Below, piece after piece: positions 1 through 64,000 of a stretch of 64,000 nt of DNA. The stretch is from the NCBI GenBank assembly GCA_021613535.1, contig CP075497.1, forward strand, positions 10,788,001 to 10,852,000, in the 5' to 3' direction. The stretch comes from Adineta vaga. Its lineage: Eukaryota > Animalia > Rotifera. Position numbers and translations under genes: made by a program. The notes below the pieces were generated by a model that was not told where the DNA came from, ran no database searches, and saw nothing but the letters and a program-made list of their open reading frames with translations. The first letter of the stretch is position 1; each line of letters starts with the position of its first letter.

Positions 1-164
1 CTATTGGATATCATCTATACCATCGAAATTTTTTCAATAATCATTTCCAATTCGAAAAAATTATCCATTGTCTTAATCAAATTCATTCTGTCTGTCTGTC
101 TGTTGAAAACGATTGAAAAAAGAATTGTTGTTTTTGTCGTCAGTGAAATATTTCCATTTGAAAA

Positions 165-795
165 ATGCCATTATCAATTGAGTCGGAAATTGATCTTCTT
201 TATCATTTATCGACAATGTCTGAACATGTTTTACCTAAAGGAATCTTTTATCTTCTTCTTTGGAAACGTCTTAATCAATCCAGTATTCCACCAGCTTTTT
301 CATTCAAAGAAATGGTTGATCATCTTCGTACGCTGTAATTACTTTCTTTTTCTCGATTATTTAGAAAGAATGATTCCATATTTTATTCTGAATAGATATG
401 ATGAAAGCGTTTTTGATAATCCAGAATTACCAGAATCGAACGATCATGATTTCGAATGGCATCCTATAAAAAATAATCAAGAAGAAGAACCTCAACTGCA
501 ATACAATGAAAAAGATTTATCCAATAAATCTGAAACAATAGCAACACTTCCAACTGCATCACCCGTCGTTGCTAAAACACGAAAACGTCCATCATCGCCA
601 ACACCAAGTACGCCAAATAGTGATACTGGCCGTCGAAGTGGCCGTCAAAAACTTAATCCTCATCCAAAAGATGAAGATGAACAACAACAATCGAAAATTG
701 AAAAACGAAAATCAACAAAAGATTCATCTCGAATATCAACACGATCTATACCAACAAATGATTCGATTGGTACACGTTTACGAGGACAAAAATAG
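165..795 (+). CDS. MRGBP: MRG-binding protein / Eaf7-like (NuA4 complex subunit), 2 exons (165-334, 396-795)
   Basis: Spliced across a GT-AG intron at 335-395: MPLSIESEIDLLYHL...KEMVDHLRTL|YDESVFDNPE resembles MRGBP 'IWDHLSTMYDMQALHESE'. Basic Ser/Pro-rich tail (RKRPSSPTP). The ORF-track start at 4 is spurious. Confidence 0.65.
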
Positions 796-976
796 AAATA
801 GTTTTTCCAATATTGTACATAAGATTTTTCTTTCAGAAAGAAACGAAATGAGAACAAAAAAAAGAAATGAAAATAATTCTATATAGATAAAGAGATCTGT
901 TATTCTAATGAATTTATATTGTAGAAATTACATTAAAAAAAAAGACATTTAAGAAAAGAAATAAAGAAAACTAATT

Positions 977-1474
977 ATGTCTCAAAATCCCAAACAAACT
1001 CATCCACAAATGCCAGCACCACAACTCAATCAGGATGAAACACGTGTCTTGGGTGAATGTGAAAAAGAATCATTAATTTATCGAAGTATACCATTAGGTT
1101 TGATATCATTCTTTGCAACACAATATGGAATGCAACGAAATATTATAACAACAAAAGCAAAATGGGTTAAACTCAGTGCAAGTTTATTTCTCGGTTATCT
1201 TATTGGTAAAATTTCTTATGCACCAACATGTCGAAAGAAAATTCTTACACAAATACCTGATAGTAATCTTGCACATGCAATTCGTAGTGGTGATCCTCGA
1301 CAGATAATTGCTGTTAGTCCTCAAGAAAATGATCATCAATCTTATTCAACACAATCATCAAGAGATCCACATGAAGCTGTTGTTTTTATACCTGATCCAG
1401 TTGAACCCGATACACATACAGTACCTGTAGGTGTGAATCAATACGGTGATCCAATATACAATATATCAAAATAA
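977..1474 (+). CDS. OCIAD1: OCIA domain-containing protein (OCIAD1/Asrij-like)
   Basis: ETRVLGECEKESLIYRSIP, two hydrophobic segments, GYLIGKISY..C..KI...PDSNLA, and C-terminal NQYGD are OCIA hallmarks. Confidence 0.85.
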   Translation: MSQNPKQTHPQMPAPQLNQDETRVLGECEKESLIYRSIPLGLISFFATQYGMQRNIITTKAKWVKLSASLFLGYLIGKISYAPTCRKKILTQIPDSNLAHAIRSGDPRQIIAVSPQENDHQSYSTQSSRDPHEAVVFIPDPVEPDTHTVPVGVNQYGDPIYNISK

Positions 1475-3306
1475 TTTATTTTCATCTTATTGACAAGATA
1501 AACTAACTTTTTCCTTCTCCTCTTTATCCCTTGTATGTATTGATAAAAGTAACTTTTTTTTTTCAACGATTGATTTACTTATTTCAGCGATTAGTTCTAG
1601 TAAATGTAGATGAATATCTTCTGTTTTCTTTTCAGAATTTACCAACTATCCCATCAAAACAATAATTGACAGAACATTATTATTGACCAAGAGAATTTTT
1701 TTTATCTTAATTGATCATACGCATGATTAATTTTTATGATAGTTATGTAGACCATATGGCTGCTCGAGTTTGACTACACTTTAAACATAAGATCAAAACA
1801 GTTGATCGAATACATTTTGTCTTATTCATTCATCATTTCTAAGTGTTTCATAGATCAAGACAAGACTGATATCTGACCAAATGATGCGAAACATTTCTAT
1901 TCATAGGAGAATTCTGAATCTTTCTCTTTTTTGTTTCACACGAGAGAATAAATTTAGACGACTTTTGATGATATCATCTGCTTTCGATTACGTGTAAAGA
2001 GCGAGAGAGAGAGAGAGACACCCTTAGGCGAAGACGCATATACACATACATATCCTCATGATGATTTATGTGAAAATGTGTTGCTCGTGTATGTTTTGAC
2101 TAGATGCATATAGACCAACGGACATTCTCACCGAAAACATACGAGTGTAAATAGATAATTGTTGTATAATCGTCATCTTATCGATAGAAATGATGTGTTC
2201 ACGTATATACATCATCATTATGTTCAATTACGATGCTCTTCAAAGCCCGTTTGAACGTCAAAAAGGCGAGAAATACGTGTAGTAATGATGGAAGTGAAAC
2301 AAAAGAAGAAAAAAACCGAAGTAGTCTTTCAAGTGTAATCATATGTCTTCATATAGAACACAAGAAATTGATTACATAAAAATAAAACAAAAAAAATCAT
2401 TTCAAATTCAATCTTTTTTCTTGAAAGACTACCATTGATTGTATATTACTTGATAAGGTCAAGAGTAATTTTTCATTTTTCAAGCTGAGAAGTAATTTAT
2501 CGAATGAACTGAGAAGAATATTTAAAGATATCGATTTTTTTAACGTCTCATTTATAAAATGACCTATACTCACGACGTGAGAAAAAGACAAGAAGGCGTT
2601 TAATGTTGTATATGGATATATATGTAAGCATTCATCAAGTCGTTCGATGTCTTCTCTCTTCCGTATTATCGAGCTCACATCACGCTGGGTCACTTCGCTA
2701 CGTCTGTACTACTTCTTATCTTGATCCCCATCTGACTGACCGACCGGTCGACGACCATACTTCCATTCTTTTCGTTCGATTTATTCTCTTTTTCTTTCTT
2801 TCTCTCACCCTCTCTCTCGAGTATTTTCATTCTGCTAATAACACATCGACAATCCAATATATGTAGTAAAACAAAGAAGAGAGCAGTTCTTCTTCTTCTT
2901 CTTCTTCTTTTTGCATTATTGATGATATCCTTTCTTGTCTGTTCTCGAACAACAGATGATAACAATCAAGCGCGAATATCAACAATAGACACAAGAGAAT
3001 GACCATAGATCTCATAAAAGAAACGAAGAGAAAAAAATCATGCTAATAACAATAATACAACGGCAGTAGTAGTAACATATTCATCGCTCTTCTGAACATT
3101 TATTCACAAAGTCAGTGTATGTTCTATATAAACATCGAATAAAAAAACGTAGAACAAGAAGAAAAAGCGAGAACAAGAGAGGGACAGAGAGAGAGAGAAA
3201 AAGAACGGTCTAAGTATATCACTTCTCAAATACATACAATGATCGTGCTTGATTCACGTTGTTGGCCAAAACGGTGACTATTAACATAATAAAACAGCAA
3301 AAAATC

Positions 3307-4775
3307 ATGCTATTACAAAGTTTTCTTCTCTTCTTTATTTCATATCCGCAATTAGCGGAAATGGTAAGATTCTTTCTCCAATTCTTCTCTTTATTCTCAT
3401 ACTTCTTTTCTTTTTTATCTTCCTAGTTCAATCAAAATAATGATCATCATCAACGTCGTCAAACATCATCTTCAACAGCATTAGTAAAATTTAATTATTC
3501 GAATAAATCACACTGTTTTCTCTTTGTATTATATCGTTTTAGGAATTTACTGCTAATGTTGATTATAATAAACTCTATCAACGATATTTAAATATAAATA
3601 ATGCACGTGTTAAAAGTATTGAACCAAAAGATAAACTTTGGTTTGCTATTGAGAATGGAACGATCTTTGCTTTACCATTATTTGGAGACTATCCAGGTCC
3701 ATTTCTAATTCAATTTCAACAATTAAATAATCATACAAGTCCAGGTAAGGATGATTTGATTTTATAAATTCTCTCTACTTTGTTTTTTTCTTTCGACATA
3801 GAATTTAATAATTTAATTGAATTAAAATTAAATTTTAATTTTACTCCATCATCATCTTTATTCTATCCATCGGATCATCTTCTCCTTGCTGTTTTTGATA
3901 TGTCATCAACAACTTATAATCATTCATTATTAAATCGTTATTTTATTGTTCGAACATTATCTCTTGCACTTAATTTAAGTGAATCATTATTAACAATACA
4001 TAGAATCAATGGTTCTATGATCAAAGTTTATTTCTCATGTGATTTATATTTCTCAACAAATTTATCGTTTCATTTAACAACATTAATTGATCGTTATTAT
4101 TCTCGACGTTTACAACTTTTATCACTTTTTCCTCTACCATTAATTGAAATATCGATTGTTCGATTAGCTAAATCTACAACAATCGTAACATCAACTATAA
4201 TGACAACAACGACAACTTTTAAAACACACATGGTTGATTTACGTAAAGGTCAATTAACTCTTCCACCACGATTATTAAATGATAATACAATGAAATTTAA
4301 TCGAACAGTACCACCCTTTAATAGTCTTCTTCTTCTCAAACAATTTTATCAACCACTTGTTATTGTACCATTAAGTGTAATTGCTGTTGGATTATGTATA
4401 TGTGCGATTATTGCATGTTGTCTTTGTTGCAATCGACGTTCATCATCATCGTCAACGTTACTTTTACCTAATGGTACATCGACTAGTCCAACAAATAAAC
4501 ATCTCTATCAAAATTATTCCTATCGTAAACATAAACAAGAAAATGAATTTTATAAGAATTCGACTCGTCATCATGATCAACGACAATTTATCTCGAAAGG
4601 TGAATAATGAAAGATAAAAATTAACAAAAAAAAAACGTTTTATTGAATCTTTTTAGGTATACCTGTTGTGTTTGCTGAAGAATTGGATGAAAACATTGAA
4701 CAAACACATACACCATTAGTTATGCGTATTGAAAAAGCTCCAGCAAATGATGAACAAGAAAAAGCCTCAGTTTAA
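3307..4775 (+). CDS. Short dystroglycan-like type I membrane protein (about 5 exons)
   Basis: Hydrophobic N-terminus MLLQSFLLFFISYP, a Thr-rich stretch, TM segment (LVIVPLSVIAVGLCICAIIACCLCC), and a spliced tail FISKG|IPVVFAEELDE...PLVMRIEKAP matching beta-dystroglycan 'FIKKGVPIIFADELDD...PLILQEEKAP'. Confidence 0.7.
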
Positions 4776-5538
4776 TATGATTAGAATGGAAAAAATTCTT
4801 TGGATTTTGTTTTGTAGATTAGCACAATTTTGTTTCTGTATCATTGCAAAATATGTGTGGGTGTGTGTGCGTGTTTGTGTGTTCCATCAAGCGAATATTT
4901 TCGTATTATATTTCTTTTTTTGTTTTGTTCTGATAAATCATTCAAATGTTTTCGGAATTCGTTTTGTTTAAGTTGATAATTTATTGTATATTCGATTTGT
5001 CTCAATGAATCAAATGTGCTGATTTTTCTTAGTTTTACAAATGAGAATTACAAAGCTATTCATAAAAGACCAAAGAGATATATGATTACAGAATGTGGTG
5101 TAATGATTGTTTATTATGATAGAGGATAGAGAGAGAGAGAAAGTGAATAATAAACTAATCCTTTTCATTTACTAAAGAACAACGTGTTCGATGAAAAAAG
5201 ATACATTTGATAATCTTAAATAAACAATAATCGTTTATATAATTTTTATTTTGAGATTTATTATCTAATTATGTTTATTGCTGCATCAGATGTAAAAGAT
5301 CTGACTAATGTTTAAACGATTTGATAGAGAGGATAGATCATGCAGAACGGAACTAAATCATAATATTATATTTAAGAAGATATGTAGCAGATGGTCAATC
5401 ATTTATCAATTCCTATTGTAATAAAGAATCAGTGCAGAACGACTAGACAAAAAACATTTCTTCTATGTATTCTATTCAAAGACTTATCAGGAAAGATCGA
5501 TGATAAATGAATGTTTTTCTTTTTCTAAAATCTTTTAG

Positions 5539-6317
5539 ATGAATACATCATCAATTGATGATAGAGAAATAACACGAGAATTATGGCAATCACGTATACT
5601 TATATGTTTTATTCTATCCGATAAAGATATCAGTAAATTCCATCGATCAGAACTACCAGAACCATTATATTTAACGCTTCCACGTATTACTGATAAATTT
5701 TATCGTTATTATTCGACCTATTTCAAAGAAAATCTATTTGATTCAACCAATAACCTATGGCTTGAGTACGAAAATATTTCATTAAAATGACATTATCCCA
5801 TTGATGTACTCTATGATTTATATACTTCTTTATTACCATTGAATACAAGTCACCTTCCATGGCAGATTATTATTGTTCATTTAAGTAAATTTCCTGAAAA
5901 TGAATTAATACGTTTTTCAGATAAAGAATCGATTGAAGGATATTATATGTCAACATTGAAAGAAGCTGATGCATTAAAACATAAAGGTCAAATTGTCGGT
6001 GATATGCGAAAACGTGATCATAAACAATTATGGAATTCATTTTTATAAGATAAATATGACAATTTTTGGAATATAAACAGATAATTTAATTTATTTTCGT
6101 CATATACCATAGCGAATTTATCTATTAGATAGAGCATATCTACAAAAATTATTTTCACCTTATGATACTGAACATGAGAAATGGATGACATTGAATGATT
6201 TAATGCAATACTCATTAAATCATGAATACCATGGTGTACAATTCGAAAATGAGAAAAAATATATCAATACAAATGTAAATGACGATCGAGTGATTATGTG
6301 CGATGAAAAACGTTGAG
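5539..6317 (+). pseudogene. ATG5: Autophagy protein 5 (ATG5) pseudogene
   Basis: DDREITRELW, PEPLYLTLPR, LK*HYPIDVLYDL, LPWQI, MSTLKEADALKHKGQ, DHKQLW, FWNINR, FRHIP*RIY. It carries at least 4 in-frame stops, a frameshift near 6085-6095, an internal deletion, and lacks the C-terminal YPDNFLH segment. Confidence 0.9.
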
Positions 6318-6585
6318 TTCTCTACGATACGATGATCAGATAGAATGAAATTGATTTGAGAATCTTTTTGAATAGTCTGGGAAAAGATGTCGCTGATCAT
6401 ACTCAACATGAGTTCGTCTGATGACTAATCGGTAAATATAAATGAGATATAAAACAGATTCTCGCTACTCCTACCTTGAGATTGACATTATGACATAATA
6501 TTTTAGTTTTTTCTCATCATTTTCACATCTGTTTTTGTTGAATTAGGTGAATCTGTACTTTCTACGTATTCAGATAAGATAAGAA

Positions 6586-7155
6586 ATGGAGAATGTTCGA
6601 TTAATATATGAAAAACATGGTGAAAGTGAATATTACGGTGAGGCTGTAACACAATATCAACATGCAATACAAGCAGCGTATCATGCTGAACAATATGCTC
6701 CGAATGATAGTGAATTAATTATTGCTGCACTTCTTCATGATATTGGTCATTTATTAGGTGAAAAGGCGGAAGATCGAATGGGTAATTTAGGTGTACTTCA
6801 ACACGAACATGTTGGTGCAGAATATCTTCGAAAAAACATCGGTTTATCCGAACGAATATGTTATCTTGTTGACAATCATGTCAATGCAAAACGATATTTA
6901 ACTCATGTTGATAAAGATTATTATAATCGTTTATCAGATGCATCAAAACAAACACTCGTCTATCAAGGTGGACCGATGAGTGATGATGAAGCCGAAAAAT
7001 TTCGTTTACATCCAGACTTTGAACTTTGCCTTCGAATGCGTACATTTGATGAAGCAGCAAAAGATACTGATTTTAACAAATATGAAGAAAAAGCTATTCA
7101 ATATTGGAATTTAATCAAGAACTATATCGAAAAACATGAGAATAATTTGATATGA
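6586..7155 (+). CDS. phnZ: HD-domain diiron oxygenase, PhnZ/TmpB-like (phosphonate C-P cleavage); intronless CDS
   Basis: YYGE-x6-H, ALLHDIGH, QHE, NHVNAKRYL, LSDASKQTLVYQGGPM, LRMRTFDEAAKD: the complete PhnZ motif set. Confidence 0.85.
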   Translation: MENVRLIYEKHGESEYYGEAVTQYQHAIQAAYHAEQYAPNDSELIIAALLHDIGHLLGEKAEDRMGNLGVLQHEHVGAEYLRKNIGLSERICYLVDNHVNAKRYLTHVDKDYYNRLSDASKQTLVYQGGPMSDDEAEKFRLHPDFELCLRMRTFDEAAKDTDFNKYEEKAIQYWNLIKNYIEKHENNLI

Positions 7156-7468
7156 TTAATTGTGGAGTGTCGACCTCTGTTGATAATATCTTTGATTTGT
7201 CCGTAGATAGAGAATATGATTGAGAAAGAAAGAAAGTATAATCAAATGACAGGAAAATTTTCTATTGATTAAAACAGTACTTAGAATAAAAATAAGAAAT
7301 TAATATTTTCAACAAAATAAAATACGTTCTTATTGTTGACATGATTCTTTTTCTTCTGTAAAGGATTCAAAGAGAACAATAAAAGTTAATCAAATTGAAT
7401 TCTTATTCATAGGTTAACAATCTATTTCATTCTTTTAAGATACCTTTTATCGTGTTTATCCTCCTTCA

Positions 7469-10110
7469 ATGTCTGGAGAGACGCCACCAAATGCTGCTCA
7501 TAACAGCAATATTGTTGATCTTTTATCCACATTAAATCCAGCATCTGCAGCAGTAGCAGCAGCAGTAGCAGCAACAACAGCATCCACAGCCACACTTACA
7601 CCATCCACGGGTATACTTCGTAATGATGATTTAAACGTTGATTCATCTGATTTCGTACCTGCCAATCGTCTACTTACTCAACGACAAGCATTGAATAACA
7701 ATAAACAACGTAAGTATATTACAAAATCTTTTTCCTTATCTTCACTTTTTTTTGTTGATTCAGTCGAATCATTGCGAGAACAGCAACAGCAATTGCAACA
7801 TATGGAAATTGACGATCAACAAGCATTTGAAGTCTCGTTTACAAAACACAGGTACTTATTTGAATAGTTTTCTTTCATTATTCTATCTTTCTTTTGTCAT
7901 TTTAAGTAATGCATTCCATACGTTGTTTGAATTTTATCAAGATCAAATTCTATGTGATGTAGAAATTGTTTGTGATAATCAAACATTTCTATGTCATAAA
8001 GTTGTTCTTGCTGCAACCATTCCATATTTTCGTTCAATGTTTACATTAGGGATGCTTGAAGCTGATAAACGTCGAATTGAAATACAAGATATTAATCGAA
8101 ATTCCTTGAAAACAATTATTGAATTTGCGTATACAGCGAAAGCTATTATTACGATTGAAAATGTTCAACATCTTCTCTTTGCATCAACAGTTTTACAAAC
8201 GGAAGATTTAGCTGAAGCTTGTTCAAGTTTCTTACGACAACATTTGTCATTAAGTAATTGTACAGAAATACGTCAATATGCCGAATTACTTAATCGTAAA
8301 TCCTTAATTGATCTAGCTGATGAATTTATTCGTGATCATTTTTTGGAAATTATACAAATCGATGATTTCTATAAGATTTCATATAAACATTTAAAAGTAT
8401 GTTTCTTTTGGAAATTTGTCAAATGTATAATTAGAAATTTATATTTTTCTATTAGGAACTAATTGCATCATCAGATCTAGGCATTTTAGATGAAAAAGAT
8501 GTCTATGATGCAGTGATAAAATGGGTTAAACATGATCCACGAGAACGAGCTGTTCATCTTGCTGGTATATTTAATTAGTAAATGGAAAAATGTTCTGGTT
8601 CATTTGTTATTTTAGATTTATTACAAGAAGTCAAATTTCCATTGATTAATACAGAATATTTATTTAATGTAATTGCTCAAGAAGAATTAATTCGTACAAA
8701 TTTAACATGTCGAGATCTATTGGATGATGCTAAAATACATATTTTTAAACGTGCAAATCTTCTAACAACAAAATCACCTCTTGGATCAAAGATTGTTCCA
8801 AGGAAAACAGCTGCAGGTACAATTCAAGATTTACATTCATTCTTTTATTCGGAATATTTATTTGTTAGGTGTATTATTATGTGTCGGTGGTCGTGGTGCT
8901 ACAGGTGATCCTTTCAAATCGGTAAGATTATCGTTATTTGTTCGATAGAGAAATATTTTCAATTTAATTTTGTTAGGTGGAATGTTATGATTTACGACAT
9001 GATCGATGGTTTTATATATCAGAAATGACAACTCGACGACGGCATGTAGGTGTATGTGCAGTTAATGGGCGCGTTTATGCTATTGGTGGTCATGATGGTA
9101 ATGTTCATTTAAATAGTGCAGAAGTCTTTGATCCACAAACAAATCGATGGGAACCATTAGCACCAATGAATACATGGCGGTAAATTTATTTATATATTAT
9201 CTTATTTTTATGGTGATTTTATTCGTTTAGTCGAGGCATTGCTGTTGGATGTCTTGGCGGTCCATTATATGCTGTCGGTGGACTTGATGATTCGACATGT
9301 TTTGACACTGTTGAACGATATGATATTGAACATAACACGTGGAGTCCAGTAGCATCCATGTCAACAGCGCGCGGTGGTGTGGCTGTAGCAGCGCTCAAAG
9401 TATGTTCAACTGACTTTTGGAAATTGATCTTTATTGAAAATATTTTTGAATTCATAGGGTTATTTATATGCGTGTGGTGGTAATGATGGTAGTTCATCAT
9501 TAAATTCATGTGAACGATATTGTCCATCTTATGATAAATGGACACCTATTGCACCAATGAATAAACGACGTGCTGGTGCATCTGTAACAGTATTAAATAA
9601 TCGACTTTATATACTTGGTAGGAGTGAATTGAAAATAATAGTGTATTGTTGATGTTTACCATTAATTTCAGGCGGTTTTGATGATAATTCACCACTTGAT
9701 TCAGTAGAATGTTTTGATCCAGATATAAATGTTTGGACAATGGTACCAAATATGACATCATGTCGTGGTGGTGTTGGTTCAGCTACCTTAGGTAAATATC
9801 GTTTCATTCTTTGAAAGATAGACTTTCAATATGTTCTTTTCTCATTTAAGGTGGTCGAATCTACTCTGTAGGTGGCCATGATGGTTCGACATATTTAAAA
9901 ACAGTCGAAGCTTATGATGTTGAAAATCAACAGTAAATTTGATATTTTGTAATAAAAGTTATGTTCATTCTTTTTCGTTTGGTTTCTAGATGGATATCTG
10001 TGGCAAGTATCAATATATGTCGAGCAGGTGCTGGAGTTTCTCAATGTGATATAAGTATTTCACAATTATGTGAAGTAAAAAATCCTACCAATCCATCCAG
10101 TTGCGTATAA
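7469..10110 (+). CDS. KLHL8: Kelch-like protein (BTB-BACK-6 kelch), KLHL8-like; multi-exon
   Basis: BTB ([24 protein letters not shown]), BACK domain, and kelch repeats [32 protein letters not shown] typical of KLHL8. Confidence 0.85.
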
Positions 10111-11234
10111 ATAAAACCGTTCAAACCGATTATCGACATCTATGCAAAAGAAAAATGTTTCCTTTCTTATCTTCACAGTGTCTGTATGTCTTCATTGTAA
10201 ATAGACGCAATTCTCTTTCTTTCGATCTTTCTTTGTGTTTGTGTATATCTTTGTGTTCAAAATATCGAAAAAAATCCATATTGGCCATATTTATTTGCAA
10301 TGTATAAAATTTAATTTAGAAAAAAGAGAAGAAGACACGACAAATGGAATAGATAGATAAGTTCTTCTTTCTTCTTCTTCTTCTTCTTTCTTCTGTATGT
10401 TCTTTTTGTTTCTGTGTTTTTGTGAACATCTTTCTTGTTTGAACATTAAAATGAACATTGCATTTCGTTTTCTGATGATAATTTTGTAAACTTAGATCTA
10501 TGTCGAATAGGTTACGTTTTTTGTTTTAAATTAAAGAATACACTTTCGACATATTTCATTAACAATATCAATCTTTTAAAGAACTAATTCATGTTTTTTT
10601 TATGTATAGATCAATTGATGATGTTCAGTAATTGGTTTTAATCATATTTAGTCAGGTGAGTTTGATTATGATTGGTTTTAAAGATACTCTAATCATCGTT
10701 TTATGGAAAAAAAATGTCTATTTCATTTAATCTAAAAGTAGCCCATATTCGATGTTCTATATTGAATAAATCTTTGAATAGTGAGTAGTAAAAGTCCAAA
10801 GATCGATTAATAATAGTTTATCTATCTTCAATGTTTGACTATATAAAGTTTGTTTTAATCTTTTAGATATGAAATGAGTCAAGTGTTGCATAATTCATTT
10901 GTAAAACAAGATAAAACAACGATGTGACATCCACGAGTATTGTGATGGAATAATGATCATGTGACTTTAATAGACAAATATTTTGGTTTAACAATTTCCT
11001 ACTTCTATGTGATGGAGAAAAACTTGCAAAGAAAATGCTTGTTTTTAGTCATACGTCGACGAAATAAAACCTCAATTTAACAAAAACGGGACTCTTTTTA
11101 TCTGTTTTTTTGTTGTCATATCAGTAAATAGGAGATAAAAAAAGAAATAAATAAAATGTCAACTCTTCTGTTTTATCTTAGAAACAAAATCATGAATGAT
11201 TCAATGTTATTTGCTTTTGAGTTGTATAAGAAAC

Positions 11235-11259
11235 GAGAGAGAGAGAGAGAGAGAGAGAG
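11235..11259. repeat. (GA)n microsatellite
   Basis: Seen directly. Confidence 0.9.
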
Positions 11260-11446
11260 TCGAAGTTCTCGATTACCTTTTGACACAAATCCAATAGACT
11301 TTAATAAAGCGTACATTTATTTTCTTATAAGAATTTATTATTGAAAAGCAAAGCTTATCTAAAGTAAATATCCGTTAAAAATCAGAAACATTTTCTCTAT
11401 TCATTTAATATCATATAAAGTACAAGGTGAATTGATTCGATTTTAT

Positions 11447-14400
11447 ATGGGTCCGAAAATTCATGATAGTTCTATTCAACCATCAATGAAGAGTAAGTAA
11501 TCCGAACATCCTTAAAGTATATCTAAGAACTTCAAGGTACGACTTGTTATTTTTGAGTTCTTATCTTATCCTATAAAATAAGAAAAAACTCACATAAAGT
11601 TAGTTAGTCTTTACACTGATAAAAACCTAACGTCATGACTGAATTTGTTCTTCATTGATAACAGAACCCACACCCTACACGAATTTACTGTTTAATTATT
11701 AATTTGCTTTTATAGATATGGTCGATAGAAATCATAAAGGATGGCGACGCGTCGGTCGACATTTTCTACTTCTTCTATGGAAAAATTTCATATTAGCAAA
11801 ACGAATGCCAGTTCGAACATTTCTCGAAATAACATTACCAGTCTTCTTTGGCTTTCTTTTACTTGGTATAAGACATATTGTTAAATCAGAAACATTTACG
11901 GACGATACAATTTTCCAACCATTTTCATTTAATCACTTACCTCCGTCTGAAACAGTTGACGCATCAGTGATTGGTTTTACACCGAATACAACTTTTACTA
12001 TAGATATAATGACAAAAGCTGCTAGAAATCTTGGTTTAACTGGTAAATCAATTGTATATTCTTAGCAAACGAAACTTCTAACTTTTATTTTTAGCACAAG
12101 CTTATGAAAATGAAAGCGCACTTGTAAATGAAATTAATAGAGATATGCCATCATCAATATTTCTTGGAGGTGTTGTATTTACAAATTTAAATCTAACTTC
12201 AAATATTACATATAAAATTCGATTATCTGCAAAATTAAGAAATTCAGGATCAGGGTAAAGATATTTTCGATTAGTTTTCAATTGTATAAAATGAGTTTTT
12301 TGTTCTTGGTATATAGAGGTATTTTTAATGGAGAAAATAATTGGCGAACAAATTTAATGTATCCTGTATTTCCAATTGTTGGACCGAGAAATCGAAATAG
12401 TTCAACTGGCGGAACACCTGGTTAGTTTTCAGATAATTTAATTCGTTCCTTTTTTAAAAAGAGTTTCGTCTTTCTCTTTAGGTTATTATCGCGAAGGTAA
12501 GTGTCTTAATAATAGACCCTTTTTTCTGAATAAATGATTAATTCTTTTTGATCAACATAGGTTTTCTTGCAGTACAACGATCTGTTGATATGGAACTTCT
12601 TAATAAACTTAATCCAACATTTAATTCATCAAATGTCAATATTCAACTTCAACGTTATCCATATCCACCCTATAAGGCAGATAATTTCGTTCTTGTCATA
12701 CAAGTTTGGTTTCCATTTTTACTTGTCATGTCATATATATTCGCAGCTATAAATACAGTTAAAAATATTGTCTATGAAAAAGAAAATGGTTTAAAGGTTA
12801 GACATCTTTGAATAGGAAGCTGAACTCGACTAAGTATTTGCTCATTTGTTTTTTGAATATATTTTAGGTTGCTATGACTATTATGGGTCTTAGTAATTGG
12901 ATTCATTGGGTTTCATGGTTTACACGTTCATTAGTATTTTTACTTATAGCTGATATACTCATAGCTGTTTGTTATATTGTCAAAATTCCAATAAGATCTG
13001 GTGGTTCAATGTCAGTCATTGGTGAATCAGATATTAGTTTAGTTTTCTTTTTCTTATTTACATATTCGATCGCATCAATATGTTTTATGTTTTTACTCAG
13101 TACACTTTTCGATAAAGGTAAAAAGAAATTTTGTAGCATGTTTTCTTTCAATAATCTTTTATTATTTCTTCTATAGCAAATAGTGCTGCTGCGGGTACGG
13201 GTGGTCTATGGTTTCTTTCATATTTACCATATGCATTTATTCAACCACGATATGAAACAATGACTAGAGGTGCAAAGATGGGCACATGTCTTTTACATAA
13301 TATTGGCTTAGCACTTGGTGCACAATTGATCGGCATGTATGAAGGAAAAGGTAAGATTATGATGAATTAATTTATATAAAAACAATGTAAATATGAATCT
13401 AGGTACCGGTTTACAATGGTCAATGTTTAATGAACCAGTATCAGTTGATGATAATCTTACAATGGCTGATGTCATTATAATGTTATATGTTGATGCTCTT
13501 ATCTATCTTGTTCTTGCTTTATATATTGAAAATATTTGGCCTGGTCAATATGGAATACCAAAGTAAGATGAAAATTATATGAATAAGGATAACAATCTTT
13601 GCATAATTCTAGGAGTATATTATATCCATTTACATTGAGCTATTGGCGAGGATATACAAGAGCATCTGTTCAAAAAGTTGATGATGAATTCAATATACAG
13701 AATGGAGATGAATCAAGAAATCCTGATGCTTTTGACGCTGAACCTACTGATAAGGAATTAGGTGTTCAACTTAATAATGTTTCAAAAGTAATTAATTAAA
13801 CAGAAAAAAACACAAAAGATTTAATTGACATTAACTATTCTTTTCTTCTTTAGACTTATTCATTTCTTGTACAAAGACGTCCACCTGTTCATGCTGTTAA
13901 AAATCTCAGTATGAATATCTACAATGGACAGTTAACTGCATTGTTGGGTCATAATGGAGCTGGTAAATCGCATGAATTTTCTTTCGAAATTTCAGCTTTA
14001 TCTCTATTCTAGGAAAGAGTACTACGATATCTATGATTACTGGTAAATATTTTGTTTTTAAAAGATAATTAGTTGATTATTTATTTTAATGAAAGGTTTA
14101 ATTCCACCAACAAGTGGACAAATAATTATCAATGGTTTAGATATTGCAACATCAATGAATGAAGTTCGTAATATTCTTGGTTTATGTCCACAATACAATA
14201 TTCTTTTTGATCAACTGACTGTTCGTGAACATTTAAGATTATTTGCAACAGTAAATAATATCATTCCGATCGACTTTTTTTCTAACTAAGAATTTTTATG
14301 TTTAATCATTTAGCTTAAAGGACATCCACCGAATGACATAGATAATGAAATTAATCGTATGGTTGAAGATTTAATGCTTAGCGACAAATTGGATACACTT

Positions 14401-17400
14401 TCATCGGCTTTATCTGGTGGTAAGATATTCTATATGATAGTTTAGTTTTGCCATTTTTAATACGAAAATAATATAATTCGTAGGTATGAAACGTAAATTA
14501 AGTGTTGGTATTGCATTAATTGCAAATTCAAAAGTCGTTATTTTGGATGAACCAACTAGTGGTAAGAATATAGATTGTATTCGTACAATGTTTATCAATC
14601 ATTTTGATAAATGTATTCTAGGAATGGATCCAGCTGCTCGACGATCAACTTGGGAAATGCTTCAACGTTTTCGTATGGATCGAACAATACTTTTTACTAC
14701 TCATTTTATGGATGAAGCTGATGTTCTTGGTGATCGAGTATATAAACTTGTCTAAATTCTATTCATAGAACTAATCTTCTCTTTTCATTCAATAAAATAG
14801 ATTGCAATTATGGGTGAAGGTCGTGTTCGTTGTTGTGGTTCACCATTCTTCTTAAAAACACGATATGGTATGAAAGATTGATTGAATTGTTTTGTCAAAA
14901 AAAGTAACATCAAGAATATATTTAGGTATTGGTTATCATTTAATTCTATCGAAAGATAGCAATTCTGATGCAACACGAATCTTTCAATTGGTTCAAAATC
15001 ATATTCCACAAGCACGATTAGAATCAGCAATTGGTGCAGAATGTAAATTGTTATTACCACATGGTTCATCGGCTGCTTTTCCGGCGTTATTCGAAGAAAT
15101 TGAAAAAAATAAAACTTCCTTACAGATTTTCAGTATTGGATTATCAGAAACATCAATTGAAGAGGTCTTTATGAAAATGTAAGCAAGAAAAAAAATCGTC
15201 GTTTTCTTCCTGTTAAAAGTTATTTGTTTTTAGTGTGGAAGAAGATGAACCGGACGAAATTATTACTGGAAGCAACTATCAATCAAACAGTCATTCAACT
15301 ACAAGCGATCCTGCGTTAGAATATCTCCCTCAACCCATCGATGTTTTTACGCCACCTGGTATATGAACTTTGTTTTAAGTATATTTAAGTATATATTCAA
15401 TTGTTTTAGGTGTTTTTGATATCGAAATTGTTAAAAATTCAGGATTGATATTGATGTGTCAACAATTCTATGCATTATTATTGAAACGTATAGTTAATTC
15501 ATTGAGAAATTATCTTGTTTTATTTTCTGCTCTATTACCATTTCTATTCGTTGTTATTTCATTAATTATTGAACAACAAATACCAAAACCAGGTGATAGT
15601 CCTCCATTACTTATGTCATTTGATCGATATGAGAAAACAAATGCACCTTATACATATGATCGAAATGCGAATCTTTCCATGGATTTTATTCGTTCATACG
15701 AAAACTATCTTCAAAAATCACCCAAAACGCCGAATTTAATTGATTTAACAATCCATAGTACTCAACCATGTCGTGACGAAAAAGTTAAAGATGTTGTTAC
15801 ATATTTAGCTTGTATTGGTAAACGAAGTTTACTTGAATTATCTGATCGATATTTGATTGGAGCAGATGTACAAATAAATTCTTCTATAAATGGATTAGAT
15901 ATTATTGGATTGTTTAATAATCAACCTTATCATATACTTCCATTAAGTTTAAATTCAATTACCAATACATTATTAAAACAATATTCCTCGCCTACAATGG
16001 TCAATAGTACAATTCATGTTGTAAATCATCCGGTAAACTGATAGAAACTTGCTATGCTTTTCATGATGTTTAATTTGTTGTTTTTTTTTTCAGTTACCAC
16101 GTTCATTAACAGAAGCAATTACTGATTTTCAATCGCAACAATTTTTTGGTTTTCGAATGGCATCTAGTATTGTATTTGGTTTCGGATTCTTAATGGCAGC
16201 CTATGCTGTATTTTTAATTAAAGAACGAGTGTCTAAAGCAAAACATTTACAATTTTTAAGTGGAGCTAATGCATTTACGTTTTGGTTTAGTACATTTATT
16301 TGGGATTTGATCTATTATATTTTTGCTACTGCATTAATTTTTTTTATTTGGACAATATTTTATCATGCAGCTGAATCAGTTAAAGATGATCTGGAAGTTT
16401 TTTTAACTGGTAGTCGTTTAGGATATACTATTTTGTTATATGTTATGTATGGATTTTCACACATTCCAATGACTTATCTACTTTCGTATATTTTTCAAAT
16501 TCCAGCTAGTGGTTTTGCTTGGATTACAATTATTAATATAATTACAAGTACGTATTTTCAATTCTGTTTTCAATGAAGAAAAAAATCTTCCTTCTCTTTT
16601 CCAGGTCAAGCAACACTTCTTGCAATTGTAATTCTTTCTATTCCACAACTTGAATTACTAGATGTATCTAATATTCTTGAATGGATTTTTCTGATTCTGT
16701 TTCCAAATTATTGTCTTGGTCAAGGTCTTAATGATATTTATCAAAATTCATTTCTAAATAAACTTTGTGAACCTTTAATACCCTTTTGTGCTATTGCACC
16801 AAATCCATGTTGTAAAGGTATGTACTTCATTTTCAAAATGAAATTTTTCACTTCACGAACGTCTTCGTTTTTTGCTTAACTAAAACAGATACTTGTGGTA
16901 CGAATTGTGTTGTTTATACAAGTAATTATTTAAGTTGGGAAAAACCTGGTGTTGGTCGTTATGTTGCATTTATGGCTATTCAATCTGTTGTTACTTTTGC
17001 CATTCTTCTTCTACATGATATGCAAATGTTTTCCAAACTTTGGTTTTTTATTCGTCATCGTCTTTTTAATAATCGAACTTACGTACAATTCGATAATACT
17101 ACAGAATATACAACCAATGATGCAATATCAGCAGTTGTACCGCATATTGATCATATTCAAGTTGTAGCAACGAATGAAGATGAAGATGTTAAAGCAGAAG
17201 CAGAACGAATTCAAAATACAGACCATTTTGAACTGATACAGACAGATGTTTTTGTTTTAAATCGAGTTGAAAAGATTTATAATGGAGTATTTCATGCTGT
17301 TGATCAGTTATCTGTAGGAGTTAAACATGGTGAATGTTTTGGATTATTAGGTGTCAATGGAGCGTAAGTGTAAGATTTGTAGCATAAGAAAAGTGATTGT

Positions 17401-18386
17401 TCTGTTTATTCTAGTGGAAAAACAACGACATTTAAAATGATTACTGGTGATGAAACAGTTGATGCAGGTTCAATTATTCTTGATTCAATTAATTTAAGTC
17501 AAGATATGCGAAGTGCTCAACAACGTATGGGTTATTGTCCACAATTTGATGCTTTAATTGATCTATTAACTGGTGAAGAGACACTTTATATGTTTGCTCG
17601 TTTACGTGGTGTACATGAACATTTAATTCCTCAAATAGTTAATGCATTAATTGAATTGATGAATTTAAGAAAACATGCAAGAAAACCAGTTTATGCTTAT
17701 AGTGGAGGAAATAAACGTAAATTATCAGCTGCTGTTGCACTTATTGGTGATCCATCGATTATTTTTCTTGATGAACCAACAACAGGCATGGATCCAAAAG
17801 CACGACGACATTTTTGGAATGCTATTGCACAATGTCGTGATCATGGAAAGCCGATTATTTTAACCAGTCATTCTATGGAAGAATGTGAAGCTCTATGTAC
17901 ACGTTTAGCTATTATGGTTAATGGTCGATTCAAATGTTTAGGAAGTATTCAACATTTAAAATCAAAATTTGGCGCTGGTAAATAAGATAATCTTCTCATA
18001 TCGTTTTGTTTTCTCGTTATGTTTACATTTGTTTAGGTTATACACTGATAGCGAAATTGAAAGTATTCGATGGAAATCGTGTTAATGGATTTTATTCAGT
18101 GATTCGAAATAAATTTCCACATAGTGAATTAAAAGAAGCCTATGAAGGTTTTGCACATATTCATATAAACGAACCTGACCTATCATTAGCTGCACTTTTT
18201 CGTGTTATTGAATCATGTAAACAAACATATGAAATTGAAAATTATACAGTTAGTCAAACTACATTAGAACAAGTCTTTCTAAATTTTGCACGAAGTCAAC
18301 TTGATCCCGATGAACTACGTCGTCGTATGCGTACGGAAAACAGTTGTACGAGCAAAGTGACTGCATTTTGTGGATCATTATGTTAA
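11447..18386 (+). CDS. ABC transporter subfamily A (ABCA3-like full transporter), more than 20 exons
   Basis: LLLWKNF..KR N-terminus, PGYYREGFLAVQ, IVYEKE, Walker [10 protein letters not shown] and GVNGAGKTT, signature LSGGMKRKLS and [15 protein letters not shown] x2, [12 protein letters not shown]. An upstream ATG exon (11447-11492) splices in frame to the exon containing ATG 11718. Confidence 0.93.
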
Positions 18387-19546
18387 CAAAAATAAGCGGA
18401 TATAGATTTTATTTTTATACATATGTATTTTGAATATTATCTTTATAATCTATTGTTTTTTTCTGTGTGCTTTTTTTTCTCTAAACAAATAATTAATTGA
18501 TGTTCTTATATAAAAACAAAACAATGAAATCGTTAGCTCATATGATAAGAGAAAAGATAATGATAAAGACAGATTTGATAGATTGATTAGCTGACATCGA
18601 AGTTTTTTTTTTCTCGAACATATGGTTACATTGAAGTGTGTGTGAATGAAACATGTACATCCACTTGAAAGGTTGTCAAAAACAAGTTTGATAGCTGTAT
18701 ATACATATATAATGAAAGCTGTCATTAAAGTTTGTTCTCTTTTGAAAATGATCTATTGGTATTATAACGTTCACGAAAAAAAAGTTCAAACAAAACTGAT
18801 CCCATCAAGATCAGTAAGCATTGGCATTTAATTTCTCGGACAGGTGGACAAATGTCTCATACATTAATTTTGTTCAAAGCGAAACTAAAAACGACACAAT
18901 ATAAAAGAAGTATGAAGAGTGTATGCACGTTTCCTATTGTCTTCTTTCTTTTTCTTCTACTTCTTTTTTTTTCATCGTCTGAATGTAAGAAGAATTATTT
19001 TTTAATTTGTGGTCAGCAGAAGGTTCATTCGGAACAACACAGAACACATATCAAGATGAGACACGCGTCGCACTTTTCCTATAGACGACGAAGGTCAATG
19101 TCCGGGCATATAATGCGTGCTGCCGCTTCCCGTCTGTGGAAGTTTCTCATCATTTTTTTATGTGTGTCTTAAATTAACGTTTCTCTCTCCCTCTTTTTTT
19201 TGTGTTCCCTTTGTCCTATCAATGTGCATTGAGAGTGCGTGTGTGCCACCTCTCTTGAAATGAATGGACAGAGGCGAGCGCGTGCTGACCATCTGCCGCC
19301 GTGTTTTCCATGTTTTTGCAGACAACGACGACGACGACGGCGACGATGTCGACGACGAGAGAAAAAAAATGAAAAGAACGAATGCATTTGTCCAAGCATA
19401 CGTAACGCAGTAATGGGAATAGAGAGAATGAAAGGGAGAGAGAGAGAGAATAGGAAGTAGACACCCTGTTTAATGATATAGCAGACACACATTTCGTACA
19501 TTGATTCTTTTATTCTAGATTTATCCTGGTTAACATCATCACCATC

Positions 19547-21155
19547 ATGATAGAGGAACAAGCAAATGAAAATTTAAATCCAACTTCTTTCAGCAAGTAC
19601 GTGTTTTCCTTACACTTAATCCCTTGATATTCTGTTTTTATATTTTCTCGAAAGAGTTACATATGTATGATACGTGTTTGTATATGTTATTGTTGTTTTC
19701 GGAACGCACATGGACAAATTGTATAATCACTGCATACGGTGTATACAATGTTTTGTTCTCGAAGCACACCATACATATATAGACATGCCGCATAAAAGAA
19801 AAGACCATTCTTAGTCTTCTTTTTCATTTTACATATATACATACATTTACATCTGCACACATCTAAACTATTTTCGTAAGATTAGAATACATAGTTTAAA
19901 TATGAATAAGTGAGAAAGAGACAAAATATTTGAATCGATTTTTCTCTAATTAAAAATTGTTTTTTATTCATCTTTTTTAGGCTCGATGTTCTTGCAGAAT
20001 TAGCATCGAGTCAAAAACCGATTGTTAATGATACATCGATAAAAGAAGAATTGGAAACATCAATTGATGAAACAAATCTCTCATTATCAACATCATCATT
20101 AAATTCCAGTATTAAAAGTGAGGAAACAATCTCAACTAATGAAAATATAAATCCAACATTGTCACCAACATTTGTTCTTAAAACAACACAAAAAGGCAAA
20201 CCATGTATTTTACTTGATGGCCATAGATATAAACATCGACGTGATAATCTCGATGGTTCAATGTCATGGACATGTACACAGTAAGTTCAGTTTCTTTTCA
20301 CATTAATTCTTTATTCGATTTGTTGTTTTGTTTAGTGAATTGTGTAGTGCAAGTGTACGAACATTTGGTGAACGGGTTGTTCGTCGTAATGATGATCATT
20401 TACATGGACGTACATTACGTGTTGATCCTCAACAAGAATTTCTATCTCGTTTGAAGAAACGTGCTGCTGAAGATACGGTCACTATTCCAAGAATCTATGA
20501 TGAAGAATTAGCACGATCTGTTGACGAACATTCACCTGAAATACGTTCACATTTACCATCATTCTCTTCAGTTAAATCAACATTATATCGTCATCGACAA
20601 CGTGGTCAACGTAATCAAGCATCAAAATTAATGAAAACTGAATTTAATATTGATTGTAAATCTTCATCAATAAATTCATCATCAAATTCAAGTGGATGGA
20701 ATACATTACCACCTAAAAAACGACCATTAACAATCAATGTTGATTGTTTACCAACACCAAGTCCATCTTCTTGTTGTTCGTCATCATCATTTTCTTATTT
20801 ATCATCTGAAAGTCAACATGGTGAAAAACGAAGAAAATATTCTTCTTCTTCATCATCATCATCATCATCAACAACAACAACAGCAACGTGTACTGAAGAG
20901 ATGAATAATAATAGTTCGACAACGAATAACACTAATAACAATCCTAGTGCTCAAATGGCTGTTGCTGCTGCACTTGAATCTCAACAACTGATTGCTAAAT
21001 TTCTTTCCAATCCATATAATCTTCTATTGGCACAGAATTATTTTGCCAAGTATTCAACAACATTTGCCGATAATCCACATTTTATGCTTATGCATGCTTA
21101 TGCCTTAGTATTATCTAGTCTTCAACATCAACAACAACAACAACAACTTATGTGA
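19547..21155 (+). CDS. FLYWCH zinc-finger protein (MULE-transposase N-terminus-like) with low-complexity C-terminus; 3 coding exons
   Basis: TTQKGKPCILLDGHRY...WTC|THELCSASVRT...DHLH fits FLYWCH (WxC..C..HxH), followed by LKKRAAE..IPRIYDEE..LPSFSSVKSTLYRHR. Introns about 19597-19980 and 20281-20335. Confidence 0.8.
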
Positions 21156-24100
21156 TACCTTTTCTTTTTTACTTTAGCCGTATGTCAGATCATTTTCTCT
21201 GTGGTTGTTGTATTCAGTCACGTTTACTTTTTTTTTACTTTTTTTTGTTGTTGTTGTTGTTCGTTTCTTTTCTTCCTTCTTGGGCGGTGAGCAGTCGTAT
21301 TTATGTGCGTTGTTCGCGATCTTTTTTTTTTGTTTATATGTGTCGAACTTTTAGACACGCAGATAAACATGTCATTTCATTGTTTCTTTCTTTCTTTGTT
21401 GTTACTATTATTATTATTATTATTGTTCCTCTTGGTGTTGTTCTCTTCATTTACCTAGTCATCTGAACGTATGATGTGTATGTTTGTATTGTGCTATTTA
21501 TTTTCCATGATTGATGCATTCATTCCATAAACTTTATGTGTGCCTTTTGTTTTTCGTTAGATTTCTTTTTCTCTCTCTCTCTCTGTGCCTATCATCCGAG
21601 CGGATATTCCTTATGTTTTGCTCAAACAAATTCATTTTTTTTGCTGTCGTCAGATATATTAAAAAAAGTCTAAAAGTTAAAAATATGAAACCATTTGTCT
21701 GTTAGGATGATTAGATCCGCCTTGATTTTATTGCTTTTTTGACAACGACAGGAAATGATAGTCATTTCTCAAAAAAAAAAGAAAACGCTAAGAACATGAA
21801 AAGACACAATTCATTGAGAATTTCTTCTGCCGAAACATAAAAGTTAGAGAGAGAGAGAATTATAAAGACTAAAACACACGCATGTATGCATGTTCTCTCG
21901 AACGGAAATACAAATGACATCGATCGGATCGAAACAGAACAACAAAAGGGGAAATAGCAGGCAACCAACAATGAATATTTCAAACGACTAAAAGCTATGA
22001 GAGTAGTTTGTTGGAATATAAAATTATTATTTATGGAAAAAAGAATGAGAAAGAAATGACAATATATTTGATCTAATAGTTGAAGATCAAGTTCATTTTT
22101 TCTTCCTTTAGTGTATATATATATATATATATTTGCGGAATAAATTTAAAATCAATAAATACTATTGGCATAATGATATTATTTCTTCCGCTAACATTCA
22201 GTTTTCTGCTTCAATGTTTTCATGTCTTCATTGATATTTTATCATGCTTCTTTTCTGTTTGGTATAACAAATTGCTCATTTAGAAGAAAGAAGTGACTAA
22301 CATCGATTTTCTTTTTTTTCATTTGAAATTTGTTCAGAAACATAAATTTTCTATTTCAATTAACGTCATTTTTCTCTAGAGTAGTATTAAATAAAATATT
22401 TATTTGACAAGTTTATTAAGAGAAAAAAGAATTTCAATCCTTGATATTTATATTCATTTGATGAAGATACATGTATATGTAATTGAAGTGTACATTTATT
22501 GCGTAAAAGTCATTTGTCGAAATATTTTTTTCGAGTATTATAATCTTTATTTATTGAATAAGTAGATTAACTATGTATGTTTTCCGGTTTAACATAAAGA
22601 TCTTTTCCTTTTATTATCTATATGTGAATATATGTGTATAAACGTTTGTCAAGTATTGCGTCAATAAGCTCTTGCTTGATTCCGATCTAATTAGATATTG
22701 ATTAGCTGAAGCTGATGTGTATGCATAAGACAGAGAGAGAGAGAGAAAAGGGGGAAGAAGAACGCTCGACCAAGCGTACTTGCTTGTCTACTGCCGTCAT
22801 GCATTCGATACAACGAACAGTAGGATGCAGCATATAGTTTAGTAGACGATGTAACTGAATGAATAGATAGGCGAAGCAAAAATAGCAAGAAAGACAGAGA
22901 GATTCATACACAGCAGTGAAAAACCAGGGAATGATGGAAGCGATTACACATGAAGACAGTACAGAAAAAAAAGGGAGGAAGGACTGATGTGACAGAGATA
23001 AAGGAGAAAGAAACTTGAGTTTGGATGCTATTAGAAAATTGAACGAACGCACGCATCTATGTCTGAAGACGAATGAACGAAAGAAAGCGCGCGTGCTTTG
23101 AACAAAAGCGATGTAACATTACATTACTGTTGTTGTTTTTGTTGATGTTAGAAAAGAAAGGGACAAGAGACAAGGAAACATTTTCTTTCTCGTTTCTATC
23201 TCTCTCTCCCTCTCATTTCTCTCTTCTTCTTTCTCAACTCTATAACCATTTGTCAAAAGATTAAGTAAGAAAAATATCATTATGATTTAATAGTTCCATG
23301 CAAAAATGACGAAGTTTTTTATTTGTAAAGTGTGTGAAACAAAAACTATGTGTAGAGAGACAAAAAATGTGCTAATTGATTATTTATTTATGAGACCAAG
23401 TTTAAACAGGGAATAAATAACAGAGGAAAAGAAGGAAAAAAAAAGAAATCCGAACGAGTATACTATGAGTTAACAGAGTTGATTTGGGAAAGCTACAGTC
23501 GATCGATGTATGTGCGTGTCTACAAATGACAATAATGATCATCATGCACAGATATATACTTCTTATTTCTTTATATCAATAAACAATTTCATTTAGAATT
23601 ATATATGTATATTGTTAGATTACGTGCAGTTTACTAAAGAAAAAAAAACTTATTGTTCATTATCATGATAATATAATATCAAATAAAAGAAGGTAATACA
23701 TATGGTTTTTTGTTATTATTCAGTAAAAGAAATTCTCTTTTAGATCGATAATAGTTTGAAAAAACATAATTGAATATTTTGAGAAAACAAAGCCAATAGA
23801 AGAGATATTTTTTTTATTAATAATAGCATCCGTTAAACTAATGCAATAGAGATACAGAACAGGGAAGAAAGCTTCCGTGCACACGCATCGACGTTCATTT
23901 TTTTCACACTAAATTTCTTCCGGTTTCCTTTTCCCATTAATATAAACAGGCACAACTTCTATTCAAGCATTAGAAAGATAGGTGAATAGACGTGTTCATT
24001 TCAAAATATAATGATCCATACACATGAATTCTTCGAGTTTTTCTTCTTCTTATGTTTCTCTAATCTATATTTAAATAGCTCGATTGTTCGATGTAATCAT

Positions 24101-26643
24101 TGGAGACATAAATCCTTAAAAAAACAATAACAACAGAAGGAATTAATAATAATAATAATAATAATAGTAATAGAAAAGCTGATTCAATTTTTCTTCTTTG
24201 TAAACCAATAAGCTTTTCATATTTTCATTCCATGCGTGTATTTAAAGCCATCTTTTGTGCACTAATCCATTGAAGAAGACGAAATATGCTTAGCTATTTT
24301 TGTTCTAATCTTTTTTTTTGCTTCTTCTTCTCCGAGAAAGTTTTGTTTCTTTCTATTAACAATAATTTTTCCAATGTTTTGTTATTGAATAAACGTATTT
24401 TATGCTTGAATGAATCTCTAGACGGAAATTCAAATAAGATGTAAGCTTAAAAAATCGTTCAATGTATGTATGTGTATTTTCATCATACAAAAAGAACTAA
24501 ATGGAGAAAAAAAAACAAGAGACGAGTAGAAAAAGTTGTTCGGCTACTTTCGATAATGTAATCTCAATCATTAGAGAACACACTTGCCCGTCATTGCGGA
24601 AATGAAAACTTTCTTTTTGACAGTTATGATAGTACGTGCTAGATCTTGCTGTAACTATTCTTGAGTGAACGACATTACCATCATTTTCTTCATCAATGTC
24701 TTTCCCATCATCATCATCTTTCTTTTCTTCTTCTTCTTCTGCCTCTTGTACTGGTTCATTATCAACCAAGGTTTTTGCCATCCGACTAACGATAGTGACG
24801 TTCGAATGCAAATGCGATATTCGGGTGTCAGTTTAAATGATTTGTGCTTTCCTACAACACCCATCTAGTTTACATCGACATGTAATGTTTCTATTTGGAT
24901 CGTTTGATCGATGTTATGTTTCTGTGTTAATTCAATTCTGTCCGTTCCCAAATCCTCTATTGGTACTAACAACAATTGCAACTAAAGCGTTTTCATAGAA
25001 GAAACATAAGAGAAATTAGACATACCACTTTAGCTAATTCTTTTCTTTTCTCAACGCAATCGTATTTAACTAAGCATCTCTCTTCGTTTTTGTTATTCGT
25101 TCATAATCAGAGTTTTTATCTCAGTTGACTTAATTTGACGTTCGAATAGATAAATCATCGTCTCAAATTCATTGATTCATATAAATATAAATATATATTA
25201 TAAATTGTCTATTACAATGACAATCGACAGCTTTTCCAAGGACTTTTCAGTAAACATGAAAAAAAGAATTTGTCATCAAGTAATATTGCTTATATGCCTA
25301 AGTGCGCTCTTCTTCGAATAGGGAAAAAAAAGGAGAAGAAGAAGAAGAAGAAGAGAGTATAAAAAAAGAAACGAGAATTTGTAAATGAAAGAAAAAGAAA
25401 CTCGTTCGATCTGAACGTCAATATTATTTTATTCGTTTAAATAGCAAAAACTTTATCAATATATTATTCATTTTTTTTTGAAATAAAATAAATGAATAGA
25501 AAGATTTTCTTTTCTCTCTTACAAATTTATCTGTTTTATTTGTAGATAAAGATAGACATTTGAAAAAGATTGTTTTGTAAATTTACATGATAATTTCAAG
25601 TGACAAGAAAATTGATGATGCTCATATAGATATTGACAATGATCAAGAATAGTTTGTTACTAAGAACAATTATTGCGAACAAACAGTTAACAGGTAAATA
25701 GACAAGAAAATATTTGCTTTTTGTTTTGTTTTCAAACGACAAAATAACATTGTATCCGACACAATCAAATTCAATGCAGCAGCTGCTTAATGGAATAAAA
25801 ATGATAGATTCTATTTTGACGTTAATATCTTAAGTTTTGTCTATCGATTGCCAATAACACCTTCGTTGATGACATAATAACATTGGAATAACGACTGTCG
25901 CAAAAAAGTCTGTGTATATATATGTAAATGTTTTATTGATATGTTAGATTGCTGCTAATGTTTCTTTTGACATGTCTTGAGAAAATAAAGATCTTATACG
26001 AAAAAGAATATGATTTCTTCTCGTCTAAGTATTCCTACTTTTTCATCAGAAACATCTTTTTTTCTGTTTTGATGATGCTTGAGAAATCAAGAAGATCAAG
26101 TAGAATGGACAGCTGTCAAATATACACTAATACTATAGACATCGATATATATATTTATATACATTCTAAACAATAATATTAGATGCCCTTCAAGTCGTTA
26201 GCGCTGAAATCTTAGCAAAAAAAGATGAGATTGTTTTACATACTTGGAAGATTCTTTCTTCTTCGTTTTTTTTCTATTCATCTCGTTTTTCTCTTTATTT
26301 TTCTCCTCTTTTTTTCTCTTCGTCATCTTCATAGTTGTCGTCATCGTTTCTCTTATTATCAGGCACCATATTTTAGAGATTGATTTCAAATCGCCGTCAG
26401 TCTTTCTAAATCATCTCGATCGTTGTTTGTTTCATCAATAACGACAAACTTTCTCAAGTGAAGTTTTAAAGAGAACAATCTGCCATCGTATGTTTGATTA
26501 GTTCTTTTCGTTTTAATAAAGATCTTATAGATTTATTCGTTTCTTCTAATGATCTTTTACCTAACATGCAATATTTCTCTTTTTTCCCTTAGACTTCTGT
26601 GAGCTCCAGTCGCCCTTCTTTTGGGCATTACGCTCGTGATGGC

Positions 26644-29600
26644 ATGGCTCAAGCATCGTCGTTCAAATCATCTATACGCTATCAAGTGTGCAATTCAACT
26701 ACTGACAATGATAATATACATGTTACAACAACAACAAAACCATTTGAACAAGATCATTCAGCAACAAATGCTGACGATTTACGTGAAATTACCATATCAT
26801 CAACAACAGACAAAAAACTGTCTTTATCATCATCATCTTCACCAAATCATCATCAACATTCATCAATACAAACACATTTTATTCCTTTAATATCAAATCA
26901 TTCACAAAAAACTTCTCCAATTGACTCAAATCTTATCAAAATACAAAGTCAATCATCATCTTCATCTTCTTCTTCTCCTTCACTACCACCACCACCACCA
27001 CTGCCACTATCAAAATATCCACTTGATAGTGTATCATCCATTCATTCCTTTTCAAAACAAACAAATCCAGTATCGCATCATTCTTCAATTCGTGATAATG
27101 TTAATTCATCGAATACACAACAATCTATAAATGATATACTTGCAACTAAATTACCAACTTCTCTAGAAAGTTCAACGCCAATTTTAACAACAACTCAACA
27201 ACGTATATCAACAGAAAATGCTAATCTATTTACATCCTATCAAGGAGATTATATTCGTCAGTCTCGTCAATTACGTAAAGCACGTCGACAAGATATAAAA
27301 GCTCGTTTTGAAAAATTTGATTTTAATTCTTCAACTAATCGACGTGCACATACAACACGTCGTTTTACATTTATTTTTGATCCAAGTGGTCGTTTAACAT
27401 ACTGGTGGACATCAATAATAAGTCTCGCATTTCTTTACAATTTCTGGATAATTATTTTTCGTTTTTCATTTCATGAATTAACATCAGAAAATTTATTAAT
27501 TTGGTTTATCTTTGATTATTCATGTGATTTTCTTTATTTAATGGATATTATGTTTAATTTTCGTACAGCCTATCTCGAAGAAGGAGTTTTACAAACCGAT
27601 CCAATTAAGTTACGTCATTATTATATGAATACAACACGATTTTATATTGATTGTCTTTGTTTAATGCCATTAGATTTTCTTTATTTATCAATTGGTTTCA
27701 AATCCATTGTACGATGTTTTCGTTTAGTTAAAATTTATCGTTTTTGGACATTTCTTGATCGTACGGAACGACATACAAATTATCCGAATTTATTTCGTGC
27801 CATTGTTATGATTCATTATTTACTTGCAATCTTCCATTGGAATGCATGTTTAATATATATTCTACATACACGATCAGAATTAGGGTTTACAAAACGTTTT
27901 TCATTTACATTTAATGATAGTGGTTTAGATTATTTTAAAGCTTTGTAAGTTAATAAACATTTTAAACGAGAGAGAGAAAGAAATTGTATTTTTATTTTCT
28001 ATGAAAAGATATTGGTCAGTATCAGCATTAACATTAACACAAAATCATGAAACGAAACCAACATCGAAAGAAGATTATATATTCTTAAGTATAGAATTAG
28101 TATTTGCTCTATTATTATTCGCAACAATTATGGGACATGTTGCATCAATTGTTTCGAATTTAAGTAATGCAAGAAAAGATTTTCAAGGTAAATACTGAAG
28201 ATTTTTTATAAATATTTTGTATGATTTCTTTCTTTGATTTTAAGCCAAATTAGATGCAGTTAAAACTTACATGTCATTGCGACGTGTACCGAACAGTTTA
28301 GAAGATCGAGTTATTCGATGGTATGTTTCTTGTTTCTTAGACCAAATATCTGGATAAAAGATTAAGAAGATTATTATTTTATTCGATCCAATGCATAGAA
28401 GAGAAGTTCAACAGAGCATAAAGAATCGTGGAAATATTTAATGAGAAAGATCCGGATGAATATACGCTTGAAAAGATTTGCTTATCTTATTGAAAATATT
28501 GAAATTTTATTTTTAGGTTTGATTATTTATGGATGAGTCATAAATCTGTCGATGATAATCAAGTTCTTTCATTATTGCCATATAAACTTCGTGCTGAAAT
28601 AGCCATACATGTTCATTTAGATACATTAAAACGAGTAAATATCATGTTGAATAAGAGATGAGTAAAGTTGATTTTGTTTTAGGTGGAAATTTTTCAAAAT
28701 ACAGAAGCAGGATTTTTAAATGAATTGGTTTTACGTTTAAAACCAGTACTTTTCTCACCGGGTGATTTTATTTGTCGCAAAGGTGAAGTCGGAAGAGAAA
28801 TGTATATCGTCAATCGAGGAAAATTACATGTAATGGCAGATAATAATAAAACAGTTCTGGCAACATTGAAAGCTGGTAGGAAGAATTTTTGTGAATTGAA
28901 AGGTATGATATGTTCTGTTCTGTTTTGTTTTAGGTTCATATTTTGGAGAAATTAGTATTTTAAATATGGGAAGTGGAAATCGTAGAACAGCATCAGTACG
29001 ATCAGTTGGATATTCAGATTTATTTTGTCTTTCGAAAGAAGATCTTTGGGAAGTATTGAAAGAATATCCAGCAGTTCGAGTTAAATTAGAAGCAATAGCG
29101 GTGAAACGTTTAGAAAAACATAAGAAACCATTGATTCAACAAGGTAAATAGTTACTAATATGAATGACTTGTTTTCAATTGAATTTAATATTTTAGTTAA
29201 TCTAAAACGAAGTAAAAGTGCACCGGGTCTTGTCGAAGCAAGTTGTCGTCTTCCATTTCATGCTCCTATCCGTCGAATAGGCAGTGGTATTCGTCATTTA
29301 TCAACCATTGAAGAAACCGATATACCTCTGAGTACACCTACAACACTTCCAATCTATTCATCCTTTGGTCCCGAACAACAACAACAACAGCAACAACTTT
29401 CGTTTTCATCAAATTCTTTATTAGTTGCAGCTCCACTTGCATCATCAGTTAGTGTTACATCTTCATTAAATTCCACTCGACAACCAATAATTAATCATTC
29501 TGTATCTTGGTCAACAACAACAGATACAAAAACACAATTTGATACGTCTCGTGTTGGTCGAACAGTTTCTTTGATTCATAGTGATACACGAAATCGAAAG

Positions 29601-29759
29601 AATTCAATCATTTCCAATGAAATTGATTATTTACGTAAACATTTATGTGAACTTGAAAAACAAGATTTATCAACGAATTCTATATACAAAGACGAATATT
29701 TTGAAACAAAAGCTCGTTTAAAAAGTCTTGAAGAAAAACAATTTATCGGTGGTAGATAA
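26644..29759 (+). CDS. Cyclic nucleotide-gated channel alpha-type subunit (invertebrate CNGA-like)
   Basis: [30 protein letters not shown]6 [15 protein letters not shown]-linker [69 protein letters not shown]. The start codon is uncertain. Confidence 0.9.
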
Positions 29760-29997
29760 CAACCGGTGTAGAACACAATAGAAAACCAAATTCGAAATGA
29801 TAAATGAAATGATTCTCCTCTTATCTGTATATAGAATTTTTTTCCTATATTTTCTTTGAATTTTCTGATAATTATCTTTAATATATATATATATATGTTG
29901 TTGTTTTTTGACTGTATGTATGCGGAAAAAGAGCGATAGTGATCAGATCGCCTAGACGCATGAATTTAGTTTTATTTGAAAGAAAAACACGAATGAA

Positions 29998-30854
29998 TTA
30001 ATTAACAAAATGATTATTTAGCGAACAACAATGACAATGCGAAGAGTTTATTCGATTTGAAGAGCGAGAAGATGCTAATGCAACCTAAACAAAAAATAAA
30101 GAAAGATTTCTTCGAAAAATAAAAGAAAAGATTTCTTCGTACAGTTATTTTTCTTCCATCAGCAATTGAACCATTTTTAACACGGATAGCATTGATTCCA
30201 TCATCTAGAATTCAAGAGAAAAGAAGATAAAATTAACATTTGTTGATGAAATGATTTATTTATATCTTCATTTCTTACTATGACGAAGAAATGTAATAAA
30301 ACCAAATCCCTAAAGAAAAGAATTCATTAAAATTCGATTTCCTTTCTTTTTCTGTATGTCAAATATTAATTATACCTTAGAGCCACGTTCATTTGAGACT
30401 ATTTCAGGATCTTTGATTGGTCCAAAAACCTTAAAAAACAAATCTATATGAAATTCATTATCAATTAGAAAATATATTCTTACGAGAAATTGTTTGCATA
30501 GATCATCAACTGTCCAGAGAAATGGAATATTACCAACATGAATACGTAATGGAGAATCTTCTTCAAGAAATCGATGCTAAATCAAAAGACAAAATTCTTT
30601 GGTTTAATAATGGAAAAACAAAAGAAAAATTTACTTGATCATACGATGGCATTGATAAATGCCGATTAATAGTCGAAAATGATGTTGAATGAGAACGAAC
30701 AATTCGATTTGGATCATATTCATACGAAGAACATTTCGAGGATGAAGCACACTAAAAGAGAAATATGTTCAGATTGATAGATAAACAACTTTCTACGAAC
30801 TAGATGATTTGGTATCATCGATAGATGTTGATTTATCGTTGGTTTTGAATGCAT
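29998..30854 (-). CDS. Small RBFOX/Fox-1-like single-RRM protein (6 short exons; not in the ORF track)
   Basis: Manual splicing on the minus strand gives LRIHVGNIPFLWTVDDLCKQFL|VFGPIKDPEIVSNERGSK|GFGFITF..|..ADGRKIT|V, matching the Fox RRM 'RLHVSNIPFRF..VEIIFNERGSKGFGFVTF..VEGRKIEV'. Confidence 0.75.
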
Positions 30855-31324
30855 ACATAAAAGCTGATCATTCAATTGTTGCATTGAAATAAACTATTTG
30901 AAAGTTGATAATAAATTGACAAAAACTAGAGATCTATACAAACCTGATTACAACATGGAATAGATAAATGTTGATCCATCGGAAAAGAACTAACACAGAT
31001 AAAAATGTCTTCTATTGTTTTGTTTTTCTAACGAATTGATTCTCAAATGGTATCTATTATTTGAGCATAGATAGATTTAAATAGAAGAAAAGAAAACACG
31101 TGTTTAACATATCACATGTTGTTCAATTTTTGAAAAAGGACGAACATGTGTTAACGAACAGAAAATTCAAATTCGAAATGCATACATGTTTTACTTTTCT
31201 CATGAAGAGTTGTTTTATGAATTAGCATAGTGATGAATATCAAGGCTTATAATAATATATATATTAAATGTACATGTGTAAATCGAAGAAGAAGAAGAAA
31301 AACAAACAGTTCAAAAACGAAATT

Positions 31325-33416
31325 TTAACGACGTCGACCACCTTTGAATGTTGTTCTAGGAATTGGTTTTTGTGTTTGTAAACATTCTCGAATCAAACGA
31401 AGTGCTTGATTTATTTGACTTTTAGTTCCTTTGATTACTGATGGTTCATTATCATCATTTGTTAAATGAATTTTTGCACCTGTTTGTTCGCGAATTTGTG
31501 TGATATGTTGACCTGAATATATAAAAGATTGATTTAGGAAAGTTCATTTTTAAGAAAACTATATTTACCAAATGGACCAATCAACAATCCTACTTGTCTT
31601 CCTTTGACTGAATTCAATTTTTTAACAAATATTCGTTTATCTTCGGATAATTTTGATTGTTTAGATTCATCATCATCATTCTCATCAGATTCTGGATCTG
31701 TATCATCATAATTCAATGGAGCATCTTCAGAATTATGTCGATGTTTTGTTAATAATGATGAAGATGAATATGTTGAAACAGTTGATCGATATTTTGATTC
31801 AGTTAAATCTTCATTTGAAGCAGCATTATTATTATGATTATTTTGATTCAATAAAGTCATTTCACATATATCATTCAATTTATAACCTCCATAATCATGA
31901 GCAGATGATTCATCATAATTTTCTGATGGATCATACATAATATACGATTGATTTTTATCTTCACTATTAAAATGATTTTGTTCAAGAACATTTTGAATAA
32001 TTTCACGAAGACAACTTAAATAAATGAAATCAGATCGATGTATATTCTCAAATATTATCTATTAACAATATAACTTACTAGATAATATATTCCGTATGTT
32101 GACTTCGTAAAAGAACAATACGTTCATCACTTTGTGGACATGTTTGAGGAAAAACTTTGATCATATCCAATTGATATTTTTCTTTTAAACGATCTAAGCG
32201 TTCATTACGTTTACCTGTGATGATTGGAATAAATGTTTTCGAATATAATAATCGAAGTTCATATTGTTTTGGTGAACATTGAAATGCAGTCATTAAATCA
32301 CTTAAGACCTCAATAGAGATCTCAAGATCGTTTCCATCGATTATTGTTAATATAGATTCAATCGATGATTCACATGAAAGTTCTAACATAGAATTGAAAT
32401 GTTCAATATATAAATTTTCAATTAATTCTTCTCGAACATTATTTGGTATTAATAAACGAAATGGAAGATGATGAGATAGACTATTCAAACCTAGTCGTGT
32501 AGCATCGGTCCAAACCGGTGGTGTAGGTTTCGATTCAACTGAATCAAATGGAACAGTAGTTTGATCTGATACGAAAAGTATTTAACAATGAGATTTTAAT
32601 GAAATTCTTCTCAATTACCGTTGTCGGATATTGTTGTTGATGATTGTAATGTTATTGTGGGTGGTGGTGGTGGCGGTGGTGAAGGTGGTGGTTGAGGTAA
32701 TGGGCGATGTTTACTAAAATCAGTCATTTTATGTAATTGTAAATCTCCATTGATTTGAATATTCGAAGAATCTAATTGTAAATCATATCGTTTCATATAT
32801 TCGAGTTCTTCCTAAAAATGAAAAGATTTTAATTTACAAGAGAAACAATAACATCGAATATTACATTGACTCCTTCAAGATGCACTTCCATTTCATCAAG
32901 TTCGTCTGAATTGATTGATCGAGGATTAGTTTTCATTATTAATAATTGTTTAATTAATTTTTCTTCAAGTAAATTTTTCATGATATTTTGAAGTGTTATT
33001 AATTCATCATGTGATTGAGCATTTTCTTCTAACATTCGAGTTTTCATTGAAAGAATACGATTATACATGAGATTCTTCCATTCATCTAATTGTTGATGAA
33101 TAGTTGTACTCATTTGATCAAGATCAATGGTTTTCAATGCTTGTTTTTGTATTTGAATATGTTTATGCATCTGTGAAGATGATATTTCGGTTGATGTTGA
33201 AGGTAGATTAACTGATGTTGTTCGGTGAAAATTAGTATTTGTATTTGTTGATGAAACATTTGGCGTTGTCGGTGCTGGACGTACAGGTTCTAGCGTTGTT
33301 TTATCTTCAATAATGGAGATTTTCTTCGATGATTGATTTGCTTGAGTTCGTGATCCATAGAGAGATTTATTATTATTGAAAAGAAGTGATGGATTCGTTC
33401 CATTATTGTTTGACAT
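31325..33416 (-). CDS. KH-domain RNA-binding protein (hnRNP K-like KH domains) with N-terminal predicted coiled coil
   Basis: ELRLLY..IITGKRNERLDRLKEKY..IKVFPQTCPQSDERIV (hnRNP K KH2-like) and QVGLLIGPFG|QHITQIREQTGAKI..VIKGTKSQINQALRLI (KH3-like). Confidence 0.75.
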
Positions 33417-35388
33417 GATGAAAAATCGAAAATAGAAACGAAAAATAGACTTTTTTTTGGTTTAGCCGTTTTTTACACGTTTCTTATTGATTCTCGTTTA
33501 AATACCAATGGTGAAATTTTTACGTCATTCTTATCGATTACCGGTGACGTCCATCGGAATTGTGTAAGAAAGTAACAGCAAAAATGACTTCTTACATATT
33601 CATTTTCTTTGTTGTGAACTTTAATTGTGTTGTTCTTTATTTGTTCCTCATTAATTTTATCTAATTCTCTTAGTAAAACAGGCCGTATGTAGCAATCGCA
33701 ACTCTCTCTATTGTTTTCTATTTTCGATAAATGTTGAAGATTTATTATTCGGATGTTTTCATGAAATAATGTGATTTAGATGAAACAATTTCATCTCATC
33801 AATATGCTTTTTTAGTTAGATGAGAATGATTCATTTCAATCTATAAATCGATATTGTTAATACTAAATAAACTATTATGTACTGCTGTGTGTATAGTCTG
33901 TCATTTTAATACTTGTTTTTTTTGGATGATTTGCACTGAACTATATTCTACTCATTTTTCATTCCCATGTTGTATGAAACATGAAATGTCATTGTTATCA
34001 TTGTTTATGCAGTAAATATGATACACAAATCGTATCATATTATAAATCTTCAATTACTTGAAAAATTTACGCCATTTCTAATGTATAGATATTCTCCAAT
34101 TTGGAAAAAAAGGCTTGATTAATGTTTAATATAATGAAATAGAAAAGAAGAAAAGGTCAAAATAAGTCTACGCAGCAAGTCATCGTAGGCGATATGACTA
34201 ATACTCTGGTAGTATGACATGAAATGGAAAGAAAAGATATTTTTGTAGTGGATACTCTTTGTCAAAACACATCTCTTCATTATTATAAATATTTTCTTAG
34301 TTAGAAGATAATGTGCAATTCCATAGTCTTTCCATTTGTCATGTTTTCCTAAATAATACATAAAATATATTTTTTCTCCAACAATCGTCATTACTTATTT
34401 GAGTAAAACCATTTTTTATCAGTTTGTGAATACTCACTAAGATAATTGTTTGCATGATATCTACAAATTTATCTAGATTTGTCAGAAAGATCTGATAAGA
34501 TGATAGATAATTATTTATTCAAAATGTAGATCCTCATACTTCAACATTTATATTCTCAATTGAAATCTTTTCATGATAAAATCTCGGCAACAAAGAAGAA
34601 AAGTTTCATGAAAGAAACTATCTTATAATCTATTTATGATCTATCGTATCTCATTACTTTGAAAACATTTCCGTTAGTTGCTTGTCTTTTATTATTAAGA
34701 AAGAATGTATTGAAAGTGTTCTTTTATATTTAATTGCAAAGAGAAGAATTCTTTTATTTGATATTCTCGAGAAATTTTATCTTTACTATAAGCTTTGCAG
34801 AGATAGTAGATCTTTCTAATTATCTCAATAAGATTTTCATAAGAAAATTTCTTTTTTCTTCAGATTATTCTATCAGTTATTTCATAAATATACTTTTGAA
34901 TCTTATTTATCTGATGAATGCATTTCATATTATCTTCTTTGAAGTGAAAATCCTGACTGCATAGGAAATTAGTTCGATAGTCATTCTTTGATCTCAGATT
35001 AGTTTCAACAAAAATCAATTGAGACTGGAGCACTTCTGTTTCTTTTCTTCGCGAGAAGAATCTATCTATATATTTGATTATTTATTCTTTTTTGACGATG
35101 AACTGAAACATTTTCATCTACGTCAGTTGAATAATTATTTCTTATATAGGTTTTTTCATGCTTAAATACATTTTCCATTGTTAAAACATCTTTTTATTCT
35201 CAAAAAATATGCTTCTATGGAAAAAAAAGAAGGAAGTCTATTTTCTCATGTATCTTTGTTCAATATAGATCTCTAGAGTTCGAATAAGTAAAAAGAGAGT
35301 GAGAGAGAGAGAGAAAGAGAAAAGGAAAAGTGTGTTCTTTTCTTCATTCATTTTTTTATCAATATACGTTTGTAAACAGGTATATATC

Positions 35389-36319
35389 ATGGCCTATGCT
35401 GATAGAGATGATGAACAATTATTAACAATAAAAGATCATATTAATCATTTGAGAAAATGGGTACAAGAACAACAGCCAATTTTAAATTCGTTAGATACAG
35501 ATGAATTTCTATTAAGATTTTTACGTGTAACGGATTTTCGTATGTTAAAAGCAAAAGAATGGTTAGTTCATTTTTGGCAATATCGAATAGAAAATTTTCA
35601 ATGGTAAGTTTTCTTTCTATTTTATTCTCAATTCATATGTTTTTCATAGGTTTACAAATCGAAATTTAATAAAAAATCCATTGATGTGTGAGATTGGTGA
35701 ATTAGCTTATTGTCTTCAATTACCAAAAGAAACTAAAGATAAACATTTAATTGTTCTTCTTCGTTTGGGACAATATGATCTAACAAAATATACTTTCGAT
35801 GATATAACTCGTTATACATTTGCTGTCGTTGATATTCTCAATAGTCAACCTGCTGCTCAATTATATGGATTTATCATTCTTTTAGATTTTACAAATATTC
35901 GTTTACAACATATAAGTCAATTTACTCGCGATCGTATTCGACGCTATATTGATTGTTGGGAGAGAATGTACCCAATACATTTACGTCAAATACATTTATA
36001 TAATTATCCCACTTGTTTCAGTGCATTGTTTTATTTATTTCGAATGTTTTATCGTCGAAAATTTCATGAACAAATTTATTTTCATTCGCGATCATCAGAT
36101 GATTCAATGAGAAAATCTTTACATATGTATATTGATCCAACTTTATTACCATGTGAATATGGCGGTCAATTAGGTTCAATTGAAACCGATTTAAATAAAG
36201 CATTTGTACAATGGACTCAAGAACATAATGATTCAATGATACAATTGGAAGAATATAGTGTAGATTTGAAACATGTTTCTCAATTGTTAACAAATATTCA
36301 AAAAGAATATGACAGATAA
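35389..36319 (+). CDS. CRAL-TRIO (Sec14) lipid-binding protein, clavesin/alpha-TTP-like; 2 exons
   Basis: DEFLLRFLRV (CRAL_TRIO_N), AQLYGFIILLDF, YPIHLRQIHLYN, SLHMYIDPTLLPCEYGG. Confidence 0.88.
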
Positions 36320-37673
36320 TTGTTTAGATTATTTCGCGAACGTTTGTCGTTGTGAGAATGTTGTTTTGATTTAAAAATCAAAGAATAAAGAAATATATGT
36401 GTGAAGTTAATTAAAATTACAAATAGACGAAAGGCTTGTATGTGATCGAAGGTATTACTTTGAAATTTGTTGTGAAAATGAAACATAGTCAATAGAAAAT
36501 ACCGAGAATGATTTTATTTGCTTTTAATTTCTTTGAGAATTTTAATGAAATCAATACTTGAAAATGTTCTCTTAGAAGTGCCGGAAAACTAAACAACCGA
36601 GACATCTGACGAGAGGGAAAATGTACTTTGATCATTTATTTTTTATGCAAATCTTTCTGTCTAAACAAGAATCATTTATTCATACACGAGATTCTGTCTT
36701 GAATAAGTTTCATCTTACAAAAATATGATAATTTAACTGTAATATTTATAGATTAGTTCTATATTAACCGTCTTCCTTTCTTTGCATCAAATAAGAATCT
36801 ACTGTCCTGATTGAAAATGATCAGTAAGACCTTGTATTTCTCGTTTGTTTTCTTCTTATAAATGAGTATTATATTAATGAAGTGTTGAAGCAACAACTGT
36901 TACATAGATGACTTGTTTTCACTCAAATTGAAAGTTGATTGATAGAAAGAAAAAGAACGCGAAGTTTTTCTTTTCTATTTGAAAAAAAAGAAGTGTCTTT
37001 TATAATTAAACTAAAAGTTTTTCTTTTTCTAATGTTCTACTTTTTTTTAAGAAGGCATTGTCGAAAGAACAATAAATATATATTTCAAGAATCACTTGAA
37101 TTATTCACAGAGTGGGAAAATGATAGTATGTGAGAATCTATTTGAATTCTAAATCTATCTTATCTTTTTATCTATTGACCAAGTCAATGAGAAGAGAAGA
37201 CACCATCTGATATAGATGGCGTTATTTAAAAATGGCATGAAAAAGATTCATTAAATTTGAAGTTAATCATGATATTATGAATAAATTCGAATATATCAAT
37301 CAATTAAATAAGTTAATTAAATGCTACATATTCAATCATTTCTGTATCCACACGTTGATATCTGATAGGTTTAAAGGAATTCAATTCATCCAATCATTCG
37401 AACACAACCCATATCCCGCTGTTTGCCCATTGATTCGTCTTTTCGTCTCTCGTACATTCAATATATTAGTAAGAAGGAAAGAGAATGAAGAAGGCCATCT
37501 CATAGTTTTATTTTTACTTGGTCGTATTTATTTGAGTTCATACCCATCGATATATATATATAGACTTATGATAGTGTGTGTCCGAACAAGAGAACTCGCC
37601 TTTTTCTTCTTCTTCTTCTTCTTCTTCTAACTGACCGCTGACCGATTCATTCTATTTTAGCATTATCTCTAAC

Positions 37674-39194
37674 ATGATTCGGTCAAGCTGTTTATTGTTA
37701 CTAGTTGTCGTTGTTGCAACTGTCTATTCGAAAGATTATTTCGTCGAAAAATTCGAAGGTAAAGATATTTTCGAATATTTAGAGAGAACTATTTTGTATT
37801 TTAGACGAAAGTTATAAAAGTCGATGGGTTCAATCAACGGCAAAATCGGATTTAGGTGAATTTAAATTAAGTCATGGTAAATTCTATGGTGATGCTAAAA
37901 AAGATCTTGGTAAGTCGATTTTTCTTCTTTCAAACCAATAGATAAGCTATACGAAAAATTTTTTCTTATCTAGGTATTCAAACATCTCAAGATGCTCGAT
38001 TCTATGGACTTTCGGCTAAATTTGATGAATTTTCAAATGAAGGCAAAACACTTGTCATTCAATTCACCGTAAAACATGAACAAAAAATTGATTGTGGTGG
38101 TGGTTATGTTAAAGTATATCCAGCAGGTACCGATCAAGTAGGTCTTACCGGTGATTCACCATATCATATTATGTTTGGTAAGAAATACGATCTCAATTGT
38201 TTTTGTTTTGCTAACTTTTATCTTTTTCTCTGATGTTTAGGACCTGATATCTGTGGTTATAGTACTAAAAAAGTTCATGTTATTTTCACCTACAAAGGAA
38301 AAAATCTCTTGGTCAAGAAAGATATCAAATGTAAAGATGATGAACTTACACATCTCTACACTTTGATTCTCAACCCAGACAATACATATGAAGTTCGTGT
38401 TGATAATGAAAAAGTTGAAAGTGGTAAACTCGAAGAAGATTGGGACTTCACTGCTCCAAAACGAATTCCAGATCCAAATGCTAAGAAACCATCCGACTGG
38501 GTTGATGAAGAAAAAATCGATGATCCAACTGATACTAAACCATCTGGTAAGTTTAATAGAGAAAAAACAATTCAAATATAGAAATTCATACTTTTATTTC
38601 TTCTTCTAATTAGATTGGGATAAAGCTGAACATGTTGCCGATCCAGAAGCCAAAAAACCCGAAGATTGGGATGATGAAATCGATGGAACATGGGAACCAC
38701 CAATGATTGATAATCCAGAATACAAAGGTGTTTGGAAAGCTCGTCAAATTGATAATCCAGCCTATAAAGGTCCATGGGTTCATCCTGAAATTGATAATCC
38801 TGAATATGAAGAAGATCCAAATCTTTATTTATATAAAGATCTCGGTGCTATTGGTTTTGATTTATGGCAAGTTAAATCAGGTACTATCTTCGATAATATA
38901 ATTATCACAGATAGCGTTGCACGAGCCGAAGAATTCGGTAATGAAACATGGGGAAAAACCAAAGATCCTGAAAAGAAAATGAAAGATGCACAAGATGAAG
39001 AAGAAAGAAAGAAAGAAGAAGAAGACCGTAAAAAACGAGAAGCTGGTTCGTATTCTCATCTGAATTCTTTGAATAAATCATATTAATTCGTTTTGTTTTC
39101 TTCGATTTATTTAGAAGATTTAAAGAAAAAACCAGCTGATGAAGATTCAGACGCTGAAGATACCAAATCACCACATGCTGATGATGAACTATAA
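37674..39194 (+). CDS. CALR: Calreticulin
   Basis: Signal peptide, IQTSQDARFY, KHEQKIDCGGGYVK, IMFGPDICG, P-domain repeats (DPNAKKPSDW, IDNPEYKG), GFDLWQVKSGTIFDN, acidic tail ending DDEL*. Confidence 0.97.
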
Positions 39195-40394
39195 TAGATT
39201 CTCCTGAAATAAAAAAAGACTTACATCATACATTCCCAGTCAGTTTTAATTGGAAAATAACAACTATATACACATCCTGTGAGGTAGTTTTTTTTTTCGT
39301 CTATTTAAACTTTAGTTCTTTTCGTTAAACTTCTTTTTTGTTTTCGTTTCATTCTATTGTTGTTTGTTTTGACTTTTCCGATTTTCTTTTTTCAACGAAA
39401 ACAAAAACTAAGAGTCTAGGGTGCAAGATTAGGAAAAAAAGAATGTGCAAATGCTATAGATTTATTTCATAATGACGCCTAGTAGAATAAGACAGCTATT
39501 CAGTTTTTTTTGTTACTGTTGCGCCGATATCTACATCAGTTTGTTTCTCTTCTACCCTTCCTTATTTATCTATTTATCTTTCCTGTATTGGCATGTGTTT
39601 TTGCGTGTTCATTTGATTTGACTATAACTTGCACGCTTTTTCTTCTGTCTCCGTTTTTATACGTCGCTGTTTATGCATTAAAAAAAAGAATATTAGAAAA
39701 AAAAACACACACAGATATTTTCATCATTCAACTATGAGAATTGAAATTACATTTATCTATCAAAAGCAATGAGGATTGATTATGTTAAATTCTAATCTGG
39801 ATTAACATTTAAAGCAACGCCATTTTGCACTGCAATACCTTGTTTTTTTGTTATTTGTACGATACATAAGAGTACTTGAAGGTTTTTTTCTGATTAAAAG
39901 CATAAATAAAAGCAAATATAGCTTCATTTTACATGGCAAATAAAGTTTCATATAATTCTTACACAATCATATACATAACACAAGTTTTTCTTCGCAGTCA
40001 AAGAGTTATTAACTCGATTATCACAAAGATTCTACGGCTGTAACAGACTAAGTATGAGATATTAGCATAATTTCATTTGATCAAATCAGATTCTTAAACA
40101 TTTTTGATAGTAATGTTATTTTTTATTTAAATCAATCAATAAAATACGCTTGATTGTATGACAAATTTCGAGAGAAAAAAAACTTTTCTTCTTTTTATTT
40201 TCCAACGATGCCGTTGTTTTAACAGGATAATATTGTTCTGAATTTCCGAGTAATTCGTATGGTTACAAGTGAAAAAAATTGCTTTCTCAGTTTGTTTTTT
40301 GTATAAAAGAAAAACGCACAGCACAAAATTATCAGCGTGAATGAAAGGTATAATAAACAAGATCGAAAATAACTAGAATGAATATGACAATAAA

Positions 40395-43032
40395 TTACGT
40401 TTTACGTGGAGGAAGACGTGGAAGTGTCGGTAATGGATCATTACGGAAATCTTTCAATGATTTTTTTACTGGTGAATTAGGTGGTTTCATAGTTGTTGAT
40501 TGTGAACCAGTAGGAATTGAAAGTGGAGCACGAGAAGCTTTGCTGGAGGGAAGTTCGGGTTCATGGTTAACACGCATTGGTGCACGCATACGATCTGCTG
40601 CTGAATTACTAATTAGTAGAACGAAAGTTTACATTGAATTTCATAGATAATTATCAATCAAATGAAATAAAATGTTGTTATATCAAGGTTGAATAATAAT
40701 GTACTTACGAATTTTCTCCAGTTGATGATCGTGAGTTTGTACGTGATTGCGAATGATGTAAACTAGCTGCTGAATTAGATCGATAACCTAAAATATAATA
40801 CATAAAAATACATTATATTATTATTAAGTCATTTTATATATTCATAAATTTCGATCACATGTCATGATTATTGTTTAATGATCAAAAAGAACTGAAGAAA
40901 AATATTGAGTAAAATTTTGGCTAATCAGGCAATCTAATTCAATATATATGCACGGCATGCATTTTTACAGTGATCTGCTTACCACCTCAAATCTGCCATC
41001 AATTGCTTTGATTGCACTGAACACAAATAGATTAACTACTTTCTCATCGATTGATCTTAGAATGAACACGTTCGCTGATCTAATAACTATAAATCTTACC
41101 TGTATCACCGGTAGTCAATCGACTTTCTGATTTTTCTGGACTATATGTTGACATAGCGGATGTTCGCCAACGTTGTTCTTCGGAGGGAAAAGATTCATCA
41201 AAACCAAAATTTCGACGATGAGAAGGCGATACTATTGTTTCTTCTAATATTTCAACAAGAAAATTATTAGTTATAAATGAAAATAAGATTCAATGATCGA
41301 ACAAACCTTGTTGAAAATGATCGGATCGTTGTACATAATCATTATCTTCATCAGAGTCATCAACTTCAAGATCATTTTCAAGTAGATCATCATCATCAGT
41401 AATGCGTAATACTTGTGGTTCAAGAAGTTTTTTACGTTCTTCAATTTTACTATAAAAATGAAATATATTGAATTGTTTTGCAAATAAAAAAATCGTACCG
41501 ATTATGTTCAGCTCTCCATTCATCAATTTCCTTCATTAATGGATGATTAGACATAGACGATGAAGTTAAAGTAGATGATGCTGATGTTGATACTGTTTCT
41601 TTTGTCTTTTCTGACGTTTTCACTGGAGAAGTATCGGACATACGTGATTGTTGTTGTTGTTGTTGTTGTTTACGTGCTCGTAGAATCTTTGTTAAATTTC
41701 CTTGAAATGCTGGGCCAATAGTTAATTCACTGACAACATCTTCATTATTATCTATTAAGAAATAAAACAGAAAGAGTTTATGTAATACAAACAAAAGTCA
41801 AACCTAATAATTCTGATTTTGATGGATCAGTATATGGTCGCATCGATGCTGATGGTGGTCGAATACTACCAGTAGAACCGGGACGAGCTGCTGAACGAGG
41901 ACGATAATATGCAGCAGTTGTTGGTCGATTTAATGGACTTCTATTCGCTGATCTTGGTCGAGAATCGACTAAAAACGTTAAATTACTCTAATAGAATAAA
42001 AAGAAAACATTCTTCAATACTAACCTTGATTACATGCTAATTTTTCATCTGCTGGTGCCATACCTGCAGCGATACATTCTTCAATCAAGGACCAATCTTG
42101 TTGAAATAACATCGTTCCTTCTCCCGATATGGATGATGAGGATGAGGATAGTTTATTCGATCGATTGGTTGCCATATCATCAAGTGTTCGAAGACGAGGT
42201 AAACGATGAATTATATCCGTACGATAATTTGATTGATTGTTAATCTGTATTAGAGAAAAATGATATGAGTTATTGAAAGAATTCATTTATATACCGGATT
42301 GCCTTCCAGAGTTAATGTTGTCAAATTTGGACATAGAGCAAGGAATTCCACTTGATGTATATCATCAATAAGATTACTAAATGAATCATTTTTTCATCAA
42401 TAGAAATCAAAGGACAATAAGAATACCTTTCCAAATCAAGTAAACGTAAATTTTCAAGCATACTTAAGGCACTTAAATCAGCTATTTCATTATAAGCAAC
42501 ATAGAGTTCTTCAAGTGATTGTAGGCTTGTAATACCATCTAGATCGTTCAAACAACAACGAGCCATCCAAAGAATACGTACATGTGATAAAGAGGTACCG
42601 AGATCTCTATCAATCGATAAATAAATGAAATTATCATTTTCAAAAATAACAATGAATAATTTTATAATAATTACCTTACACGTGGTATAACACTATTACT
42701 TAATTTAAGTTGAACTAATTTCTGTAGATAAACTCCAAAGTTTCCCAAACTCGTATCGGATGTGTCGACAATCATTTCTAATTCTCGAATATTAGCTAAA
42801 TCATCTGTACCAGTCAATGCTCTCTATATCAAACGAAATCAACAATGATCAGAAAAGTTCAATTGAACTATTTTACCAATTTAGTTGGCGAAAGAAATTC
42901 TTCTAATAAAAAATCTGCTTCCTGTAAAACTAATGGTTCGGGATTTACACGATAATCTTTTTGTTCCGTTATATGAATACCACGACGTAAAGGTTGTTTA
43001 CGCGTTGAAGATTTCTCAATATCGATCGGCAT
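40395..43032 (-). CDS. LRRC56: Leucine-rich repeat protein LRRC56-like (motile cilia dynein-arm factor); multi-exon
   Basis: LLEEFLSPTKL|RALTGTDDL..LEMIVDT..SLGNFGVYL..LVQLKLSNS..RDLGTSLSHVRILWMARCCLNDLDGITSL..LEELYVAYNEI, TLEGNP, LPRLRTLDD. Confidence 0.85.
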
Positions 43033-43206
43033 ACTTGAAATTCTTGAACACAAAAAAAAAGTAATTTTATTTTTGTAAAAAAATATAAACATTTGCATAT
43101 ACCTAAGCATAACCCAAAAGAATAAAAATTATTTTTATTTTCTACATAATATAATACATTAAAATAATCATTGCTTTCTTTCCATTTACAAATTCTACTC
43201 ATTGAC

Positions 43207-43219
43207 TTAACTAAGCAAC
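43207..43219 (-). promoter_or_regulatory. RFX X-box-like motif upstream of LRRC56
   Basis: Minus-strand GTTGCTTAGTTAA about 175 nt upstream of the LRRC56 ATG; strong left half-site, imperfect right half. Confidence 0.35.
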
Positions 43220-43605
43220 CGACGAAAATATGATCCATATTTAATCGATACAAAGTGCATAGATATGTTGTTGAAATTGGATTGGTTGATTTCATTTGTT
43301 TATTTATTTATTTTCATCGAATCTTATCCTTCGTTTTCTTCTGTGTTGTTTGTTTTTTTCTGAGGACTTGTGCATTCGCTTCTTCTTCTTTTTCTTCTCT
43401 CTTTTTTTTCTTGTGTGTTTCGTGTGTTCAGAAATTCTGTTCTTTTTTTGTTTTCTTTTTCATTTTCTCTTGTTCATTTCTTCTAACTATCTTTATTGGA
43501 TTTCTCTATTTTCTATTTGATTCATCTCCATCATTCTGTTCACGTATCTGTGTAATCTTTGCCTCGTTCATCTATTTTTCTTTTGTGTAATCATCTGATT
43601 TCATC

Positions 43606-45750
43606 ATGTCATCATCTGGCAATGGACTCGATCAAACATCAACAACAACTACTGGTTCGTCATCGACAACATCGAATAATCCAGTAAATAATAATAATAC
43701 GAATTCAACCAACAATTCAAATGCTAATAATAATAATCCAACATTTCAACCTGTTCGAAATAATTCAGATAATATGGGACATACATTTGAAAATCCCATG
43801 CAAATGTTTGCAATGAAACAACAACCGATGACATCTCCAATTACAGGAACAATTTATACAGGTCCACCAGCAAAATATTTAAGTAATGGAGGTATGAATA
43901 GCAATGGTTATGCATCAGGTGGATCAATGAGACCAATGTTACCACCACAGCAACAACAAAATCCCAATAGATATGGTTCATTTAATGGAAACAATAATAA
44001 TGGTGGACAATCGATGCAACAACAGCAACGTCGACAAAATAATGGTGGAGTTGATAATGCAACGAATGATTCAGTCAAGTAAGTGAACTAGTTCTTCTTT
44101 TCGATAGTAATTCATTATTGTTTGTTTTCTGTCTGTTTTAGTACACGTAAAGTATTTGTTGGTGGTCTTAGTCCAGATACAAAGATGGGTAAGTCATTAT
44201 TTTCTATCTTATATTTGTATGTATGTATGTATGTACTGAAATATTGTTTCTTTTTCAGAACATCTTTGCGAATATTTCGCACAATTTGGCAATGTTGAAA
44301 GTGCTACCGTTAAATTTGATAAATCAGGACGTTCAAAAGGTTTTGGTTTTGTTCTTTTTGAAGATCGTGATTCTACAGATAAGGTAAAATTATTATCCAT
44401 CTGTTGGTTAATCTATGTATTTCATATTTTGAATAGGTCTATTCTCAAGATTTACATGTTATACAAGGCAAACGTGTTGATACGAAATCAGCACATCGTC
44501 GTGATCAAGCACTTGCACGTAAAGTATTTGTTGGTGGTTTAGATGTTGAAGTAACAGATGCTGAATTACGTGATTATTTTTCACAATTTGGAAAAGTATG
44601 TCTTTCTTTTTATTCATGATTGTAGGAAATTGTCATTTCGATTTAACGTCTAGATTGCTCAAATTGAAGCACCCGTCGATAAAATCAAACAAAAACGACG
44701 TCCATTCTGTTTCGTTCTCTTTGAAAATGAACAAAGTGCCGAAGATGTTCTTAAACAACCACGTCATACATTAGCTGGAAAAACCATTGACTGTAAACGA
44801 GCAAACCCAAAAAGTACAGAAAATAGTCAACAAAATAATAATACAAATAATCCTATGCAAGCGCAACTAGCACATTATAATATGCCTGGATTGAATCAAA
44901 ATCCATTTCAATATCAACAACGTAAATGAAATATAAATACATACTGGATTCGTTCTATAAAGAGAAATTTGTATTTCTTTTTTAGAACAACGTTCACAAC
45001 AACCTTCATCTCATCAACAATTGCAATATCAACAGGCGGCACTTGCTGCTCAACAGCAACATTATCCATTTTATAAGTAAAGAAGAAAGTTTTGTAGAAA
45101 TATAAATATTTATCTATGTTCTATTTACAGCTCGTCATCCATGGGTATGTCATCTGCTCAGCAACATCAACCAACTAATCAACAGGGGCAAAATCGATCT
45201 CAATCTAATCGACAACAATTACCATCGAATAATCAAGGTCTTGCTCAACCATGGTCACCAATAAGTCCAGCTCAATGGCCTAATACGAATTATGGTAAGA
45301 TATAACTTTATTTTACAATCCAGAAAACTAAATTATCACTAATGTTATTGAATAGATCCTCGTTCCTATGGTTCGTATGGTCCATCGTCAGCATCTGGTT
45401 CAAATGCTGCTTGGCAAGTTGGTCCTCCACCAGCCAATTCTTATGGACAAGGACGAACACCATCGAATGGTCCAACAGGTAATCCAGCCAATGCAGCCGT
45501 TGGTCCACCACAAACTCAACCTCAATTTGGTGGTGCAAACTCAAATTCTGCTCAATATTCTTATGCAAGTTGGGGTTTTAGTCAACCACAAGGTTCCCAA
45601 GGACCACCATCTGCTGGTCCACCACCAAATCAATATAATTATGGCGCTGAATCGTCAAATGGACCACCCAATGCATTTGCATATCCGGCACCAACAGCCT
45701 ATGATCATTTCTCGTCCGATTCAGCACCTCCATCCACTTACAGTCGTTAA
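43606..45750 (+). CDS. hnRNP A/B/D (squid-like) two-RRM protein with N/Q-rich and G/P/Q/Y-rich low-complexity flanks
   Basis: RKVFVGGLSPDT..EYFAQFG..GRSKGFGFVLF; RKVFVGGL..LRDYFSQFGK..KRRPFCFVLF. Spliced stop at 45748-45750. Confidence 0.85.
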
Positions 45751-46554
45751 TGAAAGAGCTCATATATACACTGTACAGTTTCGTCGTTTTTTGTCTTCCC
45801 CTTGATTCTTTTTTTTTGTTTCGTAGTCCTCTATTATCATTACTTATATCACTATATAGATACGATCGCTATTGTATGTATATGCGTGTGCGTGCGTGTG
45901 TGTGTGTGTTGGGCTTGCTATAATAATCTTCTTCTATCATCATCGTCATCAATTTCCGTTAGTTGCTCTCTTTTTTCTCTCACTTTATCTCTCTATTTCA
46001 TATGTTTATATATGATACAGAGTCATTATTTAAAAAAAACCACTTTTGTATTCCTAATTATTATTTTTTTCGAGCATCATCATCTCAGATATTTTTGACG
46101 TTTGTTTTTTCTCTCTGTCTCTTTTTCATTCTGTTCTCTACTTTTGAATTTTTGTGTTTTCTTTTTGCTGTCATCAAAACAAAGATCTTGAACACTATTT
46201 GTTATTGTTGTTTACCGGTTGTTTGATGATGATGATGATTCTAATCATTTAGTTTTTCTTTAAAACTAACACAGTATTTTGACAACACATGTATCCATAC
46301 TGAAAACGAACAATAGTTGCTTTTCTTTTGTTTTTCGTTCAATACATTGCAAGGTCTTGTATGTTTTGGTATGTATCATACTCTTCTTTTTGATTCGCGC
46401 GTCTCATATCTATTTTGACGTGATTACTACGATTATCCTTGTTGTTATTGTTGATCTTGACTTCGTTTTCTTGTTTCTTTCGGCATATACATACGATTTG
46501 TTCTTTTGTTTTCTACAATTTAATCATCTCGACAGTTAGATTGTAAGCATACAT

Positions 46555-46578
46555 ACACACACACACACACACACACAC
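46555..46578. repeat. (AC)n microsatellite
   Basis: Seen directly. Confidence 0.9.
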
Positions 46579-47116
46579 ATGCATATTCATTCGTACATAA
46601 CGTTTCGTTCTTTTCTTTTGTTTTGTTCTTTTTGAAAACCCTTTCTTTACTAGTTTCTCTTTTCCTTGTTCTTCACAACATTTTCTTTTTCTTGTTATTC
46701 GATTTGTATAAAAAAAAACCAAACTCGAATAAAGCAACGAAAAAACAAATCAAAGTCAAATTTTTCGGAAAGAAAGACTTGTAAATTAGATATGAAATAA
46801 GTTAATTTATTTCTCTGATATTATTAAATATGTGTTAATCAAAAAGACAAACCGAAATAGCAGTTGTTTTTTGTTTCGAATACTAAACAGACACGTCTCA
46901 TTAAACCTTGACAAGCAGAAACAAGGACGTACGTTCTTCTTTTTGTGTCTCTATGATAGAAATGCACTCAAGTGAAACATACTTTTTTTCATATACACTA
47001 ACGTTAACCATGTGTGATGCCTTATCATCATCATCAGTATCAAAGAAAACAAAGTGATATTACTTTCAAGTAAAGGTATTAAAACAAAAATAACTAAGTA
47101 ATATTACTGAAGAATA

Positions 47117-48202
47117 ATGGGAGGTGGTAGTTCACGTCGTCGAAAACCAAATACACCTATTCCATCTTATGCGCCAGGTTTAGGAGGATCACCAGGTATT
47201 AGTCGACCAGGAAATTCAGTTGTTACTGGTGTTGGAAATCCAACGGGAATTAATCCTAATCAGCAACGAGACTTAATGCAAGCTCAACAAACAATTGCAA
47301 ATTTAACTAATCAACTAAATGCTTATCAACGTAATGCAAGTGGTGGTATGCCTATACAACAAATGCCTTATGGGAATTATTCAGGACCTAGTGGCACACC
47401 ACCGATGATGCCTTATGGTACTCCGCCACAAATGGGCTATGGAACACCACCGATGATGCCCTATGGTAGTCCATCATATGCACCTCCAAGTCCGACTCTT
47501 CAACATTTTGCTGGACAAAATCCGTATCCATATCCATATCCATCACCACCAATGCCACGTGCTAATGGTTATCGTGATACTGACTTTGCGGCTATTGCTA
47601 ACATATCTGGTTTAAATCCAGGTGATGTCGCACTTCTTCATCGAGAATATATGAATTTAACACGTGGTGGTATAAATAAAATTGATCGTGTCATTTTTCG
47701 TCAAATACTACGAGATGTTCTTCTTGAAGCTAATAATGAACATGTCGATCGTGCTATTGAAAATATGTTCGTTACAATCGATCGAAATCGTGATGGTTTT
47801 ATTGATTTTCCTGAATTTATTGGTGCATTTAAAGATGTTTTAAAAGGAAATGTTTCTGATGCTCCAAATTATTTTCAAGATGATGTTTATCCTGATATCT
47901 TAGGAAGTCAATTACGAGCAGCTGGTGTCGGTAGTGGTGTTGCATCTCAATCTGTAGCACGCATTCAACAAGCAGCACCAGCTCAACAATTTGTTACTAC
48001 AGGTGGACTTAATATTGTACCATTAGCATCGACAGCAATTCAACAAACACCACTTATTTGTAGTCCTGCACAAATTTCTGATGCATCAGCACCTGTACTT
48101 ACTCTTGATCCAAATCAATCATCTTACGTAATTGCAACACCAGGCCAATATTTGATCACACAACCAACAGCTTTACAATGTGTACCATTACCTATGATGT
48201 GA
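47117..48202 (+). CDS. Intronless EF-hand protein with N-myristoylation motif and Pro/Gly/Tyr/Met-rich region
   Basis: 361-aa open ORF. MGGGSSRRRK N-terminus and a canonical EF loop DRNRDGFIDFPE within a recoverin/NCS-like N-lobe. Confidence 0.8.
   Translation: MGGGSSRRRKPNTPIPSYAPGLGGSPGISRPGNSVVTGVGNPTGINPNQQRDLMQAQQTIANLTNQLNAYQRNASGGMPIQQMPYGNYSGPSGTPPMMPYGTPPQMGYGTPPMMPYGSPSYAPPSPTLQHFAGQNPYPYPYPSPPMPRANGYRDTDFAAIANISGLNPGDVALLHREYMNLTRGGINKIDRVIFRQILRDVLLEANNEHVDRAIENMFVTIDRNRDGFIDFPEFIGAFKDVLKGNVSDAPNYFQDDVYPDILGSQLRAAGVGSGVASQSVARIQQAAPAQQFVTTGGLNIVPLASTAIQQTPLICSPAQISDASAPVLTLDPNQSSYVIATPGQYLITQPTALQCVPLPMM
47393..47479 (+). repeat. Coding tandem 24-nt repeat (GTPPMMPY / GTPPQMGY / GTPPMMPY / GSPSY)
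   Basis: Visible in both DNA (acaccaccgatgatgcc occurs twice) and protein. Confidence 0.85.
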
Positions 48203-49410
48203 TTATAAACCGATCTAGTTTCATTACTCTTCTTCCTCTTCTTCTTCTTCTTAATTTTTATGTGGTTGAAAAAAAAAGAAAGAGATTCTTATTTATATAA
48301 GAATTCATGGATTTAGGACAGTTTTAAAAAAAAAAATCATTATATATTAAAACTTTCATATCAACAGAAATAATCTTGAATATTATTTATGATGTATTTG
48401 AGATGATTTCAGTTAGAGTTCATCCGTCGAATGCTTTATGAGTTTTATAAAACTTATTCTCAGATCTACAGTCTTTAAGTGAAGTACTAAACGAATTTGT
48501 TGAATTAGACACTATATTTTCCAACTAAAAACTAAATCTTCCGTACCGCAGAAGATTTATAGATGACTCGATCAGTTTCCATTACCTTGGCTTCGGATAA
48601 TATTCGGAATGTGTTATTCGAAAATAACATGTATGTCAAAGTTTTTCTAAATCGAATATCGATCCTATAGAATTGGCTTAGAGAATATTCACATATATCT
48701 ACTTAACATGTTATTAGATAGACAACTTCTTTGAAACTGTTGTTAATATTCTTAGTGTTTTTCTCACGCACAACATGCATGATGTTCAAAGTCATGATTG
48801 TCTTACGTTTTCTTGCCCTCCTACTTCCAATACAATTATTATCAACAGTTGAATTATCATGGAAAATTAAACCGTTGGATGTATTATATATATATCGTCG
48901 TCGTCGTCGTCGTCATCATCTTTTCTAGTCATCACAGCTTGTTTTCTTTTTTTTCTCTCATTCGCTTTCACACGCATTCGAAGAAGAGATGATATCGTAA
49001 GGTAAGTGGTGAAATGTACATACATCTATTTTTCTTTCATCTTCTTTTCCAATTTCGTCATGCACATCGTTCGTTCGATCGATCGAACATTCTTAACACA
49101 TCCTACATGTGAAAAACGTATGTCTAATTTGACAATAACTATGTAAATGTTTATGATTAATATTATTATTTCTCACATTTATCATCTTAATACTAATTGT
49201 CTAATTGAATTCCAATGAGAAAATCAAAACTTGGAGAAGTTTACTTTTTTACATGTTCGTTAAATCTGTCCGACAATGAGATACATTGACGAACATTTAG
49301 ATAACACTATCATTTTAAATAAACAAAAAGTCAATGTTGAAGTTTGTTTGCATTCTTAAACTCTTTTCACTCTTCTACATACTTCTAAATTTTGTATATT
49401 TAGCGACTAG

Positions 49411-49420
49411 TTGGGCGGAA
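49411..49420. promoter_or_regulatory. Possible E2F-like site in the Cdc25 upstream region
   Basis: TTGGGCGGAA, a GC-rich island in AT-rich DNA, about 170 nt before the first ATG. Confidence 0.25.
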
Positions 49421-49585
49421 CGAAATGAGCGTCACGAATAGGCGTTAAATGTTTGTATTTGTCAGAATTCATTCGTTAACGAAAAGAAAATCTTCTTGTT
49501 GACATTAGCTTCGACACGCTCATTTATTCCAAAAATCAACGAAAAGCTCTTTTTCGTTTTCTTCTAGATGAAGATCCATTGAAAA

Positions 49586-52200
49586 ATGGATCATTATCCT
49601 CTTCGATATATATCTCAACAGTTATCTTCATCAGCAAAATCATTAGTTAATATAAATTTTGACAAGTAAGTTCCGAAACAAATTTTTTTCTATTTCCTTT
49701 CTTTTTTTTTTACGATTTTGTTTTCATTCAAGCTGATTCACAGCTTGTTTGACCGTTGGATTTGAATATAACAATCTCTTTCGATTGTTTTCACATCTTG
49801 GAAAATAGAAGAGAAAGAAAAACAGATAGTCGGTCATTGGTCTTCATTCTCTTTTCCTCTATCGATGAAATGCGCAGAGAGAAAGAAGAAAAAAAAATTC
49901 GATTAATTGTGGAATCGGAGAAGCGAAGAGAACGAAACGTAATAGAATAACCGTTGGCGAGAGAAGAAAAAAAAAGGAAAATAGGGATTCGTTCACTTCT
50001 TTTTTCGTACATATATATTTATATACGACGTACAGGACGGAATACAGTTGCCTTTACTTTACGAACAATCGAATGAAATGACTACAATCTATTCAAGCCC
50101 TTTTTGTTTATCAAGGTATATTGAACTCATTCAAACAATTGAATTTATTTTTCTAAATCCATTTCAATATGTGTAATTTAGACAAACACCACGACGTAAA
50201 TTATTTTCTACAAGTGAAGATGATGAAAGTCCAATGATAATGTCTATAAAATCATCAAAATCCATTTCATTCATTGGTCAAAATTCTTCAACTGGTAAGA
50301 TCACATCTTGCCATATTCTATTGATTCATATTCATTTGTTTTTGTTTTCTTCATCTTCTATGTAGCTATTCCATCGATTTTTAATACTGATGACATTGTT
50401 GCAATGCGACCAATATTGTAAGAGATTACAAAATACGCGCCAATAACTAATGAAATGAATGATTCATTTTTCTAGATCTTCTGTTGATAATAATAATCAT
50501 AACAATCCCCTTGGATTGACTCGCCAATCCAAACTTGAAAATTTTGGATTCGATATGTTACCTCGTTCAAGCAAAGTTTTAAAACGACAACTATGTAAAG
50601 AAAATTCCAAAACAATCACAGATTCACTAGTCAATATTCAACGTAGTCAAAAATCAAAAAAATTACGAACAATCGAGTAAAATTCTTTTCTACTCTGAAT
50701 TTCACGAAAGATTTCGTATTTTTTCATATGATTAGAGTTCAACAACCGATTCCATCCTCGTTTCAAACAATGAAAACACGATCACATTCCTTATCTGATT
50801 CTCATTCGGATCATTTAGTTAAATTATTCGATAAAAAACTTTCAACGGTAACACCCGTACGTGATAGTACAAATGATGATAGTGTTATTGGTAGTCGATA
50901 TCGACGTGGACAACCATTACCATTAATCCTATCAGATAGTAGTCACGAAGATGATACACCTGTATTGACATTGAATGATAGTGATTTATCATCAAATGAA
51001 ACGAAAGTAATAGAAAGAAAAGTTTGTTTGTTATTTGAATAGAAAAATTTCAAATGTCTTTTTTAGAAACGAGCATTTGAACAACTTCAAGTCGATGAGA
51101 ACAGTTGTGGTCGATCGTTAAAACGAAGCAAAGTAACACATGATGATGAAAATAAAGAAAATGCTTTCTATATTCCACCACCTACTTCAACTCGAATTCG
51201 ACGAGGGGTAAGAAGCTTGAAAAAAAAGTAACATCTTCGTTTTATTTATTGAAATCTTTGATTTTTAGCTAGTTCGCAGTTTATCAGAACTACAACCAAG
51301 TTCAAACGAAGAACAAATCAAAGCATCTGTAGAACTTGGTTCAAATCGAAACTTAACTGGTGATCGTAGTCGAACATATCTATTACCGAGATGTACAAGT
51401 CGAAAGCATGCGGATCTTGCATGTATCAGTGCTGAAACAGTAAGTTATTAAATAATCTCTTTTCCAATATGTTAATCATTTTATTTGTATAGATGATCGA
51501 TCTACTACAAAATAAGTACTCGTCTGAGATTGAACAGTTACATGTGATCGATTGTCGCTATCCGTACGAATACGATGGAGGTCATATATCGATAGCGAAA
51601 AATTTCTTTACACGACCACAAATCTTTGAAGAATATTTTCGATCGCCAATTAAATCAAACGATCCATCGAAACGAATTGTTTTTGTATTTCATTGTGAAT
51701 TTTCATCAGAACGTGCACCATCACTGTAAGTTATTCATAAATTGATTATCTTTATCATTGACAAACAAAAATTCTCTTCTAGTTTACGTTATATGCGATC
51801 AGAAGATCGAAGTATTCATGCAAATAATTATCCAGCTCTTCATTATCCCGAACTTTATCTTCTCGAAGGTGGTTACAAAGCATTATTCGAACATTCAACA
51901 GTAAGAACTAGCTGTTTTTTTGTGGATGGTGAATTTAATCGATAAATTTGATTTATAAAATAGGAATTTTGTACACCAAATTTGTATCGTACAATGTTAG
52001 ATGAACAATTTCAAGAACAATGTCGACAGTTTCGATCATTTTCAAAACAATCAGAAAAATTCACTTGTTTGAAAGAAGATTTTTCAGAAACGATTCAAAA
52101 TATTCAATACAATAGTAGACGTACACGTATAACACTTCGTTCAAGTCTCTCTCTATGTTTTACGAGTACATCCCTCGAAACTCAAATAGACTTTCCTTGA
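49586..52200 (+). CDS. CDC25: M-phase inducer phosphatase Cdc25/string; multi-exon, two candidate first coding exons (ATG 49586 or 50078)
   Basis: VIDCRYPYEYDGGHI, catalytic VFHCEFSSERAP, YPALHYPELYLLEGGYK, KEN box (DENKEN). Confidence 0.93.
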
Positions 52201-52573
52201 AACTTATATAATGAATTTTTTTTCCTTTCCTTCCTTTTTTTTTCGTAAATTTTTCTGTATGAAATATGATGCGTGTGTTTGCACTTTCTCTTTTCTCCTT
52301 TCTGTATACATTCACTAAATATATTTGTCTCAATGAATATGAACTTCTGCAACATAGTAAAAAGTATTCATGAAAATACAAACGAAGAAATAACTTTCTT
52401 TCTTTCTTTCTTTTTTTTCCATAGAAAACGTTTTTGATTGAAAAAAACACACAAATCAAACAAGAGATTACTCGTATATTTAACTATGCTTGAAATGTGA
52501 AAGATAATCGAGAACAAACGAAAGAACAAATTGCTGTTATTTTGTAAATTTGTATCTTGCTGTGTTCAATCTT

Positions 52574-52601
52574 TGATGATGATGATGATGATGATGATGA
52601 T
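52574..52601. repeat. (GAT)n microsatellite
   Basis: Seen directly. Confidence 0.9.
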
Positions 52602-53080
52602 TGTTTATCTTTCTTTAAAATTAAAACTGATCACGATTGCACTAGCATATAAAATCATTATATAAGTTTGTGATCTTGTCAGCAGGTATGCGTTGAAAAG
52701 AATTTAATTGAGTGTGATAAGACAAGAAAACAACGCCACAGCTTGATGTTATTATGTTCTGTACATATACGTGTATATCTTCGAGATAATTGAAAGAGAT
52801 AATTTCGACGAGGAGGGATAATATTGAACTAGGATGTTTCAATTATCTTTTTTGTTCGAACAATCAATAATCAAATATAGACTTTGGATAGATTGAGTAA
52901 TAATAATAATACTAATAATCGAATTAGATAGAAGAGGTTTGTTATGTATATTGATTGTTTGAGGAAGAGGAGGAGAAAAGAAAAGAGCGTGAAAGAAAGA
53001 AATTTAGTCATTCATTCTTTAATTCAGAGTTCGAACAGGTGTCATATCTGAATCCATCGAGTGACTATCAGGGATAAAGC

Positions 53081-54306
53081 ATGACTTCGATTAGTAATTT
53101 GTAAGTTCATTTCTTAACTATGATGTTTTAATGAGTCATTATTTTCTTATTGAAGGTTTATCTTTATCTGTTTATTGATTACTTTTATTTGTCAACCATC
53201 ATTTTCTCAGGCACCATGCCCAATTGAAGAAGATCCCATACAATTAGCTGAATGTGCTCAACTTGATGTACAAGCAATTATACAAGGAGCTCGGGGAAAT
53301 TTGAAATTATTTTGTAATCTAGCTGAACGATATATGGAATGTTTTAAAACGAAAACAAGAAATTGTATCGGTGGATGGGTAAACTAAGTGTTATTTTTAT
53401 ACGAGCAGTAAATTAAGATTATAGTTTTGATTTAGGCAGCAGAAGGTGGTTTGACTGAATTACAAAATCTAGCTCAATGGTGTTGTGTCAATCCAGGTGT
53501 TCAAGAACCTGACGAATGTCCACTTCGTCGTAAGTATAATAAAAGAAATTTTCATCATTCATTTCATTTTGTATTCAAAGGAAATCCAAAATGTTTTTCA
53601 AGTAATGATTATGTATCGATGGCAAATGGTGACAAAAAAGTTTTACATGATCTTCAACCAGGTGATCGTGTTCTAGCGATGAATTCAGAACAACAAATTG
53701 TGGAAGATGAAGTTATTATGATACTTGATAGTCAACCAAAACGACCTGGTAGAAATTTATACATTTTAGTTCTTGTTTTATTTTATCTTCTTCTTTCAGC
53801 TCTGTTTTATTCGATCGAAACTATCACTGGCCATCGAATTAGTTTAACAGGAAGTCATTTTATTGCTGTTGAACATAACGATCGTTTTATTGCAGCAAAT
53901 AAGATTCAACCCAATGATATTGTTTTTATTCATCAAAATGGGCAACTTCAACAAATTACTGTTCGAAATATTACTGAAGAATACAAAGTCGGATATGTTA
54001 CACCAATGACTGGTCACGGTAATTGATAATATCTTTTGGTTTATACTATATTCATCTATTTGTCTATAAATAGGTACATTGATTGTAAATGGTATGGCTG
54101 CATCGTGTTATTCTAGTGTAATTAGTCATGATTTAGCGCATTACATCTTAGCACCACTTCGTTGGTGGTATCATTTAGCGAAATTTTTCTCAGTTGAACA
54201 ACCATTTGAATACTCATCTGATAATGGCATTCATTGGATACCTAAAGTAATGTTACAACTTACAGAAAAATACCTACCAAATGTTTTAACAACACACAGT
54301 TTGTAA
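53081..54306 (+). CDS. Secreted Hedgehog-related Hog-domain (Hint + sterol-recognition region) protein with an unrecognised 8-Cys N-terminal domain; 6 exons
   Basis: Signal peptide MTSISNLFIFICLLITFICQPSFS; K|CFSSNDYV..LQPGDRVLA..VIMILD..ISLTGSHFI..GYVTPMTGHGTLIVNGMAASCYS; SRR-like HDLAHYILAPLRW..GIHW. Confidence 0.88.
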
Positions 54307-55510
54307 TAAACTATCAATAAGAAATGTTCTGAAAGAGACATACATGTCCTTTTCTTTTCTTTCTTTCGTATCAGTACTCAGGTTTATTAAATTTTTTTGA
54401 CTGAACAGGTGTGCTTCTCATTTTATTCTTACCTATTCAAACTTTTTCATACTTATCTCTTTTTTTTAATACATAGACTTTTGAATAAATTAGATTATTG
54501 TTTGATGCTTTAACTATTTTGTCTTTATTGTGAAATAGAATTTACTTATTATGGCAACATTATCTTCTTAGAAAAATATTTGTTTTGAAGAAAGAAAAGC
54601 TTTCTTCCGTTTGAATATTGTACTATTTGACTTTTTCATATTGATTGACTTTTATTATTTGCTTAAATCATTTCGTATGTGTACAACTCATGTCTACATC
54701 TTGAACAACTAACAAATATGCATAATTGAATTTCTTTTCGTTAACTAGAATTATATTCAACTCGATCGATATTCACCAGACAGATTCTCGTCTCCAACCA
54801 GAGATAAGATTACTTGCTGAAAATTTGGATTGTGTGACAATACTGAAGATATTTGAGAAAAATGTATTGTTTCGTGAAATCATACAAGTATCAAGAATCG
54901 ATGAATTCTATTCTGAGATTATACAAATAATCACTTGACTTGGCATGTAACTGAGTTGCCATCAGTGATAGATCGATCGAATCCTCTATCTATGATTAAT
55001 CTTCGTTAAACAATCGAATATTTATCTTTCATACATCAAACTATACCTTACATATGTATTCGTATTTTCATTACTAACTCCAATATAACCGTTGCAAAAT
55101 CATACTATAAACATATGCCTCCAAATCTATGATTAATCAATAAGAAAAAATATATTATGAATTTTTTATATTCCATTATTGTATAGTGGCATATCGATTG
55201 ATTGATTTCTCTTCAAAGATTTCTATGATGGACTTGTATGCAAAAAAACATGAAGTAAAGCTTTGTTTCAGATACCAAAGAAAATCAATAGAGATTTACA
55301 TATGATGTCTTTCTTTGTATCATATGAGTGAAAATAAATACTCCCATGAAAAAAACTTTATTTTTTCCTATGTTTATTATTCTGAAATAAAAAAAAAGAA
55401 CAAGAATAAAGTTAAAGGTTTCATATTTTCTAATTAAAGTACATATATTCGTAAAAGAACTTCATGTTCTATTTGATTTCATTTTAGTTCCGTTCACAAT
55501 CACGTCCAAC

Positions 55511-57553
55511 ATGTCGAGAAATAGCTTTGTAAATGACAGTGCCGATGAAGTACGAGTCGAATCAGTTATTTTAAATAAATTAATTGATGATCCTCAAATG
55601 AAAGAAATTGTTGTGATGGAAGTAAGATTGAACTTTTTCTCGTTTTATTCTCTTTGATTTTCGTTGCAAATTTTAGTATGAACAATTAACTTCATCACAA
55701 GTATTAAATCGTTTGAAATTATTGGCTAAAAAACAGGGAAATTGTTTGATGCCTAATTGGCTTTTACTCATACTCTGCAATTTACTTCTCGTTTTCTTAT
55801 TTGGTTTGATGGCTGCAGCAATTATGCTTGCGAAAGATCCTCCTGGTACAATCTCAATTTAAACTAGAAAACCATGTATTTCGATTTATTTTAGGTCAAA
55901 ATAAAGCAATCACTGCTGCACCTTTAAAAACCAATCTTGGTTACAATGAATCATGTTATATATTTGATTCTTCATGTAATCAAACATTGAATCTCTGGTG
56001 TATTAATGGACGTTGTCAATGTTATAATCAATTATATTATTGGAATGGAATGAAATGTGTTCTTTGTCCAAATACATTTTATTATAATGGAACATCTTGT
56101 GTTTGTCCACCGAATCGATATTTGCTGGGACCAGCAAATACTATGTGTGGTAAAGATTTCTATCATCATTTGAAAGACATGTTATGAGAATCGTTTTTAG
56201 CATTGTATAAAACGTATACTGAATCATGTTCAAATTATGTTTTATGCGATCCAACATCTGGTCTTTATTGTGATAATTTGAAATGTAATTGTACATATGA
56301 TTATTACTGGAATTCAAGTGGTTCTTGCAGTATGAATTAATAATTCAACCTATTTCTTTTTTTCTATTTTGTTTGTTTGTTCTTAGTGAAGTATTCATCA
56401 AATACAGAAAAATGTAATACGGCAGTTGATTGCCTTCCGAGTAATGCAGTTGGATATGCCACTTCATTAACATGTATCAATGGAACATGTCAATGTCCAA
56501 CAGTTGGCAAATGGTATTGGATAGGTGACATGTGCGGTAAATTTTATTCTCTCATACTATACAAAAGTTTGAATACAATATTTATATTTATTTAGCTCAA
56601 ATGAAAACATTTAATGGATCATGTATTGTTGATCAACAATGTGATGGTACTTTACAACTAATATGTAATAATAGTATTTGTATTTGTTCGGGTTGGACAC
56701 CTTATGGAACTTGGTTTTGGAATGGAACACAATGCGGTATGTTATTCATTGTTTTTTATTTGCAATAATATGTAACTAGACTAATAATATTTTAGTTCTA
56801 TGTCCACCTGATTGGCTTAATTATGGTATATATTGTTATTATAATTCTCAACTACCTGCAACATCACCTATAGCACGGCAATATTGTCAAAAATATGGAG
56901 GTGATCTTTTGTATATTGAATCTCAAGCAGAATTTGATTTTATTGAACCACGTGCTGCTGATATCATTGGTGACTATAAATTAGCTCATGTTGGTTACCG
57001 TACTCTCAGTAACACAAGTATGATTGTTCTAAAATTTTAGTTTTTTTATATCAATTATTTATTAATTATAGCGCCAGGGCTTTTTGAATGGTATCATGGT
57101 GCACAATTTACTGGTTCGCCTTCCAGTAATAAATGGTGGTGTACATCGAGTTCTCGTAAGTAATTATAATCATATCTGATTACGCGAATCTGAACGAGAT
57201 TACGTACGTAAAATATTGAGTTATTTCTCGATGTTATAAGATAAGACAGTATCGTACGTGATCGTCTTAAATCGAGAGTAATTAAGACAAATTTAGGATC
57301 ATTAGTTCATGTTTAAATTTTACGTTAAAAACTCTTATTTTAGCGTATGGCTTACAACCAACCTTTTCCTATCGAGCAGCAGCAACACCACAAGTACAAG
57401 CGTGTGGTGCTGTGCAACTTTATAGTACTTCAAGTGTATGTATGAATGATTGGTGGTGTTCTGCCTCACTGCCATTTATATGTAAAAAATGTAAGTCTAG
57501 ATTTTTATTATATGAACTCTATGTTGATACGTTCTTTCTATTTAGCACAATAA
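55511..57553 (+). CDS. Type II membrane protein with Cys-rich EGF/EB-like repeats and C-terminal C-type lectin domain; multi-exon
   Basis: N-terminal cytosolic part, TM (WLLLILCNLLLVFLFGLMAAAIML), repeats C..L.C.NG.CQC...YWNG..C, then CPPDWLNYGIYCYY..ARQYCQKYGGDLLYIESQAEFDFI..CMNDWWCSASLPFICKK. Confidence 0.8.
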
Positions 57554-57757
57554 AAACGAACATTATAATGAACTAAGATTTTCTCTATACATATTTTTGG
57601 TTTTTATACTTTTTTTTCTCTTAAATATTTTTGTAAATCAAAAATACTATCAAAAATTCGAAATTGTGTATTTTCACGATGTTCTAATAAAAAAATAAAT
57701 CGATTTGTTATAAAATTCTCGAATTATAATAAAATAAGTGTTTCTCATGCGCTGATT

Positions 57758-58642
57758 TTATGCAAATATATGATCTTGCTGCGATGTCCATTGATTAGAT
57801 AATTTACTTGCTGTATCATGAATCTTTTGACTATGTTCATTTTTACATTTGTGTTTACATGACTCTGCCGGAATGCCCCATCGAGCTCCAGCAAGAATAC
57901 CAACGATAGGTGCACAATAATAATTCTCTTTAGTTTGAACAGATTCAATAGCATTCATTGGATTTGTTGCATTTGTAACATAGTAGAGTGCAGCATTGAG
58001 TACAGTTGGTGCGTAAGCCGGATGAGTCTTTTCAAATGGTTGCGGAGAACGAGAATATCTTGTTTGTATTTTAGATATGTCAGGTTCAAGACGAGGTAAA
58101 TAAAATGCTGATTGAACAGCATCATGCCATGATTTATTTCTCGATAAAGATCGACAAATATGATTTATAATACCAGCAACTTGTCCCGCTAATGGATGAT
58201 GATGTGTAAGTGCTGCTTCTTCTTTTGATACATCAAACAAATCATCATCACTGATCAAAGGATAGAATGCAAGTGGAAATGAACGTTGTGCTGGTCCACA
58301 TCCAGCTGTATAACCATTAAGTTTGTCGTGAGTAGTCTTTACTGATTCATGAATCATTGATTGATCAAAAAGGAAATCGTCATGTGAAGTTATTGATCGA
58401 CTACTTTCACTCTGTCTTTTATTCAAAGCTATTGTGTATAAAAATTTTGTTGTTTCACCAACTTCACATCGTTGCGTATGATATAAATATAGAAATCTCG
58501 AGAGAATATCAGGTCCATTGAATTTCCTGCAAGTAAGGAGACTTTCACTTATATCCATAGCCATTGAAATAGATGGATCATAATTTGATGCAATTGCATG
58601 ACCGAGAAAAGCTCCTTCACATCGAGTAGGAATGTTGATCAT
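57758..58642 (-). CDS. ADP-ribosylglycohydrolase (ARH/DraG) fold protein with degenerate active site; intronless
   Basis: RCEGAFLGHAI, MAMDISESL, AGCGPAQRSFPL, AALTHHHP, IVGILAGARWG follow the ARH motif order. The likely ATG is at 58642, not the TTG start in the ORF track. Confidence 0.7.
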   Translation of the reverse strand: MINIPTRCEGAFLGHAIASNYDPSISMAMDISESLLTCRKFNGPDILSRFLYLYHTQRCEVGETTKFLYTIALNKRQSESSRSITSHDDFLFDQSMIHESVKTTHDKLNGYTAGCGPAQRSFPLAFYPLISDDDLFDVSKEEAALTHHHPLAGQVAGIINHICRSLSRNKSWHDAVQSAFYLPRLEPDISKIQTRYSRSPQPFEKTHPAYAPTVLNAALYYVTNATNPMNAIESVQTKENYYCAPIVGILAGARWGIPAESCKHKCKNEHSQKIHDTASKLSNQWTSQQDHIFA

Positions 58643-59175
58643 GATTTCGGCGAATTTAAACGTGAAGTAAATCTTTAGATGATGAAGAATCCAGACGACG
58701 ACGGGAAAGTAAATAAGAACAAGAAATAAATAAACTGATGTCAACTTCTTTTTTCTTTTTCAAAGAAAAGGAAAATTATAAGTGTTTTTGCATGACGACA
58801 TGACAAAATAAAACATCATTGGTTTAAAATTTATGCATAGAGGAAACATTTTTCTATGATGTATACATTTTGTGTAAGAAAAACAATACTATACTATAGA
58901 AGATTCAATTCAGACGTATATTGTGAGTAATAGTTACTGAAACTGAATAGAGAACTGCTTTTTGAGATTTTATACGATCTTAAGATATTTGTAAATGCAT
59001 TAGACATTGAAGTATATATATTGAATTATTAAATGTTTAAAGAAGATTATTATATTTAATAAAAAAAATGAATACGAAAAAGAAGAAGAATTAGTATTCT
59101 ACATTGTGAAGTACTACTTTGATACAAAATCCAAGAATAGTATATGAATGTTCATTTTTTTGTATACCGTTTATA

Positions 59176-60144
59176 TTATTGAAGCAGTAAGAAAGTAAAA
59201 ATCATGTAAAAAATACCAAGTGGATATAATCTTGCCGAATTTGGTCCTGAATTTGCTGTTGTTGTTGGTGGATTCGTTGAACTCGAGCTTGAACTTGAGC
59301 CTGTTGAAAAGGTAGTAGTAGTAGTAACTCTAGATGGTCGAAAATCAGAATGTAGATTGATTGTTGTTTGAACTTGTCCTTTTAAAAATTCCACTACTTG
59401 AATTGAATTACAATAATCTTTAGTACATCTAATATCCACTTCATCGATTTCTAATTGTTTTTCTACTGGAAAATCAATATAATATGTTGCACGAATTCGA
59501 ACACTGGGTGATTGAACAGGATCAGTAAATGATTCACAAAGACTATAAAAATGAAATGTGCAATTATTCGCTGCCGTTGTCACATAATTATGTATTTCAT
59601 CAATATAACATATACCATTCGGACATGAGACTTGTTTACATAAAATTGCAGTTAATTCATTGATACATTTACTGCATGAATAACAAGCTTTAGCTGGTAA
59701 TTGTCCATCAAGTAATTCATTGCTCAAGATCGTTTGATTAATATTTATTTGAAATGATTCTGGCAAATAGTTTGCAAGAGAAACATTATTACAACCATCC
59801 CAATCACAACCATAACCAATGGAACTGATTGCTGTTGGAAGCCATACTGTACTTGATAGAGAAATTGTTTCGACTGCTTGAATAAAATGTGAATCTTGCA
59901 GATTATTTGATGTAATCGCTTCAAAGATACGGTTTTCGTAATTATCGTTATAACTACTGATCATAAAACAGTATCGATCACCAACTTCATTCAAAGGACA
60001 ATTTGCGGAGAAATCTGGTGATGAACAAGTACCCGTATTTGTTTCCCAATCATATTCACAACCACATTCATAGCATTTTCGACTATCCACTGGCCAAATT
60101 AGTAACACTAAAATAATGCAGAGCACACCCATAATTCTCTTCAT
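59176..60144 (-). CDS. Predicted GPI-anchored protein with two Ly6/uPAR-like (three-finger) Cys-rich domains; intronless
   Basis: Signal peptide; RKCYEC...GCDWDGCN and KACYSC...RCTKDYCN; Ser/Thr stalk; NSA omega-like site followed by a hydrophobic C-terminal tail. Confidence 0.72.
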   Translation of the reverse strand: MKRIMGVLCIILVLLIWPVDSRKCYECGCEYDWETNTGTCSSPDFSANCPLNEVGDRYCFMISSYNDNYENRIFEAITSNNLQDSHFIQAVETISLSSTVWLPTAISSIGYGCDWDGCNNVSLANYLPESFQININQTILSNELLDGQLPAKACYSCSKCINELTAILCKQVSCPNGICYIDEIHNYVTTAANNCTFHFYSLCESFTDPVQSPSVRIRATYYIDFPVEKQLEIDEVDIRCTKDYCNSIQVVEFLKGQVQTTINLHSDFRPSRVTTTTTFSTGSSSSSSSTNPPTTTANSGPNSARLYPLGIFYMIFTFLLLQ

Positions 60145-60495
60145 GTTTCTAATAAGTTTATCTCAACAACAAATTCTTTTATTTCATTATTTTATATACA
60201 AGTTACAATCATGATAATCTCATAAATAGTCATAAATAATCTTTTCAATGTATAAGTGTTATAAAATGATAATAAATTGATCGAAGTACTTGGCCAACAT
60301 AGTAACACTATGTTTTATATTCTCTAACAATCATTCATTTCGTTTGGAAAGTATTCAGAACAGATATGTGTACCTTGATATACTTTTTGATTCATTTTTT
60401 TCTCTAATTCAAAGTTCAATTTAGCTTATACGTCGTTTTTTATTTTATGCTTGATGTATAAGAGCACAATCGATTATTATGATTTGGATGGAGGC

Positions 60496-60508
60496 GTTGC
60501 CATGTAAC
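60496..60508. promoter_or_regulatory. RFX X-box-like motif upstream of TTLL3
   Basis: GTTGCCATGTAAC versus consensus GTTGCCATGGCAAC; lies 5' of a ciliary gene. Confidence 0.45.
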
Positions 60509-61850
60509 GTTACTTGTTGTGAAACTGAAATATTTTCTCTTCTTTCTCGTCTTCTTTTGTTTGTTACAGATTCCTTTTTTTATATATATATATATATTAT
60601 TTACTGAGAAAAAAAGAAAGTGAAATCAACGAACGTCTCATACGCATTTTGCACATATTCTCGTAGATTACATCTGAAAAATCTACAAATCGAATGAGAA
60701 CAACAAGAGAAAAGAAGATGAAGAATTTTGCAAGAAAAATTTCATTATTCAGGAGAATAACTTGCTAAATAAACAAAAAACATACCTAAATGCTTGTTGA
60801 TGCTGTCAAAATAAATTGTTTTTTTCTCCTGCTAGGCAATCTAAAATAAAGTCAGTTCGAGAAAAATACTTCGTAGCTCTCACAATTAGCCATGAGTCAA
60901 AGATGAAATTCACGTTTGAATCGAAAACAAAATCATCAGATAACTTCACATTTTTGCACCGATAACAGATCGAATAGAAAGGCACTTGATAGTATTCATG
61001 TCACTTAGGATTGATTACCTTAAAACTATATAATCCTAACTACAAGTATGCACAAGAGATAACTCTTGTAACTATCGAAACATTCGTGCCAAATGAAATT
61101 AGAGTTACTACAACATCATTATCACATTGAAAACTTAGATTTTAATATATCGTTCTTATTGTATTACCACCTAATGAAACTTTTTCAAAAGCACATTCAT
61201 TTTTTTTATAATGTAGACCATTACGAATTTAATTAGTAAGAAACCTGTTAAAGTCAATCTACTAAAATAGTTAGAACCTATTTATGTTCATCATTATTGC
61301 TCGTTTATATATATATATATATGTGTGTGTGTATGACAACATACTTTCTCTTTTTTTTCCTCTTCACTTCAAAGTATGAGATGAAACATTAATAATTTCT
61401 CTTTCTTTTTTTCTTCTTCTTCTTTTTTTTCTTCTATGCATGTCTGTTGCTTTAAAAAATAGAATGTTTTTTGCTTTGTTTGCTTGTCTTCATGTCTTCT
61501 ATACAATGATTATAGACATAAACGTCGTTCCGGTAAGATAAGAAAGAAAAAAAACGATTTGAATTTCACCGGAAACTGTTATTGTCATTTTTATGTACTC
61601 TTACAGTTTTCCTTAACATGCAATATGTATATGTATGTATGTCGATTGACATCGATCGAAAAAATAACAAATACTTTGAAAATTTATTCGCAATAGGAAC
61701 AACTTTATTTTTCTTTTCTTTTCAGAAGCCCATTAGTTTAATGTGCATCTGTTACAATTGACTTGTGCATATTGGCCGTATTTAATTGGAATCTATCTGA
61801 AACATCTCTATATATTTATATCCTTTTGATCGTGAAAAGATCTTGATTAA

Positions 61851-64000
61851 ATGTCACCATCGAATCGTTCAAAATCACCACCTAAAAATACACGACCGGC
61901 AGATCCATCACCAAAGCGTTCAGTCCCCAATGAAACAATCAATACCGAAAGATTGAAAATGGCCCGAGATGAAGCTGAACGTGCAATGAGAGTATGTCGA
62001 ACGAGTTATTGATAATAATTTATTCTCGATTGTTTTCAGGAACATAAAATCTTTACAATTATTGGTCCATATCCTGCGCTTCGAGAATCATTACGACGGT
62101 TAGTTTAAGAATCGATAAAATCATTTAAATATCAACATACTTTGTATAGTCGTGGTTGGATTGAAAAATTCTATCGTGGTAATTCATTACCGACTGTTAA
62201 TGGAAATAAAAAATCGGATAAGAAAAATAAGAATGATGAAGATGATGAAGATGAAAATGATGATGTGAATGATGATGATGATCTAGGTAAAGAAATAAAT
62301 GACGAAAGGAAAATCTCAATAATTATGTACATTCTTCATTAGATGAACACCCATCCTATGAAGATGATACATCAATTCCACCATGGGAAGAAAATGATGG
62401 TTATTATGGACTTCTTTCACGTCTTGTAAGAACAGCAGCACCAAATTTTATTTGGAGTGTTCGAGCTACCTATGATACGAGTACATTGAATAAAGATCAA
62501 ATGGTTAATCATTATTCAAGAAATGGTTGTTTTACAACGAAGGTTTATTGAATATAGCACTCAAAAATATATTGATAGTGTTTCTATTTTTCAGGTTGGT
62601 CTCTGTAATAGTCTACGTAATCTTCAATGGTTTCATCCAGGTTGTGCGGAAGAGTTCTTTCCTCGATGTTATAAATTATCACATGAAGATGATAAAGTTG
62701 CCTTTATAAGTAAGTTTTCTTTCAATTGAATTGTCAACCAAAATGTTCTTTTTTTCTCCTCTAAAGATGATTATCGTTTGACAGCATGTGTTAGTTTTCT
62801 TAAACTGATTCAAAATCGATGTAAAGGTGTTGCTGAACCTGATATGACTTCCATATTAGCTATGAGCTCAGATGGTCCAACTGATCCAAAAATTCCCATA
62901 CCAACGAATGAAGAAGAAGGACAATTAACACGATCAGTTACTTTACCTCCCGGTCAATTAATATCCAAACCACTCAATGGAAAAAATGCATCAAAACTTG
63001 TGCCTTTATCTTATATTGAATTTGCTTTAAAGACAGTGAATGATTATACATTATCACGTGAACATGAAGATATTGATATCAATCAAACTTCGCAAGTGGA
63101 TACAACAGATGAACAATGGTCACATTTCATTGAACAATTCTATGTTGCTTCTCAGTAAGATTTACGGAAGAAAATGATTCACTTTTTTCTGCTCTTCTCT
63201 CTCTCTCTCTTTTAGTTCGAATGGTGATATTGAAAAAATGGAAAATTATTTAAGTCGAATCGATGAAGCTTTAAATAATGTTGAACAACATTGGGCACAA
63301 TATCATATTGATGGAACACGAAATATTTGGATTCTTAAACCTGGTGCTAAATCAAGAGGACGAGGTTAGTTTTACATTAGTCAAATCGTTTGTTTCTCAT
63401 TATTTTCTTTCACAAGGAATTGTTGTTTATGATCGTTTGGAAGATATATTAAAATTATGCTCATCTACATTAACAAAAGATGGTAAATTCGTTGTACAAA
63501 AATATATTGAACGACCACTATTGATTCATAATATTAAATTTGATATTCGTCAATGGTTTTTAGTTACAGACTGGAATCCATTGACTATTTGGATGTGGAA
63601 AGATTGTTATTTACGTTTTTGTACTGAACATTTCAGTTTAGAAACACGTCAACAAAATGTACATTTATGTAATTATTCAATACAAAAGAATTATAAAAAT
63701 AATTCCAATCGTCATAATGATCTTCCAGGTAAATATCAAATGACTTTCTCTATCTATGAAATTTGATCTTTTTTTTGCATTGATCAGCGGAAAATATGTG
63801 GACAAATGCGGAATTTATTGACAAATATCTTCGACCAAATAATCTAATTGATCGTTGGGAGAAGCTCATTTATCCAGCAATGAAAAATGCGATTGTTTGT
63901 TCAATGCTTGTTGCACAAGATACAATAGATCCAAGAAAAGTAGATGTTTTGTTTGTTTTTTTGGAAAAGAAAATCATATTTTGTTTTGTGATTTGGAATA
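61851..64000 (+). CDS. TTLL3: Tubulin monoglycylase TTLL3/TTLL8-like (3' end truncated by the window)
   Basis: [104 protein letters not shown]. Confidence 0.92.

Follow-up and report, generated by a model that had tools for sequence, protein, structure and literature searches.

The six-exon gene on the plus strand at 53081-54306 of the window, by which we mean the whole stretch of 64,000 nucleotides of Adineta vaga DNA analysed here, is a functional, expressed gene that encodes a secreted Hog precursor of 318 residues (957 coding bases, that is, 318 codons and a stop codon). Behind its predicted signal peptide the precursor carries a cargo domain with eight cysteines (residues ~27-116) and then a Hog domain. 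We favour, with moderate confidence, the reading that this is a functional Hog precursor, that its cargo becomes tethered by a sterol and that this cargo belongs, as a divergent member with one extra disulfide, to the RGM_N fold. RGM_N is the head, built of three helices stapled by disulfides, with which the repulsive guidance molecules (RGM) bind BMP/GDF.

All five introns are of the GT..AG type and 51-57 nt long, and all five exon joints are found exactly in spliced transcript contigs, X1-X3 from one study and X5 from a second, so that the splicing proposed in an earlier, sequence-only reading of this DNA was borne out by RNA-seq data. Together the transcript contigs cover 53036 to ~54476. 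A seemingly different joint, 54019>54076 with a C inserted, reflects this splice together with a T>C change at 54075. The variants at 53219 and 54075 are synonymous, while at 53635 the X1 and X2 contigs have C for A, which changes Lys131 to Thr; the orthologues have Thr at this site. The gene was searched exon by exon, and its colinear orthologue P0001 from Adineta ricciae (318 aa), which aligns without gaps to the exon translations and is 80-100% identical over exons 2-6, was used as a full-length stand-in. A pseudogene or an artefact was ruled out by the splicing, the expression and the dN/dS. The layout read earlier, with a signal peptide, an eight-cysteine region and a Hint domain beginning at the Cys codon at 53592, was found in place feature by feature, with a cargo of about 90 residues (Table 1). 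The N-terminus has a hydrophobic core followed by ..SFSQA|PCP, a typical signal peptide as predicted by inspection of the sequence.

Table 1. Parts of the Hog-cargo gene (window positions), followed by the cargo subfamilies with their loci in the A. vaga genome (contig:position)
Feature	Position	Strand	Basis or members
5' UTR (minimum extent)	53036..53080	+	Transcript contig (run X1) begins at 53036
Exon 1: start codon (ATG, 53081) and first 6 2/3 signal-peptide codons	53081..53100	+	Gene model; joint 53100>53156 in X1-X3
Exon 2: remaining signal peptide to ~53213, then cargo Cys1-Cys5 from 53214 (P27)	53156..53378	+	Gene model, transcripts, orthologue, alignment A2
Exon 3: cargo helix 3, CC pair (Cys6-7), Cys8	53436..53529	+	Gene model, transcripts, alignment A2, orthologue
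Exon 4: linker R-N-P-K, nucleophile Cys117 (53592-53594), Hint block A, Asp162 (53727-53729)	53581..53748	+	Pfam Hint E 9e-12; Drosophila Hh C258, D303 aligned
Exon 5: Hint block B, Thr185 (53847-53849), His188 (53856-53858)	53800..54018	+	Pfam Hint E 5e-10; Drosophila Hh T326/H329 aligned
Exon 6: end of Hint with Cys253 of ASCY (54106-54108), sterol-recognition region, stop codon (54304-54306)	54074..54306	+	Pfam Hint E 4e-12, profile 149-210 of 213; orthologue aligned to Drosophila Hh residue 465 of 471
3' UTR (approximate)	54307..54476	+	Transcript contigs end at 54467-54476
Subfamily A	C6:10.841M (this gene), C3:5.926M		Gene 53081-54306 and orthologues in Adineta, Rotaria and Didymodactylos
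Subfamily B	C2:9.102M, C5:9.588M		For example P0094, P0097
Subfamily C			P0087
Subfamily D			P0058-P0078
Subfamily E	C3:6.887M, C6:9.612M, C6:9.614M		P0091, P0111

Three other open reading frames of the window were looked at in passing. The one at 47117-48202 (+) encodes a Pro-rich EF-hand protein that starts with MGGGS, a possible myristoylation site, and the one at 57761-58744 (-) an ADP-ribosylglycohydrolase (E 4e-16). The third, at 59179-60144 (-), encodes a secreted Cys-rich protein of 322 aa with a Ser/Thr stalk and a hydrophobic tail and has no Pfam match.

The precursor had been taken for a Hedgehog-type autoprocessing (Hog) protein, and the detailed alignment agrees, as all the catalytic residues and a Hedgehog-like sterol-recognition region (SRR) are present. 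Exons 4, 5 and 6 each match Pfam Hint (PF01079) separately with 39.7-46.8 bits against a cut-off of 29.7 and together span profile positions 12-210 of 213, and the orthologue P0001 scores 163.7 bits against the same profile and aligns to residues 258-465 of Drosophila Hh with an E of 5e-22 (phmmer). Cys117, Asp162, Thr185/His188 and Cys253 are in register with C258, D303, T326/H329 and C400 of Drosophila Hh, which means that the whole conserved catalytic set (Cys1, Asp46, Thr69-x-x-His72 and Cys143 in Drosophila HhC numbering) is kept. The Hog half contains LTGSH, ILD and GTLIVNG..ASCY, as well as the tail HDLAH..APLR..GIHW, and in the sterol-recognition region the alignment to Drosophila Hh runs on through 400-465, including the ..LAH..LAP.R.. 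and ..NGIHW.. motifs. Cys117 and Cys253 are the only cysteines of the Hog domain. An extra Cys pair is Buerglin's mark of the nematode ARR-type Hog domains (PMC2362128); since this pair is absent and the tail has both SRR motifs, the Hog domain is of the Hh type. The cleavage junction is K|CF with Lys116 at -1, as had been noticed earlier, instead of the G|CF of Hedgehog, and a residue other than Gly is the rule across the cargo-Hog family: position -1 holds K, Q, N, T, K, R or E, with no case of Gly.

By analogy with the Hedgehog mechanism, the signal peptide would be removed first, the Hog module would perform an N-to-S acyl shift giving a thioester at Lys116-Cys117, and this thioester would be attacked by a sterol that the C-terminal SRR holds in place and Asp162 activates. 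Residues ~27-116 would be released as a four-disulfide helical bundle with a C-terminal sterol ester, and the ester would keep the cargo tethered to membranes or lipoprotein carriers. The product is most likely a sterol-tethered surface ligand. To our knowledge, covalent cholesterol modification has been established experimentally for Hedgehog only. We find it unlikely that the Hog domain cleaves only, by hydrolysis or by transfer of a non-sterol adduct, and leaves a freely soluble cargo with no lipid anchor. Such an outcome would fit with Lys at -1, unlike the Gly of Hedgehog, with the paralogous subfamilies in which His replaces Asp46 as general base or the SCY cysteine is missing, and with the ARR concept, in which the adduct of non-Hedgehog Hog domains in general is not known (PMC2362128). 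However, in this gene Asp162 is kept, the tail can be aligned with the sterol-recognition region of Drosophila Hh as far as residue 465, both conserved motifs included, and the domain lacks the extra Cys pair that is the criterion for the nematode ARR type (PMC2362128). These points argue for a sterol-tethered product, which remains our preferred reading of the processing.

Purifying selection on the gene is strong, most of all on the cargo. In 28 pairs of bdelloid orthologues and ohnologues, identity averages 92.7% for the cargo, 74.5% for the Hint, 67.9% for the SRR and 39% for the signal peptide, and dN/dS between the copies on C6 and C3 is 0.07 for the cargo and 0.23 for the Hog domain. 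Since its identity is higher and its dN/dS lower than those of the Hog domain, the cargo is the more constrained part of the protein, as in Hedgehog. The stronger constraint on the cargo than on the processing module argues that the functional product is the released, presumably sterol-tagged fragment, and it argues for a specific binding function over a bulk structural role.

The eight cysteines and one proline (Pro11) are the only invariant columns in the alignment of 19 family members (A2). With each exon and the cargo of P0001 as queries, Pfam gave no match at E<=10 for the cargo of this gene's subfamily, and an ESM Atlas feature search with the cargo returned no usable match. The earlier view that the N-domain is neither Hedge nor Ground has held, as there was no match at E<=10 to Hedge (PF01085) with the exons and P0001 or to Ground-like (PF04155) with the exons, P0001 and the family members. 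As an indirect comparison with Wart and Qua, the cargo profile was searched against 1.84 billion representative proteins, and none of its matches was nematode-like. This exhaustive HMMER search yielded 51 proteins at E<=0.001, nearly all of them rotifer-like (names were looked up for 10 of the 51). A word-based protein search with the family alignment recovered 49 full-length or partial relatives, and all of those with a named source are bdelloid rotifers.

The family comprises at least five subfamilies (Table 1) and is found in bdelloids and in Seison; in two proteins of Seison nebaliae, of 1038 and 392 residues, the cargo domain stands immediately before a Hog domain. The suggestion of a lineage-specific class is supported, as the family is lineage-restricted, with members in bdelloids and Seison. 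In the A. vaga genome (100.8 Mb, six contigs) there are at least seven cargo loci, each with a Hint match just downstream, and the paralogues on C2 and C6 are the NCBI Adineta vaga proteins I4U23_008606 and I4U23_030293. Paralogues lacking the Hint domain, which the sequence-only reading had considered, were not found in rotifers, as all seven A. vaga copies adjoin a Hint match. Short database matches that could pass for Hog-less genes were rejected, since these prokaryote-style calls read past the end of exon 2 and translate sequence of intron 2.

The 60 exon-level Hint matches in the A. vaga genome group into about 41 Hog loci. Scanned in all six frames, the whole genome gave no match to Hedge (PF01085) at E<=0.01. 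A. vaga may lack a bona fide Hedgehog and yet have a nematode-like expansion of Hog genes. The best-scoring Hog domains of the genome (C2:8144748 and C5:10371728) follow EGF-like N-termini. Some Hog domains of the cargo family differ in their active site. In the subfamily B paralogues (C2:9101217-9104360 and the C5 locus; P0097, P0094) His takes the place of the general base Asp46 (..LHYE..), with Gln at -1. The Asp-to-His swap leaves Drosophila HhC active. In subfamily C (P0087; a transcript contig of Logan ERR15133524) the Hog domain starts with C-I-D and not C-F, and the SCY cysteine is absent (LLSNY); judging by these residues, it may process differently or not at all. A contig of 6571 nt from Logan SRR8185553 carries two adjacent, divergently oriented Hog genes between a myosin gene and a homeobox gene, one with a subfamily D cargo and the other with an N-terminal ORF of 116 aa that has no assigned family.

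Searches of the literature found no paper describing rotifer Hog genes and none linking RGM to Hog. As such, the combination of a Hog domain with a Cys-rich cargo particular to one lineage is well known, both from the nematode families (PMC2362128) and from Lophohog (PMC5103448, PMC9695228). The rotifer cargo-Hog family is therefore one for which no description was found in the papers searched, and a Hog domain with an alternative cargo is a known kind of architecture.

The sequence-only reading had left the N-domain unrecognised, whereas the profile, fold (Foldseek) and Pfam evidence converges on a remote RGM_N-like helical bundle. Against 177,635 distinct PDB sequences, the seven best matches of the A2 profile are all N-domain chains of human RGMA, RGMB and RGMC (best E 0.0012). 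Two disjoint sub-profiles made from halves of the family (A4 and A5) each place RGMA and RGMB first, with E values of 0.11 and 0.013. Outside rotifers the first cargo profile matched a single protein, from Haliotis, which contains six-Cys repeats in tandem (E 1e-5); adding the Haliotis repeats to the A2 profile brings RGMA to an E of 7.5e-4, and a single Haliotis repeat searched against the PDB finds RGM chains only (E 0.009). In the alignment of A2 to RGM, Pro11 and Cys2, Cys3, Cys4, Cys5 and Cys6 are aligned, and outside the cysteines there are matches at F before Cys3, at Y three residues before Cys4 and at G two residues after Cys5. Pfam RGM_N (PF06535), with matches in three of the 19 members at E 0.01-0.02, is the one Pfam family to exceed two members; the best score of 16.5 bits lies below the cut-off of 24.2, and there is no match for this gene's own subfamily.

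A first AF2 model from a narrow alignment (A1) was poor (pLDDT 60.6) and was replaced by one made from A2, which is a helical bundle (pLDDT 74.1, pTM 0.59) with helices at 22-29, 33-51 and 57-74. In this model Cys3 and Cys4 lie in helix 2 and Cys6 at the end of helix 3, and Cys5-x-Gly falls in the helix 2-3 linker, which matches the register of RGMB, whose N-domain is a three-helix bundle with three disulfides and an RGD/RGN loop in the helix 2-3 linker (PMC7354924). Foldseek against the PDB returned RGM N-domains at all of ranks 1-9 (E ~0.9, none of them significant), and in an ESM Atlas search an RGMA-like cluster stood in the second row. Taken together, we regard a remote homology of the cargo to RGM_N as probable, not proven.

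It is possible, but clearly less likely, that the cargo is a rotifer-specific Cys-stapled helical domain unrelated to RGM_N, with a convergent C-x8-C-x7-C spacing and a role in the apical extracellular matrix or integument, the processing by the Hog domain being the same. The RGM scores are all marginal and driven by cysteines: in HMMER they amount to 16-23 bits and rest largely on the five aligned Cys together with F, Y and G. Generic helical bundles also score equally well or better when structures alone are aligned. With VIA-align against PDB structures, RGMB reached a Z of 3.9 over 59-60 residues and stood below the MIT domains (Z 4.9), so that the fold is that of a generic small helical bundle, and a wide structure-only search gave generic helical bundles only (Z<=5.8) and was uninformative. 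The lack of a Pfam match for this subfamily fits a convergent origin as well, and an integument role would be in line with the Hh-related proteins of C. elegans, described as cuticle and pre-cuticle components (PMC10793445). Against convergence, the four profile variants and the single mollusc repeat rank RGM first of the 177,635 sequences, many of which are Cys-rich, and Foldseek and Pfam name RGM_N independently. The conserved F, Y and G positions outside the cysteines align too, and the secondary structure, as modelled, has the register of RGMB. Hence a kinship with RGM_N is still the reading we prefer for the cargo.

Since the match lies below the Pfam cut-off, the cargo protein is, as far as its sequence tells, not a member of the RGM family itself. 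The A. vaga genome has a gene at C2:8447431-8451090 with RGM_C above the Pfam cut-off (match at C2:8448931-8449590). It was considered as a bridge between the cargo and RGM and rejected, as its N-terminus matches neither the cargo profile (hhalign probability 1.8%) nor Pfam RGM_N. Its upstream ORFs do carry C-x8-C-x7-C, and since they have no match to Pfam RGM_N, the N-domain of this rotifer RGM is highly divergent too.

As for a possible partner of the cargo, Gly101, Leu103 and His106 of RGMB are essential for the binding of BMP2 and GDF5 (PMC7354924), and in the A2-PDB alignment these residues correspond to G, W and E in this gene. Binding of BMP by the cargo is therefore not supported, as Leu103 and His106 are not kept, and with only the Gly remaining of the three contacts the partner of the cargo need not be BMP. 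It is a speculative and rather improbable scenario that rotifers tether an RGM_N-derived module by Hedgehog-type cholesterolysis and not by GPI, and that this module acts as a co-receptor or trap for a ligand of the TGF-beta/BMP family or another cystine-knot ligand. If it were true, evolution would have joined one ligand-binding fold to two self-cleaving and lipid-anchoring devices that are unrelated to each other, and there would be a second, non-Hedgehog class of sterol-modified signalling proteins in animals. If the kinship with RGM_N holds, it would give a first hint on the type of partner bound by such cargos. In addition, a compact precursor of 318 residues that combines an Hh-type SRR with a non-Hedge cargo makes it testable whether Hog domains outside Hedgehog attach sterols.

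A. vaga seems to resemble C. elegans in having many Hog genes but lacking a Hedge domain. As in the nematode warthog, groundhog and quahog genes, there are many Hog genes with alternative Cys-rich secreted N-domains in a genome with no Hedge-domain match. In contrast to the nematode Hh-related proteins, the rotifer cargo has no Ground-like match, its profile finds no nematode protein, its Hog domain, with the SRR motifs and without the extra Cys pair, belongs to the Hh type and not to the ARR type, and in rotifers the cargo was not found apart from a Hog domain.

Lophohog, a Hog domain joined to a unique N-domain in Lottia, Acanthochitona and Capitella (PMC9695228, PMC5103448), is likewise a spiralian Hog protein with an N-terminal domain of its own; its accessions are XP_009065705, XP_009066517, XP_009067386 and ELU16390 (PMC5103448 supplement). 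Indirect profile and word searches detected no similarity to it. Rotifers are spiralians and the mollusc Haliotis has related Hog-less repeats, which would suit a cargo belonging to the Lophohog N-domain family and make this gene a rotifer Lophohog. We consider this very unlikely, as no match assignable to Lottia or Capitella was obtained at E<=0.001 among the 1.84 billion representatives (10 of the 51 matches being looked up by name), and word-based searches returned rotifers only with the family alignment and Haliotis only with the Haliotis protein.

The nearest relatives of the cargo outside rotifers are the Haliotis repeat proteins P0080, P0089 and P0125 (E 1e-5), which are also RGM_N-like by sequence but differ in having three to five tandem six-Cys repeats with Thr-rich linkers, a hydrophobic C-terminus and no Hog domain. 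They come from Haliotis rufescens, H. cracherodii and H. asinina, and the names under which they are annotated, 'platelet binding protein GspB-like' or 'nucleoporin NSP1-like', look like misannotations.

With Hedgehog (Drosophila Hh, vertebrate SHH) the rotifer protein shares the order of (predicted) signal peptide, cargo and Hog domain. Its catalytic set of Cys nucleophile, Asp46, T-x-x-H and SCY cysteine is that of Hedgehog, its SRR has the two conserved motifs as well, and in both proteins the cargo is better conserved than the processing half. They differ in that the rotifer cargo is, according to the model, an all-helical four-disulfide bundle of ~90 residues and not Hedge, and in that Lys and not Gly is found at -1. 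With the N-domains of RGMA, RGMB and RGMC the cargo has in common the Cys3-x8-Cys4-x7-Cys5 core, the Pro-x5-Cys start and the nature of a small secreted helical bundle; both have a Gly in the linker that joins helices 2 and 3, and in both helix 3 ends with a Cys. It has eight cysteines instead of six, and the place of RGM_C/vWD, the GDPH site and the GPI signal, all of which are absent, is taken by the Hog module, as everything after the cargo is Hint and SRR. In both systems the N-domain precedes a self-cleaving module; in RGM it ends up anchored by a lipid, GPI, and in the rotifer protein it would be anchored by a sterol.
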